Shown: positions 1 to 64,000, counted from the first letter of the stretch. The stretch: 64,000 nt of DNA from Glaucostegus cemiculus (GCA_976551045.1 CDPCPM010000020.1:248001-312000), one strand, 5' to 3'. Notes: generated by a model not told the origin, from the letters alone. Made by a program: numbers and translations.

Positions 1-1639
1 ACCAACTATCTTCATCCCACTTGCTCTCTTTTTTTTCTCACTTCTGCAGAAGAAAAATTCGAAGTACTGCATCCAAATAGATTTACAAATTCCTCTTTTA
101 TCTTGACAATCTTTTTAATGGAACTTTATTTTAATTTCTACGTAATCCCTCATTTTAGTCTGTTTTTTGCAATCTCAATGACACATAATGCATTTAATGA
201 GGTTTACTTAAGGAAAAAATAAACACAGGTGTTGAAAGTGTGGTTAATAATATTCCACAGTGAAAACATGGAAACGTGATTTATTCAGACAATGCCCATC
301 ATTGCCGCCACCACTCGTAGCATGCATCAAGTCTCACTGTGAAACCCATATGGTGTGTTCATAGCTCTCTTGAGTTATGATGAGGGTGACTTTTTTATAG
401 CATGTAACACCTGTGAATGGTTGAAATAAAAACAAAATGTTGGAAAAAGTTAACAAGTGAGATTGCATTCTGTGGGGAGAGAAGTAGTTAATGTTTCAGG
501 TTAATAACCCTGTTTGCTTGAAAGGTGGGGGTAGAGGGATACATACTGGAGACTTTTTTTTAAAAAGAACTATTTATAAACTGGAATTGGTTACCTGAAG
601 GGGTAGTAGAAGCAGATTCACCAACAATTTTCCAAAGGAAATCAGATGTATATCTTAAAAGGCTGTTGGGAAAGGAAGTGAGACTAACTGAATATCTCTT
701 TTGAAAAGTCAACACAGGCTCAGTAGCCCTTCTGTGTTGCATCATCGGAGTCCTCAGAACTGAAAATGTACTATTCTGCATATTGTAAGTGGGACTGTAA
801 AATCAGCTGTCTTATTTTTAAAGGGGTCAGTTAAGTTGCTGAAAATTATAAATTCTTTAGGCTGGCATGTTTTTCACTCAGCCATTTGACATTTTATAAA
901 TTATGACATGTTTTTGTATAAATTATAAAAACAATTTGAAATAATGTATATACTTGAATAATTTGTAAAAAATTTGTATTAGAAAATTGGTCACTGTGTT
1001 TGGGGGAGGGGGGGTGGAATGCACTTTCCTGAGGCCTAAAGTCCATTTTGTGGTCTGGGATTTGGATTTGTTTTTGAAGCTTATCTTGTGCCCTGGAAAT
1101 TTGACTCCTGGGACATCGCTCTCCTTTCCACATTGACAGTGATGACACACCACCTTGTGTCTATTTGCTGATCTCCTGTTTTTCGTGCATTTGCTCTGAC
1201 CTGTCTGCCCTTAATATCAAATTATTTCTTCCCATCCCATAAAATGAACCTATAACAATGATAAACTTTCATTCTGCAAAATTTGTAAAATGCATCAAAA
1301 TCACGACTGTGGCCTTGCACAAATCCCAAAGATGTTTTGTCTTTTGCATATTTGATATTGATGTCAATGAAGGAATTAACGATTGATCAGATCAGCAACA
1401 AAACACAAAAGGAATATTAAGGACATTTATTTTGTGCTCGGCAGAGATTTTGTGAATGTGAGACAAAAGGCTCATGAGTTTAATTCTGTTGCTCAACACA
1501 GAAAAAATAAAAACCTGCAATGTTTTGTGCTAGTCTAGAGAGTTGAGTTTTCTAAGAGTTTTTGGTGTTTCTTTGAAGATGTATCTTGTAACATTTTGTT
1601 AATTGCCTTTCACCAGTCTTGTTTCTAGTATATTGAATG

Positions 1640-1945
1640 AGGAAATGGAAACGGTGCTTCCTCTTGTGGGAGGAAAACCTAGAACTTGTCGCTGTTTAAA
1701 AATGAGGGATTAAAAATTATATGAAGTATAAAATAATACAGAGATGGGGTGACAGTTTTCTCTCTGAAGATCGTGAACCCTTGAAACACACTTCCTCAAG
1801 GGGCGTTTTTTAAACATTATGAAGGCAGAGATAGATTCTTGACAAGCAAGGGGTTGAGAGGTTACTGAGGTGAGGTGGGAAGGTGAAGGTTACAATCAGT
1901 TCAGCTGCGATCTTATTAAATGGCATAGCAGGTTCAAGGGTTTTT
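1640..1945 (+). mobile_element. Decayed CR1-like LINE 3' end
   Basis: GGCAGAGATAGATTCTTG...GATCTTATTAAATGGCATAGCAGGTTCAAGGG resembles the 3' ends of the other CR1 copies in the window. Confidence 0.5.
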
Positions 1946-2379
1946 ATTTCTTGAAATAAGAGTCAGTCATTTCATCTTCTGATTTTCTGGCCAAGGTGCA
2001 GTAACTTTGAAGCAGCCATAACTGCCCCATGACTAACTGGTGGAGTCTACAAGCCACAAACTGAATGTTTTGCTGGCTTGAACCCTTTTTTTGAAAGGAG
2101 TATATAAGGGAATTGGCTTTGAAAGAACAAGCCACTTTAAAATTGTTCCATCCGAGTAGCCAGCCATCAGAAATATCTTTGAGTGTTTGAAGCTGACCAT
2201 AGGAGACCATCAAATATATATTTTAAGTGATCGAAATTCTGTAACTATTATGGACTCCTACATATAATGTACTTTCTGAAGCATATCCAATTCATATATA
2301 TTTTGAGAATATAGAAATTGGGTTCTAATCTTATGTTATGCAATTCTCTATTTTTTCCAAAACAACGTAAAAATTACAA

Positions 2380-2965
2380 TAAAAACAGAATACTGGAAAC
2401 ACTTAGCACATCAGGCAGCTTCTTGGAATGAGAAATACTTAATGTTTTGGGTCAAAGACAATTTGTCAGAACTGGGGGTAAAAGATGAAATTGCAGAGAG
2501 GATTAGTGGTGCGGGGGGGGTGGGGAAGGTTGCAAATGGATAAGACAAAGGGGATCATCTCTGATATGGTGAGGCCTGGATTCTGGTGGTGATAAACTGA
2601 AGATGAACTCATCCAGTTGACAGAGAGAGAGAGAGTGCACGTGAACAAAGGAACATAAAAGCTGTGAAATGAGGGTAGTTAGGGAGAGCACAATAAAGGA
2701 ATGTAAAAGCTGCAAAATGCAAAGTTTTATGAAATGCCTGGCAGGTTAACTGGTGCTAATGGACAGAGGAAAAACTGAGCCAATGTTACAGATGGATTTG
2801 CAGTAGAACTGAGCAGTTCTGATGCAGAGTAAGTGAGTTATCTGAAGTTCTAGAGTCTAGAAGGCTGCAATATGCCTAGATGGAAGATGAGGTGCAGTTC
2901 CTCAAGTTTATGTTGTGCCTTATTATAACAGCGTAGGGGGTCAGAGTGAGAGTGGAAAATTGGCA
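2380..2965 (-). mobile_element. Penelope-like element 3' relic
   Basis: The reverse strand reads KLEELHLIFHLGILQPS, similar to the C-terminus of the copy near 34200. It is followed by the recurring CTGGAAACACTTAGCA..CAGGCAGC terminal repeat. Confidence 0.6.
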
Positions 2966-3964
2966 CGAGCTTGAAAAAAACTTACTGCAATGACTGACTC
3001 TTGGTGAGCAGTTACTTCATTTTAAATAGAATCGTTTTGAGCAATTTTGAATTTATCAAGCTTCTGATTTTCCTTCCTGGCTTTTTGTAGTACACAATCA
3101 TTTGTGGCTCACAGAAACAGAGTTAATGGACCATGTCTTCTCACACACACTCCAGTGTTTTTGCATTGTTGAAATGGTACATGTGCCTATGGAAAGACAG
3201 GACATAATGAAACATTCGACTGTCTTTGGGAAAAAAAATTAACAATACATTGCATGTTACTCCTGGGGAATAATTCGAAGGCATTGAAGCAGTAAAGTTA
3301 TGCTGCTTTTTAATATTATGTATCAATATTTACCTTCTGCAGTCTTTACTTCTTGCTTTAAAGTCACGTTGTCTCAAAACAATAAGCAGTTTATTTCAGT
3401 TAGCTATTTTTCTATTTCCTTAAAACATAAGGTTGATTACAAATGACCCCTTTTTCCAGGATGAATGTTCCCTGAAATGGGCTATGGCCACGGTTATTAT
3501 CATCCACCTTTCTATCAATTTGATTATAGAGATTGGATTACCTTCAATTTGCACTAGTATTGCAGCAGCTTAGATATCCATTATGGGCTTTGTAAATGTA
3601 CACTTAGCCAATGACTTAACCGTAAATGTCAGACTAGGACCCACTTGCACACATCCATTTATTGTTTCATTTATGAGCATATTAGTCTGTTTGCAATTTG
3701 ATTGGTTTACTACACTGACCATAGAGTTATTCCTAGAATGCAAGCTTTCTGGCTAACATGCGATATCGGGAGAGATTCTGGAATACTCCATGGCACTTTG
3801 ATGTTTGTCATGAAACTTGTTTGGTTTAGGCCATACACAGTGATTGGGCTGTGTCATCATACAGGGATGGTTGTGGACTCTTGTGGTTGGAAAGAGTAAA
3901 TGGCTTTTTCTTGCTACTGTTCATTTTTACCTTTTTTGTTTTTATTGTACTTTTGGGTTTTTAG

Positions 3965-4012
3965 GTTTCGATCTCAGTCCTTTCCACGCAGACAGCTCCC
4001 TCTCTCCCTTTG
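3965..4012 (+). CDS. KMT2D: Candidate 48-nt KMT2D micro-exon (FDLSPFHADSSLSPF), phase 1-1
   Basis: Long T-rich tract ending TTTTTAG, donor TTG|GTAAGC, open frame, phase compatible with the exon at 7899. Peptide homology not recognised. Confidence 0.6.
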
Positions 4013-6399
4013 GTAAGCAGTCAGACCCTCTCGCCACTATTTGCGTGTTCACGTGTTAACATCAGTAGTTTGTACCTGGGTGCTTGTATGTCTGCTTGCA
4101 TTTTCATAGAGGATATTCACGTGACATCACCAGTCTATTCAGCAAGTTACTGGTCAAGTGCTAAAAAAATTTTTTTTTAGCAATTGTGAACATAATTTTT
4201 TTTGTTTGCTTTCTTGCCTTTAAATCTTCTGAAATTTTGTCTGTAAAATGCATGTCACAATCAGTTTGCATTCACAAAATATCTCAGAAGTAACAATTGT
4301 GATTGTAGATTGTCCTGCGTCATAGTTTATACTTAATCAAATATTTGCATTGTTGTAAAGGTGTAGTGAGTTGAATATAAAAACTGTTTTGAGGCATGGG
4401 AGTCTTTTTGGCATTTATTGGTAGATTGAGCATGCACACGTCTTGTCACTGATTATTGGTGCAAATTCCATTCATTGTATTAAAAGTCCAAGTTTACAAA
4501 AAATGAATTTTTTTTGCACCATTGTATTAATTTTATAAGCTGATTTTTGCCAGTTTGTTCAAAGCTTTCCCAGTCTCCTGTATAAAATTATTATGATGGT
4601 TTTTGGGCAAGTTGATGATCATACCAAGTGGAGTAACCCTTAGTATTATAGACCAGAGGATCCCAGATTTAAAGCCTGGCCTGTGCTGGCTTAGCTGATT
4701 TTCAAATGGGTTACAGTTGTGTCCCATTCTTTTCTCAGCTGATCACCACCAATAAACCTTACCACTGGTGGGAAGTTTTACATTTGTGAATTTTGGCTGA
4801 TTTCAGCATCTGACTTGGTTGTGTTATGCTCTAATATTATTGGCCTGCAGAACTTGATTGGGTAATGACCAGTGAGAATAAATGAATGTAAAGTTGTCAG
4901 CACCCTTATGACGGTTTCCCTGGAAGCGCCAAGTACATTTAACAGATGAGAGTCGGGAGATTTGTTTTATATATTGGGAGATGTAATTGTGATCAGTGTT
5001 ATTTGCACAGAATGAAGTATGTTACTAGATTTGGGAAGTTGATACTATTGTATTCAAACTAATCCATGCACAAGCAGTTGAGTTGACTGCTGTTAATTGA
5101 GATTGTTGGTAAATCCCATTTTTATTTTGCTAATTGTCCTGCAGAGTTGAATAATATGTTGACAATATTGTAGGCGTAAATCTGAAACTCTGCTAATTGT
5201 GATTATTGATGCCTTCGATAGAATGAGTTGACTGTTGTCCTGTGCATGGCTTCTAAAGACACAGTGAGTGATGCAATGCACATCTTCTATTCAGTTCCTT
5301 ACAATGTATTCAGTGGAAGTTCACTTTTTGCTGGAATTCTTTTATGCATTATTATCCATCAGAATAGCCTGCAAAGCCTTTTGCAATTCATGTGAAGACA
5401 AGAAGACTCTGCCTGTACAAAGATGTATGCTTACCTGGGGTACCAGTATAGAATTGGGGTAAATTTTTGGGAAATTAGAATTTGTCAGTAACCAAACTGA
5501 AGGTAGTACTGGCACAAGGAACTGGGCTTATTGATCCGTCATTAATTTTAATGCCAAGCTTTTTTCCGAAGGCAAATTTTTAACGAGTAATAGTTTGAAA
5601 GTATAGTGGGGTGTTTGTTTGATTATCAAGCAGGCTTGGATTTATCAGGGCAACCCCATGTCTTGGGTCTGATCAATTCAAATGGAAATAGCTCATGAAC
5701 AAACTGATTTGGTTTGGTGTATTCTGTGAAACAATGTGAAAACCGCTAGCTCCAATCAAGAGACTGGCCTGAGATTTGAGCCGAAGGGTGTGTAAAAAAT
5801 CAAAAGGTTTAAGTAGGGGAAAAAATTTGGGAGCTATTCCAAAGTTTTATGGTGGTTATTTGTTTTACTTGTTTTTGTTGCCTGGCTTCTTAACATACTA
5901 CTTTAATTTATACACTTTTCCTTTGTGTGGCAGTTTGTTTACAGTTTCAAATTCAGGTTCATGTGTAGCTTTTTCCACTGCAATTAATTAAATTTAATCC
6001 TCTGATGAGAGTAATAATGTCTGACTTGGATCTGCTTTTTTTTTTACTTTGTAACCAAGGATAGTTCATTCACAAAATTGACCTGACTTATTACCATCCC
6101 GGGAAGTTGCTGAGCAGCGATGGTGATATTTCAGTTTTGTTCCTCTTTCAGAAATTGATCACTAATCCGGTATTTAAATTGAGCATAAAATAACCTGGGA
6201 CTGAGTTTCATATGCAAATGACAATGTACGTGTCTGTAGATGTTTGAATTTAATTCAGAATATTGGTATAATTCAACATGTTGAGATGCACCTATGGTGG
6301 TGCTCGTCTTCCTGGCAAATACCACTCATAGCCTCTGTAAAAATGCATTCTTCTTTATCTGTATACATCTCTTGTTCTACTCTAGAAGAACTATAGAAA

Positions 6400-6900
6400 T
6401 TCCAAGGTATCCATGTTGGCCAAAAAAAGCTATGCAGTTCAATTCCTCTTTCACCTCTTGTGCTGTAACCATTATAGGCTATAACAAAAGTACTTTTTTA
6501 AATGCAATTGAATATTTCTGCTGACATCACGTTTTCAGGGATTGTGTGTTCAGACTTCCACTGTCTACTGCAATTTTTTCACCAACTATCTAAAATCTGT
6601 ATCCCCAAGTTATTGAATTTTGTACTGAGGGATTTGGGTCCATCTTATCAAGTCTGTCTAGGTCCATCATAATTTCATACACCTCAAATCTCTCCTCAAC
6701 CTCATTTGTTCCAAGAAAAGCAACCCCAGCCTAACCAATCTCTCCTCACACCTGAACTTGTACAGCCCTAGCATGCTCTTCAAGGTCTTTTTTGTCTTCC
6801 ACACTCCATTAATTTACCAGTTATTATGTACTTGATTTGTTTGCCCTCGCCAAATGTGTTGCACTTCTCTGGATTGAGCTTCACTTGGCGCTTTGCTCAT
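6400..6900 (-). mobile_element. Highly decayed CR1-like LINE fragment
   Basis: TTCCAAGAAAAGCAACCCCAGCCTAACCAATCTCTCCTCA resembles the reverse-strand CR1 segments near 23850 and 25220. Confidence 0.5.
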
Positions 6901-7898
6901 GTTTGTTGCAGTCACCAGGCCAAATACTAGTCCCTTCTGATTACTTGCAGTTGAGCTGTCTGGACAGGTAATCATCGACAAGTTGAATATGGTATCAATA
7001 TTAGCTATCAGTTTGAGTATTTCATAAATTTAACTCATTTTTTGGGAGCCTGATAGCCTGTAGTTTTATAACCATTTAGGAAATGTAGATTTCTCTTTGA
7101 AATCTAAATTGTGCATCCTTTAATTACTGATATTGAAATCTCACTAAAAATAGGAAAGTTACCTCAAAGCAAATCCTTGGCTTTTTTTTGGAGACTTTTT
7201 AGGGTTTTTTTTATTGCTTTTTGACAACGGTCACAGAAGTCAATTATTACACATCAGCTATTAAGCCAGCAATAATGCATGAGATCACTGGTTTGTATAG
7301 CTGTTAGGTAATGACTTTACCAACTGAAGGAGCTTTAGTTCACTTCTTAGAATGACCTAAATCACAAATTCTGATCATTTTTGAGTTTTGTGATCTTCAT
7401 TTATGGGTTGAAGATGACATTCCATAAGTAACAAAGCCAAAAAATTTCAGTGGTGTACCCAACAAGAAGCAATGTTTGTTGTAATATGTCGTGAGCATAG
7501 TCTGTTTCCACAACCATAAATAAAGAGTGTCTTGCTGTGTTATGCTCCACCTTGTATTTTGAGTGGAAATAGGACTGTTAATGAATTTGATTGATCAGCA
7601 GGCCCAAGAATGAAACCTGCCATTACTTTGTTGTGAATTTTAACGATATCAGTCATGTCATATTTTGGGTTTGTATTTGTTATTTGACTAATTTCCCACA
7701 AATCAGTAGATTTTTATCATAATGTTTAAAACTTTCTTTGTCATTTCCTTTGGAAGGAAACATTCATCTCAAACTTAATACTTGAGGAGGCAACCTACAC
7801 TTTTTCCCTTTTAAATGATATTGAAATTTGCTCCATTTTGTCTACATATCTGCCAAAAATTCTGTTCAGTAACTTACCATGGTGCTCCTTTCTTTAAG

Positions 7899-8036
7899 CT
7901 GGGATTGACGTCTCATCCATTACGGATGAACTTTCATCCAGTCACGCTGATGAAAGCTCAAAGCGAAACCAAGCTTTTAATGATGTTCCAGTGGAGGGTG
8001 CCCTCAGCTCAGATCTTGACAAGATTGTAACAGAGG
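7899..8036 (+). CDS. KMT2D: KMT2D coding exon (GIDVSSITDE...EGALSSDLDKIVTE), 138 nt, phase 1-1
   Basis: CCTTTCTTTAAG acceptor and GAGG|GTAGGT donor. Resembles KMT2D EGMLSSDLDRISTE. Not in the ORF track in this frame. Confidence 0.85.
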
Positions 8037-8299
8037 GTAGGTATTAGAGTGTTTTTGTTTTAAGAAAACAGATCCTGGGGGTGGGGGGATGGAATTGATT
8101 TTGGGTTTTATTGAAGCTTCAGTTTACAAATTAAGAATGTGTAGAGCTACAGTTCAATGTTTTATCTAAGTTTTTATCTCTGTCTATATAAGATTTAGAA
8201 TACTGGTATGTGGGATAAAGGATTAAAAGTGACAACAAGTCACCTGGAGTTGGACTTTCAAACTTACTGATGTGCTTGGTAATTTTCTGAACTCTCATC

Positions 8300-9700
8300 T
8301 CTCCCTTTCTCCCCAGTAAAACTTTCACTTCACCCATCTTGTTTTCTCTAGTATGGGCCCAATCTTGTTCCCAATATCCAAGACATACCTGAACATTTCT
8401 AGCACAGAACTGATTTATTCATTCATCAGCAAACCTGTTTGGACAACATCAGATGAAACTAAGCTTCGCACATCTCAACCAAAACCACTCATTGTTTTAA
8501 GGTGAAGAGCAAGTTATAACCCTTGGCTTATTTTTTCCACCATAAAAGATCTCCTGAAACCGCCATTTCTCTTTATCCTCAGCTTCTATAAGTGTCAGGA
8601 GCAGAATAGATAGACTATTGTCTTCATTAAGGCTTCATCCTTCCCCTTTCCCACACATCCCTAAACCTGTGTCTTTCTCCATGTTCTATTATGCCTCCCC
8701 CTTTTGCCCTCTCCAGACCATTGTCCATGAAGTCCACATCCTGCTCCTTGAACTGCATTTTCACTAAATTGCTCATTATTCAACTCTGTTCCAGACTTGT
8801 ATGATAACCAATGTAAATGGTTTGGTTTCCTCAGTTGGTCTTGCTTCCCTTCAAAAAGACCAATGTCTCTTTTTTTAAATCCTGCTCTTGATATCTCTAT
8901 CCTTGCAAACTACTGTTCCATATCCAATCTCTATCTCCCTAAGTCATTAAATGTGGTGTTACTTCCCAAATCTGTTTCTTTCCCACATTTTTACATTTGA
9001 ATCTCTCCAATCAACATTCTTGCCCTGGAATAGTGTAAAAATGGCCCTAACTAAGTAAAAATGGTCCTAACTAAAGTCGCTAATGGCTCTAATGCATTAT
9101 CATTTCACTTTCTCGTGTCTTATTAAATGTCCGACATTTTAGATGAGCTCTTCTTTCTTCTAGTTAAGTGTAGGGAGAACTAAGTTGATGCCTTTGGCTC
9201 CAGGCACAGGCTAACATACCTTTCTGCTCCTCTCTCCAACCTTGGTTGCTGTCTCGACCAGACTGCATTTAGCTTCACCACACATTTTGGTCCTAAGCCA
9301 AACAACTTTCCTGTGTTCTCCACAAAGGTGGTTTACTTCCATCTCCATCACCTCACTTGACTACATCTTTGCTTCAACCCATCTGCTGTTGGATTTCTCA
9401 TTCATATCTTTCAAACATTGATAAGTTGTTCAGTTTTACACATCCCTTTGCCACCCTCGCCTCCCAAAATTAACATTTCCTTTTGACTTTGCCTTTCGTT
9501 ATTCTGAAATTCAGTCTCACCGCCCCCCCCCCCCCCCCCAACCAAAAAGCACTTGTGTCTATACTTTTTTTTAAGGCCTTGCTTTAAAACCACATCTTTT
9601 TTTTAGCAACCATCTTAATTTTTGTGGTATTTGATATCCATGTGATAATTACGTGAAGTGCCTTGGAATGTTTTTCTTTGATATAAACCACTATTGTTCT
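8300..9700 (+). mobile_element. Highly decayed L2-like LINE
   Basis: Pyrimidine-rich stretch with RT-like remnants (CTTGCAAACTACTGTTCCATATCCAATCTC) and an L2-type tail (GTGAAGTGCCTTGGAATGTTTT..ATATAAA). Confidence 0.45.
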
Positions 9701-10065
9701 TGGCAATGGAATTCTTGAGCATTTTTGGTCAGTTTCCCTCACATTCCCCTGCACTTCCCCTCCCCCCATGTCTTCTTTCATGAAGGTACTGAGTCTTGGT
9801 GCCATATTCTTAAGATATTTCCAAGCATTTGAGAGGGTTTTGCCTTTGCTAATCACCCAAAGGCAGATTGTGAATGCCCATTTGAAAACTAGCTGATTCA
9901 TAAAGGAGGCATTGGACCCACAAGGAGTTGATGATAAAGGAATGCATTCATTTTTTAAATTTGATTTAAGCTTCTAGCGTGTTGATGTGTAGAATTTGTT
10001 TAATAATTTAATTGATACAATAGCTTCACTGTTACATCTCCAGAATAAATTCTTTCTTCATTCAG

Positions 10066-10254
10066 AACTGGCACAAATGGAGAGTAAAGACGTACAGCAG
10101 CTCTTCACTGATGTTCTGGGATCACAGGGAAATCATCCACTTCCAGAATCAACACTGAGTAGTGTCAAAACAGTATCTGAAAGCCATCTTCTCACTTCCC
10201 ATGGGTTAGGAGAACTCATCAGACCTTCATTAAGCCAGCAATCTCTACTTCCTG
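10066..10254 (+). CDS. KMT2D: KMT2D coding exon (ELAQMESKDVQQLFTDVLGS...SLLP), 189 nt
   Basis: TTCATTCAG acceptor and CTG|GTAAAG donor. Matches KMT2D ELPKMESKDLQQLFKDVLGS. Confidence 0.92.
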
Positions 10255-12436
10255 GTAAAGGGAATACATATTTTTCATATAGTTAAGTTTTAGCTAGCAC
10301 ATGTCAGCTGTATTAGACCATTCAATAGATTACTTGGTTGGGGCTTGAACCTATCAGTTTGAGCTTCACTGTCTCTCTTTTTTTATTCTTGTGCATATTA
10401 CTTGTTTCATTCCAGCTCATCTACAATTCATTTCAGCCATGGAAGGCCCACACACTCTTTGTTATCTCATCCTTTCCCTTGTGATGTTCTGCAAGCACGA
10501 GTTTAACTGTCCTGCCCAGGGTTCTTGTAGTCTGTCTCACATCAGATTGTATTCACAATTAAAGATCTAGCTGATGTGTGAACGCTAAGTGTGGCTATAT
10601 TTGGGTAGAATATTCTAGCTTTGGAAGAACTTGGGTTGGTTAACGCAGAGAGAGACTTGGGAAAGCTTGATCAGGTTGCCAAGTTTTCCTGTTGTGTTCA
10701 TTTAACTGTCTGTTCATTGCCCTGCTCTGTACCCGATGGTTGTTCTGTTTCCCCAAGCACTTGCTGTTCGCTCTGTTTGCATGTTTCCTAATCTGCTAAG
10801 ATGTGAAAGAGGAGAGCAAGAGAACTGTTGGAGATGGTGAAAGAGATCCTCAACAGTTATGGGGTTCTGTGTAGCAAAGAGCTTGTGTTTGGCCTTAAGA
10901 ATATAGATTGCTTGAGCTAGGATAGTTCAGGAGGTTTTTATTTAATGTTAGATATTTTGTCAAAAATACATTATTTGTATGAGATGGGAGCACCATTAAA
11001 AGTGTTCCTTTGTATCCAGGACCTTTGCTAGCACCCTTTGAAAATGTTTTCTGCAGCAAGTGAGGAGCAATGCCATTGGGTTACACAGCCCTTTCTGCCC
11101 CTGATTATTCAATATTCTGGGACTGGGTTGTACTCTTGAGGCATGACGAATTCCAGGCATCTTAAGTATTCTTGCCGTTTGAATTTTTACACCCAGCTGC
11201 CCCTGTTGGAGCTACCAACACCTTTCTCATTGCCCATGTTCCAGTTTTCTTTAGATTCTCTCTTGTGGCTGCTTGCGACCTAAATATTTAAAAGCACCAC
11301 CTCCATCCTTTTTGCTCACTTGTTACCCAGCAAGAACTGAAATAAGTATTTCCCTAACAAGTATTTCTGAAAGTTAAGCATATCCTAAATGTTTCTTTAT
11401 TACACAGTGTTATCTTTCCCCGGTGTTCCATGTGCCACACACTCACTGGATTTTGCCCTTCCTGATGGTTATACATGAAAATTGAGGTATCTGATAATCT
11501 AAATGGAGGAAAAGAAATGCAGATAAATTAGCATTAAATATTTAGGGATTAATTTACATCAAGTATGTGGAGATATCAAAGGGACTTTGGGCACTGGGTT
11601 TAATCATAAAATATTAGTGCAGTTGCTAATGGGAATACAAGTAGCATAGAGGTTAAGATTGGTGGATTCTGGATTGATGATCCAGAAATGAGTTCAAACC
11701 CCACAATGTTTGGGGAGGCTTTTAAATATGTTCTGGAATTGAAAGCGAATAATATTAATGATCCTGAAATTACTGCATTGGGGAAGGAGATGTGACATAA
11801 TTAGCTGCTGTGGCCTGTGTGTGCCTCCAAGCCCAAAGTAAGGGTTTGACTCTTAACTGCCCTTTGAAGCAACCACTTAAGCAGACCTCTCAGTTGTAGG
11901 GTTGGATATTAAACACTGAGTTTGCCAGAGGAATTAACCCCATACCCCTTTCTGAAGATAAAATTGCAAAATAAAGTTTAAAGCATTGAAGGTGCAATCT
12001 TAAGGATATGCTGACCTTCGAGAAAACCGAGTGACAGGTCATTATGATACTGAGTCATTAAGAGCCCAGGGAAGCATGAACAACATGTTGTGGAGATGAA
12101 GAGTTGATGGGATGATTTGATTGAACTGTTTAAAATAACTGAGTATAAATAGGGAAAAATTCCTGATAGTACAGAAATCTGGAGCAAGCTGACAGAATTC
12201 AGACACAGACTGTGTAAATGTGAAATGTTCATTGAAGGAGATGATCATGGGCAGTCATGCCAAACAAAAGTTATTACTATGTTTGAGTTCACATTTGTTT
12301 TTATTAACTGAAGGAGGGGGTAATGCAAACTGCATTCTAATCAAGACGTTTGGTCAACTTCTGCCTCTTATTTTCTGTGTGTACCTTGTGCCTCTTGGAA
12401 CTGAGTAGGGATCTTATTTTCCTTTATGTTCCATAG

Positions 12437-12548
12437 GAGGGGCAGTGGCCGTTGGGCAACTTGCTCTTGGTGGTTCTCTGGCACAGACTTCATGTGCAGC
12501 AGGAGAGTCTTTTCCCAATGTCTGTCAGTCACCATTTCTTGAAAGCAG
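12437..12548 (+). CDS. KMT2D: KMT2D coding exon (GAVAVGQL...FPNVCQSPFLESR), 112 nt
   Basis: TTCCATAG acceptor and CAG|GTAATC donor. Matches KMT2D YPGLCQSPFLDSR. Phase 1-2. Confidence 0.9.
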
Positions 12549-13307
12549 GTAATCTTTTTATTTTTTTGGTCTAATTAAAAATAATACTGACTATTATTTA
12601 CAGATTTGAAGCTGTTATGAAATCTCAGTTTTGCTTCTCCAGTCTTGGTCCCAACGTGCTGCAAGAAAGAGCTTCAGTAAAAGCAAAAAAACCCTTGCAA
12701 TTTAAATATTGTGTTATAAGATATGTCAAATGTGCAACACAGCTTCTTAGTGATGGTATCAAAGTTTTTTTTTCCAGAGTGACGGATCTGTCATCTAAAT
12801 GGAAAAGTTGAGTTTCTGTTGCCCAGTTGTAGAGTGTCCACTCCCAATGAAGACACTTTGTGTGAATTTATATAATAGTTGTCATCAAGAATGTGCAGGA
12901 GTACTGCTAGAAATTAACCACTAAAAGGTTGGCCTGTTAACCCAGCATGGTGATCATTTGTCAGTAGCTGACAAAACCCTACTTGCCGTATTGGCTTGAA
13001 AAGTTGATTGAAGTTAAGTGGGGAAAATACCAACAATCAGATTTCAAAAATGATGCAAACTCTCTGGCTTAGAATCCATCATTAGAGCATTAGCTTGACT
13101 TGCAGGTACAGAGCTACAGCCATGACTGTTTGCACATCATTGGCAGCTACTGAATCCAGGAAACAAAATGTGTTCTTCAGTCTTCTAACATCTATCATTC
13201 CCAGGCCTATGTTCCTTTCAGAGAATAGGTTTATTCTGGGCAGATTGTAAAGTACAAGACACATTGAGGATGTGTTGCATATAATAACATTTTTGATTGA
13301 TGTACAG

Positions 13308-13558
13308 GGAAAGAAGTATCCCTTTCAGCCCAGATAGTGGAGAGCAACAGAGCCCGTGGACAACGCCAGCTACGCCAGCTACCCCAACCACTCCAACTAC
13401 CCCCACCACTCCTACAGAGGGAGAAGGGGATGGACTTTCCTATAACCAGCGAAGTATATTGAGATGGGAAAAAGATGAGGCCTTGGGAGAATTGTCAACC
13501 ATATCACCTGTTCTCTACGCAAATATCAACTTCCCTAACTTGAGACAGGACTACCCAG
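13308..13558 (+). CDS. KMT2D: KMT2D coding exon, TP-rich stretch and start of the HMG-box region, 251 nt
   Basis: ERSIPFSPDSGE...GDGLSYNQRSILRWEKDEALGELSTISPVLYANINFPNLRQDYP. TGTACAG acceptor and CAG|GTATGC donor. Confidence 0.96.
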
Positions 13559-13911
13559 GTATGCTCCTGTTACCAGTTTGTAAGATTAGTTGAAAGAAAA
13601 ACTGTTAACATAGGTAAAAACCCTGCATCATATGTTCTGACCATGGGTCAACAACTGCAAAATTTATACCCGTTTCTCTTTCCATGGATGCTGCCTGACC
13701 CGTGCATTTTCAACATATTGTTTTTTCCCAATTTCAGATTTCCAGCATTTGCAGTTTTTAAAATTTTCATTGTTAAATTAGTTAATTAACAAGATTATCA
13801 CTGTAGTTTTACTTGTAAAATACATGATGAAAATAATTAAATTCTTATTTTAATTGCTGGTAATCTTCAGCAAGTAGAAGTTCCTTAATTTTTTTGAAAT
13901 AATTTCTTCAG

Positions 13912-13985
13912 ATTGGGCAAGTCGTTGTAAACAGATCACTAAGATTTGGAGGAAGGTCCCAGCAGTTGATAAAGCACCATTTCTG
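13912..13985 (+). CDS. KMT2D: KMT2D coding exon, HMG box (DWASRCKQITKIWRKVPAVDKAPFL), 74 nt
   Basis: TTTCTTCAG acceptor and CTG|GTAAGT donor. HMG-box helix pattern. Confidence 0.95.
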
Positions 13986-14639
13986 GTAAGTACTTATCTC
14001 CTTTTGTCTCACAATCTTGAGATCTCATCAGAGTAACGATTGTTAGTACAAACTTATAGAAACTTGAGTAAAATTCTGCTTGTATTTCACTCTGCACAGC
14101 AATTAAACAAGATAATGACAGGAAGTCTTTTTTTTCCATTAAGTAGCTTTGTCGTTTTGTTCAGAACTATTAATATTTTTGGAACTAGAGTGGGATTTTG
14201 TGTTCACTTGCTGAAATGCATTTTGATCTGGCGCCATCTTCAGTGACCCACGTTCAATTCCTGAACAAATTTGATTAATGGTTTGACAAGTACAGGAGCA
14301 CTCAAAAGGAATTTCTGTTCTGTCAAATTCACACGTATTAGCATCACACTGCTGACGTCTGGTGAAAGTTGTACTTTATTCAAACTCTTAATCACAAAGT
14401 ACCACTACTCTCACCTTGCACAGTATACTTACCTGTCAAGACAATCGGCGATCAGTCTCAGTCAGACTTATGGCTTCCCTTCGATCTCTGAGTCCCAGAC
14501 TCTGCATCTCTCCTAGCAAGTGTTCTCAGGGTCACTCTGTGATCCCAGTTTCTTGTGCTTTTCCAGGGTTCAATAAGGAATTGAATCTTGTTTTCAAGAC
14601 CCATCTTCAACCTACTTCTTTTCTTTGGCTCCATTGAGA

Positions 14640-15195
14640 CAGTACCACATTAGGGCATAGAATGCAAGTGCAAGGAGGTTTTGTTCTAATGTTATAAAAC
14701 GTTGGTTAAGCCACAGCTGGAATATTGTGTGCAATTCTGGTCGCCACACGATAAGAAGGATGTGATTGCACTAGGATTCATTAGGATGTTGCCTGGGATG
14801 GAGTGCTTCAGTTTTGAAGAGAGACTGGATAGGTTGGGTTTGTTTTTGGAGCAGAGGAGGCTGATGGAGGTATACAAAGTTATGAGAGGCGTAGATTGGG
14901 TAGATAATAAGAAACTTTTCCCCATGGCAGACGTGTCTGAAGACCAGAGGGCAAAGGTTTAGTTGAGGAGGAAGATAAGGGGGGATCTGAGAGATCTTGC
15001 TCATCCAGATGCAACGTGAGCACTGCCTGATGGGTAGTAGAGGTAGAGATACTCATAATATTTAAGGGGTATCAGAACAAGCACTTGAATCACCAAGGCA
15101 TCATGAGCTATGGCCAAGTACTAGTAAATGGGATTAGTGTACCTTATGGTCAGAATAGATATAGCGGGCCAACAGGCTACTTTCTGTGCTCTATG
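14640..15195 (+). mobile_element. CR1-like LINE, 5'-truncated 3' end
   Basis: Translation YKTLVKPQLEYCVQFWSPH...FEERLDRLGLF.LEQRRL..VYKVMRG is the CR1 ORF2 C-terminus. Confidence 0.9.
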
Positions 15196-16379
15196 ATGAT
15201 CCATTTTGGGTCCGGCCCATTTTGTCCATCTTTGTCCTGTTGCAGCTGGACAAACTACTGCAAAGTATTGCCTCCATTTTCCACTCCTTCAGTTGTGGAG
15301 CGTTCTTGTTACTGGCTCTGAGCCAATCAGAGGAGTGTGGAATTGATTGCTTCTGACAGTTATATAAAGGCCTCATTCCCCATGTAGATCTTGTGAGCAT
15401 GTTTCATCACTTGGGTATTTCACTGTGTTAACATGGGCTTCAAGTTATCCCCTTATTACCATAGTAACAAGCCAGCTCCTCTGCCTGTCATTGTGGGCCT
15501 GGATGGCATTGGAAGAGTCTTATCTCAAGACAACTTGACACCTCACGATTAATTAGGCCTCTGAGGCCGTGGCCTTTGTAAAGTGAGCTACCTTTGCAAT
15601 TCTTTACTTTCACTTAGTGAAACTGAACAAATGTTCCATTGGAGTATTTCCCCTTGTACCAGTTTAGTTAATCCTGTGATTAATTAATCCTGGAGATTCA
15701 TTCCTTCAGTTAAGCATGAAAATTGATAACAATTTATATTGTCTTAACATTCCCACAAAACCTCAGACCATCAACCAACCTTGCATGTGGCAACTTCCAA
15801 ATTTGGTTCAAATTGAAAATGCTGTCTGTTGTTCTGTTCTGGGATGGTTGTTTTAACTCTGACCGCCACATTTAGCAAGACTAAAACCACAATTGCGCAT
15901 GTGCTGGTTCTTGATTGGTGCCAGTCATGAAAGTCTTTGTCCAATAAGTTACCAGTAAGAAATTTGTCCGAACGTTCACATTGAAGTCTAAAGATTTGTG
16001 ATATTTGAAGTCACAGAATCAAATTCATTTGCCCTTAATTTCAGTACATGCATTTGAGCGTCCTAAAACAACTTTTTGCAAAGACTTGTTGACTTTATGT
16101 AATATGTGGTCCTTGTATCCTTTTGAATCAAAGAAATTAAGCTAGTGGCAGCTATAAAAATTGTATGGACTTAGTTTGGTGCAAATGTCAAATTAGCAGG
16201 TGGAATAAGGAGCATAGTTAACTGTAAAGAGATCTGTAAGTGCCTTCTGCATAGAGAAACAAAAGTGCGAGCCCTGAAGCAGGTTACTCAGTCCAACCAG
16301 TCTGTGTTGGCATTTACCCTCTTGATAAGCAATAGTTCTGTAGCAACAGTTTACACCTCTACAGCAGTTTTAACATAGT

Positions 16380-16800
16380 TGGAAGCCCCAAGCTGCTTCA
16401 CAGGAACATAATCAAATAAAAGAAGTTCATACTGGGCAAGAGAAGGAGCTAAATGGGACAGGTGACTAAAATCTTGGTGAAAGAGCTAGGTCTTGAGGAA
16501 CATTTCAGAGGAGGGTACGGTGAGGCACTTTATGGTGTGAATTCCAAAGTTTGGGTTCTAAGTAACTGAAGGCATGGCTGCCAAGGATGTAATGAAGGCA
16601 GGTGGAATTTATGAGCAGAGTTGATAAAAATGGTGTTTTTAAGTTTTCGGGCTGGAGGAGATGACAGAGATAAGGAGGAATAGGGTCATAGAAGGATTTC
16701 ATCACCTAGGCAAGAATTTGCAGTTGAGCGCTTTGGTCTACAAGAGGTACAGTAGATTAGCAAACTATCCCCAGTACATAGTGTGAGTTATGGTCAGTAG
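16380..16800 (-). mobile_element. Decayed L2-like LINE 3' fragment
   Basis: Reverse-strand peptide GSHAFSYLEPKLWNS resembles the L2 ORF2 C-terminus. Confidence 0.55.
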
Positions 16801-17819
16801 GCAATGAGAATATCAGAATCAGAATCAGTTTTATTGTCAGGAGAGAACCAGAATCTGTGTTCGGGCAGACAAAGACAAAATTGTGAAGTTTTTTGCATTT
16901 GTAATCTGCTTTTGTCTGTGTCTCTCAGAATACGAGGAGGACTCTTGAGAAGAGCTGACTTAGTTTTTCTAATTCTTTGGATGGGGGCTTCACTGGCAAG
17001 GCTGGCATTTATAGGCCCTCCCCATCTCCCTCAAGGTGGAGGTAGACTGCTGCCTTGAACTGCTTGCAATGTTTGATGAAACTGATCAACTTGTAAGTCT
17101 CTTTCATAGAGTAGTTAAGAGGTAGTGGGATTGGAGTAAGAATGACAGCTTTCCTGCCCTCAATGGAAACACTTTTCCTCAACAATTTGACTCCTTCATG
17201 GTCACTTAATTGATGCCAGCTTTTTAATTTAATTTGTACATTTTTTATGAGCTGGATTCAGTTGATGAATTTGATCTTTAATTCTCTTTTAAAACTTTAA
17301 TTGGCACAATACTCCTGTTTGAAATTCCATCAACATTAGAACGTACATTTCATAACCAGTTTCATCCATTAGCTGATTCCACTTTTATCAGTGCATTGAT
17401 ATTTTTATATGAATTTCACCACACTGGCACTAAAGACTGCTTTGGTAAAACAAAGTAATTGTTATTTCATAGAATTCAGTTCCCTTGCAGGCGATGTAAT
17501 TTAAAAGATCAGTATTGGAATAAAATGTGTTATGTTGAATATCCAATGGACATTTAATTTATAGGGAAGGCTTGAAATGGTGGTGGTTGTCCTTGGTTTT
17601 TGTGGGCCATGGCCTTGATTGGTTAGATTGGAAATTTAGTTATTGCCGTACCTAGTTTTTGAGACTCTTGTCATTGGCATTTTCACTGCACAGATCAGAA
17701 TCCCATGGCTGACATGAACTACGAGATGTCTTTTCCATACAGATTTCATTTGATTAAATATTCTTTTTATCCTCAAAATATTATTTTCTGATTAATTCAG
17801 AATCTATCTTGCTTTTCAG

Positions 17820-17870
17820 CAAAAGGCCAAAGATAACAGGGCAGCTCAGCGCATCAACAAAGCACAGAAG
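17820..17870 (+). CDS. KMT2D: KMT2D coding exon, end of HMG box (QKAKDNRAAQRINKAQK), 51 nt
   Basis: CTTTTCAG acceptor and AAG|GTAAAT donor. Near-identical to KMT2D QKAKDNRAAHRINKVQK. Confidence 0.95.
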
Positions 17871-18032
17871 GTAAATGAACTGTTATTTGAAATACCTGGC
17901 TTGCGGTCTTGGGCTTTTTTCATTTCACTGAAAATTCTTCTTTTATTTGCCAGTTTATGATACGCTAATGTGTGCTTTCCCTTTTATCCTTGATTAACAT
18001 AAAATATGATCAGTTCTTTGTTGCTTTCATAG

Positions 18033-19973
18033 CAGGTTGACATGCAAGGTAACAAGCAGCCAAAAATTGAGAGACAAGAGGTAAAGCAGGATCGTAAACC
18101 ACCTCGTCATCCACATACCCTGAGTCAGAGTCCTGCAATGACCAGTCTTACTCCAGCAACATTAGTTGTGGGGAATTCTGGTTCCCCAGCAGAAATGAGG
18201 ATTGACAGTTTAGGCCCAAGTGCTTCATTACACGGTAATAAATCATTTACTACCTCGACTAATGAATTTGTAAAACTGCAAGCAACAAGCCCATCCCCAA
18301 AAGACTCCAGCAGTGACTTGTTTCCGAAACTGCATATGCAGTCTCCAACTGGAGTTGTAGCCCAAGAGCCTTTTGGGCATTCGCTAACATCATATCCTCA
18401 GGAACCCAATGTTCAGTCTTCCAGTAATCTAAGTCAAGCACCGGCATGGAACAGCTCTCTCCACCAGTCAAGTGTACCTCGTCCTGTTGTTCCAGGCCGA
18501 CCACAGCTGCTTGCCTCTTCAGAGCTACATTCTGCCACACCAGGAATGTCACATCATCAGCATCCTCTAGTCCCAGACTCATTCCTTCGATCTAGAGTGC
18601 TTGGTGAATCACATGATACCCATACAGTTGATCAGCCATTAGGAAGTCCAGGGTTTCGATCATCACAGTCGACAGACTGTTACACAAAACCACTTGAAGC
18701 TTTAACGCTGCCATCACCAACTGGAGACCAGTTAAGGCGACTTCCAGATACAGAAATTGGAGCACAGCATCCAAGAAATGAACAGTTTGCAGGAGTTATG
18801 AGACAAGATTTAAGTACAAATTCCTTGGCTTCCCTTTACAGAGCTGCAATGTTGGATCCAAATATGAATGTACGGTCACTTTCAGATGGGAGGGATAGAG
18901 ATATCTTCAAAGCACCTTTAACTCCCAGATCATCATATGTGGACCAAGCACCTACAGTACCTACTCAACGTTCTCAGGAACTACACCCTCAATCTCAGGG
19001 TGTCTCGCCACAGGCTCAGACCGATTTGTACCGCCAGTCTCCTTCCACGCCATTTTCTGATCCGTACCATCAATCTTCCTTGACACCACGACCATCTCCT
19101 AGTGAGAGCTGCTCTCCGTTACCTCCTAAATCGCTTCCTGCTGATTCTATCTCCAGGGTACCAATGAGTCCGCAATCTCAGTGCAGTTCACCGTTGACAC
19201 CCAGGCCACATTCCAATGAGGCATTTCCTCAGTCTCCCATTGCCTCTAGATTCCAATCACCAGATCCTTATTCAAGGCCACCTTCAAGAGATCCTTACGC
19301 TCAGCTTCACAAACCACAGAGATCCCAAATGGTTGACACCGGATTTAAATCCTCTCCAGTGCCTCATGGGCAACCAAGTGGTACCATTCAGCATTCAGCA
19401 ATGTTTTCTCAGCACAGTGACCCACATCCAAAAGCAGCTTATGTAATGCAGCCTCAGTCTCCAAGGCCTCTCAGTTTTGAGCCATGTGCCAAGACATTTG
19501 CCAGCAGTCAACCACAAAATCAATTTCCTTTCACTTCATCACCAGGAGATATGGTTAAAGAATCCCATTCTCAGCCGTCAGGATCTCAGATGCCTCGAAC
19601 AAATAATTTTCCATCAAGTCATCTAATGGGGAATCAGCTCAATGTAACTGATGCTCATTGCTCTCAACTCAATGCTAGTAATCAGTCAGGACCTCCAGAT
19701 GCTGCATCTGTTACAAGAGATGAAGCTTTCACCAATATGCCTTTAAGGCCATCCTTGATCAAGCAAGATACACTACCTTTACAGCAAGATTGTCCATACC
19801 AGACTTCTAACAATCGATCAGTAAGTGATTCATCTCCATCAGAGAGAAGCAGCGAGAGTGCCACACAAGTCCACACTCCAGCATCTCCCAGCAGAGACTT
19901 GCATGAGCTCCCATTCAACAGGGGAGCGCAAACTGGAAATCTGAGTCAGACGGAACTTGAGAAACAGAGACAG
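18033..19973 (+). CDS. KMT2D: KMT2D large Pro/Ser-rich exon (exon-31 equivalent), 1941 nt
   Basis: ORF 18042-20048 contains DIFKAPLTPR, RFQSPDPYSRPPSRDPY and LSQTELEKQRQ. TAGCAG tandem acceptor and CAG|GTAATG donor. Confidence 0.95.
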
Positions 19974-20149
19974 GTAATGATAAGTATTACTGGAGTAACT
20001 TTGTGTGTGGATGTACTTTACTGTCATGGTATTTTAAGTTTTAACTGATGTTATCCCAGTGCACTACTAGAAAGTATGAAATTTCAAGTATTGAAAGACC
20101 TATTAGCAGTGTCATTGCGGCACGCTGGGTCGCGTATGCATTCCCAGTA

Positions 20150-20465
20150 GGAGAGAGGATTGCTGCACTATCTGAGCTTCTGTATTTTTGGATGAAACAT
20201 TAAATTGAGCCCTTGCCTGCCACTTCTGGTGGATGTAAAAAGGTCCCATGGCACTATTTTGAAGCAGAGCAGGCAAGATCTCGTGTTCTGGCCAATAAAA
20301 CGCATTATCTGGTCATTATCACATTGCTGTTGGGAGCACGCTGTGCAAAAATTAGCTGCCTAATTTCCGACAATACAATGGGGACTACACTTAAGCAAAA
20401 CTTAATTAGCTGTAAAGTGCTTTGAGAACTCCTGTGGTCACAAAAAGCAGTACATGAATGAGGAG
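20150..20465 (+). mobile_element. Deu-domain SINE (AmnSINE1/SacSINE1-like)
   Basis: Contains GGATGAAACATTAAATTGAG..GGTGGATGTAAAAAGGTCCCATGGCACTATTTTGAAG and ATCTGGTCATTATCACATTGCTGTT..GTAAAGTGCTTTGAGA, which match the recalled DeuSINE consensus. Confidence 0.75.
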
Positions 20466-20745
20466 TCCTCCCCCAATGAAAGAAAAGGGTAACTGCATAA
20501 TTATGTGAGTGATGTTGGATCCTTGTTTACAAAATTCTCAATATGCTGTGAAGTGATGTGTAGCCTAAGGAGGTTCAACCGGCTGATTTGGGGCACTGAC
20601 CAAACTTGGATCCGATTTCTGTAACCTTAAACTGATAAATGCTACTATTGCTGAAGTTTCAGCCCTTAGGTACTGGAACTGTTTACTGTTCAGGTGTGAG
20701 GTAAGAAACTTTGTTGAAACTAAATTATTTTTCATGTTTTATCAG

Positions 20746-20925
20746 CGTCAGAGGTTGCGTCAGCTTTTGATACGTCAGCAAATTCAACGGAACAACTTGC
20801 GACAGGAGAAAGAACAGGCAGCTGCATGTGGTAGTGGCACTACCACAACCAGTTGGTCAAAAGAAAATTCAAGTCAGCCCCATGAGCTGCAGACAAGAGC
20901 GCCACCTCCATACCCCCTTTCTCAG
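20746..20925 (+). CDS. KMT2D: KMT2D coding exon (RQRLRQLLIRQQIQRNNLRQEKE...APPPYPLSQ), 180 nt, with LXXLL motif
   Basis: TTTTATCAG acceptor and CAG|GTACCT donor. LRQLL at 20755-20769 and a PPPY motif. Confidence 0.95.
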
Positions 20926-21488
20926 GTACCTACTGATACTGGGTATCTGATATTGTAAACAACTTTCCAAATAAAAGTAGATCTCTTAATCAGCAGATAT
21001 CTGATCAGGCTTTATATCTTCATTTGGAAAGGTTGAATCTTTCATTTGTTGAAATGGTTAGTGCAAGTTCTTGTGACTATGTTTTGTCCCTAACTTTGTT
21101 GTTCTGGATGTGCTCAGTGCCTTGCTCCCTGGAACAAATAAATGCACTATGCTTTTTGAGTTTGAAGATTGGCATTCTCTGGTATTATATTTACTGGACG
21201 GCTCAAGCTTGAAGACCGTTTGTAAGCAAACATTGTGAGAAGAGTGAGCTTGATATTGATATGCCAAATTATGATAACTCCACTGTCCCAAAGCACTTTG
21301 CATACAGGAAATTATTTGGAAGTGTCACAATGATCCTGTGGAGAGATTTTTTTAAGGATGTTGATTGAATGGCAGATGTTAGCCAAGTCCTAATCTAACT
21401 TTTTAAATGATATTTTTACAGATTATAGTAAGGAGTGAGGTTTTTAATACTTGCCACTTAAGGGTTAAAAATTCTTTTTGTTTTGCAG

Positions 21489-21646
21489 GATCGGTCTGCC
21501 CTTCGAGGGCTGATCCCTGGCTCTGGAAATGGAAGGTTAATAAATCCAGTGGTACTAGAAAAACAGCATTTGTTTCCTCAGGAGGAGAGTCTCTGTCGGC
21601 CTCCACAACCAGGCATTTCCCCTGCTGGTGAAGTGAATGCTCCTAG
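21489..21646 (+). CDS. KMT2D: KMT2D coding exon (DRSALRGL...EVNAPR), 158 nt
   Basis: TTTTGCAG acceptor and TAG|GTATGT donor. Phase 0-2 links the flanking exons. Confidence 0.88.
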
Positions 21647-22479
21647 GTATGTGCAATTTAATAAGCATCTGTATGCATCAAAATGCATGCTGGTTGATTC
21701 AGTAATGTAGTTGATCAAAGCATGTGATTTATTTGGGGGGGGGGGGGGAGTGCTGTTCAGGATAATGCAGAAAATAGCTGGTCGAACAGCATTGCTCAGA
21801 ACCATGAGGGTGTTCTTCTATATGCTATTGTTTTAACTCGCCCATTGATACATTTAATCTTTGAATGAAGTGTGTGTATATATACAAGCAGTGAACAACA
21901 GATCTCGTAACTGGTTTACAACAAGGAGCACTTCTGCCACGTAGACACGTGGGGTAAGAGGGAGGAGGGACCATTACAGCAACAAATTTAATTACTAGCA
22001 AGTACCAAATTCTAATCTGTCGCAGTATTCTGTAATTTTAAAATGGAACCTTGAGTGTTAAGCTCCTAAGCTATCCTATGAATATAAATCAAGGGTATCC
22101 TGTTCCTTTACCTGTGTATTTAACTTCAGTCTCAAATGGTTATTAAAAGCGGAGAATGCAGAGAAAAAAATGTGATATTTCCAGTCACTGCAGCTTGTGC
22201 TAGATCTATCTGAGAAATATGGGGGCAAAAGAAAGCAAGGAACTTGTGGGTGGGTAGGACAATTGGGGAGGAGATTGTAATCGGCATGCGAAAGAAATTA
22301 GATTGCAGGGAAATAAGTGAAAGAATGTGATTAATGGAAATGCCAACATGGTCTTGATAGGCTAAATGACCACCTCCAGTGTAGAGAAATATAAGAAATG
22401 GCAAGGAGAGCAAAATGTGAGATCAGAAGAGTAGAAAAGTGGAATATTATTAAAGTGGTGTGAAGATATTAAATACTGT

Positions 22480-23050
22480 GCTCAGAGATATCTGGGTCTG
22501 ATACAAGAAACTTAGAATCTTAGCATGCGATTAGAAAGTTAGATGGAATACAAACGTAGGGAATTCTTACTGCAGCCAAGCAGGGGTTTGGTGAGACTGC
22601 ACTTGCAAAACTACATGGTTTTGGTTCCCCTTAGCAAAGAAAAGGCGTACTTGGAAGACATGCAAATAAGGCTCACTAGTTGGATTCCTCGAGTGAAAGG
22701 GTTGTTTTAAGATGAAACATTAAGTAGGTTGGACCTGCACACTCTGGAGTTTAAAAGAATGAGAGGTGATCATATTACTCTGAAGATGGACAGTAAGGGA
22801 GTAATGAACTAGAGGGTATATAGTCTCAGGACAAAAAGTTGCTCATTTAGGACTGAGATGGAGAGAAATTTCTTTTCTCGGAAGGTTGTGCATCTTTGGA
22901 ATTGTCTATCCCAGAGAGTTGTGGATGCCTAGTCATGAAGTGTGTTCCAAGCTAAGAATTTTGAATTGAGGCCAACAGCTACTTCAGCCATGATCTCACT
23001 GAATGGCAGAGCATACTTAAGGGTCCAGATGGCCTATTCTTATTCCTCTT
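22480..23050 (+). mobile_element. Decayed CR1-like LINE 3' portion
   Basis: TTGGTGAGACTGCACTTG, CTCTGGAGTTTAAAAGAATGAGAGGTGATC and the 3' tail GATGGCCTATTCTTATTCCT. Confidence 0.75.
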
Positions 23051-23464
23051 TTGTTTTTTATGTTACATAATGTTCAAGAATCCCATAGTTCGCCAATTCT
23101 CACTTTCTTACAGGTATACAGCTCAAGTTTGACACTCTTCCCCCAGTTGCAAGCTAGTCTCGGGTGTCTTCAGGTCTTTGATTTCCTCTGCACTATACTT
23201 AAATTTCATTTGCAGTTGAATACTGCAAGCAAGGAATATTGTCCCTGTCCACTCACTGTCGTAGAGGAAACACTTAGTTCAGTATCTGAAGATATCTCTT
23301 TCTTCACCTTTTCAGTTGAAGTGTGTGCATTTCCCTTTTCTTTCCCCATCCCATTTCCTAAGGGCAATGACATAACCTGTAACTCATTGCATAGGTACAA
23401 CATGAGATCTGTTGGAGCATTGCAAGAGTTCTTCTGCTGTTGTACAATTTCTATGCCTAAATAT

Positions 23465-24585
23465 TAGTCATATAGCACAGAAACATGCCCTTTGGCCCAA
23501 CTGGTTCATGCCAACCAAAGTTCCCATCTAAGCTAGTCCCATTTGTCCATGTTTGGCCCAGATCCCTCTAAACCTTTCCTATCCATGTGCCAGTCCAAGT
23601 ACCTTTTAAATGTTGTTCACGTACCTGCCTCAACCACTTCCTCTTGCAGTTCATTCCATATACTGACCACTTTCTGGGTGAAAACGTTGACCCTTGGGTT
23701 TTTATTAAATCTCTCCCCTCACCTTAAACATATTCCCTCTAGTTCTTGATTCCCCAACGCTGGGAAAATGACTGCACATTCCCCATCTATGCCCTTTGTA
23801 ACTTTATACATCTCTATATGACTACACCTCATTCTCTGACACTCCAATGATTAAAGTCCCAACTTGCTCAACCTCTCTCCATAACTCAGTCCCTCAAGTC
23901 CTGGCAACATCCTCTTAAATCTCCTCTGCACTCTTTCCAGCATAATGGCATTGTTCCTATTGCAGGGTGACCAGAACTGAACACAATGTTCCAAATGTGA
24001 CCTCTCCAATGTCCTGTACAACGGCACCGTAACATCCCAACTTCTATACTCAGTGCCCTGACTGATGAAGGCCAGCGTGGCAAAAGCCACTTTAACCACC
24101 CTGTCAACCTGTGATGCCACTTTCAGGGAACCATGTACCTGTACTCCTAGGTCCCTCTGTTCTACAACACTCCCCAGGGCCCTACCATTCACTGTGAAAG
24201 TCCTACCCTCGTTTGCGTTCCCAAAAGGCAATACCTCACACTTATCTGAATTAAACTCCATTTGCCATTCCTCCACCCACTTACCCAGCTGATCAAGATC
24301 CCTCTGTAAATCCTGATAACCATCTTCACTGTCAATGACACCACCTATCTTAATGTCCTCTGCAAACTTACCATGCCTTGTACAGTCTCATCCAAATCAT
24401 TGATGTTGATGACAAATAGCAATGGGCCTAGCACCGACCACGGGAACACCACTCATCAGGGGCTTCCAGTCTGAAAAACCGTGTTCCACCATCACCCTCT
24501 GCTTCCTACCATCAAGCCAATTCTGTCCCCAATTAGCTATCTCTCCCTGGGTCCCATGTGATTTTACTTTTCATAGCCTACCATG
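23465..24585 (-). mobile_element. CR1-like LINE (RT C-terminus and 3' UTR)
   Basis: ORF 23851-24276: WQMEFNSDKCEVLPFG...RDLGVQVHGSLKV...LEHCVQFWSP...LERVQRRF. Confidence 0.93.
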
Positions 24586-24874
24586 TTATTTTTTTGTTGT
24601 GTGGGTCCCATTATGAAATAATTTAATTGCAACATATATTGAGGTTCATTTTCCTGTGCACCTTGAAACTTGGCATTTACGATTTTGTTTTAATCCAAAG
24701 AATTTATGGTGTATGTTCTGCAGCCAGCAAGCAGTAATGTCTTGTTTCTGATCTTGAAAGGAGTTGTGGAACATCTGATGATGATGTGATTACTGAGTAT
24801 CAGTTCATCTGAGCTCTAGAGATTAATTTTTGCAGACATCCCATTTTTTTCATTGACTGGCAGAGCAGACTTGG

Positions 24875-26130
24875 AACATAACATAGAACATGCCATTTGA
24901 TGCACAATGTCTTTGTGACCATGATGCCAATCTAAATAATCCCATCTTCCCATCTACTTGCACATGGTCTCCATCTCTCCATTCCCTACCTGTTCATGTG
25001 TCTGTCCAAACGTTGCTATTGTATCTGCTTCCACCATCTTCCCTAGCAGCATGTCCCAGTCATCTACCACTCTCTGTGTGTTTGTGTGTCCCTCTCACCT
25101 TAAACCTACGCCCTCCAGGGTTTGACATTTCCACCCAGGAGAAAAAGACTATCTATCTATACCTCCTTACAATCTTATATACTTCTATCACGTTACCCCT
25201 CAGCCTCTGGTCTAGAGAAAACAATCCAAGTTTGTCCAACTTCTCCTTATGGCTAATACTCTCTCATCCAGGCAATGTCCTGATGAACCTCTTCTGCACC
25301 CTCACCAAACCCTCCACATCCTTCCTGAACTGCCCACAATACTTCAAATGTGGCCTAGCCAGTTTTATGCAGCTGCAACAATCCTTCCCAAATTTTATTT
25401 TAATTTAATTTTATTTATTTACAACGTGGTAACAGGCCCTTTCGCCCCAACGAGTCCACGTCGCCCATTTTAATCCCCCAAATTAACCTACCCATACGTC
25501 TTTTATACTTAACATCCCGACCGATGAAGGCAAGTATTCTGTACGCCGCCACCTTTACCACCCTATCCACTCGTGGCCACTTTCAGGACTTGCACCCCAA
25601 GATCCCTCTTCATCAATGCTCTGAAGGGTACTGTCATTTGTTGTTTACTTCTGCTTGCATTTAACATCCCAAAGTGCAACACACACTTGTTCAAGTTAAA
25701 CTCCACCTGCCATTTCTCTGCCCACACTTCTAACTGGTCTATATTCTGCTGAATCCTTTGACAGCGGTCCTCACTGTCTGCACACCTACCTATTTTTGTG
25801 TTGCCTGCAAACTTGCGAATCAGTCCATGTACATTTTCGTCCAAATCATTTATATAAATTACAAACAGTGGAGGCCCCAGCACTGATCTCTGCAGAACTC
25901 TCCTCGACACGGACTGCCAGTCAGAAAAAAACACTGCTCCACCACTACCCTTTGTCTTCTATGGCCAAGCCAGTTTTGAATCCAATCTACCAAGTCTCCA
26001 CGGATCCCGTGTATCTTAATCTTCTGGATCAGCTTACCATGAGCGAACTTATTGAAAGCTTTATTAAAGTTCATGTATCCAACTTCTACTGCCCTACCCT
26101 AGTCAATCATCTTTGTCGCCTCCTCACTAA
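24875..26130 (-). mobile_element. CR1-like LINE (RT domain fragment and 3' UTR), interrupted by a SINE fragment
   Basis: ORFs 25563-25934 and 25859-26074: NFNKAFNKFAHGKLIQK, SVLGPPLFVIYINDLD, WQVEFNLNKC. Confidence 0.92.
25399..25500 (-). mobile_element. 5'-truncated V-SINE-like fragment nested in CR1, with TTTTAT target-site duplication
   Basis: Reverse strand reads GACGTATGGGTAGGTTAATT...GGGCCTGTTACCACGTTG plus a (TAAA)n tail. TTTTAT occurs at 25393-25398 and 25501-25506. Confidence 0.7.
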
Positions 26131-26396
26131 GCTTGAACATTAGGGGCAAAATGTATTGATGTTCTTGGGAACTGCAACAATAATGAAGAGCAGGTAATTT
26201 TACTTGCAATATTAGATCATAGGGAAGCTTATTTTATGAGGTCAAGCCAGTTGTGCAGAAAATTTTGTGCCAGTGGTCACTTGCACTATATAAAGGCCTT
26301 ACTTAAAGTATATTTAAATTACCCTATTTGAAAAGAGGACACTAACTACTGCTGCTTTGCAATACTTATATCTCCACTTAATATTTTATTTTCTAG

Positions 26397-28771
26397 ACAA
26401 CCAGGGGTTGGTAACCCACAAGGATTCCACCCAAGAGGCAAACCAGCTAATCAACAGCAACAGTGGCAACAGCAGTTAATACAAAGGCTTCCTGGGCAGA
26501 CCCGTTTCCAGCAACCAGAATCTTTGCATGTGAATAGGCCTGGAATGACGATGCAAATGAATAGCACAGCTGGGCTTAACCCTAGAATTGCCACTCAAAT
26601 CACTTTTCAAAATGCACAACAACAAATTGTAGCTTCACCTATTCCTGTGAGTCCTCAGTATATAGAACTGAGGCACAATTCCCAACGAATGCCCATAGCT
26701 GCCCAATTGGTACAGCGTGCACCCCAGCCAAGGCCACGCCTTCCATTACCAAATCAAGAAGTCAGTTCATTTGTGCACCAAATGCAGGGATGCAAGGTCA
26801 TATCGAGAGGTCCAGGCACACCTTTGCCACAGTCACCAGTTGGAATTACACTCTTGCCCCAGCAGAATATTTCTACTCCATTACCATCCTCACCTCATTC
26901 AGTGGAAGTATCAAGTGCCCATCAGCATATCCAGACAAAAGATCCATCTACAGTACAAGTTGAAGCACAGCAGCCATTTCAGACTAGTTCATCAACTACA
27001 GCATCCACTTCAAGTTGCAGTACTGATGGCTTGAAGGACAACGCAGTATCCTTTCCACTTAACTCTGTCCCATCCATCTCCAATGTAGTTAGAGAGCACA
27101 CAGAGTTGGATCCAAGGAAGATCTCTTGTGATGATTCAGTTGAAAAAGCTTTAGATGAAGAACTAGGTTCACCTAAAGAGCTAGATGAAGAAGATGACCT
27201 TGCCAATTTGAGTCTTGACCCAGACAGCAAGACAGATGATGAACTTGGTAACCTTGATAACCTAGAAACCAATGATCCCCACCTTGATGATCTTCTGAAA
27301 TGTGAGGAATTTGATCTACTAGCTTATACTGACCCTGAGCTAGACACTGGTGACAAAAAGGACATATTTACAGAGCAATTGCGTTTAGTGGAATCTGCAA
27401 ATGAGAAGGCAGAAGAAAATCAGAGTACACTTGCTGATCAGGGTGCTGTAGACCCAGCTGTTCGACGGACAAATGATAATATCAGCAGCTCTGATTTAGA
27501 AAAGACTGAGAAAGAAGAGGAGAGTGGAAAAGCAAAAACTAAATCTGATATTGTTGCAGATACTCTATCTTCTTCTGATAGGATTACTTGTGAGTCAGTG
27601 AATGACGTCAATACAGAAACGAGTGCTCACAGTCAAAGCAGTGATCCAGTCACTAGGGCCCCATCTACTGATAATTCTCCTAAGCCTACTCTTGATCTAG
27701 TGATGAAGGTAGAAGAAAATGTTTCCCAAAGTTCAGCTTGTCAGTTTGTAGGAAATACTTCCACGGCTCAGACAGTTTTGATAAAATCAGAAAGCCCACC
27801 AAAGGGAGATGATGAGAGAGGAGCAGTGTCAATGCTACTCAATCTGGGTACTGGACTTAGTGTCAACACAAGTATAGCGATGTGTCAGAGTTCTGCATGC
27901 ACGACCAGTGGAACACCGACAACTACTCAAAGTGGTACAGTTGCTTCGGGTAGTCATGGATCTGCACGGATTCCCAACAATGAACATTCTAATGTGGACT
28001 TGGAAACTATGCCCTGCACATCTTCAGCACAGATAATATCCAAGTTGCCACTGGTGGTCCAGTCTAGGCCATCATTGGGTAAATTTGGACTTGATGAAAT
28101 GTGCCAACATGTGCCCAGTATGGAGCCGAAACGTCGGTCTGTGGATGACCTTGTCAAAGTGGAGAGCTCTTTGGAGGCAAGTGAGCTTCCACTACTTCTC
28201 CATGATTTACTTGAACAAGAGAAAATGGAACTGCAGCAGCAGCAGTTGGGAGGATCACAGTGTATATCTGCTCAACAGCAGCAGCAGCAGCATTCAGGAC
28301 CAAAGACCCATCTTCCAGTTCTGCAACAGCAGCAACAGCTTGAGGTTTCACATCAACAGACTCATCCAGGGCTTCCCCAACACCTTCCAACAACACAGCA
28401 GTCTCAGCACCTTGAGGGGCCACAACAGAATTTAAACTTGCCACAGCCACATATCTTGGGGGTGATACAACATCATCAGTTGGGGATCCCAAGATCTCTT
28501 CCATCTTCACAGCAGCAACAATTGGCAGCATCACAGCAACGGCTTGGAGCCTCACCACATGTAGTCATGTCCCAACAGCAGCAGCATGTGGCAACAGGGC
28601 AACATCCAACACAGCAGATAGTGGCTTCACAGCAGAGTCAACATTTGACCTCACCGCAGTTATTGCCAACTCAGCAGTTGGCTGTATCGCAAATGGGCAT
28701 CATGCAGCAGACGCAGCAAGTTGTGATGCAACAGCAGCAACAGTTAGCCAATGCTTTCTTCCCAGATACAG
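26397..28771 (+). CDS. KMT2D: KMT2D large exon (exon-34 equivalent), acidic and Gln-rich, 2375 nt, two LXXLL motifs
   Basis: ORF 26524-28803 extended to the TTTTCTAG acceptor. Contains YIELRHN, NDPHLDDLL (27283-27297), ELPLLLHDLLEQEK (28198-28212) and LANAFFPDT. CAG|GTACAG donor. Confidence 0.96.
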
Positions 28772-28884
28772 GTACAGTAGGTAATGAGCAAGCTTACAGA
28801 TAACGTAGGCTTCTTTCTCGTTGACCATTAATGGCCGCTGCACTGAATTAGTAGTAGAAATATCATGCTCTGGTTTTCATGATC

Positions 28885-29135
28885 TTTTGTTCAGGTGGTC
28901 AGTAAAAATCCCATGTCACTGTGATAAAAGGAAGCTTTTGGTGTCTTGGCCGATATTCCCCCGCAAGCAGAACCAGAAGTAGAATGTAACTTGTAGATCT
29001 CATAGCTGTTTATGGGATCTTGTTGTGCGCAAAAGGCTGTTGCAATTACCATCACTGTGCTTCAAAGTAATGTACGTGAAGTGCTTTGAGACATTTCTGA
29101 GAGACATGATAATGCGCTATGTAAAAGCAAGTGAC
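28885..29135 (+). mobile_element. Deu-domain SINE (AmnSINE1/SacSINE1-like), second copy
   Basis: CAGGTGGTCAGTAAAAATCCCATGTCACT, GCTGTTTATGGGATCTTGTTGTGCGCAAA and GTGAAGTGCTTTGAGACATTTCTGAGAG..GCGCTATGTAAAAGCAAGT. Similar to 20150-20465. Confidence 0.7.
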
Positions 29136-32100
29136 TTTGTTTACTTGTTTAATTTCAATTTCTGTTGTGTAGAAAGTGGGTTAGGATGGAATTTTGTTGC
29201 TTTTTAAAACCTGTTTTGTTAACCTAGCAGTTACTCAAAATTTGTGTTTTGCAATGCTATTTAATCCCATTTCACATAGTTCTGTGAATGAAAATGATAG
29301 CATTCAATAATTGGAGGAAATTACCTTTAACAAATGGAGGCAACAGTCACAATAACCATTTCTTTGTAGAATTATAAAGAAAAACTGCAAATGCTAGAAA
29401 ATACACAAGTTAGCATCTTATCAGAGCTTTGTTTCCTCTGGAATGACCAACTTTTGAAAGCCTACAGGTTAAGTGGTGCTTGTGTGTATTCTGGATTTAC
29501 TGCAGATCAATCAGTAATTCATTTTGTTAAACACAGTTTATTTTTCATTGTTCCTCCTCCACACACCATAGGAGAATTGTCTATCTTCGTATGCTCTCAG
29601 GAAACATGTGTCATGTTTGCTCACAGAAAACGTTATCAAGATGTTGCAGAAAGGTGATGCTTCGAATGATTGCCCTTGCAACGTGAATTTCCAGGATTTT
29701 TTCATTGTGCCACTTTAGATTTTTTTTTCCAGCTGAATATCCTGTGCTCTTCATATCATTTGCTTATCTGCTGAAATGTTAGTTAGTCTCTCCTCAGGTT
29801 TGGGTTTGTTGAGAGATTGTTAAACTTTGTCAATCTAGTTCAGGTTCTTGTAGTTTCCTTTTTTTTATTGGAAAACTCAATGGGCGGTATTGAGAAACAA
29901 AACACAATGTTGTCCCTTTCAGCTGCAGTGTGCAGAAGACGACATGTTCTTTAGGCTTTCTTTGGCATGAAAAAGTTAATAGTCTGATGTTTTCCCAAAA
30001 CAAAAGGTCCCTCTATGGAATCTGCATACTGCCTCATGGCTTCATCTGTTGATGAGGGGAGCTGGTTCAATATATTGGGAGGCTATTTTGGATTCCTATA
30101 ACTCACGATGAGGGACGGGTGTCTCCCTCTGATATTGGGTATTCTGCAAGATGTCAACCTAAACTGGTACTGTCTGGACCCTGACCTCTGAGTTTCAGAC
30201 AGGAATGTTGCCACTAAGTTAAAAGCACTATTCTTCTTTAGATTATATGGCATCACCAGTGACAAATCAAGTGCTTCCTAGACTGCTGATTGTGCACCAA
30301 TAAAGCGGTCAGAAATCACAGCGATAAATGCACGAGCTAAATGTTAATTTCTAATCTCTATGCTCTGCATAGTGTGTTCAAAGTGACTCATGGTGGTTGC
30401 ATCCTTGTCATTGCCCATGGAATATGTGCATCAAAGCAAATTAAACTAAACAGTTTCATAAATGTGGAAGGACATCTGCACCAATTCCTACAGCAGGTAA
30501 TCACATTTGCAATAGACCCTTCTCGTTTGTGGACTTTTGTGATCATGGCGTTAATGCTTGCTCCTTGAACGTGCAGCAGTTACAGTAAAGTGTTTGTGGA
30601 TTTCAGAGACTGCTTAATGGCTGTGCAGCCCTTTTGTCCACTGTACTTGATTAGGGAGCACGTACTGGCTATTTCCTTAAGGAAGAGGCAGTAATTAATC
30701 CTGGTGTTGATAGCAAATCCATGGTTTTCGATTTATTGGTCCACAGACTGCATTAATTACATTTAATGCCATTTCCTTTCACTGTTATGACAGATATAGC
30801 TTCCCTTTGACAGGGCAAGTGTAGAACGTGAGGGGAATTTTGAAACCAAAAGCTGACAACGTGAATGTTTTTGCAGGGAGGGATATGAAAAGATAAGATC
30901 CTTTTCTTGACCTCCCATCCCTCAGTTGAGCAGCTATGAAAAAGCCATTTTAACTTCATTTTTTTTGTGTGGTGTCCAGGTTTGCTTACTGGCTTATCAA
31001 TGACGACCTATTCCGAGACAGCTCTCAATGGTTATGGACTGCTGAGTATTGCATATCTATTGGAACTACCTGCAGGAATTTGCAGCTGTATTGAGATTAT
31101 TCACCATTTCTGAAATGCATCTCCAGGGTGCCATAAGATAATGCAGCATTCAGGGCACTATCATGCTAGCAGACTGTCAGACATGAGACAAAATGTAAGC
31201 ATTGTGGACAAGAATGAATATGCCCCAGTTGAGAGGGATGAGGCATCTGCTTGCATATATTTTGTTCAAAAACAAATGCACTGTACTAAACCTCAAAAAT
31301 GCAGGATGTGACAAATGACAATCAGTGTAAGAGATATCCGATTTTACGTCTGTGATTGCAAAGGATCTCCAGTGCTTTGGGTTATTAGCTTATCGAGGCC
31401 GTATTCCTGAGATCTCCCACGCAGTCCACAGGCAGGATTCTTGGTTAGGCGCAAATTAACCAAGCTACAGCCTAACCAAGAGGAAATATTTTGGGGGACT
31501 TTTTCCAAACAATTCAACCGATTTATAGTATGCAGAGGCCTAATGATCCTCTTTTTTTTTAAAATGTGATGTTGCTGCTGATGAAATGCTATTTAATAAG
31601 TTTTGAGTATATTAGAAAAGCCATTATTGTAGTTTCCAAAGTGTAACTTAAGTTGCACGTTCAGACAGCAACTGTCTTGCAGTTTTGCATAGGGACATTG
31701 GTCTTGCAGGCTTGCATAGGGACTGGCACTTCAAAGCATTGGTTACAAGAGCAGACAACTTGATATAATTAATCAATTGGTTGATTGAAATTTTGGTCAG
31801 TGTTTCCAGGTCATGTTACAATGCAAATGGTGTGTGCGTATATCTGGGCATGATGATGATACTTCATGACATAACAAATAAAAGGGGATGGGAGCTCATT
31901 AATACTTTGTCAAAATGTAAAAATGTCTTTTGTTCTTGATGGCTCGGTCATAGGATTCCACCAGGTATGGCATTTCACCAGTTGAGATAACATACTGACA
32001 AATGCCTTCAGTTTCATCCCAGTAGTACTCAGAAATGATGGACGGGTTATGGTAGTGTAATGGTTATCTTAACTGGCTCATGGTGTGGGCTGATTTTCCA

Positions 32101-33244
32101 GAGCACTAGTTTTTCCAGATCTCATCATGGCAAATATGGATTTTAAGTTTAGTTAAGTTAAATTAACTGTATGGAATGGGTAAGAAATTGTTACTCTGAC
32201 TGATGCAATGAAAAACTATTGGATTGTCATATTAAGTAAACTTTTTTGACTTATTCATTTTTCAGGATCTGGGCATTACTGGCAAAGCTAACATTTATTG
32301 CCAATTGTTAACCTCCCTTGAAATGAGTACTTTGCTTAGTGACTTAAGAGTCAACCACACTGGTGGGTCTGGAATCCTATATAGGTATGACAGCAGATTT
32401 TCACTGGTCTTTAACCTGAAGTGCTAACTCTGCTTTTTCCACAGATGCTGCCTGATTTGCTGAGTGGTTCCAGCATTTTCTGTTTTTATTTTAGCAGATT
32501 TCCCATCTTGAAGGATGTTAATGAACCATATACTATATGACAAACGAGTAGCTTCATGTTATTAAGGCTAGCTGTTTTTTTCCTTCTCCCTTTTTTAAAT
32601 TGCACATCATTAACTGAGTTAAAATTCCACTACTGCCATGGTAGGGTTTTAAACTCGGGTCTCTGGACCATTAGACCAGGCCTCTGGGTTACTTGACATA
32701 ACTTAACAGCCGTGCTACCACCTGCTTCGCCAATGTCCTCAAGGAAAGGGACATCTGCTCTCTTTACCCGGTCTGTGCTCTATGTAATTTTGACTTCACA
32801 GCAATCTGCTTGACTCTTAACTAATCTTTGGTTGAGCAAACCACTGAAATGTTGGGAAATTAGAAATGGGCCACAGACAGTGGCCTTCAATAGTGTCCAC
32901 TTTCCTATAATAAATTTGAAAGCAAACACTCAGAGGTAGTTTAGGATGCTTTCAGGAGTTGTTAGTCTTGATTAGATGGAGTCTCCTTTTCGTGGGCACA
33001 CATTTGTTTCTTTCTCATTCCCTGAGCTTGTGAATGATTGCAAGGGTCAAACCAGACTTTCCAAAAATGGCTTCCAGTATATCATTTGGACTGGGAATTT
33101 CCCTGTATTGTTCATTGTTGTGTGAGATCTTTGTGGTGGGTTGTGGGGAATGATCAAATGCTGGTCTCAGGGAATGAGATGGTTCTGGGGTGACTTGCCT
33201 GCTGTTGAAAGTTCAGGATTAAATCGCTCGTCCTTAGTACGTTT

Positions 33245-33690
33245 GAACTCAAAGTCGAGTTTATTGTCACCTGCACAAGTACATGAATGCATAGGTGCAA
33301 TGAAAATCTGACTTGCAGCAGCATCATGGGCACACGGCATCAGATAAGCAGCATTCACAAGAAGAACGTAAATGAAACATGAATTATATGCAATTTTTAC
33401 AAGGGAAAAAAGTGATCGGAACAAAGGGGGGAAAAAAACAAACTCCATTTTAGTGCAAAGTGATTAGAGTGATCATAGTATTGCTAAACTGTAGTGGTGA
33501 TTAGGGTTTTGCTGGTTGGTTCAATAAGCAAATGGTTGAAGGGAGGTAGCTGTTCCTGAACCTGGTGGTGTGGGACTTCAGGCTTCTGTACTTCCCGCCT
33601 GATGGTAGCTACGAGAAGATAGCATGGCCCGGATGGTGGGATCTTTGATTGTTGCCGCCTTGAGGCATTGTCTCCTGTACATATGTTAAG
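33245..33690 (-). mobile_element. Rex/Babar-type LINE 3' end
   Basis: TTTATTGTCAC tail and AGCTGTTCCTGAACCTGGTGGTGTGGGACTTCAGGCTTCTGTAC..CCTGATGG segment, homologous to 36425-36800. Confidence 0.7.
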
Positions 33691-34164
33691 ACGAGGCAGG
33701 CCCATTTCCTTTGGGATACAGATGAATGAACAGCAAACTTGGCTCAGAATCTGTAGTGATAAATGTGTGTCTGGCAACTGATTTTTACCTACTAATTTCT
33801 AAATAATTCCCTTTGCATTTACCTCTGTTAACTGATTAATTGACAGCCCTATTAAAAATACAATACAAAAGGAAACTTGTAGCAAAAGACAGGCAAGCAG
33901 CTAGTGTTAACCCAGTGTTTAACAGGGGCAAAGAAAAAGAGACCAAGGAAGTTGTAACATCTATGGACAGAAAATGTAAAAAAAAAAACGAAGTCAACGT
34001 GGATTTCAAAAGGGGAAAGTATACTTTACCTAAACATTGAACTCTTTAAAGAAGTAGGAGTAGATTGGCAGAATGCTATTACGTGCAGTTGAACATGGAG
34101 TTTTATAGACCGTTACAGGTCAATGAGTTTTTTGCTCAGAACAGGCCAGTTCTAATACAAACTG

Positions 34165-35020
34165 GAAATGCTGGTTATCTGAAGTCATTGAACATGGGGT
34201 TGAGTGCCAAGGGCTTGTAATGTGCTTAGTTGATTGAAGAGGTGTTGTGTCCAAGCTTAGGTTTGGGCATCATTGGAGCAGTTTCAAAGGTAAAAGCAGA
34301 GGTTAGAGTAGGATGGAAAATTAAAATATCAAGCAACTGGAAGCTCGGGGTCGCCCTTGCAGACAAAGCGGTAATGTGCTGCAGGCAGTCGTCCAATTTG
34401 CATTTGGTTTATCCAGTATGTAAGAGATTTTATCAAGAGCACGAATGCAACATACTAAATTATACTAAAATACTGAAAAGTGAAAGTGAATTACTGCTTC
34501 ACATGAAAGCTGTTTGGGTTCCTGAATGATGGCAAGAGGTAGAAGAGCAGGTTTTGCATGGGAAGGTGTACAAGAAAGGCATTGGGTGTAGATGAACTAG
34601 AGTATCGCAGAGGCAGCATTCCTTTGGATTGCTGATTGGAGAAGAAAGATGTTTCTGGTGGTGGCATCCTGTTGTCAATGGCAGAAATTACAGAGTATAT
34701 GTATTACTGGATGTGGAGATTGTTCCAACCTTTCAGCTGTAACAAAGGGAAGCCTCCCCTTGCTCTGGGTGGAAGGAGAGGCCGAGAGAGCAGAAGTGTG
34801 GCAGATGGAGCAAACACAGTTGAGAGTTGACATCACTGTGGAAGGTGTTATCAGAACAGAAACAAAGGAGCTGGAAAAACTTGGAGAAAGGAGCAGTCCT
34901 TGAGCTGTGGAAGGACGCAGAAAAGATAGCTGTAAACATCTGTGAACTTGTAGTGGATATTGGTCACTAACCTGTATTCTGCGATGGAGAAGCTGAGAAA
35001 GGGAAAGAAAATGTGAGGAT
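34165..35020 (-). mobile_element. Penelope-like retroelement relic (RT thumb and GIY-YIG region)
   Basis: Reverse-strand peptides RLVTNIHYKFTDVYSYL and a decayed YIGETK-like segment near 34385-34425. Multiple disablements. Confidence 0.7.
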
Positions 35021-35045
35021 TGAAGAAGAATGAGAACAAAATAGA

Positions 35046-35745
35046 ATGTGTTGCTATGGGAACCTGCATAGGTCCAAATTATGCCCACCTTATTATGGGA
35101 TATATGGAATTCTTCATGTTTCAATGCTACTCGGGCACCCTCCTTTACCATATTTTCCTCTTGCATTGAATACCATATTGGTGCAGTTTCCTGCCCTCAT
35201 AGAAAGTTCAAAAGTATTGTCACCTTTTCTACCAATTTCTACTCCGCTTTTACTTCCACCTGGTCACCTCTGATTCATCGCTGTGTCTCCATTTTGGCAA
35301 ATACGTTAGTGACCAATGTCTATTCCAAGGCCAAAATAATCCCACAGCTATCTTGACTGCCCCTCCTTGCACTCTGCTTCCTTTAAGGACTCTGTTCCAT
35401 TCTCCCAGTTTTTTTCAATTCTTTTGAATCTTCCACACCACTAATTTCAAAGTATCTTCATTTCTTTCTGACAACTGTAGTTTATGCTCCTCCCAGAATT
35501 GACATGGGGCATCTCCTGTGCAATCTGCAAAAGAGTCTATGATTCCACATTGGCCTCATCATTCACCTTGCAACCCACATAACCAGAGCAGAAGCAAATC
35601 CTCTTCAATCCCAAATGACATCCTAAGAAGAAGATTTGAAAGGACTCTCAATCTGCATCTAGTCCATTTCCTGCACTTCTCTTGTCCCTGCTCCTCCCAT
35701 CCAGAACGAGGGTAATATTCCCCTTGCCTTGACCTAAATAAGGTA
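35046..35745 (+). mobile_element. Penelope-like retroelement relic (RT core)
   Basis: Peptides AMGTCIGPNYAHLIMG and LVTNVYSK..SYLD..KDSVPFSQF resemble Penelope RT motifs. Confidence 0.7.
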
Positions 35746-35749
35746 AAAA

Positions 35750-36420
35750 CGGAGTTTGCAAACTGGAATTGGAAATAGATTATCAATATTGCCACTGATA
35801 AAGTCAATACCAAGGAGGACAGTGTCAAAATATGACAATGTTAACAAGCTTGCAGAATAGACTTGTAAATGAGAAATGAACTTCAGTAGAAATATGTTGA
35901 GGTAGTTTTGAGCATAATAAGGCTATCCTTGGAAAATAATAGGGTTGTGGTGTACAGTGATCAGGTACAGGTTCACAAGTAATCAAAGGTGATAACAGAT
36001 TATCAAAGCCATTCAAAACACAAAGCACTGTGGTTCAATTGTTAAAAAGAAAACAGCAGTTGTGTTGTTATTACCTTAGTTAACATGCTACACTGTACAC
36101 TGCTCTGGGCTTCATAATGCAATAAGGAGATACAAATATTTGAAGAAAATGCAATTAACATTTTCAGAGGTGCTACTGGAACTGAAAGGATACAAATATC
36201 AGAAAAGGGCTTGATCGACTGGGGCTCTCTTCTAAGCTGGGATACTTTTAAAATAATGAAGGAATTCAATTTGGTAGATATCGAGACAATGATTCCATTT
36301 GGAGAGTCCAAACCTGAAGACCATGAACATGATAGTTCCCAATGAATCCAGTAAGGAATTCTGGACCAGGTTCTTCACCAGGTAGTGTTAGAATCTGGAA
36401 CTTGCTACCAAAGAGAGTAG
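35750..36420 (+). mobile_element. Decayed CR1-like LINE, continuing at about 37850-38020 after a nested insertion
   Basis: TACACTGCTCTGGGCTTC and GTTAGAATCTGGAACTTGCTACCAAAGAGAGTAG. A CR1-type tail TTGGATTGAATGGCTTGTTTCTGTGCT lies near 37980. Confidence 0.55.
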
Positions 36421-36421
36421 T

Positions 36422-37845
36422 TGGTATATTATTGTCACTTGTACCGAGGTACAGTGGAAAAACTTGTCTTGCATACCGTCCATACAGATCAATTCATTAC
36501 ACAGTGCATTGAGGTAGTATAGGGTAACAACAATAACAGAATACAGAGTAAAGTGTCACTGCTACAGGGAAGTGCATAGCAGGTAGAGAGTAAGGTGCAA
36601 GGTCATAACAATGTAGATTATGAGGTCAAGAGTCCATCTTGTCATATAAGGGAATCACAATGGGATAGAAGCTCTCCTTGAGCCTAGTGGTATGTGCCCT
36701 CAGGCTCCTGTATCTTCTGCCTGATGGGAGAGAGGAGAAGAGAGAATGACCTGGGTGGGGTCTTTGATTATGCTGGCTGCTTCACCAAGGCAGCGAGAGG
36801 TATAGACAGAGTCCATGGAGGGGAGGCTGGTTCCTGTGATGTGCTGGGCTGTGTCTGCAACTCTCTGCAGTTCTTGAAGAGCAGTTGCCATACCAAGCCG
36901 TGATGCATCTGGGTAGGATGCTTTCTATGGTGCATTGATAAAAGTTGGTGAGTGTCAAAGGGGACATGCCAAATTTCTTTAGCCTCCTGAGGAAGTTGAG
37001 ATGCTGGTGAGCTCTCTTGGCCATGGTGTCTACGTGGTTGAACCAGGACAGGCTATTGGTGATGTTCACTCCTTGGAACTTGAAGCTCTGAACCCTCTCG
37101 ACCTCAGCACCATTAATGTAGACGGGTGCACCTACACTGCCCCCTTTCCTGAAGTCAATGACCAGCTCTTTTGTTTTGCTGACATTGAGGTAAAGGTTGT
37201 CATGAAACCATGTCACCTAAGCTATATATCTCCTTCCTGTACTCCAACTCATTGTTATTTGAGATACGGCCTACTCTGGTGGTATCATCTCAAAACTTGT
37301 AGATGGAGTTAGAGCAGAATCTGACCACACAGTCATGAGTATATAGGGAGTAGAGGACTGAAGACTCAGCCTTGTGGGGCACCAGTGTTGAGAATAATTG
37401 TGCTGGAGGTATTGCTGCCTATCCTCATTGATTGTGGTCTGTTGGTCAGGAAGTCAAGGAAGGATCCAGTTGCAGAGGGAGGTGTTGAGTCCCAAGTCTC
37501 GGAGTTTGGTGATGAGTTTGCTTGGAATTATAGTATTGAAGGCAGAGCTGTAGTCAGTAAACAATAGTCTTAAGTAGGTGTCTTTACTGTCCAGATGCTT
37601 CAGCGATGAGTGTAGGGCCAGGGAGATGTCGTCCACTGTAGACCTGTTCTGGCGGTGGGCGAATTGCAGTGGGTCAAGGTTGTCTGGGAGGCTGGAGTTA
37701 ATGTGTGCCATGACTAGCCTCTCTAAGCACTTCACGATGGTGGACGTCGAAGCCACCAGTCAGAAGTCAGTAAGGCATGTCACCTTGTTTTTCTTAGGTA
37801 TTGGAGTGATAGTGGTGGTCTTAAAACAGGTGGGAACCTCACATT
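36422..37845 (-). mobile_element. Rex1/Babar-clade LINE, 5'-truncated
   Basis: ORF 37454-37756 ([52 protein letters not shown]) and ORF 36782-37216 (LNVSKTKELVIDFRK..FLRRLKKFGM..TIESIL..CITAWYGNC). Confidence 0.93.
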
Positions 37846-39119
37846 GAAGCATCAATACAGTTAAATGGCTTTGTTTAATAGTTTTAAAAAGAGTGAGAAA
37901 GAATAGAATGATGGGCAGAGGTTGTGACGTGATGTCGAGTAGGAGGAGGTGTGTGACATAAACTCATTGGTGTAAACTTATTGGATTGAATGGCTTGTTT
38001 CTGTGCTAATTAGTTCAATGTAATTGCAAGAATACAACGTTAATGTAACAGTCGAGACGGTTGTTTGAGTTCTGAATTATTTCAGCAGACTTGAAAATCT
38101 TGAAAAATTGTTATTGTCATTAAGTTGTCTGACAATTGAGACAACTTTGGACAACCAATTCTTCCATGGAAGCACTCTTTCACTGAATTATAAACCTTAG
38201 CAACATCATGAAATACCATGTATAATTCACATTACAGCCCTTGGTGCCACTTGCAACTGGGGACTATAAAATACTAAGCAACCAGTCTCCCTCCCTTAAT
38301 CTACGGCTTCTGGAGGAATATTTGAGAGTGTAAGCCATTGTTAAAGCAGAATTATAAATAGTTCACCCTACTATTGAAAGCGGACTAATGCTACAATCTG
38401 ATGTTTCAACTTTTTCAATAGTTGGCTAAGCGTTTTGTTGCTTTGTGAACTTGGGATTTCCTTCCAGCAAATCCTTTGCAGAAGTAAATGGAGATTGTTG
38501 GAACACACTTCACTCTCGCACTTAATATCTCGGCTTCCATCTGATCCAGCTGCTTTATTACTTTGCCGCATAATTTTTATTTTGCGGAAGGGATAGATTG
38601 CCAATCTGAAATGCTTTTGAGGGCCATTCATCCAAATGCTGAAGTTCTGAACTTCCTGAGAGCTTCTGTCCATTGCCATTCTGCTGTCTGAATGCCAACT
38701 TCCTGCATTTTTCCAGGAGTTAAACTGGGAAATCTTTCCACTAAATCTGCACCAGGTTAGATCTGATGCAGGGTCATTGATCCCATCCATGGACCCAAGG
38801 GTGTTTGGTAAGTTTGAAATAATTTGCATTTAGTTGAATTAATTTGGTTAAATATATTTGATTTTCTTCAATGTATCTATTATTTTATTTTCTAGTTGAA
38901 TTTTTCTGACATAATTTCAAATTTTTTATAGCAAGTTACTATTTTTGAATGTCAGAAACATTGAAAGTCTTTGAGAATTGTCTGCAGACCCAGGAAGATG
39001 GCTTAACCACCTCTTGAAGCATTTTCTGATGCTGTCCCGTCACTTGTTGTCCTGGGCTTTGTCAATCTAATATTGGATTTGGAGACCCAAGTTGCCACTA
39101 GAACCAAGTGCAGGTACAA

Positions 39120-39825
39120 AAACAGGAGCACGGGAAAATAATAGCAGGAGTAGGCCATCAGGTGCTTTGAGCTTGCCTCACCATTTAATATCATCATGGC
39201 TAACTGGTGCTGGCCTCAACTCTTCTTCTTTGCCATTTCTCCATTCCTCGATCTATCCTCAATTTAGGTAAGGGGACCAAAGCTATGCAGTATTCCATAT
39301 GAGGACTTGCCAGCTCCCTCTACAATTGCAACAGTTTTTAAAAGCCAGTCCCTTTGCAATGAAGGCCAAAATGCTGCTTGCCTTCTCAACTACTTGTACT
39401 GCCTGCTAACTTCGTGATTGATGCACTAGAACACCTGGATCCAACTGAACTTACCCACTTTCAGTCTCTCCATTTAGATAATCTGCCTTTTGATTTCTCT
39501 TTACCAAAGTGCATGAAAACTCCACTTGCCAGTCTTTTTCCCACTCATTCTATCTATCTATATCCCATTGCAGAATCACAGTGTCCTTATCACAACATTT
39601 TTGTATCATTGGCAAATTTGAAAACCTTGCATACTATTTTTTCAGGTCAATAATGTAAATAATTAGCAATTGTGGGACAAGAACTGATCCCTGTGGTACT
39701 CCACTAGTTGCCGCCTTCCAGTCTGAAAAGGGCCCATTTATTCCAACTCTGTGAGAGGGCCAGTTTTCAACCCATTCTAATGCACTTTCTTCAATACCAT
39801 GGGCTTTTAATTTATGCACCTGGTA
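39120..39825 (-). mobile_element. Decayed CR1-like LINE
   Basis: ORF 39634-39837: HGIEESALEWVENW..WKAATSGVPQGSVLVPQL. 3' tail AGCAGGAGTAGGCCAT. Confidence 0.8.
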
Positions 39826-40721
39826 GTAGGCTGTCAAATTCAGAAGACTGTTGCTTGATGAAGCAGGTCAGACAGATTCATCCTGTGTTGAGCTCCACAG
39901 GTTTATTATATCTCTGCTTGATTACTCTTCGAATGCGCTGAAAAATGTTTGTCTCATGATCAACTTACTCTTGGCTTTCTTAATATTTTATCTGCCAATT
40001 ATTTTTCTTTAAATGCAATTTGTGCTGGAATTGCTTTTGTTAGTAGTATTCTGTCTTCGCCCATGGGTTGAGAGTTTTCTGTCAATTAGCAAATGTTCAA
40101 AGCTCGCAACTGATCAGGTATTTAAATATCTGTTCATTGTTGTGAACCAGACTCATTCAAAAATCGAGCAAGAGGTAGAATGCGTAATTATAGGCCAGTC
40201 AGCCTAACATGTGGTGGATGTGTTATTGAAGGAAATTTTGAGGAAGAGTCCAAATCACTTTCAGTCAGCATAGATTTATTAAAGAAAGTCATGCCTGACT
40301 AACTTCAATTTTTTTGTGCAGCAGTAGAAGTATTTAATGCAGTTGAGATGGTCTGCATGGATTATAGCAATCAGTTTGATAAAGTTCCACAGGCTGATGA
40401 GGAAAGTGGCATTGGATTTTAAAAAATGGCTGTGGCAATTGAGATGCTTAGAAAGGATAAATAGGAAGGACCAATTTCCCTTGGTACATAACTTTAAAAA
40501 AAAATTAGGACTAATAATTTCTTAATCATGATTACTATAGTTAAGGTGATTGATAGGAGGTTTAGAGAGAATTTTAAAGTTTTCTTTCACCCCCACACAC
40601 GGTGGTGGGGTGAGGTCCTGCTCTTCTAAACAAAAATGGTCATGGCAGAAAGCTTCATTGCAGTTATAAAGTGTAGGGGTGCACTTAATGTGTCAGAGCT
40701 GACAGACTGGGTGCTGGGAAG

Positions 40722-41080
40722 TGGGGCACCACAATGGCATGTCTAGTAGAACCACTGATTCACAGCTTCAGTGACCCAGGTTTGATCCTGACCTTGGGCA
40801 CTGTCAGTGTGGAATTTGCATTTTCTCCCTGTGACTGAATGGATTTCCTTTGGGTGCTCCAGTTTCCTCCCACATCCCAAAGACATACAGGTTGGTAGGT
40901 TAATTGGCTGCTGTAAATTGCCCCCAATGTGTCGGTGAGTGGTAGAATCTGGGGGAAGTTGATGGGAATGTGGGGAAAATAAAATGGGATTAGCAGAGTT
41001 TTAGTGTAAGTGGGTGTTTGATGGTTGGCATGGACTTGGTGGCCCAAAGGGCCTGTTTCCATGCTGAATGAATCTATGGT
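40722..41080 (+). mobile_element. tRNA-derived V-SINE (HE1-like), full length
   Basis: B-box-like GGTTTGATCCT, V-domain GGGTGCTCCAGTTTCCTCCCACATCCCAAAGAC and a CR1-like tail GGGCCTGTTTCCATGCTG. Confidence 0.82.
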
Positions 41081-42973
41081 CTAAAGAGGTTTTTTTTTTG
41101 TCTGTCATTGATGTGAAGAACTAGTTGGTTTCCAGTAATCTTAAATTTTGATTCTGTGCTTTTTTTATCCTCTCTGGATAGTTTGCTGGCAAACTGACAC
41201 GAAAATACCTTCCTATATCTCTCATTTATCATCATGCTTTGTCCAGTTGTGTCTGATGAGAGGGGTTTTCCTTAGCATTCTTGATATTCCCTTCTTGCAA
41301 CTTCAATCTCTCAGGGTTTTGCACTTGATTTATGGTATTTACAATACTTAAATAAAAAGTAACTTTGTCCTGATAGGTCTGGGTTTAGTCCAACAGTCAT
41401 CTTCACCATGCAGGACCCTACCAATTAGAACATCCTGATGATCCCTTGACTGAACTAAATTGCAATCCATTAAATGTGAGTACTTTGATTTTTGAATGCA
41501 CCATTATGTTTATCTTTCTCCCCAAGTACATTGCTGATAAATTAGACCATATTTAGCTTATTTACTGAAGCAAAAAAAAGGCTGCTAGAGGTGACTGTCC
41601 CAACACAATGTGTACCTTGGTCAGATCTTGTGTTGAAATCTCCCATAAGGATAATTTTGATCATTGAGAGTGGAAGTTTCCCTTAACTTCATCTTTGTAT
41701 TAATCACAGCCATGACAAGATTTTGAGTGAAATATAGAGTCAAGCCACTTTTGTTTACACTGCCATGCTTTGTGCTGAATGAATAGCCAACAAAGACTTG
41801 CACCAAGCACTTGGTGATCATTGGCTGATTTGCCCTTCCAAGAGAAGATATACATAGTGTCATATTTTTTTTTTGTCAGAGAGTCTTGACTTGTTGATTA
41901 GGCAATATTAGTGCTGTATCTGGATAGTTTTCTGAAAATAAGAGCAGTTTCTCTCAACTCCACAGGAGATCTGATCTCCTGGATCATGACAGTCAAGGGT
42001 ATGAACTTGTTTTGACTGTTGGTATGAATAGTCTGGCAGGCTACAGATTTTAGGCAAGCTGTTTATAGAGCATCTTTCTGAACTCTCTGCTTATTCGTGA
42101 TGAGCAGAAAAGGTCCTGAACAGGTTTACTAATTTACATGAGTTGTCAGGTTGCACTGTGGCCTTTAAATGTCAGCACAACCAGTGGCTCATTCTGTGCA
42201 TGACTCCAGCAATCACCCCTTCTTTTTCATTGCCATTTACTTACCCGTGCCACAGGATATTGAGAAAGAGGGGAAAAAGACCAAAGGCAAAAAAAAAAGT
42301 TAGAAACGTCTTTGTGCAGTATTTTTGCAGAGAACATGGTGGGCAACCACAATCTCACTTAGGATGGATTGGATCCACAGAGATCCCCACTCTCAAGAAC
42401 ATCCTCAAATCCATGGACAGGTCCTTTGCCCACCACGCCCTAAAAGAGCTTTCCTCTCATGTCATGGAGCAAAAAAGAAAACATTTTTGCTCATGCAATC
42501 TATGATGTCTCTTTGAAAGAAGTATCCAATTAATCGTGCTCCCCTACTCTTTCCCCATATCCCTGCAATGGTTTCATTTTAAAATAGGCATCCAATGGAT
42601 TTCAATTGAATCTGTTTTCATCATATTTTCCAGTTGTGTATTCAAGATCATGGGTATCAGTATTTAAACTAATTTTTCTACAAGGCTTCGTGGATGCTTT
42701 GTTTTCAATCCAATGAAAGTCTAACACTATTTACAGATGCAACTCAAAAGTAAAATATTATGACATAATAGACTGGTAATAAGAATAATTCACCTTAAAA
42801 TTATGAGGAGAGACTTGTGCAGAATTAGGCTTTCACTAGATCACATTAGATCAATCGACTTACTTTGTATCTGCAACCAGGAATATTTTGGTGCGCGAGT
42901 TTCATCCTTGCATTTAAATTGGCACTGTTAGTAATTATTTCAGTTCACAGTAGATGAACTGTGAAAACAAATA

Positions 42974-43240
42974 CAGACCTCCCCGGGTAACAAGCAGACA
43001 TCCATAATTCACAAAAATCACTCTGTTAACCGTACTTCCATGGTATTGTAATGAATGACATCGAAAGTACATAAGACTGATAAGAAAGAATAAATACTAA
43101 AAGTGGAGAGAGAGGAAACTAGTTCTGCTTTACATAGGAACAAACGTATGTTTGTTGGACTTTTGAATTTAATATTATGGGAGCTCATTTGTATATGTAG
43201 GTGTCCATAAGTCGGGTGTTCGTAACCTGGGAACTGCATG
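42974..43240. mobile_element. Tc1/mariner (Tigger-like) MITE with TA target duplication
   Basis: TA|CAGACCTCCCCGGGTAAC ... GTAACCTGGGAACTGCATG|TA imperfect terminal inverted repeats. Confidence 0.6.
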
Positions 43241-43940
43241 TAACAATGATGACTAAATGGAACAGCAAAATAGATATTTGAGTGCATTGTTAAAAGATTA
43301 ATTGAATCTGATAATGAACATTTCTTCCCTCAGTACCACCAAAGGGAGAATAACACATCATTTATTATGCAGCTTCTGGCTTCTTGCTGTATGCAAAAGA
43401 TTACTGTTGTTTTCATATGTAGGTGTTAATAGTTTACGTGTGAAAATAACTGGTATGTTTGAGGAAAATGAAAAAACATTGTATAAATGTTATTTTAATT
43501 TTGTGTGGAAGAATGCTAGGTTGCAAGTCAAAGTGTTGTTTTGTGTTTTTTATCATGGGCATTTCCCAATAAAATTTATATTACAATAATATGCAGGAAT
43601 CCTTGCATACAAATTTACTAAATATAACTAAGTTGAGCTGGCAAGAGTGTTAACTTTTGCAAATTAGTATCGCAGCACGTGCTGTTCTTTATGCAGACAT
43701 AAATCTTTCCACACCCTAAATCATGAGACCATGGATATGCTTATTAACTTCATCCTTTTGGAAGAAGGTATATGAAGATGATAGTTGGCTTTGCCCAGTA
43801 GGCAATCTTCATTATTTGTGTATGCTCCATTCATCCATGTAGGAAAATATTTGATGGTGGAAGGGGAGATAATTTTCTGGTTATTGAAAAGCAAAAAATC
43901 TGAAGATGCTAAATTTCTTGGAATTAATATTTTAAAAAAT

Positions 43941-44122
43941 TGCTGGGGATACACAACAGGTCAAGCAGCATCTGCAGAGAGAGCAAAATGGAGTTAATTT
44001 TTCAGGCCAGTGACTCTTCATCAGAACTGGGGAAAGCCAGTTCTGATAAAGGGCCATTGACCTGAAGCATTGACTCTTTTTCTCTCCACAGATGCTGCTT
44101 GACCTGGGGAGTATCCCTTGCA
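43941..44122. repeat. Palindromic Penelope-derived short element (two ~90-bp inverted arms)
   Basis: CAGGTCAAGCAGCATCTG...TCAGAACTGG-ggaaag-CCAGTTCTGA...CAGATGCTGCTTGACCTG. The same family occurs near 430, 2390, 13640, 32410, 50610, 50840 and 58985. Confidence 0.85.
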
Positions 44123-45146
44123 TTTTCTATTTTTACTAAACATTCTGGCTAACTGGCTTCAGATTTGAATGAATGGGTGCAGTTGTACAAGTTTTAAGGT
44201 TTTATACAATGTGGAAGTAAGAAAACCTGCAGCATCACCTATCTGCAACACCTGGACAACATTTTCATGTGATTGCCCAGCATGTGGTTTCCTCAAACTA
44301 TCAAGTTAGGCTTTACTCCTACAGTATGTGAAGGATGAATACCAGTGGAATAATGAAGATGATCCTACCAGGTAGGTAGTTTACTTTGACCACCTCCTTT
44401 CTCTCTTTTGTCCTGGTATGTCTCGGTTCTTATCAGATATATTTGGAATCTAATCATATAAGCAGCGTTTTATCTCGGTTGTAGGGCAGTTACATGTGTT
44501 TTCACATATTGACAATAGGAAATTAATGAGAACTGTCTACTATGTGATATGGACATGTTGACCCATATTTTAACTTGGTGTGTTGCATAGTTTGAAAAGA
44601 TTTTGAATATCAGCCAACTTTGTATTTAAATTTGCTTGATGGCTCCAGGATTAATGCCTGGAGAGGGAAATAGGATCTCTGATGTAATTTGCCGAAGACA
44701 CATCCAGTGGATACATAATTTGAGCAGATTATACAAAGCCTTGCAAATCTACTTTTCACCTGCACAAGTTGAAACTTGGGCTGAGGTCATCCTAACCCAG
44801 TTATCATTGTATTCCCTTTTTAAAATCCAAATTATGCAAAACGCCAAGTTTCACAATGAAACAACTACAACTCTGTTCTCTTCACCCCCATCATCTGCTA
44901 TTTGTTTGGAGAGCTTTTGACTGATTTAGTTAGTACTGTGTGTTTAAAACCGCTAGCCGCTTCTCGTGAAGGTTTCAATTCTAAAATTTTCCACAATATT
45001 AGCTATTGTTTGGAAAGGTTTACTAATGAATAAAAGGGATAGTGGTATAAAAGATGTATGAGTATTTTTGAAATTAAAATGCTTCTAAGAAAAGTTTTAA
45101 GGAACCTACATTTTGAACGGTTTTACCAGAATCTCTTTCTTTGTAG

Positions 45147-45270
45147 ATTTGGATAAATTTGCAGCCGATGATATCATGGATCCCATTGCCAAAGCAAAAA
45201 TGGTGGCATTGAAGGGAATTAAAAAGGTCATGGCACAAGGGAACATCACTGTAGCACCAGGGATGAATAG
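45147..45270 (+). CDS. KMT2D: KMT2D coding exon (DLDKFAADDIMDPIAKAKMVALKGIKKVMAQGNITVAPGMNR), 124 nt
   Basis: TTTGTAG acceptor and TAG|GTAGGT donor. Highly conserved KMT2C/D peptide, missed by the ORF track. Confidence 0.96.
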
Positions 45271-45465
45271 GTAGGTTTTCGTTGATTCTGTACAAAATAA
45301 TAAAGAACAGGATTAGGCAGGATTAATACAAATGATGAAAATATTTTATATAATCCAGAATTAAATTTGTTTCAGTGAAAAATGGGTTTCATCTTGAAGA
45401 ATTTTGAATTTTAAGAAATCCCTTGGCAGATGTTCATGATTAATCAATTTTTTATGGTTGTTCAG

Positions 45466-45553
45466 GCAGCAGGTTTCATTACTAGCACAGAGGTTGGCTG
45501 GAGCTTCAGGAACAAATGAGGCGCAAACTAAATTGCCACCTGGAAACAGTCAG
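45466..45553 (+). CDS. KMT2D: KMT2D coding exon (QQVSLLAQRLAGASG...GNSQ), 88 nt
   Basis: GTTCAG acceptor and CAG|GTATGT donor. Matches KMT2D QQVSLLAQRLSG. Confidence 0.93.
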
Positions 45554-48500
45554 GTATGTCAGACTCTTAAAAATTCTCTCAAGTCCATCTTCTGATGCTT
45601 TTAGTAGTCATATATTAGGTACAGAAAAAGAGTAAGCAATAAAACAAAAGGAGACTAATAAAATAAGAAAATAGGTGGGATAGGCACAAGAACATGTGGT
45701 GCCATCTATTTACGACTCTGAATTCACGTTTTTATTGTTCACATTTTTTTCAACAACGCAGAGCAATGAGTCATCAAAGAATTGTCATCCTCCTAAAGGT
45801 GTTTTAGGGAGTATTGGTAGGAGGTTGGTGGAGAGATGATGGGATGATGAAGGATAAAAAATGAATTGCATTTCCTTCATCCAAAACTTGATATTTATGC
45901 TTTTATTCCTTTGGGTTCCTTTATCCCCAGCAATCACATTACCCTCACTCACTGCCTTTCCCTCAGCTAAGGTACTATATTGGAAGAAGATTTCAGGGTG
46001 AATCATTCCAGGGCACATAGGAATTGCCAGTGGCCACTTTACCAAATAAGTATTGCTAAAGCTCCAACATCTGAAAGCACATTGCTTCAGTGTTTTAACA
46101 AAACTTGACATCATTCCACGTGCATGCTGTAAAATAGCCATGCGTTTCAATTGTATAACTTGATTTAGTCCTGAATATGTTTACATGTTAAAATGTATAA
46201 AAGGATTTAATATTTCCTTTTCCATTCCTTGCCTTGTGTTCAGTACTTCACTTGATTTTTGTTTATTTCCCAATTGAAAAATTCAGTATTACTTTGAGGA
46301 TAAGATTTGTGGATAAATGAAACAATGCTTGTCCTAACTCTGACCACCAAATGTATCTTTAGATTCTGCTTTTCACTGTTGATTAAACCAGGTTTGGTTA
46401 TTTGTATGCCTATATATTAAATATTATTGCTTCCTCCTTGATCTAAAAGTTGAATTTGGGGAATGCTTCCCTGAGCCATGTTCTATAAACTGTCAATTTG
46501 GAGCCAAGAAGTGGGATCTGAGATTCCATAGTTGTATGAAAGTATTTGGAATGGAGAAACCAATGTATGTTGGTGAAGTGGGGGGGAGGGTTGGGAAACA
46601 TGTTTATTAAAGGATCCAGTTGGAAAGCCAAGAAGGAACTGGATAAAAATTCAGCAACAGCAAAGGGGACTTTACCCAATTTTTTGCGCTTAGTTCAGTA
46701 TTAAGCTTTATATTCAGTTTGTGTGGTAGAAACATAGAGCAAGAATTAGAAGTGAAGGAAGAAGGAAAGGTTGGAGGTGGAAATGTATGGATGGGTGGAC
46801 TAGAGCTGTGAGTTAAACAAAAAATAAAATCCTCACAAATAAATGAAATTTTAGGGTTCAGGAGCTTGACACAAGACTACAAGTATAAACTCCACTTTAG
46901 TTGGAGTAAATTTAATACCAGATGTTAGCTTGGTTAGTAATTTCCATTTTTGTTCAAAGTAAATGTCACTGGTGAGGAATGGAATATTTTCCCACTTTTG
47001 GGTTGCAGATTTACCATTAAGCTCTCCACAGGGCAAATGTAGACAAATACTTCCTTCCATCTTGTACCCAACAATGTCACTTAATAGCCATTCTTGTAGC
47101 CTTTAAATTATATTATTGATTTGCATTAAATCAGGGACACTAATCTTTTAGTAATGTTGCCCAAATTAATTTATTAATCTTAGTTGAGAGGAAATTATTT
47201 CCCTTCAGTTTGGCTCAAACTCATTTCTCTGATGAAGCTGCTGTGTCTTTCAAGTGGTTCCCCTTTTTCACTGAGAAAAGTAATGTAGCCATTTCCTTAA
47301 ACTGAAGTTTATATTAAGATTGATAAACATGGAAACAATAAAGAATTACCTAGAAATCTTTTTGACCCACTGGTAGTATTACACAAAATAAACATTTTGA
47401 AGATTTCACCTATCTGAAGATTTATTAAGTGTCCACCTTTTAAATTAATCAAGTTCTGCCAAATTTGTGAGGCCCAAGTCAGTAATGGCTGCAGTTGGAT
47501 TAGTTTCATTTATCTAAAGTACCCAGCCACTTTAAAGCTTGGACACCAGAGCTGTTATGTGTTGGTCACTTGCCTCCAGAGCTAGATGCTTATAGCCACT
47601 TCAAAAATTATGTTTACAACATCTTTAGCTGTGACTTGTTTGCAGAGTGTTTTGTTCACCACTTTGTACTATTTTATTTATGTCTGAATTCTGACATATT
47701 TTGCCATTCCCAGATACATGGGGCCCAGTAGTGGGTACTTTGGCAGCTTCCAGCCTCCATTTTCTCTATACGTTCTCTAACTTCTAGTAAATTGCCCCAC
47801 AATCCAGTCCTTAACAGGATTCCTTTCCCGTAGACTTCCCCAGTCCAGCCTACTGTACTGGTGCATACACAGTGTGCATTCGGTTATTTAGTGTTTTGTG
47901 CTTTCTGCTCTCTGAGGCACTATTCTCGTTTGCTCTTTCTGTCTTTGTTTTTTGGTGTTGCCAAAGCCATGGCAATCCTGAACTCTTTCTAGGCTAGACT
48001 GAGTTCAGGACCTCACAAAGGATTCCAAGACTCCAATTCTCTTGAGCCATAAACCTTTGTTGTTCAAGTGTTTAGCCATTGTTTCATTACCTGTCAGTCC
48101 GTGGCCCATCTGCTCCTTTTCACAATCCAAACTCCGCACCTTGTCTGCTTCTAGCCATGATGCATGCCTGTCCCAACTTCCCAATCCAAATTCCTTCTGG
48201 CCTGACGTCCATTGCTCCACTTTTTCTCTCAATAACCTTCTCCCAAACACTCTTCCCTTTCTCATTTCTGTCCTCCTCTGTTGCTTTCCACTGTCCTCTA
48301 TACCCTGGACCTCTTTATAAGAAAGATGGATATTGAATACATAATTTGAGGTATCATACAGAGCAGAGACTATACCCACCGCTTCAGTCTCATTCTTACT
48401 GCTAAGAGTTGTATAGTGTTAAAGCAAAAGTATGTTGCAGCCAAAGTGGGGAGGGGGAACAAAGGGACAAAAGATAAAAATGGTGTTAAACAGAAATAAT

Positions 48501-48647
48501 TAGATTGGAGAGTAACCAAGCAGTGCAAAAGAACAATCCTTAATGTGGGGATATAATGACATTATTTTTGAATCTACATTTGAATGTGTGTCAACTGGTT
48601 TTGCACCAGTCCAAATCCACTAATGATTAGATTTTCCATTTTCTCAG

Positions 48648-48714
48648 CAGGAAACTAATAGTGAACAGGTGCAGACTCGGCCAAATCCACCAACCTTTGT
48701 CCAAGGGTTTATAA
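48648..48714 (+). CDS. KMT2D: KMT2D coding exon ((Q)ETNSEQVQTRPNPPTFVQGFI), 67 or 64 nt
   Basis: TTCTCAGCAG tandem acceptor and TAA|GTAAGT donor. Matches KMT2D RPNPPTFAQGVI. Confidence 0.92.
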
Positions 48715-51307
48715 GTAAGTTTTTGGCTTTATTATTGAACTGAGTGGTTTGAAATGTTGCTGTTTGGAGCTTTTTAAAAAAGAATCTATTGAGTGTTAAT
48801 ATAACACTGTCAAACTAAGTGTTAATTTGAAAAACAGCAACTTAGAAGAATGAGAAGGTCATATTTAAGCAGCTGACTTGTCATATCTTTGCAGTCTTCT
48901 GCAGTTTTTTGAATTTGCAGTAGGCCAATGGTGATGGTAATTGTGGCACATTCCTTTGAAATCTTAAAATTAGTTTTCTCTGGTTTCAGGTTTATCATGT
49001 CAAAAACTTGTATCGTAATTTTAGCAGGATTCCAAAAGGTGTTATTTGCAAAGTGGCAGGAGATGCCTCACAGAAACTGTGTGAATTGCTGCATATTCCG
49101 TACAAAATGTTTTCATTCACGTAAATCTAAATCGCCAGCCCCAAGCTTTCAAAATAAAACTGCAGACTCCCCACACTTTGTCCTGCATCCTGCAGAAGGA
49201 AAAGATATTACAGTCTCTGCTGCTGTTAGATGAATATTTTACCTGCACAGAAATTCTTGTAATTGTTACAGCTGTGGAAGCAGAATCAACCTGACAATTT
49301 GTGTTCCAAGCAGTTTCTTTCATCTTTGTATCACCTAAGTGATAATCGTAGGAGACAAGAGGATTAGGCTTTGTTCAAACACACATATTTGCCCAACATT
49401 TCTTGATTTAAGTTGACAATCAGATTCAAACTCAACAGGAACATGCCTGTAGCTGCATACGTCATACACTATACTTTCAGGTACACTGAACATTTTCTTA
49501 AACCATTTTCATACGTATATTTTCAAGGTGGGGACAAAATATCCAACGACCAAAATTGTAACTAGCTTTTAAAACTGCCTGTGTGTTGTGATTGGATTTA
49601 ATTGGGCAGCCACCAAGTGAAATTAGATAAATCTTAAATTTGTTGTCATGGATTCCTCCCCACGGCTGTGTGAATTGTATCTTTTTTAATATAGGCAAGT
49701 CAGCAATGTTAAAACTTTGAGACTTCATTCATAAAAGTGCCACTGTAACAGCCTTAAGCTGAAATACTCCACAGACTTGCAATGGGTTGATTGACCTAAT
49801 CAATTAGAAAATGTTGATTTTTATGGCATGATTCTCTGTTTCTTATCCACTATTTCAATTTGGAGGGGTTTAAGTTGGGTGTTGTTTTTAATGAGAAAAG
49901 CCTGCAAATTTCATGCAAAGCTGTAATTTCTGCTTGCTAGAATTTACTGAGAGTTGTCAACTGTCATTTATTCAGTGAATCATTCCCTCCTGGGGTGAAT
50001 GTGGTGTCTCAGTTTAACTTGTTTGGATTGTCATTTTAGTGATAAAATTCAGTTTTGATTGTGGTAACATTTAAATCTCGGGGAAACTAGACTAGTAGGA
50101 ATTGCAGTGAAATTCACTTTGATCTAGAACAAAATTCCCAGTTATAAAGGTTCACGAATCTTAAATTTCCAAGTGTCAGTTGACACATTGTGGCATATTG
50201 CCTTTGACGTGAACTGGGTTCATGACTACTACCAGGGAATGGAATGACAGCCTCCTCTCTTCTGAATCCTTTGTGGAGAGTCTCATCTCAGTTGTTGGGG
50301 GGTGGAGGCAGGGGGGAACCCTACCTTTGCATGGGGTTCTGCTGTGGAAAATGGAAAAACGACATGTTAGCACAGTTAGTGTTACTCTTCAAAGACTGAG
50401 GTTGGAGAAATGTGAACTTCATGAAAAATGCTGAAAATTCCTCCCACATGAATGATTGAAAAAATGGAGGGCTATGTGGGAGGGAAGGGTTAGATAGATA
50501 ATAAAGTAGGATAAAATGTCAGCACAATAACATGGGCTGAAGGGCCTGTACTGTGCTGTAATATTCTATGTTGTTCTTGGAGAATAAAGCAGAATCAATG
50601 AAGAGAGAAACAGATCTGATGAAGGGTCATTGTCCAGAAGTGTTACCTTTTTACTGTCCACATGCTGGGTGCCCCACTTGAATGTTACCAGCATCTTCGA
50701 TTTAAATTTCAAATTTGTAGGATTCAGATTTTTGTGAGCAACTGAGTTTGTGGGGCCTAGTAAAAGATTACCGCTAGAAGTAATATGCACCTATACCATA
50801 TGAAGATGGAAACAAAAATCGTAGACACAAGAGACCGCGGATCCTGGAATCTGGAGCAACAGACAATCTGCTGGAAGGACTCGGGTCAAGCAGCATCTAT
50901 GGGAGGAAAGGAATTGTCAAAATTTTGTCTGCTCTAGTCCTGATGCAAGGTTTCGACCTGAAGTATCCTGCATTCACAAGGATTTGCATATGTGTTTTGT
51001 TTAGAAAGCTCCTGGTCACATGCTGCGTTTTTTGACACTCATTTGTCAGCAGGGAAATGGCTGTATTCATGTATTTGCATAAAGGAAATGTTATTTTTGA
51101 GTCATTAATAATATTTTTATTCTTAGAAGCCAATCGCAAAAAAATCTAACAGAATGTAGTTTTTCTGTCCTTGTTAGGTGCTAAGTTTAACATCTTGTGC
51201 AGCCGATTTCAGGCAACTGTTAGTAAGGAAAATAGACACCGAGAGATTTTGTTTTGCGTGTTGTTTACAGTTGTTGCCAAATTATATATTTGTTTTTTGT
51301 GCTCTAG

Positions 51308-51540
51308 ATGAGGCAGAACATCGCCAATATGAAGAATGGCTGCTTCACACGCAACAGCTGCTTCAGATGCAGCTAAAGTTTTTAGAAGAGCAGATTGGTG
51401 TCCACAGGAAGTCCAGAAAAGCATTGTGTGCCAAACAACGGACAGCCAAGAAAGCGGGACGCGAGTTCCCTGAGGCAGATGCAGAGAAACTTAAGCGAGT
51501 TACAGAGCAACAAAGTAAAATCCAGAAACAACTTGATCAG
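51308..51540 (+). CDS. KMT2D: KMT2D coiled-coil exon (exon-38 equivalent), 233 nt
   Basis: EAEHRQYEEWLLHTQQLLQMQLKFLEEQIGVHRKSRKALCAKQRTAKKAGREFPEADAEKLKRVTEQQSKIQKQLDQ. CTCTAG acceptor and CAG|GTAGGG donor. Confidence 0.97.
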
Positions 51541-52090
51541 GTAGGGTTTAGAAGATGAGAGATTTCTGAACCAAGGTTGGCTTAGCCTAATATCTTCCCT
51601 TGTTTCCTTGATTTATCGATAGTTTCTATTAAGTAGTTATTGCATCCAGTGTTGTAGTGTGTTAACAGGCAAATGACAGCGATTGGTTCCATCTGTCTTC
51701 CTGTCCAATTCAGTGCTACGTTTCTGACGAGACAACTACATGTGTGCAAGGGCATGTTTGGATGCTATTGCTTTGCCTATTTGTTTTTATTTGAAACTCC
51801 CTCAGATTTATTTCCATGTATGGAACAAGCATTCATAGAAAAATGTACTTCACCCCTTTGTGAAATAAATTTTGTCTCAAGTTCCTTTATTGTTCTCTAA
51901 AGCAGTATGTGCGTAGCTGAAGTTCCATGCATGCAGAAACGTGTCTCCAAACTATCATTTTATTAAAATGAAAGTCGTTCTTAATAGAACTGATTCCCTA
52001 ATCAGGAAAAAAAATTGCCAGTATTTTGTAGAATGAGCTTCATCAATACTGAAGGTGAACTTGAATTTTTCCTTTCATGTTCTAGAAATA

Positions 52091-52315
52091 CAGGTAGTTG
52101 TGCTATAACGCGATCGTTACGTTTCTGAGAATCCCCGTGTTATAGAAAGTTGAGTTATAGCAGAGCAGGCTATGGTTGCTTTCAAAGTACAGAGTTGAAC
52201 ACATTTTCCCAGTCGCAATCCTACTACAATCACTGTGGCCCACAATGCAAATAGTGTTCCCTAATCCATCGATTGCATTATAACCAATGGAAGCGTGTTA
52301 TAGCAGAACTACCTG
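52091..52315. mobile_element. Tc1/mariner-superfamily MITE, 22-bp TIRs, TA target duplication
   Basis: TA|CAGGTAGTTGTGCTATAACGCG ... CGTGTTATAGCAGAACTACCTG|TA, with two mismatches between the TIRs. Confidence 0.88.
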
Positions 52316-52451
52316 TATTTAAATTTGGTTGGAAAATTAATTGGTTCCCTGAAATTAGTGTGTGCCAATTAAGTGGCTTCTTATAAAATTATCCTGATTT
52401 TATAACAACTCGTATCTCATTTTGTTTTTTTCTTCTAAAATTGTGTTTTAG

Positions 52452-55400
52452 GTCCGTAAACAGCAAAAGGAACATACAAATCTTATGACAGAATATCGGA
52501 ATAAACAGCAGCAGAAATGTTCTCTATCTCCCTCAGGAGTGATGGGGACAGCCACATCCCAGAACCCTCGTGTAATGCCCAAACTTTCAACACCCATGTT
52601 ATCGGCAGCATTAGCCCAGCAAGGAGGATCAATCCTTGGATCCCAAGCATTAGCTCAGCAACAAAATACACTAATAGGACACACAGGAAATATAAGACTG
52701 CCACTTCAACAAGGACCAACTTTCTTGACGTCGGCTGTGACACAACAACAAGAATATCCATCTGCCTCAGCAACTGTATCTTCTTCTGCTCCAACTAGCT
52801 TTTTTCCCGGAAATTCTGCTGCTCAGACACTTGCGAATGAAAACAGACTCCTGCAAGAGAGACAACTACAGCTACAACGAATGCAGCTTATTCAACAGCA
52901 AGGGCTGGTAGGACCAACTCAGCAACAGAGTATCATGGGAAAATTACAGCAACAAAGTATCATTGGACAGCTTCAACCAACAACTCAGCAGAGTATTGTG
53001 GGTAACAAATCAACGCTGACGCAGCAAGCTATCATGGGCCAACAGCAGCAAGGTTTCATTGGACAACAGCAAGGGATTGTTGTCCAGCCACAACACCAAC
53101 CAAGTCAGCAGCAACAAGCTCTTGCAGGTCAACAACTACCCCAGCAGCACACCAACATGGGTCAAGCTCAGCAGCAGCCAGGAGCACAGCACCAACAGAG
53201 TCTGGCACCTCAACAGCAACACTTGAGGCTGATGAGTCAACAGCATATCCCACCAATTGGTCAACAGCAAGGCCTTCTTGGACATCAGCAATCCCACCAA
53301 CAGGGACTTGCAAGTCAACCTAAACCTCCAAGGCCTCAGCAAGGTCTTATGGCACAGCAGTTGGCACACCAACAAGGTCTTGCAGGTCAACAGCAAGTCC
53401 TTGCTTCCCAACAGCAGCAACAGAATCTTGTTCTACAGCAACAGACATCCAATGCTGCTTTGCAACAGCAGGGACTCATGGGACCTCAACAAGGGATCGT
53501 TTCCCAGAGTCAGCAGTTAGCAACAATGACACCATTGCAACAACATCACCTTCAAGCAGTTTCAGGACAGCTGCACCCACAAAGTGTTATCAGGCAAAAC
53601 AATATCCTTAGACTTTCCACGCCTTTGCAAGGTCAGCAGCAAAGCACAATGGGACATCATGCTCGAATGCAGGGTATAATGCGGCAGCAATCGCAAGATG
53701 TTTTGGGGCAACACATGGCAACACAAGGCATAATGGGCCAGCAGACTCCGTTGCAAGTCCTAAGGCAGCAGCTGCCAGGTATAATGGGGCAAGGGCAGCA
53801 GCAGCATCAATCCCAAGGAATGATCACGCAGAACATGAGGCAGCAGCATCAGCCCCTAATGTCAGTGGAACAAGGACAGCAATCCCAGCCTCAGTGTACA
53901 ACGGGCCAGGGTCAGCAGCATCAGACCCAGAGCACAATTGGACAGGGGCAGGAGCAGCAGCCTCTTGCTGTAATGGGAATGGGACAGCAGACACATCCTT
54001 CACCAGCACCACCCCAGCCCCAGGGATCAATGGGACAAGGAATGGTACAGCAACCACTACAACCTACCCAACCCCAGAGCATGATGGGGCAACAGCCACA
54101 GCCGTCACCTCAACCTCGAGGCACGGTAGATCAGCAACCACCATCCCAGCCACAGAGTACAGTTGGTCAAGGGATAGGACAAGAAATGGCACAGGGAATT
54201 GGACCACAGCCCCAGCCCCAGGCCACCGTGGGTCAGCAGCCCCCGACCCCGCCCCAGACCACCGTGGGTCAGCAGCCCCCGACCCCGCCCCAGACCACCG
54301 TGGGTCAGCAGCTCCCGCCCCAGCCCCAGACCACCGTGGGTCAGCAGCTCCCGCCCCAGCCCCAGACCACCGTGGGTCAGCAGCTCCCGCCCCAGCCCCA
54401 GACCACCGTGGGTCAGCAGCTCCCGCCCCAGCCCCAGACCACCGTGGGTCAGCAGCTCCCGCCCCAGCCCCAGACCACCGTGGGTCAGCAGCTCCCGCCC
54501 CAGCCCCAGACCACCGTGGGTCAGCAGCTCCCGCCCCAGCCCCAGACCACCGTGGGTCAGCAGCTCCCGCCCCAGCCCCAGACCACCGTGGGTCAGCAGC
54601 TCCCGCCCCAGCCCCAGACCACCGTGGGTCAGCTGCTCCCGCCCCAGCCCCAGACCACCGTGGGTCAGCAGCTCCCGCCCCAGCCCCAGACCACCGTGGG
54701 TCAGCAGCTCCCGCCCCAGCCCCAGACCACCGTGGGTCAGCAGCTCCCGCCCCAGCCCCAGACCACCGTGGGTCAGCAGCTCCCGCCCCAGCCCCAGACC
54801 ACCGTGGGTCAGCAGCTCCCGCCCCAGCCCCAGACCACCGTGGGTCAGCAGCTCCCGCCCCCGCCCCCGACCACCGTGGGTCAGCAGCTCCCGCCCCCCG
54901 CCCCCGACCACCGTGGGCCAGCAGCTCCCGCCCCCGCCCCCGACCACCGTGGGCCAGCAGCTCCCGCCCCCGCCCCCGACCACCGTGGGCCAGCAGCTCC
55001 CGCCCCCGCCCCCGACCACCGTGGGCCAGCAGCTCCCGCCCCCGCCCCCGACCACCGTGGGCCAGCAGCTCCCGCCCCCCGCCCCCGACCACCGTGGGCC
55101 AGCAGCTCCCGCCCCCGCCCCCGACCACCGTGGGCCAGCAGCTCCCGCCCCCGCCCCCGACCACCGTGGGCCAGCAGCTCCCGCCCCCGCCCCCGACCAC
55201 CGTGGGCCAGCAGCTCCCGCCCCCGCCCCCCGACCACCGTGGGCCAGCAGCTCCCGCCCCCCGCCCCCGACCACCGTGGGCCAGCAGCTCCCGCCCCCGC
55301 CCCCGACCACCGTGGGCCAGCAGCTCCCGCCCCCGCCCCCGCCCCCTCCCCAGACCACCGTGGGTCAGCAGCTCCCGCCCCCCGCCCCCGCCCCCACCCC

Positions 55401-58400
55401 AGACCACCGTGGGTCAGCAGCTCCCGCCCCAGACCACCGTGGGTCAGCAGCTCCCGCCCCAGCCCCAGACCACCGTGGGTCAGCAGCTCCCGCCCCAGCC
55501 CCAGACCACCGTGGGTCAGCAGCTCCCGCCCCAGCCCCAGACCACCGTGGGTCAGCAGCTCCCGCCCCAGCCCCAGACCACCGTGGGTCAGCAGCTCCCG
55601 CCCCAGCCCCAGACCACCGTGGGTCAGCAGCTCCCGCCCCAGCCCCAGACCACCGTGGGTCAGCAGCTCCCGCCGCAGCTCCCGCCCCAGACCACCGTGG
55701 GTCAGCAGCTCCAGCCCCAGACCACCGTGGGTCAGCAGCTCCAGCCCCAGACCACCGTGGGTCAGCAGCTCCAGCCCCAGACCACCGTGGGTCAGCAGCT
55801 CCAGCCCCAGACCACCGTGGGTCAGCAGCTCCAGCCCCAGACCACCGTGGGTCAGCAGCTCCAGCCCCAGACCACCGTGGGTCAGCAGCTCCAGCCCCAG
55901 ACCACCGTGGGTCAGCAGCTCCAGCCCCAGACCACCGTGGGTCAGCAGCTCCAGCCCCAGACCACCGTGGGTCAGCAGCTCCAGCCCCAGACCACCGTGG
56001 GTCAGCAGCTCCAGCCCCAGACCACCGTGGGTCAGCAGCTCCCGCCCCAGCCCCAGACCACCGTGGGTCAGCAGCTCCCGCCCCAGCCCCAGACCACCGT
56101 GGGTCAGCAGCTCCCGCCCCAGCCCCAGACCACCGTGGGTCAGCAGCTCCCGCCCCAGCCCCAGACCACCGTGGGTCAGCAGCTCCCGCCCCAGCCCCAG
56201 ACCACCGTGGGTCAGCAGCTCCCGCCCCAGCCCCAGACCACCGTGGGTCAGCAGCTCCCGCCCCAGACCACCGTGGGTCAGCAGCTCCCGCCCCAGACCA
56301 CCGTGGGTCAGCAGCTCCCGCCCCAGACCACCGTGGGTCAGCAGCTCCCGCCCCAGCCCCAGACCACCGTGGGTCAGCAGCTCCCGCCCCAGCCCCAGAC
56401 CACCGTGGGTCAGCAGCTCCCGCCCCAGCCCCAGACCACCGTGGGTCAGCAGCTCCCGCCCCAGCCCCAGACCACCGTGGGTCAGCAGCTCCCGCCCCAG
56501 CCCCAGACCACCGTGGGTCAGCAGCTCCCGCCCCAGCCCCAGACCACCGTGGGTCAGCAGCTCCCGCCCCAGGCCACCGTGGGTCAGCAGCCCCAGCCCC
56601 AGACCACCGTGGGTCAGCAGCCCCAGCCCCAGACCACCGTGGGTCAGCAGCCCCAGCCCCCGCCCACCGTGGGTCAGCAGCCCCAGCCCCAGCCCCCGCC
56701 CACCGTGGGTCAGCAGCCCCAGCCCCAGACCGCCGTGGGTCAGCAGTTCCAACCCCAACCCCAGGCCGCGGTGGGTCAGCCACCCCAGCTCCAGCCCCAG
56801 GCCGCTGTGGGTCAGCAGCTCCAACCCCAGGCCACCGTCGGTCAGCAGCTGCCACCCTCAGCCACAATTGCTCAACCACCCCCTCAGGTTCCCTTGGGGC
56901 ACGGAGTAGTGCAACAGCAGTCATCCCAGGGAGCAGTGGGAATGGGTCAGCAGCCTCGGGGGCAAGGCATGAAGGGTGTTGGACAGCAACAAATGCAACC
57001 TCTGAGTATGATGGGAGTTGCACAGCAGCAGCTCCAGCCTCAGGGCACAATAGGCTTTGGACAACAGCAACCCCATGGCACAGTGGAGATGGGACAATCC
57101 CAATCTCAAAGCCCAATAGGGCAGGTAAAGCACCAGCAGCAGCCCCAAGGTTTGATTGGGGTGAGGCAAGCGCAGCAACACCAACTACTCCAGGGCCTGA
57201 TGGGGCAGTGGCAGCTGCAGACACAAGGTGTAGCCAGACATGGACACCCACAGAACCTGTCAGGGCAAGGGCAGCTGTCACAGACTTTGGTGAACCAAGA
57301 GCAAGGACAGCAGCAACAACAACGTTCACAGAGCATATTAGGGCAGGGCCAAGGACAGCAGCAACTGCAGACCCTTATGGTACAGAGGCAGTCTCCGGGT
57401 ACAGTGGGGCAAGCACAGCGGGTGCAGAGTCTAGGTACAATTAGTGGGCAGGGCCTTCAGGCACCTGGTATGGTAGGTCAGGAGAAGGAGCACGAACAGC
57501 AGCAAGAGCAGCCACCTGCCGGTACACTGAGGCAAGGACAGCAACAAGCCCAAATTTTAATGGAGCAGGAATCTCTGCTACCTCCCCATTGCATAATGGG
57601 GCAGGACCGTAACCAGCCACCAACTCAGAACATGTTGAAGAGTGCAGTAGGATTGGGACAGTCTCAGGGTATGATGTATCAAAATCTACAAACTCGAGCA
57701 GTGACTTCAGTGCAACAAACAATTCAACAAGGTGTTGGAGGGCAGCAGAGACCAATGACTCAGCAAAGTCAATTAATGAGACATGTACAGCCATCTGTAG
57801 CTAATCTCCAACAGAATAACGGCCTCGGTTTTCAAGGAGTGGTGCGTGTAGCAACATCACAGCAGCATGGAGCAGTAGGAGATCCAAGGCAAGGGATACC
57901 AAACATCATGACTTCACAGTCGTTTCAACAGCAGCATGCGGGCCTGCGTTCAGTTCAAGTGACTAGTCAACAGATAGGTTTGGGCCAACTTCGTCCAGGC
58001 ATGGTTTATGTTCAGCAGATTAAAGCTGAGCATGGAGGGAAACCACAAGAGATGGCCCATCTAATTCAAAACAAACGAGCAAGGCAGAGCACAGGGTCAA
58101 CAAATGAACTGGTGCCTGCCCAAGTTCATTGCAGTCGTTCACAAATGCTCCATACAGAGGTAAATAAAAACAGTTTGGGAGATGTGCCACTACAAAATGA
58201 AACCATGGAAACAATAGTACAGCCACAGCCAGAATTACTCAAGAACCATGAATCTGAAGACAGTCCTCCTTGCATGGCAGACCCTATTGGAATGATGCCT
58301 CAGAAGATGCCGGATTACAAATCTGATGCATCCGCAATGAAACCACATGGCACTGCAGAAAAAACAAATTCTGCCACTGAAGCGCAAACCAGAATTAATA

Positions 58401-58921
58401 TGGAGATGCATGAACAAAGTGAGTTGACAAAAGCTTGCACATTTGATTTCCCAGTATCTCCTCCAAATCAAGCTGCAAAGGAGGAATACCCTGGACTGCG
58501 AGCAGAATCATCACTGTTGAATCAAACCAATGGGCAAGAGGAATGTGCACAGAAGGTCATTGGAAGACCGGATAACTGTTCTAACTTGCAGGAAGGTGCA
58601 GCTAAGGACACCAATGCAAGTGCAGGTCACTTAGTGAAACAGGAAAACCTTAATGCAATTCGCTGTGGGTACTCTGAGGGAACTTTAAAACATGAGTTAA
58701 ATACTGACTCCTTCGGTGCCTTGAATGTAGGGGACCAGTCTTTCCTTGCTCCCAGGTCTGAAGCTGGACAGCTGCTTCTCCAAAAGTTATTACGCACCAA
58801 GAACTTGCAGCTTGTGGCACAGCGCTCCGGAGATGGAACACACTTGGCTCTAAAAGGACATATTGAAAGCAAGGCTGTGATGATAGATCGGAAACTTCAA
58901 GGTACAACTGGAAATACAGAG
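52452..58921 (+). CDS. KMT2D: KMT2D giant Gln-rich exon (exon-39 equivalent), 6470 nt, containing a coding minisatellite; frame broken by five +1 C insertions as assembled
   Basis: Starts VRKQQKEHTNLMTEYRNKQQQ in the frame of ORF 52485. Ends RSEAGQLLLQKLLRTKN...KLQGTTGNTE in the frame of ORF 53894 (LQKLL at 58778-58792). TTTTAG acceptor and GAG|GTTAGT donor. Length mod 3 = 2. Confidence 0.92.
54219..56860 (+). repeat. Coding minisatellite, about 76 units of 36 bp (CAGACCACCGTGGGTCAGCAGCTCCCGCCCCAGCCC) with 30-bp variants
   Basis: Directly visible tandem array translating as QTTVGQQLPPQP / QTTVGQQLQP / QTTVGQQLPP. Units counted by hand. Confidence 0.98.
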
Positions 58922-58981
58922 GTTAGTTTACAAATTTGTCAGCAAGTTTGAAAGTCAATAAAATTGCAAATGAAAGATAAA

Positions 58982-59110
58982 AACAGAAAATGCTAGAAAC
59001 ACTCAGCAGGTCAGGCTGCATCTGTGGGGAGAGAAACAGTTAATGTTTCAGGTGGAAGACCCTTTGTCAGAACTGAAGAGTGTTAACTCTGTCTCTCTTC
59101 CCACAGCTGT
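58982..59110. repeat. Penelope-derived short element, partial palindrome
   Basis: GCTAGAAACACTCAGCAGGTCAGGCTGCATCTGTGGGGAGAGAAACAGTTAA...TTAACTCTGTCTCTCTTCCCACAG. Confidence 0.75.
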
Positions 59111-59648
59111 GGTGAATTTAGAAATAAAGGCCAAGACCTAAAACAAATATTTTGTGTCTGTCTTCATTGCAGAAGACACGTTACCACAATGTAGTAAAAA
59201 TGGAAGGGACCAAGGCTCTAATTAACTCCCTGTTAATTTTCATTTTGTATACTTTTACCTCAAATTAAGTTTGTTTACCAATGTACGATTACGTTGACCA
59301 TACTGTCCCTTCCTTTCTCGCTCTGGATTATCATTTTCCAAATTGCTGCTTTGGTCACATACAAACACTCACATGCAGTCACCATTTTTTTTTTAAAGCT
59401 TTCTCTTCATTCAGTGATAGAGATTTTGTATAAACATATAAAATGTGTATAGAAGTGACAAATTAGAGTAGCTGGCTTTTCTTTATCCGCTTTGGATCAC
59501 ATTTAGGAGGCAAATATGGACATGCGCAAACAATTCACTTCTGCACACATCACACCAGAATGTGGATTTTATGATGTGCTTCAGAGTATTTGAGTGAAAA
59601 TGTTAAGGTGTGAAACTATTTTTATTTTGCTTTTTTTATACACACAAG

Positions 59649-59801
59649 ATGAAGGAATTTCAAGAAATTAGCAAGAAGAACTTGGCTCCAAAATCGAAAA
59701 GGACACAGAAAGCAACTGACAGAGGCACCAACTCACGAAAGAAGAGTAAAAAGGATGAGGGAATAAAAAGTACAGATGCCCTCATGAAGCAGTTGCAACA
59801 G
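59649..59801 (+). CDS. KMT2D: KMT2D coding exon (MKEFQEISKKNLAPKSKRTQK...DALMKQLQQ), 153 nt
   Basis: Basic NLS-like peptide resembling KMT2D KPKRVQKASDR..RKK..EALLKQLKQ. CAG|GTAACA donor. The AAG acceptor is slightly uncertain (alternative start 59655). Confidence 0.9.
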
Positions 59802-60200
59802 GTAACAGCCCATGATTTGAAATAGCTTGATATCATTTAGAATCTCGGGACTGTAGAATCAGAATATTCAATTCCTGAGAATTCGCTAATATTTTTCATG
59901 TGTGCTTTACACATTCTAGTACCTCCCTAATGCCGAGGTAAAGGACAATTTGTGTACAACAAGTGGTAGAACCAAGCTAAGTACAGTAAATTGAGAGGAA
60001 GAGGGGGAAAAAAAGAGAAGAAAACGTCAAGAGAATATGAGAATTGAATGTCATTTAACATAAGGGATTGAAAGAGTCCTTTGGAAGCATGTTAAATAGT
60101 TATGTGGTTGTTTCTGATCAAAGCTGTAGATTACTTACAGGGCTGTTGAAGTACGTTTCTGTATTGTAGGCATTAATTACTTTTCATTTTATTCCCCCAG

Positions 60201-60365
60201 CAATTGTCTCTTCTTCCTTTGATGGAACCTACCGTTGAGGTGAATTTTGGCCTCTTTCCTCCATTTGGGAGCAGTCCTTTCAATAGCAAAAACCAACTGA
60301 AAGGATCATTTGGGAATGCAGTGCTAGACAGTGTTCCAGATTACTACTCTCAACTTCTCTACAAG
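60201..60365 (+). CDS. KMT2D: KMT2D coding exon (QLSLLPLMEP...VPDYYSQLLYK), 165 nt
   Basis: TTCCCCCAG acceptor and AAG|GTATAT donor. Conserved LSLLPL.EP and DYYSQLL. Confidence 0.95.
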
Positions 60366-61437
60366 GTATATTTGACTGAAATGACACACTTATGGCTATG
60401 TTTAGCATACTTTGCTGCTTTGCGTTATGTAAAAGAGCCATCTTTACTGACAGAAAACTGTGTCCAGTTAATTCTGATAAAAGGTTGCACAATATAATTG
60501 TTGTCTCGTTCATATCTCCAGAGAAGAAGTAAAGCCATTCAATTCAAATGCAAGAATATTAAGCTGAATCTTACTGGCCTAGGCCCCCATAATCACTGCA
60601 ATACATTCTTCCCATGCTAAAACATAGCTGGTCTGGGTGCAGAACATCTATTTTACTGGCCTGAGGTGCTCCAGGCTCCAGCAACATGGCCCAAGTACCA
60701 GCAAGGCATTCAGTATTAAGGAAACTCTGCCCCTGAAAGTTTTAAGAGCTAGGAAAGCCTTGCTCCCAGCTGTAAAAGCTGAGGGATTTAAGTTTTTAAG
60801 TGTCTCTGGCATTAAAATGTTCAAATAAAATTTAATGAATGCTTTTAAGTTTTTTATCTAAAGCAGCATTTTCCCTTTTGTTTGAAATCTCATTTGGTGT
60901 CACAAATCATACACCAGATCTAATATGGCACAAGATCTAAGAGGTTTTTTGTTCTCATCCTGCCCCCTTCACCACTTTTCAGCTTAGATGCTGGAAAATA
61001 TCATCAAAGTAGAGCTCTTTAGCTGGACTCCATGCAAAGTTCAATGGCAGAGCAAATGAACAGATTCAGGGTGTGTTGGTAGGTTTGGGGCTAGCGTGTT
61101 TGACAACTTGTGAATGGAAGTCCTAGACTTTGTTCTATCTAAATGGATACTTACCAGCAAGATCTGAGCCATTGCACATTTTGTTCTAGTAACTATCTTT
61201 AATAAAAATCTTTGGAAATGTTGCATGTTGGGCCCAGGTCATTTTCTAAAAAAAATAATTTTCTGCCTTGCTCCTTCAAACTTGGGTGTCTGTCTGAAGC
61301 TTAAATGAGTGATAGAACAGGCAGCTTCTTGCATGGTGAAAATGATAAAAATACCACCGTGTAATACAAAGTTTAGTTCAGCATTTGCACTTGTTATTTT
61401 CTATTTTAGGTAATTATTTATTGTAATATTTTTGTTG

Positions 61438-61790
61438 GAGTGGCACAGCGGCGCAGCAGTTAGAGCTACTACCTTGCAGCTTAGGGACCAGGTTTCAATT
61501 CTGTCGTCTGGTGCTGTCTGTGTGGAGTTTACTCGTTCTCTCTGTGACCACATGGGTTTTCCCCTGAATGCTTTGATTTCCTCGAACATCCCAAAGTTGT
61601 GCTGGTAGGTTAATTGGTCATTCTAAATTACCCCTTAGTGTAGCTGAGTGGCAAAAAGAATTAGAGGAGTTGATGGATATGTAAGCAAGAATAAGTTTCC
61701 TGTCCCTGTGCAAATAAGATGATGGTGAATGGGATTGTCCTCCTGGGAGCCAACATGGGCTGATTGGGCTCCTCCTGTTTTGTTATCTGT
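61438..61790 (+). mobile_element. tRNA-derived V-SINE (HE1-like), decayed
   Basis: GGCACAGCGGCGCAGCAGTTAG A-box-like, CCAGGTTTCAATTCT B-box-like and GCTGTCTGTGTGGAGTTT..GGTAGGTTAATTGG. Confidence 0.78.
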
Positions 61791-62299
61791 GTTATGGCAC
61801 TGGTACTGTTTACTTAATTTACTGCTTGTGTTCTTTTGCCTTCCAAAATTAAATCTTGTATGTGGGCATCTGATTAAAAACAGCCAAAAAAGTAGTTAAA
61901 TTATGTCAAGGTAAATGAATAAACTAGTGGTAATGAAAATACTGGCTAGAACATAGGTGAGTGGAGGCTTACAGATGGGAGTGGTGTGATATGCTGAACT
62001 CAAAATTAATCCTACGAGTCCAATGGTAATCAAAGTTAAGGACATTTGGTAAAATATTTTGTATGCTGGTAGAGCTTCAGAAAATTTCAGTACTTCAAAC
62101 GAAATTATTTCACAATGCAGTCTTTATTGTCTGCATTTGTTCTGTGGTGTTCTGTACATATTTGTGGAAGAACATCTTACAAATACTTACTGGTTTATAA
62201 CTCTCAAAAGAAAGCCACACCAGCTTGGTTCTTGAATACAAGGTTGCCTCTCAATATTCTAAAATCAAGTGAATTATTTTTTTCTGTCTATCTTAGCAG

Positions 62300-62438
62300 A
62301 ACAATCTGAGTAACCCACCAACACCACCTTCTTCACTGCCTCCTACACCACCTCCCTCTGTCCAGCAGAAACTGGTAAATGGTTTGGCCACTTCTGAGGA
62401 GCTGACTGAAGGACAGAAAGAACATGAAGGACAAAGAG
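62300..62438 (+). CDS. KMT2D: KMT2D coding exon (NNLSNPPTPPSSLPPTPPPSVQQKLVNG...), 139 or 142 nt
   Basis: TCTTAGCAG tandem acceptor and GAG|GTATGA donor. Highly conserved peptide, missed by the ORF track. Confidence 0.95.
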
Positions 62439-62516
62439 GTATGAGAATTCATTAGAGTAAAATTATTAGCACAATAAACAAGGATTTGATTGAACTCTTA
62501 TCCAGGGGGGTTTATA

Positions 62517-62725
62517 AATCAGAATCAGGTTTATTATCACTGACATACGTCGTGAAATTTGTTGTTTTGCGGCAGCAGTACAGTGCAAGGCATAAAGACA
62601 AGAATTATTATAAGTTATAAAAAAAATAGTGCAAAAGAGGAATAACAAGGTTGTGTTCATAGGTTCATGGACCATTCAGAAATCTGATGGCGGAGGAAAA
62701 TAAGCTGTTCCTAAGACATTGAGTG
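62517..62725 (-). mobile_element. Rex/Babar-type LINE 3' end fragment
   Basis: AATCAGAATCAGGTTTATTATCACTGAC microsatellite tail and AGAAATCTGATGGCGGAGG..AAGCTGTTCCT. Confidence 0.6.
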
Positions 62726-62769
62726 TTTTAGATATTGATTACTTGGCCTTGTACAACCTGTAAGAAGTT

Positions 62770-63300
62770 TTGCCGTGGTGTCCTGGTGAAACTAGCATAC
62801 TGCGTTCAGTTCTGGGCCTTAAGGATATATTTTCTTTGGATAGGTTGCAGTTTTGATTCTGGAGTCCAAGGGCCTAAGTTGTACAGACGGGCTGCATTAG
62901 ACTAGACTTATATTTCCTAGAATGAAGAAAATTAAGGTGTTTAATTGCAGTGTTTAGGGTGATTTAAGAAATTATGTGGTACAGAGGGGAAAAAAAGTTG
63001 CTCAAGTGGGGTAAATCCAGAATAAAGGCATAACTTGAAAATTAGGATTAGGCCATTTAAGGTGATGCTGGGAAATAGTACTTCACACGAAAGGCTGTGG
63101 AAATCTGCAATTTAACAATGAGCTTTGGAAACTAGGCAATAATGGCAAATTTCGAAACTGAACTGTTTTTTTGTTATGCAATGAACATTTATTAAGGCAA
63201 TGAACTAAGTTGGGTAACTAGTGACAAAGTACCAATTAGGTATGATCTAATTAAATGGCTCAAGGCTAGACTTGGACAGGTTACTTCTGTTACACCTAGT
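62770..63300 (+). mobile_element. Decayed CR1-like LINE 3' portion
   Basis: ACTAGCATACTGCGTTCAGTTCTGG (LAYCVQFW) and TACTTCACACGAAAGGCTGTGGAAATCTG. Confidence 0.65.
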
Positions 63301-63822
63301 CCAGATGTCCTCTTTGGCATTCACAACTACTGAGACTAATTTGTTGAGGTGTTATGTTGGCAAGTATGACAGCAAGTAATGCACAGAAGAATACTGGGGT
63401 GAAGATAAACTGGACAAAAGCTCATAATTTTTAAAATAGTAAAACTTGTTATTTTGTTAAGATATTTTAGGCACAACAATTAAGACCAAACTTAAATTTT
63501 GTATCTAAGCATTATGACTTCAATGAAGGAAAGGCGGTTTGGATATTCCAATGTATCTTATTCTCACTTTTGTGGCATATTCAAAGCACAAAATAAGGTT
63601 TATTAGAAGTGACAAGATGCCACTTTTACACTGTTCTGACTGAAATCTATTAGGCAACAGTTCATTGGATCACAAAACCAAACAATAAAGCAATTATGAC
63701 TGCTACTTGTGCACACCAGTGAAGCAATACCTCAAAGTCTGCCTGACAGCCTAGTTAAATTGTGCTATTCCTACAGGACTGCATCAATCATGAAATAATG
63801 AATCACAATCTGCCATTTGTTA

Positions 63823-64000
63823 TGGGCGGCACAAAGGCGCAGCAGTTAACACTGCTGTTTTGCTCCAGTTAACACTGCTGCTTTGCTCCAGAGACCTAGG
63901 TTTGATCTTGACCTCCGGTGCTGTCTGTGTGGTGTTTTCACATTTTCCCTGTGACTGTGGATTTCTGCTGGGTACTTCAATTTCTTACCACATGCCAAAA
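63823..64000 (+). mobile_element. tRNA-derived V-SINE (HE1-like), cut by the window end
   Basis: GGGCGGCACAAAGGCGCAGCAG...GACCTAGGTTTGATCTTGACCTCCGGTGCTGTCTGTGTGG. Internal 23-bp tandem duplication at 63843-63888. Confidence 0.78.

Follow-up and report, generated by a model that had tools for sequence, protein, structure and literature searches.

The large exon of KMT2D in Glaucostegus cemiculus harbors a probable coding minisatellite, and the reading that we favor, at a probability of about 60%, is that of a young array derived from a native unit of 10-12 codons and forming a tolerated, disordered spacer of about 880 residues, in which five extra C bases of the assembly are errors. Growth from the native unit is likely by itself, as is translation into a tolerated, uncharged and disordered spacer, a prediction made from the sequence. 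The window analysed is a whole stretch of 64,000 nucleotides, and the features discussed are listed in Table 1.

Table 1. Features of the KMT2D large exon and its surroundings (positions counted from the first letter of the window).
Feature	Position	Strand	Evidence or remark
KMT2D large exon, orthologue of human exon 39	52452..58921	+	AG/GT ends; tblastn with GCC20758.1; V-R-K; RNA depth of a relative over both flanks
Exon 5' non-array part, 589 codons, Q-rich	52452..54218	+	75-76% identity to whale shark and bamboo shark proteins; no stop
Minisatellite of the coding exon with 76 unit starts (mainly 30- and 36-nt units), GC ~0.74-0.76	54219..56860	+	
Block of 15 36-nt units (QTTVGQQLPPQP), 14 identical, one with CAG to CTG	54296..54835	+	
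Polyproline variant block, units 18-32 (LPPPPPTTVGQQ)	54836..55404	+	contains all five +1 C
C6 run, +1 frameshift no. 1, likely consensus error	54894..54899	+	
C6 run, +1 frameshift no. 2	55075..55080	+	
C6 run, +1 frameshift no. 3	55226..55231	+	
C6 run, +1 frameshift no. 4	55257..55262	+	
C6 run, +1 frameshift no. 5, net +5	55378..55383	+	
Block of 11 identical 30-nt units (QTTVGQQLQP)	55693..56022	+	
Tail units that have diverged (with Ala variants and some AT-ending codons), nearest to the unit of relatives	56545..56860	+	
Exon 3' non-array part, 687 codons, open, conserved LLQKLL stretch at end	56861..58921	+	
30 codons best aligned just before the carpet-shark 13-aa array	56861..56950	+	GCC20758.1 2427-2455; XP_048474814.1 1604-1631
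Premature TAG met by the upstream frame as assembled	56907..56909	+	2,012 nt upstream of the donor site
Following exon (153 nt), both ends in phase 0	59649..59801	+	tblastn; RNA depth in a relative

Gene Identity and Exon Structure

The assignment to KMT2D, already made by a sequence-only reading of the window, is upheld by homology: a named KMT2D-like protein of Rhincodon is 75% identical, and tblastn with the Chiloscyllium punctatum protein GCC20758.1 yields 27 collinear pieces, the last of which is the SET domain, located downstream of the window. This protein bears PF13771, PF05964, PF05965 and PF00856, and the exon order runs to PHD-FYRN-FYRC-SET. The exon was also correctly identified, as it opens with V-R-K, inside the exon 38/39 coiled coil, at the start of human KMT2D exon 39, which spans amino acids 3581-4510 and includes Arg3582 and Lys3583 (PMC7200597). 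With about 930 residues in that source, the human exon agrees with the ~2.8 kb given for mammals.

As assembled, the large exon counts 6,470 nt (3n+2), which makes 2,155 codons provided that five bases are errors; both of its splice sites are phase 0, and the phase of the next exon fixes the reading frame required at its end. The codons that directly follow the array align best just before the repeats of carpet sharks, which means that the two arrays stand side by side.

KMT2D is single-copy, with one 100% match genome-wide; the sole other match (51% over 43 aa) is a locus that we take to be the KMT2C paralogue, and no long tandem repeat was found in it. Coding sequence other than the array (12,264 nt, 27 pieces) is collinear over GCC20758.1 with 0 stops. 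Neither a duplicate of KMT2D nor a dispersed family of repeats was retained, in view of this one 100% match and of other DNA matches that are at most 74% identical; the four contigs inspected, among nine others with DNA matches, contain plain CAGCCC/GCTGGG hexamer runs. As regards chromosomal location, the X of sharks shares homology with a part of human chromosome 12 (PMC10620051). In a probe for X-linkage, none of 5 TGF_beta_GS matches and none of 24 IGFBP-family matches lay on the KMT2D contig, and the gene was not named in the supplementary files searched in this respect (one per paper).

Structure and Youth of the Array

The array is present as announced, with its 76 unit starts inside the large exon. 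The TRF call covers 54209-56830 (period 36, 75.2 copies, score 3583), and a split at the unit anchor gives 75 complete intervals (47 of 36 nt, 21 of 30 nt, four of 37 nt and one each of 42, 48 and 49 nt), 70 of which are multiples of 6. Units are arranged head-to-tail and fall within the 10-100 bp range of minisatellites. They are near-identical, and at least four main types of them, not a single one, are grouped in blocks. The recent homogenisation that had been supposed is confirmed, since 32 of the 64 core units are identical and none of the 118 CpG columns contains a transition. GC3 reaches 0.90-0.92 in the array vs. 0.41-0.43 in the flanks, which diverge from relatives by 3.3-4.5%. An absolute age derived from the epaulette shark mutation rate is unreliable because gene conversion turns units over.

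The polyproline block exhibits the strongest minus-strand G4 propensity (G4Hunter-type mean of -1.41 vs. -0.57 to -1.03 in other blocks). The G4 claim rests on this score, as the strict four-run pattern gave only 3 matches in the array. Two further features were discarded: stop-free frames on both strands, a by-product of the GC-rich unit, and frame-keeping unit lengths, a weak sign of selection in a unit made of hexamers.

The Interrupted Reading Frame of the Assembly

The array had been described as lying in frame, which is contradicted by the assembly: five units (starting at 54872, 55053, 55198, 55235, and 55356) harbor C6 in place of the C5 of their sister units, the length of the exon is not a multiple of three, and the upstream frame, which departs from the QTTVGQQ reading in unit 19, meets a stop. 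The KMT2D frame to the SET domain is thereby interrupted in the array only and is open elsewhere. All five breaks are +1 changes in C5 runs, none being -1, and they affect 5 of the 36 C-runs of at least 5. Because the gene is single-copy and otherwise intact, the extra bases are most likely consensus errors, and the 879-residue (~880) array peptide stands only if they are. Against such errors, five of them in ~570 nt would represent a very high local rate, and the 30 homopolymers of at least 5 in the other coding pieces show no break; the common direction (5/5) is not decisive, with p = 0.06 if a symmetric model is assumed. Among the sequencing runs listed, none was found for the species itself (best share of words, 0.33).

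Evidence from Close Relatives

Relatives that are ~96% identical present a related repeat unit at the array site. In one of them, three RNA reads and a DNA contig run past 54224 in the same repeat-like unit, so that RNA is collinear at the 5' edge of the array. RNA depth of a relative is present in every exon bin from the tail units to 58944 and is zero in six intron bins, with an interspersed repeat of an intron filling the splice-joint counts. RNA of a relative enters both ends of the array; no species yielded a read that crosses it from end to end. The sequences of a third relative stop short of the array edge, and the short-read contigs of relatives break at the array site.

Repeats in the Same Exon of Other Vertebrates

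The array had been considered an insertion in the Gln-rich region; insertion into a repeat-free exon is not supported, as this exon contains repeats in relatives, in the bamboo shark and in birds. Its uniqueness, deduced from mammals, was similarly overstated in view of the bamboo shark and birds. In the automatic model GCC20758.1 of C. punctatum, ~45 degenerate units of 13 aa extend over ~590 aa, with a lag-13 identity of 0.65 vs. a maximum of 0.23 in 200 shuffles. Similarly, Rhincodon typus (XP_048474814.1, also an automatic model) has a long uncharged Q/G/P repeat in the middle of the exon. The carpet-shark array differs from that of G. cemiculus by its period and its unit, is degenerate, and begins ~30 residues downstream of the present site; on the simplest reading of these sequences, the two would be independent amplifications. 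The bamboo shark exon counts 1,807 codons vs. 2,155 here, the present exon being only ~19% longer. The sharks compared were two, both carpet sharks and one partial, and the protein search took in proteins of up to 5,000 aa; further shark orthologues were sought with 0 matches among 6,573 candidates, another search that returned four proteins, and a cluster look-up that gave singletons.

In birds, an 11-aa periodicity is clear in four of the five proteins scored (lag-11 identity of 0.54-0.63, and 0.40 in the fifth), and the gecko exon has no clear period. Unit numbers are none in gecko, ~20 in birds, ~45 in the bamboo shark and 76 in this species. The three arrays (periods of 10-12, 13, and 11 aa) are all nearly charge-free and aromatic-free, and they contain per 100 aa 6-9 hydrophobic-G-Q and 5.6-8.8 P-Xn-G motifs vs. 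~2-2.6 in the flanks. Since repeats of other kinds occupy this exon in the bamboo shark and in birds, expansion in this floppy exon is likely tolerated and recurring, as far as can be judged from these sequences. No report of shark or bird exon-39 repeats was found in the KMT2D/MLL4 literature searched, which included few subscription papers.

Composition and Predicted Disorder

The peptide is charge-free as claimed, being made of Q/P/T/V/G/L (0 charged residues, at most 0.2% aromatic, 21-27% Pro). A likeness to polyQ is not retained, the longest Q run being 2. A single-sequence AlphaFold model, weak evidence as no alignment was used, has a mean pLDDT of 38.3 and no secondary structure. Low-complexity, polar, uncharged and disordered, the array is prion-like in composition. 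Aromatic or Arg stickers are a criterion for condensation-driving prion-like domains, and the array is all but devoid of these residues typical of drivers. It is predicted to be a spacer and not a condensation driver because it lacks aromatic residues, charged residues and long Q runs. Its P-Xn-G motifs (n = 0-4, as defined in PMC6799979; 7.8-8.8 per 100 aa) are a trait shared with elastin-like Pro/Gly polymers; the mean hydropathy of ~-1.0 and a Gly content of only 8-9% would speak against a low LCST transition temperature. An ESM Atlas search was uninformative (best score 0.79, recognition 625).

Neutrality of the array is taken as a default and is not a result. The uncharged, aromatic-free, hydrophobic-G-Q grammar common to the three arrays is a separate observation, which runs counter to this default.

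Comparison with Known Systems

As a class, coding minisatellites of Q-rich disordered regions are already known; the function of the present one is putative, and the length polymorphism, condensate tuning and Thr modification suggested for it are hypothetical. By analogy, the best reading is that it may work like the glutamine-rich repeats of Drosophila Ago2. Indeed, GRR1 and GRR2 of D. melanogaster Argonaute2 are coding tandem repeats in a low-complexity region (~30-40% Gln) located beside a conserved catalytic part, and they are remodelled between related species with Gln-richness kept (PMC3002974). Ago2 differs in having 2-4 six-residue and 10-16 23-residue units, with copy-number variation that is shown and no effect detected in the assays described there (PMC3002974), whereas the KMT2D array belongs to a dosage-sensitive chromatin enzyme and comprises ~76 units, each of 10-12 residues. 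In the same gene, mouse Kmt2d has a Gln-coding VNTR whose copy number varies between strains; on the contrary, it consists of 15-18 copies of a CAGCAA hexamer encoding pure polyQ (PMC12903361), whereas the present array is ~25 times longer in bases, with 30-36-nt units and Q runs of at most 2. The prion-like domain of human KMT2D (MLL4), at aa 3561-4270 with a Leu-interrupted polyQ at 3898-3974 (PMC13584762, PMC10731558, PMC4928265, which cite Fasciani 2020), similarly lies in this exon after the exon 38/39 coiled coil and is Q-rich and disordered. The human tract is a helix- or beta-prone polyQ driving condensation, whereas the present insert, rich in Pro, is predicted to be without such structure.

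A block-wise order of variants is a feature of CEB1/CEB25-type minisatellites. CEB1 and CEB25, which are human and G4-forming, share with the array their GC-rich tandem units and a strong G/C strand bias (PMC2673046, PMC3486850). They are subtelomeric and their instability was measured in yeast (PMC2673046, PMC3486850), whereas the present array lies in a coding exon and its G4 is predicted from the score.

Mechanism and Alternative Explanations

The unit would have been duplicated first, after which slippage and unequal exchange or gene conversion would have copied and homogenised the units. Expansion may have been helped by the C-rich unit, whose CCCCAG hexamer builds long pure arrays at other places in this genome, and by the G4 propensity of the template strand. 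As the unit is built of hexamers, array length would shift in 6-nt steps and the frame would mostly be kept. The protein would tolerate the array because the exon is a disordered linker from the exon 38/39 coiled coil to the C-terminal catalytic region.

Read literally, the assembled sequence describes a loss-of-function allele, in which C-run slippage shifted the frame and the transcript, stopping at 56907, would likely be degraded. Two shifted units out of the five have the same sequence, as expected if a real variant was copied, and ~80% of frameshifts in human assemblies had short-read support (PMC10172123). Such an allele is nevertheless highly improbable in a single-copy gene that has no other lesion across 12,264 coding nt and whose truncation causes haploinsufficiency in humans (PMC7200597), all the more as the five changes are of the same +1 homopolymer type. 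The extra bases might also be real and tolerated if part of the array were spliced out as an internal intron (exitron), thus removing the shifted block and keeping the frame. All five indels do lie within one 570-nt block, and nearly every unit offers a phase-0 GT donor and a CAG acceptor on codon boundaries (60 copies of ACC/GTGGGT and 44 of the two commonest C-rich CAG/A contexts). This is decidedly improbable, as the array contains 0 YTNAY branch-point motifs and only 8% T, RNA reads of a relative run into the first unit and across tail units with no joint at the 5' edge, and near-complete splicing would be needed in a dosage-sensitive gene. It is improbable too that the assembler lengthened the array, for instance through the merging of two alleles or too great an expansion of the repeat, and that the true array is much shorter. 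Reference assemblies do contain VNTR copy-number errors (PMC12903361), and base errors seem concentrated in the array. Tail units of relatives show a modest RNA pile-up (13 and 11 reads vs. 5 beside) and a summed contig depth of 30.5 vs. 3.7-5.7 in one DNA-type run, with none in another, but such depth gives nothing direct on this species. Moreover, these 2.6 kb lie on a 4.6-Mb contig, suggesting long-read assembly, and the variant blocks are ordered and non-recurring, with diverged ends, like real minisatellite alleles.

Other explanations concern function. Several vertebrate lineages might independently amplify hydrophobic-Gly-Gln / Pro-Xn-Gly units under selection in this exon, which in mammals has an interrupted polyQ, copy number setting the phase behaviour of KMT2D condensates, such as their response to temperature or mechanical load. 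The three arrays have different periods and a similar charge-free grammar, enriched in motifs over the flanks, and only 1-20% of random exon windows of 10-13 residues satisfy all three grammar criteria; these were, however, picked after the arrays had been seen, and the units stem from one Q/G-rich exon and are not independent draws. In human KMT2D, the prion-like domain (3561-4270) drives condensates and mechanosensing together with its polyQ (PMC13584762, PMC10731558), and P-Xn-G motifs recur in Pro/Gly-rich phase-separating proteins (PMC6799979). On the contrary, the unit changes in sequence and in period from one lineage to another, a clear array is lacking in the gecko, and copy-number variation of Drosophila Ago2 left development and RISC assembly unchanged in the experiments reported (PMC3002974). 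Selection of the repeats is consequently unlikely. It is rather doubtful that exon 39 acts as a recurrent dial, with periodic, charge-free hydrophobic-Gly-Gln polymers built independently in birds, carpet sharks and the present lineage where mammals have polyQ and, in this species, an 880-residue, length-variable version that would set the temperature or force threshold of enhancer condensates.

Significance

A tolerated spacer encoded by a young minisatellite remains our preferred reading. If the animal's own frame is unbroken, this enhancer enzyme, dosage-sensitive as it is, accommodates a near-perfect repeat of 880 residues in the exon of its condensate domain, and such tolerance, if true, limits how sequence-specific the condensate-forming domain can be. 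An automatic annotation run on this assembly would yield a truncated or mis-spliced KMT2D, a gene easily misread in sharks. The exon's repeated and independent amplifications would form a natural panel for condensate experiments and, if exon 39 did act as a dial, the series from gecko to birds, bamboo shark and this species would make the effects of repeat grammar and length on transcriptional condensates testable.

Host gene and structure of the array

The array lies in KMT2D, present as a single copy in the genome, within the exon orthologous to human exon 39 (amino acids 3581-4510; PMC7200597), with which it shares the N-terminal residues V-R-K. The 5' part of this exon is 75-76% identical to a KMT2D-like protein of the whale shark (Rhincodon typus, XP_048474814.1) and to the bamboo shark protein (Chiloscyllium punctatum, GCC20758.1), which harbors PHD, FYRN, FYRC and SET domains. 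A tblastn search with the latter against the window and 160 kb of flank gave 27 collinear pieces, the last being SET about 29 kb beyond the window; the query being N-terminally partial, this collinearity covers the gene downstream of its 5' end. Judged by these matches, the organism is probably a shark. Two other large exons are devoid of arrays (Table); only the exon 39 orthologue shows expansion. X-linkage of KMT2D was also considered and no support came out.

Both TRF and a split at a unit anchor (76 starts) recovered the array where the sequence-only reading had placed it. The 75 intervals measure 36 nt (n = 47), 30 nt (n = 21), 37 nt (n = 4) and 42, 48 and 49 nt (n = 1 each). Two entry units precede 15 copies of QTTVGQQLPPQP; units 18-32 then form a polyproline block, after which come more 36-nt units, a run of 11 identical units of 30 nt and finally a tail of diverged units. 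The array is unique in the genome, which comprises 2.85 Gb in 1,511 contigs; the remaining DNA matches are at most 74% identical and, on four inspected contigs of the nine others with matches, are plain hexamer runs. With five extra bases discounted, it spans 879 of the exon's 2,155 codons. The array is real and striking, a minisatellite that is likely translated.

Table. Features of the window and of other stretches of the same genome (G000).
Feature	Location	Remarks
Host exon	52452-58921	preceded by AG, followed by GT
Array	54209-56830	TRF: period 36, 75.2 copies, score 3583; 54219-56860 in the sequence-only reading
Stop of upstream frame	56907-56909	TAG
In-frame 24-nt stretch	53236	shared with organism C, missing from organisms A and B
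Other exon indels versus relatives	53795, 57308	likewise multiples of 3
Large KMT2D exons	18033-20048; 26332-28803	~650 and ~790 codons; identity with bamboo shark 79-83%; no tandem arrays
Intronic very high-copy interspersed repeat	58977-59076	after the large exon; probably a short interspersed element; summed contig depth >900,000 in two relatives' runs, >1,000 RNA reads
Decayed intronic fragments	23851-24387 (-); 25563-26098; 14690-14962	reading like the terminal portion of a LINE-type reverse transcriptase
Near-pure GCTGGG/CAGCCC hexamer arrays	L021 (C694) 2842-4787	up to 324 copies across L021/L022/L024; GC-rich repeat-dense regions
Near-pure GCTGGG/CAGCCC hexamer array	L022 (C273) 2194-3134	
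Near-pure GCTGGG/CAGCCC hexamer array	L024 (C188) 1684-2055	
Paralogous exon	L025 (C45:2268000-2277000), minus strand	589-aa open frame, start R-K-Q-Q-K-E-H as in the KMT2D exon, no long tandem repeat; presumably KMT2C

Reading frame and transcription

The units had been described as lying in frame, which fails for the sequence as assembled: the exon counts 6,470 nt (3n+2), although both splice sites are in phase 0. Five units carry a C6 run where sister units carry C5, and the upstream frame terminates 2,012 nt short of the donor. Judging from sequence context, the five extra C are probably consensus errors (probability about 0.85), because all are +1 events in homopolymers of the most C-rich block, because no stop interrupts the other 12,264 coding nt and because KMT2D truncations are haploinsufficient in humans (PMC7200597). 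Long homopolymers, tandem repeats and low-complexity DNA account for about 80% of indel errors in human HiFi assemblies (PMC10172123, PMC13456413). Against an error, five errors within ~570 nt represent a high rate, none of 30 other homopolymers of at least 5 nt in coding pieces is broken, and short reads backed about 80% of frameshifts in human assemblies (PMC10172123). That the extra C are real and the assembled haplotype a true null allele is very unlikely. An array inflated during assembly is quite improbable. Splicing of part of the array as an internal intron (exitron) would find GT and AG sites in phase within nearly every unit, but the array has no branch motif; this reading is highly improbable.

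Six of 24 runs from close relatives, among them organisms A, B and C, were compared over the array flanks; the relatives diverge from the window by 3.3-4.5% there. Stranded RNA of organism B gave 51 reads over the exon 5' part, and three RNA reads and one DNA contig continue beyond 54224 in the same repeat-like unit (peptide AVGQQPQPPA); a related unit is therefore older than the split, and the RNA is collinear at the 5' edge of the array. De Bruijn contigs typically end at repeats; those of organisms A and B stop 9 and 25 nt beyond 54224, and those of organism C short of it. Two further RNA runs present depth in all bins of 56731-58944 and zero in six intron bins. No array-spanning read was found among the runs compared. 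RNA reads accumulate only modestly over the tail units (13 and 11 versus 5 beside them), and contig depth there reaches 30.5 versus 3.7-5.7 in organism A and does not change in organism B, which hints at shorter arrays in relatives, a signal weakened by GC bias and unit divergence.

Probable origin of the array and predicted peptide

The array core is young, with 32 of 64 units identical and transitions at 0 of 118 CpG columns; GC3 is 0.90-0.92 versus 0.41-0.43 in the flanks. The unit includes a CCCCAG hexamer, and arrays of this same hexamer (GCTGGG/CAGCCC in the Table) reach 1.9 kb elsewhere in the genome. Length steps of 6 nt say little about selection, since the unit is built of hexamers. 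On the template strand, most blocks have high G4 scores: 23-45% of scoring windows reach 1.5 or beyond in four blocks, against 0% for the 30-nt block and 0.3% for the rest of the window. G4-linked instability has been reported for the minisatellite CEB1 (PMC2673046, PMC3486850). Slippage together with unequal exchange or conversion would have driven array growth.

The array peptide is charge-free and almost devoid of aromatics; Pro makes up 21-27% of it, and no Q run is longer than 2. A single-sequence AlphaFold model (pLDDT 38.3) lends weak support to disorder. The human domain works via Leu-interrupted polyQ (PMC13584762, PMC10731558, PMC4928265), and because the insert does not resemble it, we predict a spacer.

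Repeats in the same exon of other vertebrates

The array is not a one-off, as repeats of other kinds occur in this exon of bamboo shark and birds. In bamboo shark the exon (1,807 aa) contains ~45 degenerate units of 13 aa, a length kept exactly by 40 of the 45 pieces; identity at lag 13 is 0.65 versus a shuffle maximum of 0.23. The partial whale shark protein terminates within the same repeat. The 30 residues 3' of the window's array align best with the stretch directly preceding the carpet-shark array; the two arrays therefore adjoin, and most simply they would represent two independent amplifications. Without arrays, the exon measures ~1,215 aa in bamboo shark and ~1,276 aa in the window. 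Closer to the exon start, five bird proteins harbor an 11-aa repeat (lag-11 identity 0.40-0.63) of ~15-23 degenerate QQPGVMGQASM-like units, its length varying among proteins; a sixth bird model lacks the repeat-bearing part of the exon, and the gecko exon has no clear period. Two conserved anchors are separated by 914 in gecko, 881-991 in four birds, 1,757 in bamboo shark and ~2,105 in the window.

Selection on the array as a tuner of condensates is unlikely: the window, bamboo shark and bird arrays do have a common grammar, found in 1-20% of random windows, but its criteria are post hoc, and Drosophila Ago2 exhibits comparable variation with no detected effect (PMC3002974). Outside subscription papers and bioRxiv supplements, the literature on KMT2D/MLL4 yielded no account of shark or bird exon-39 repeats. 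In mouse, Kmt2d harbors a CAGCAA tract whose copy number varies from 15 to 18 (PMC12903361, Table S7). Repeat growth thus recurs in the exon 39 orthologue of KMT2D.
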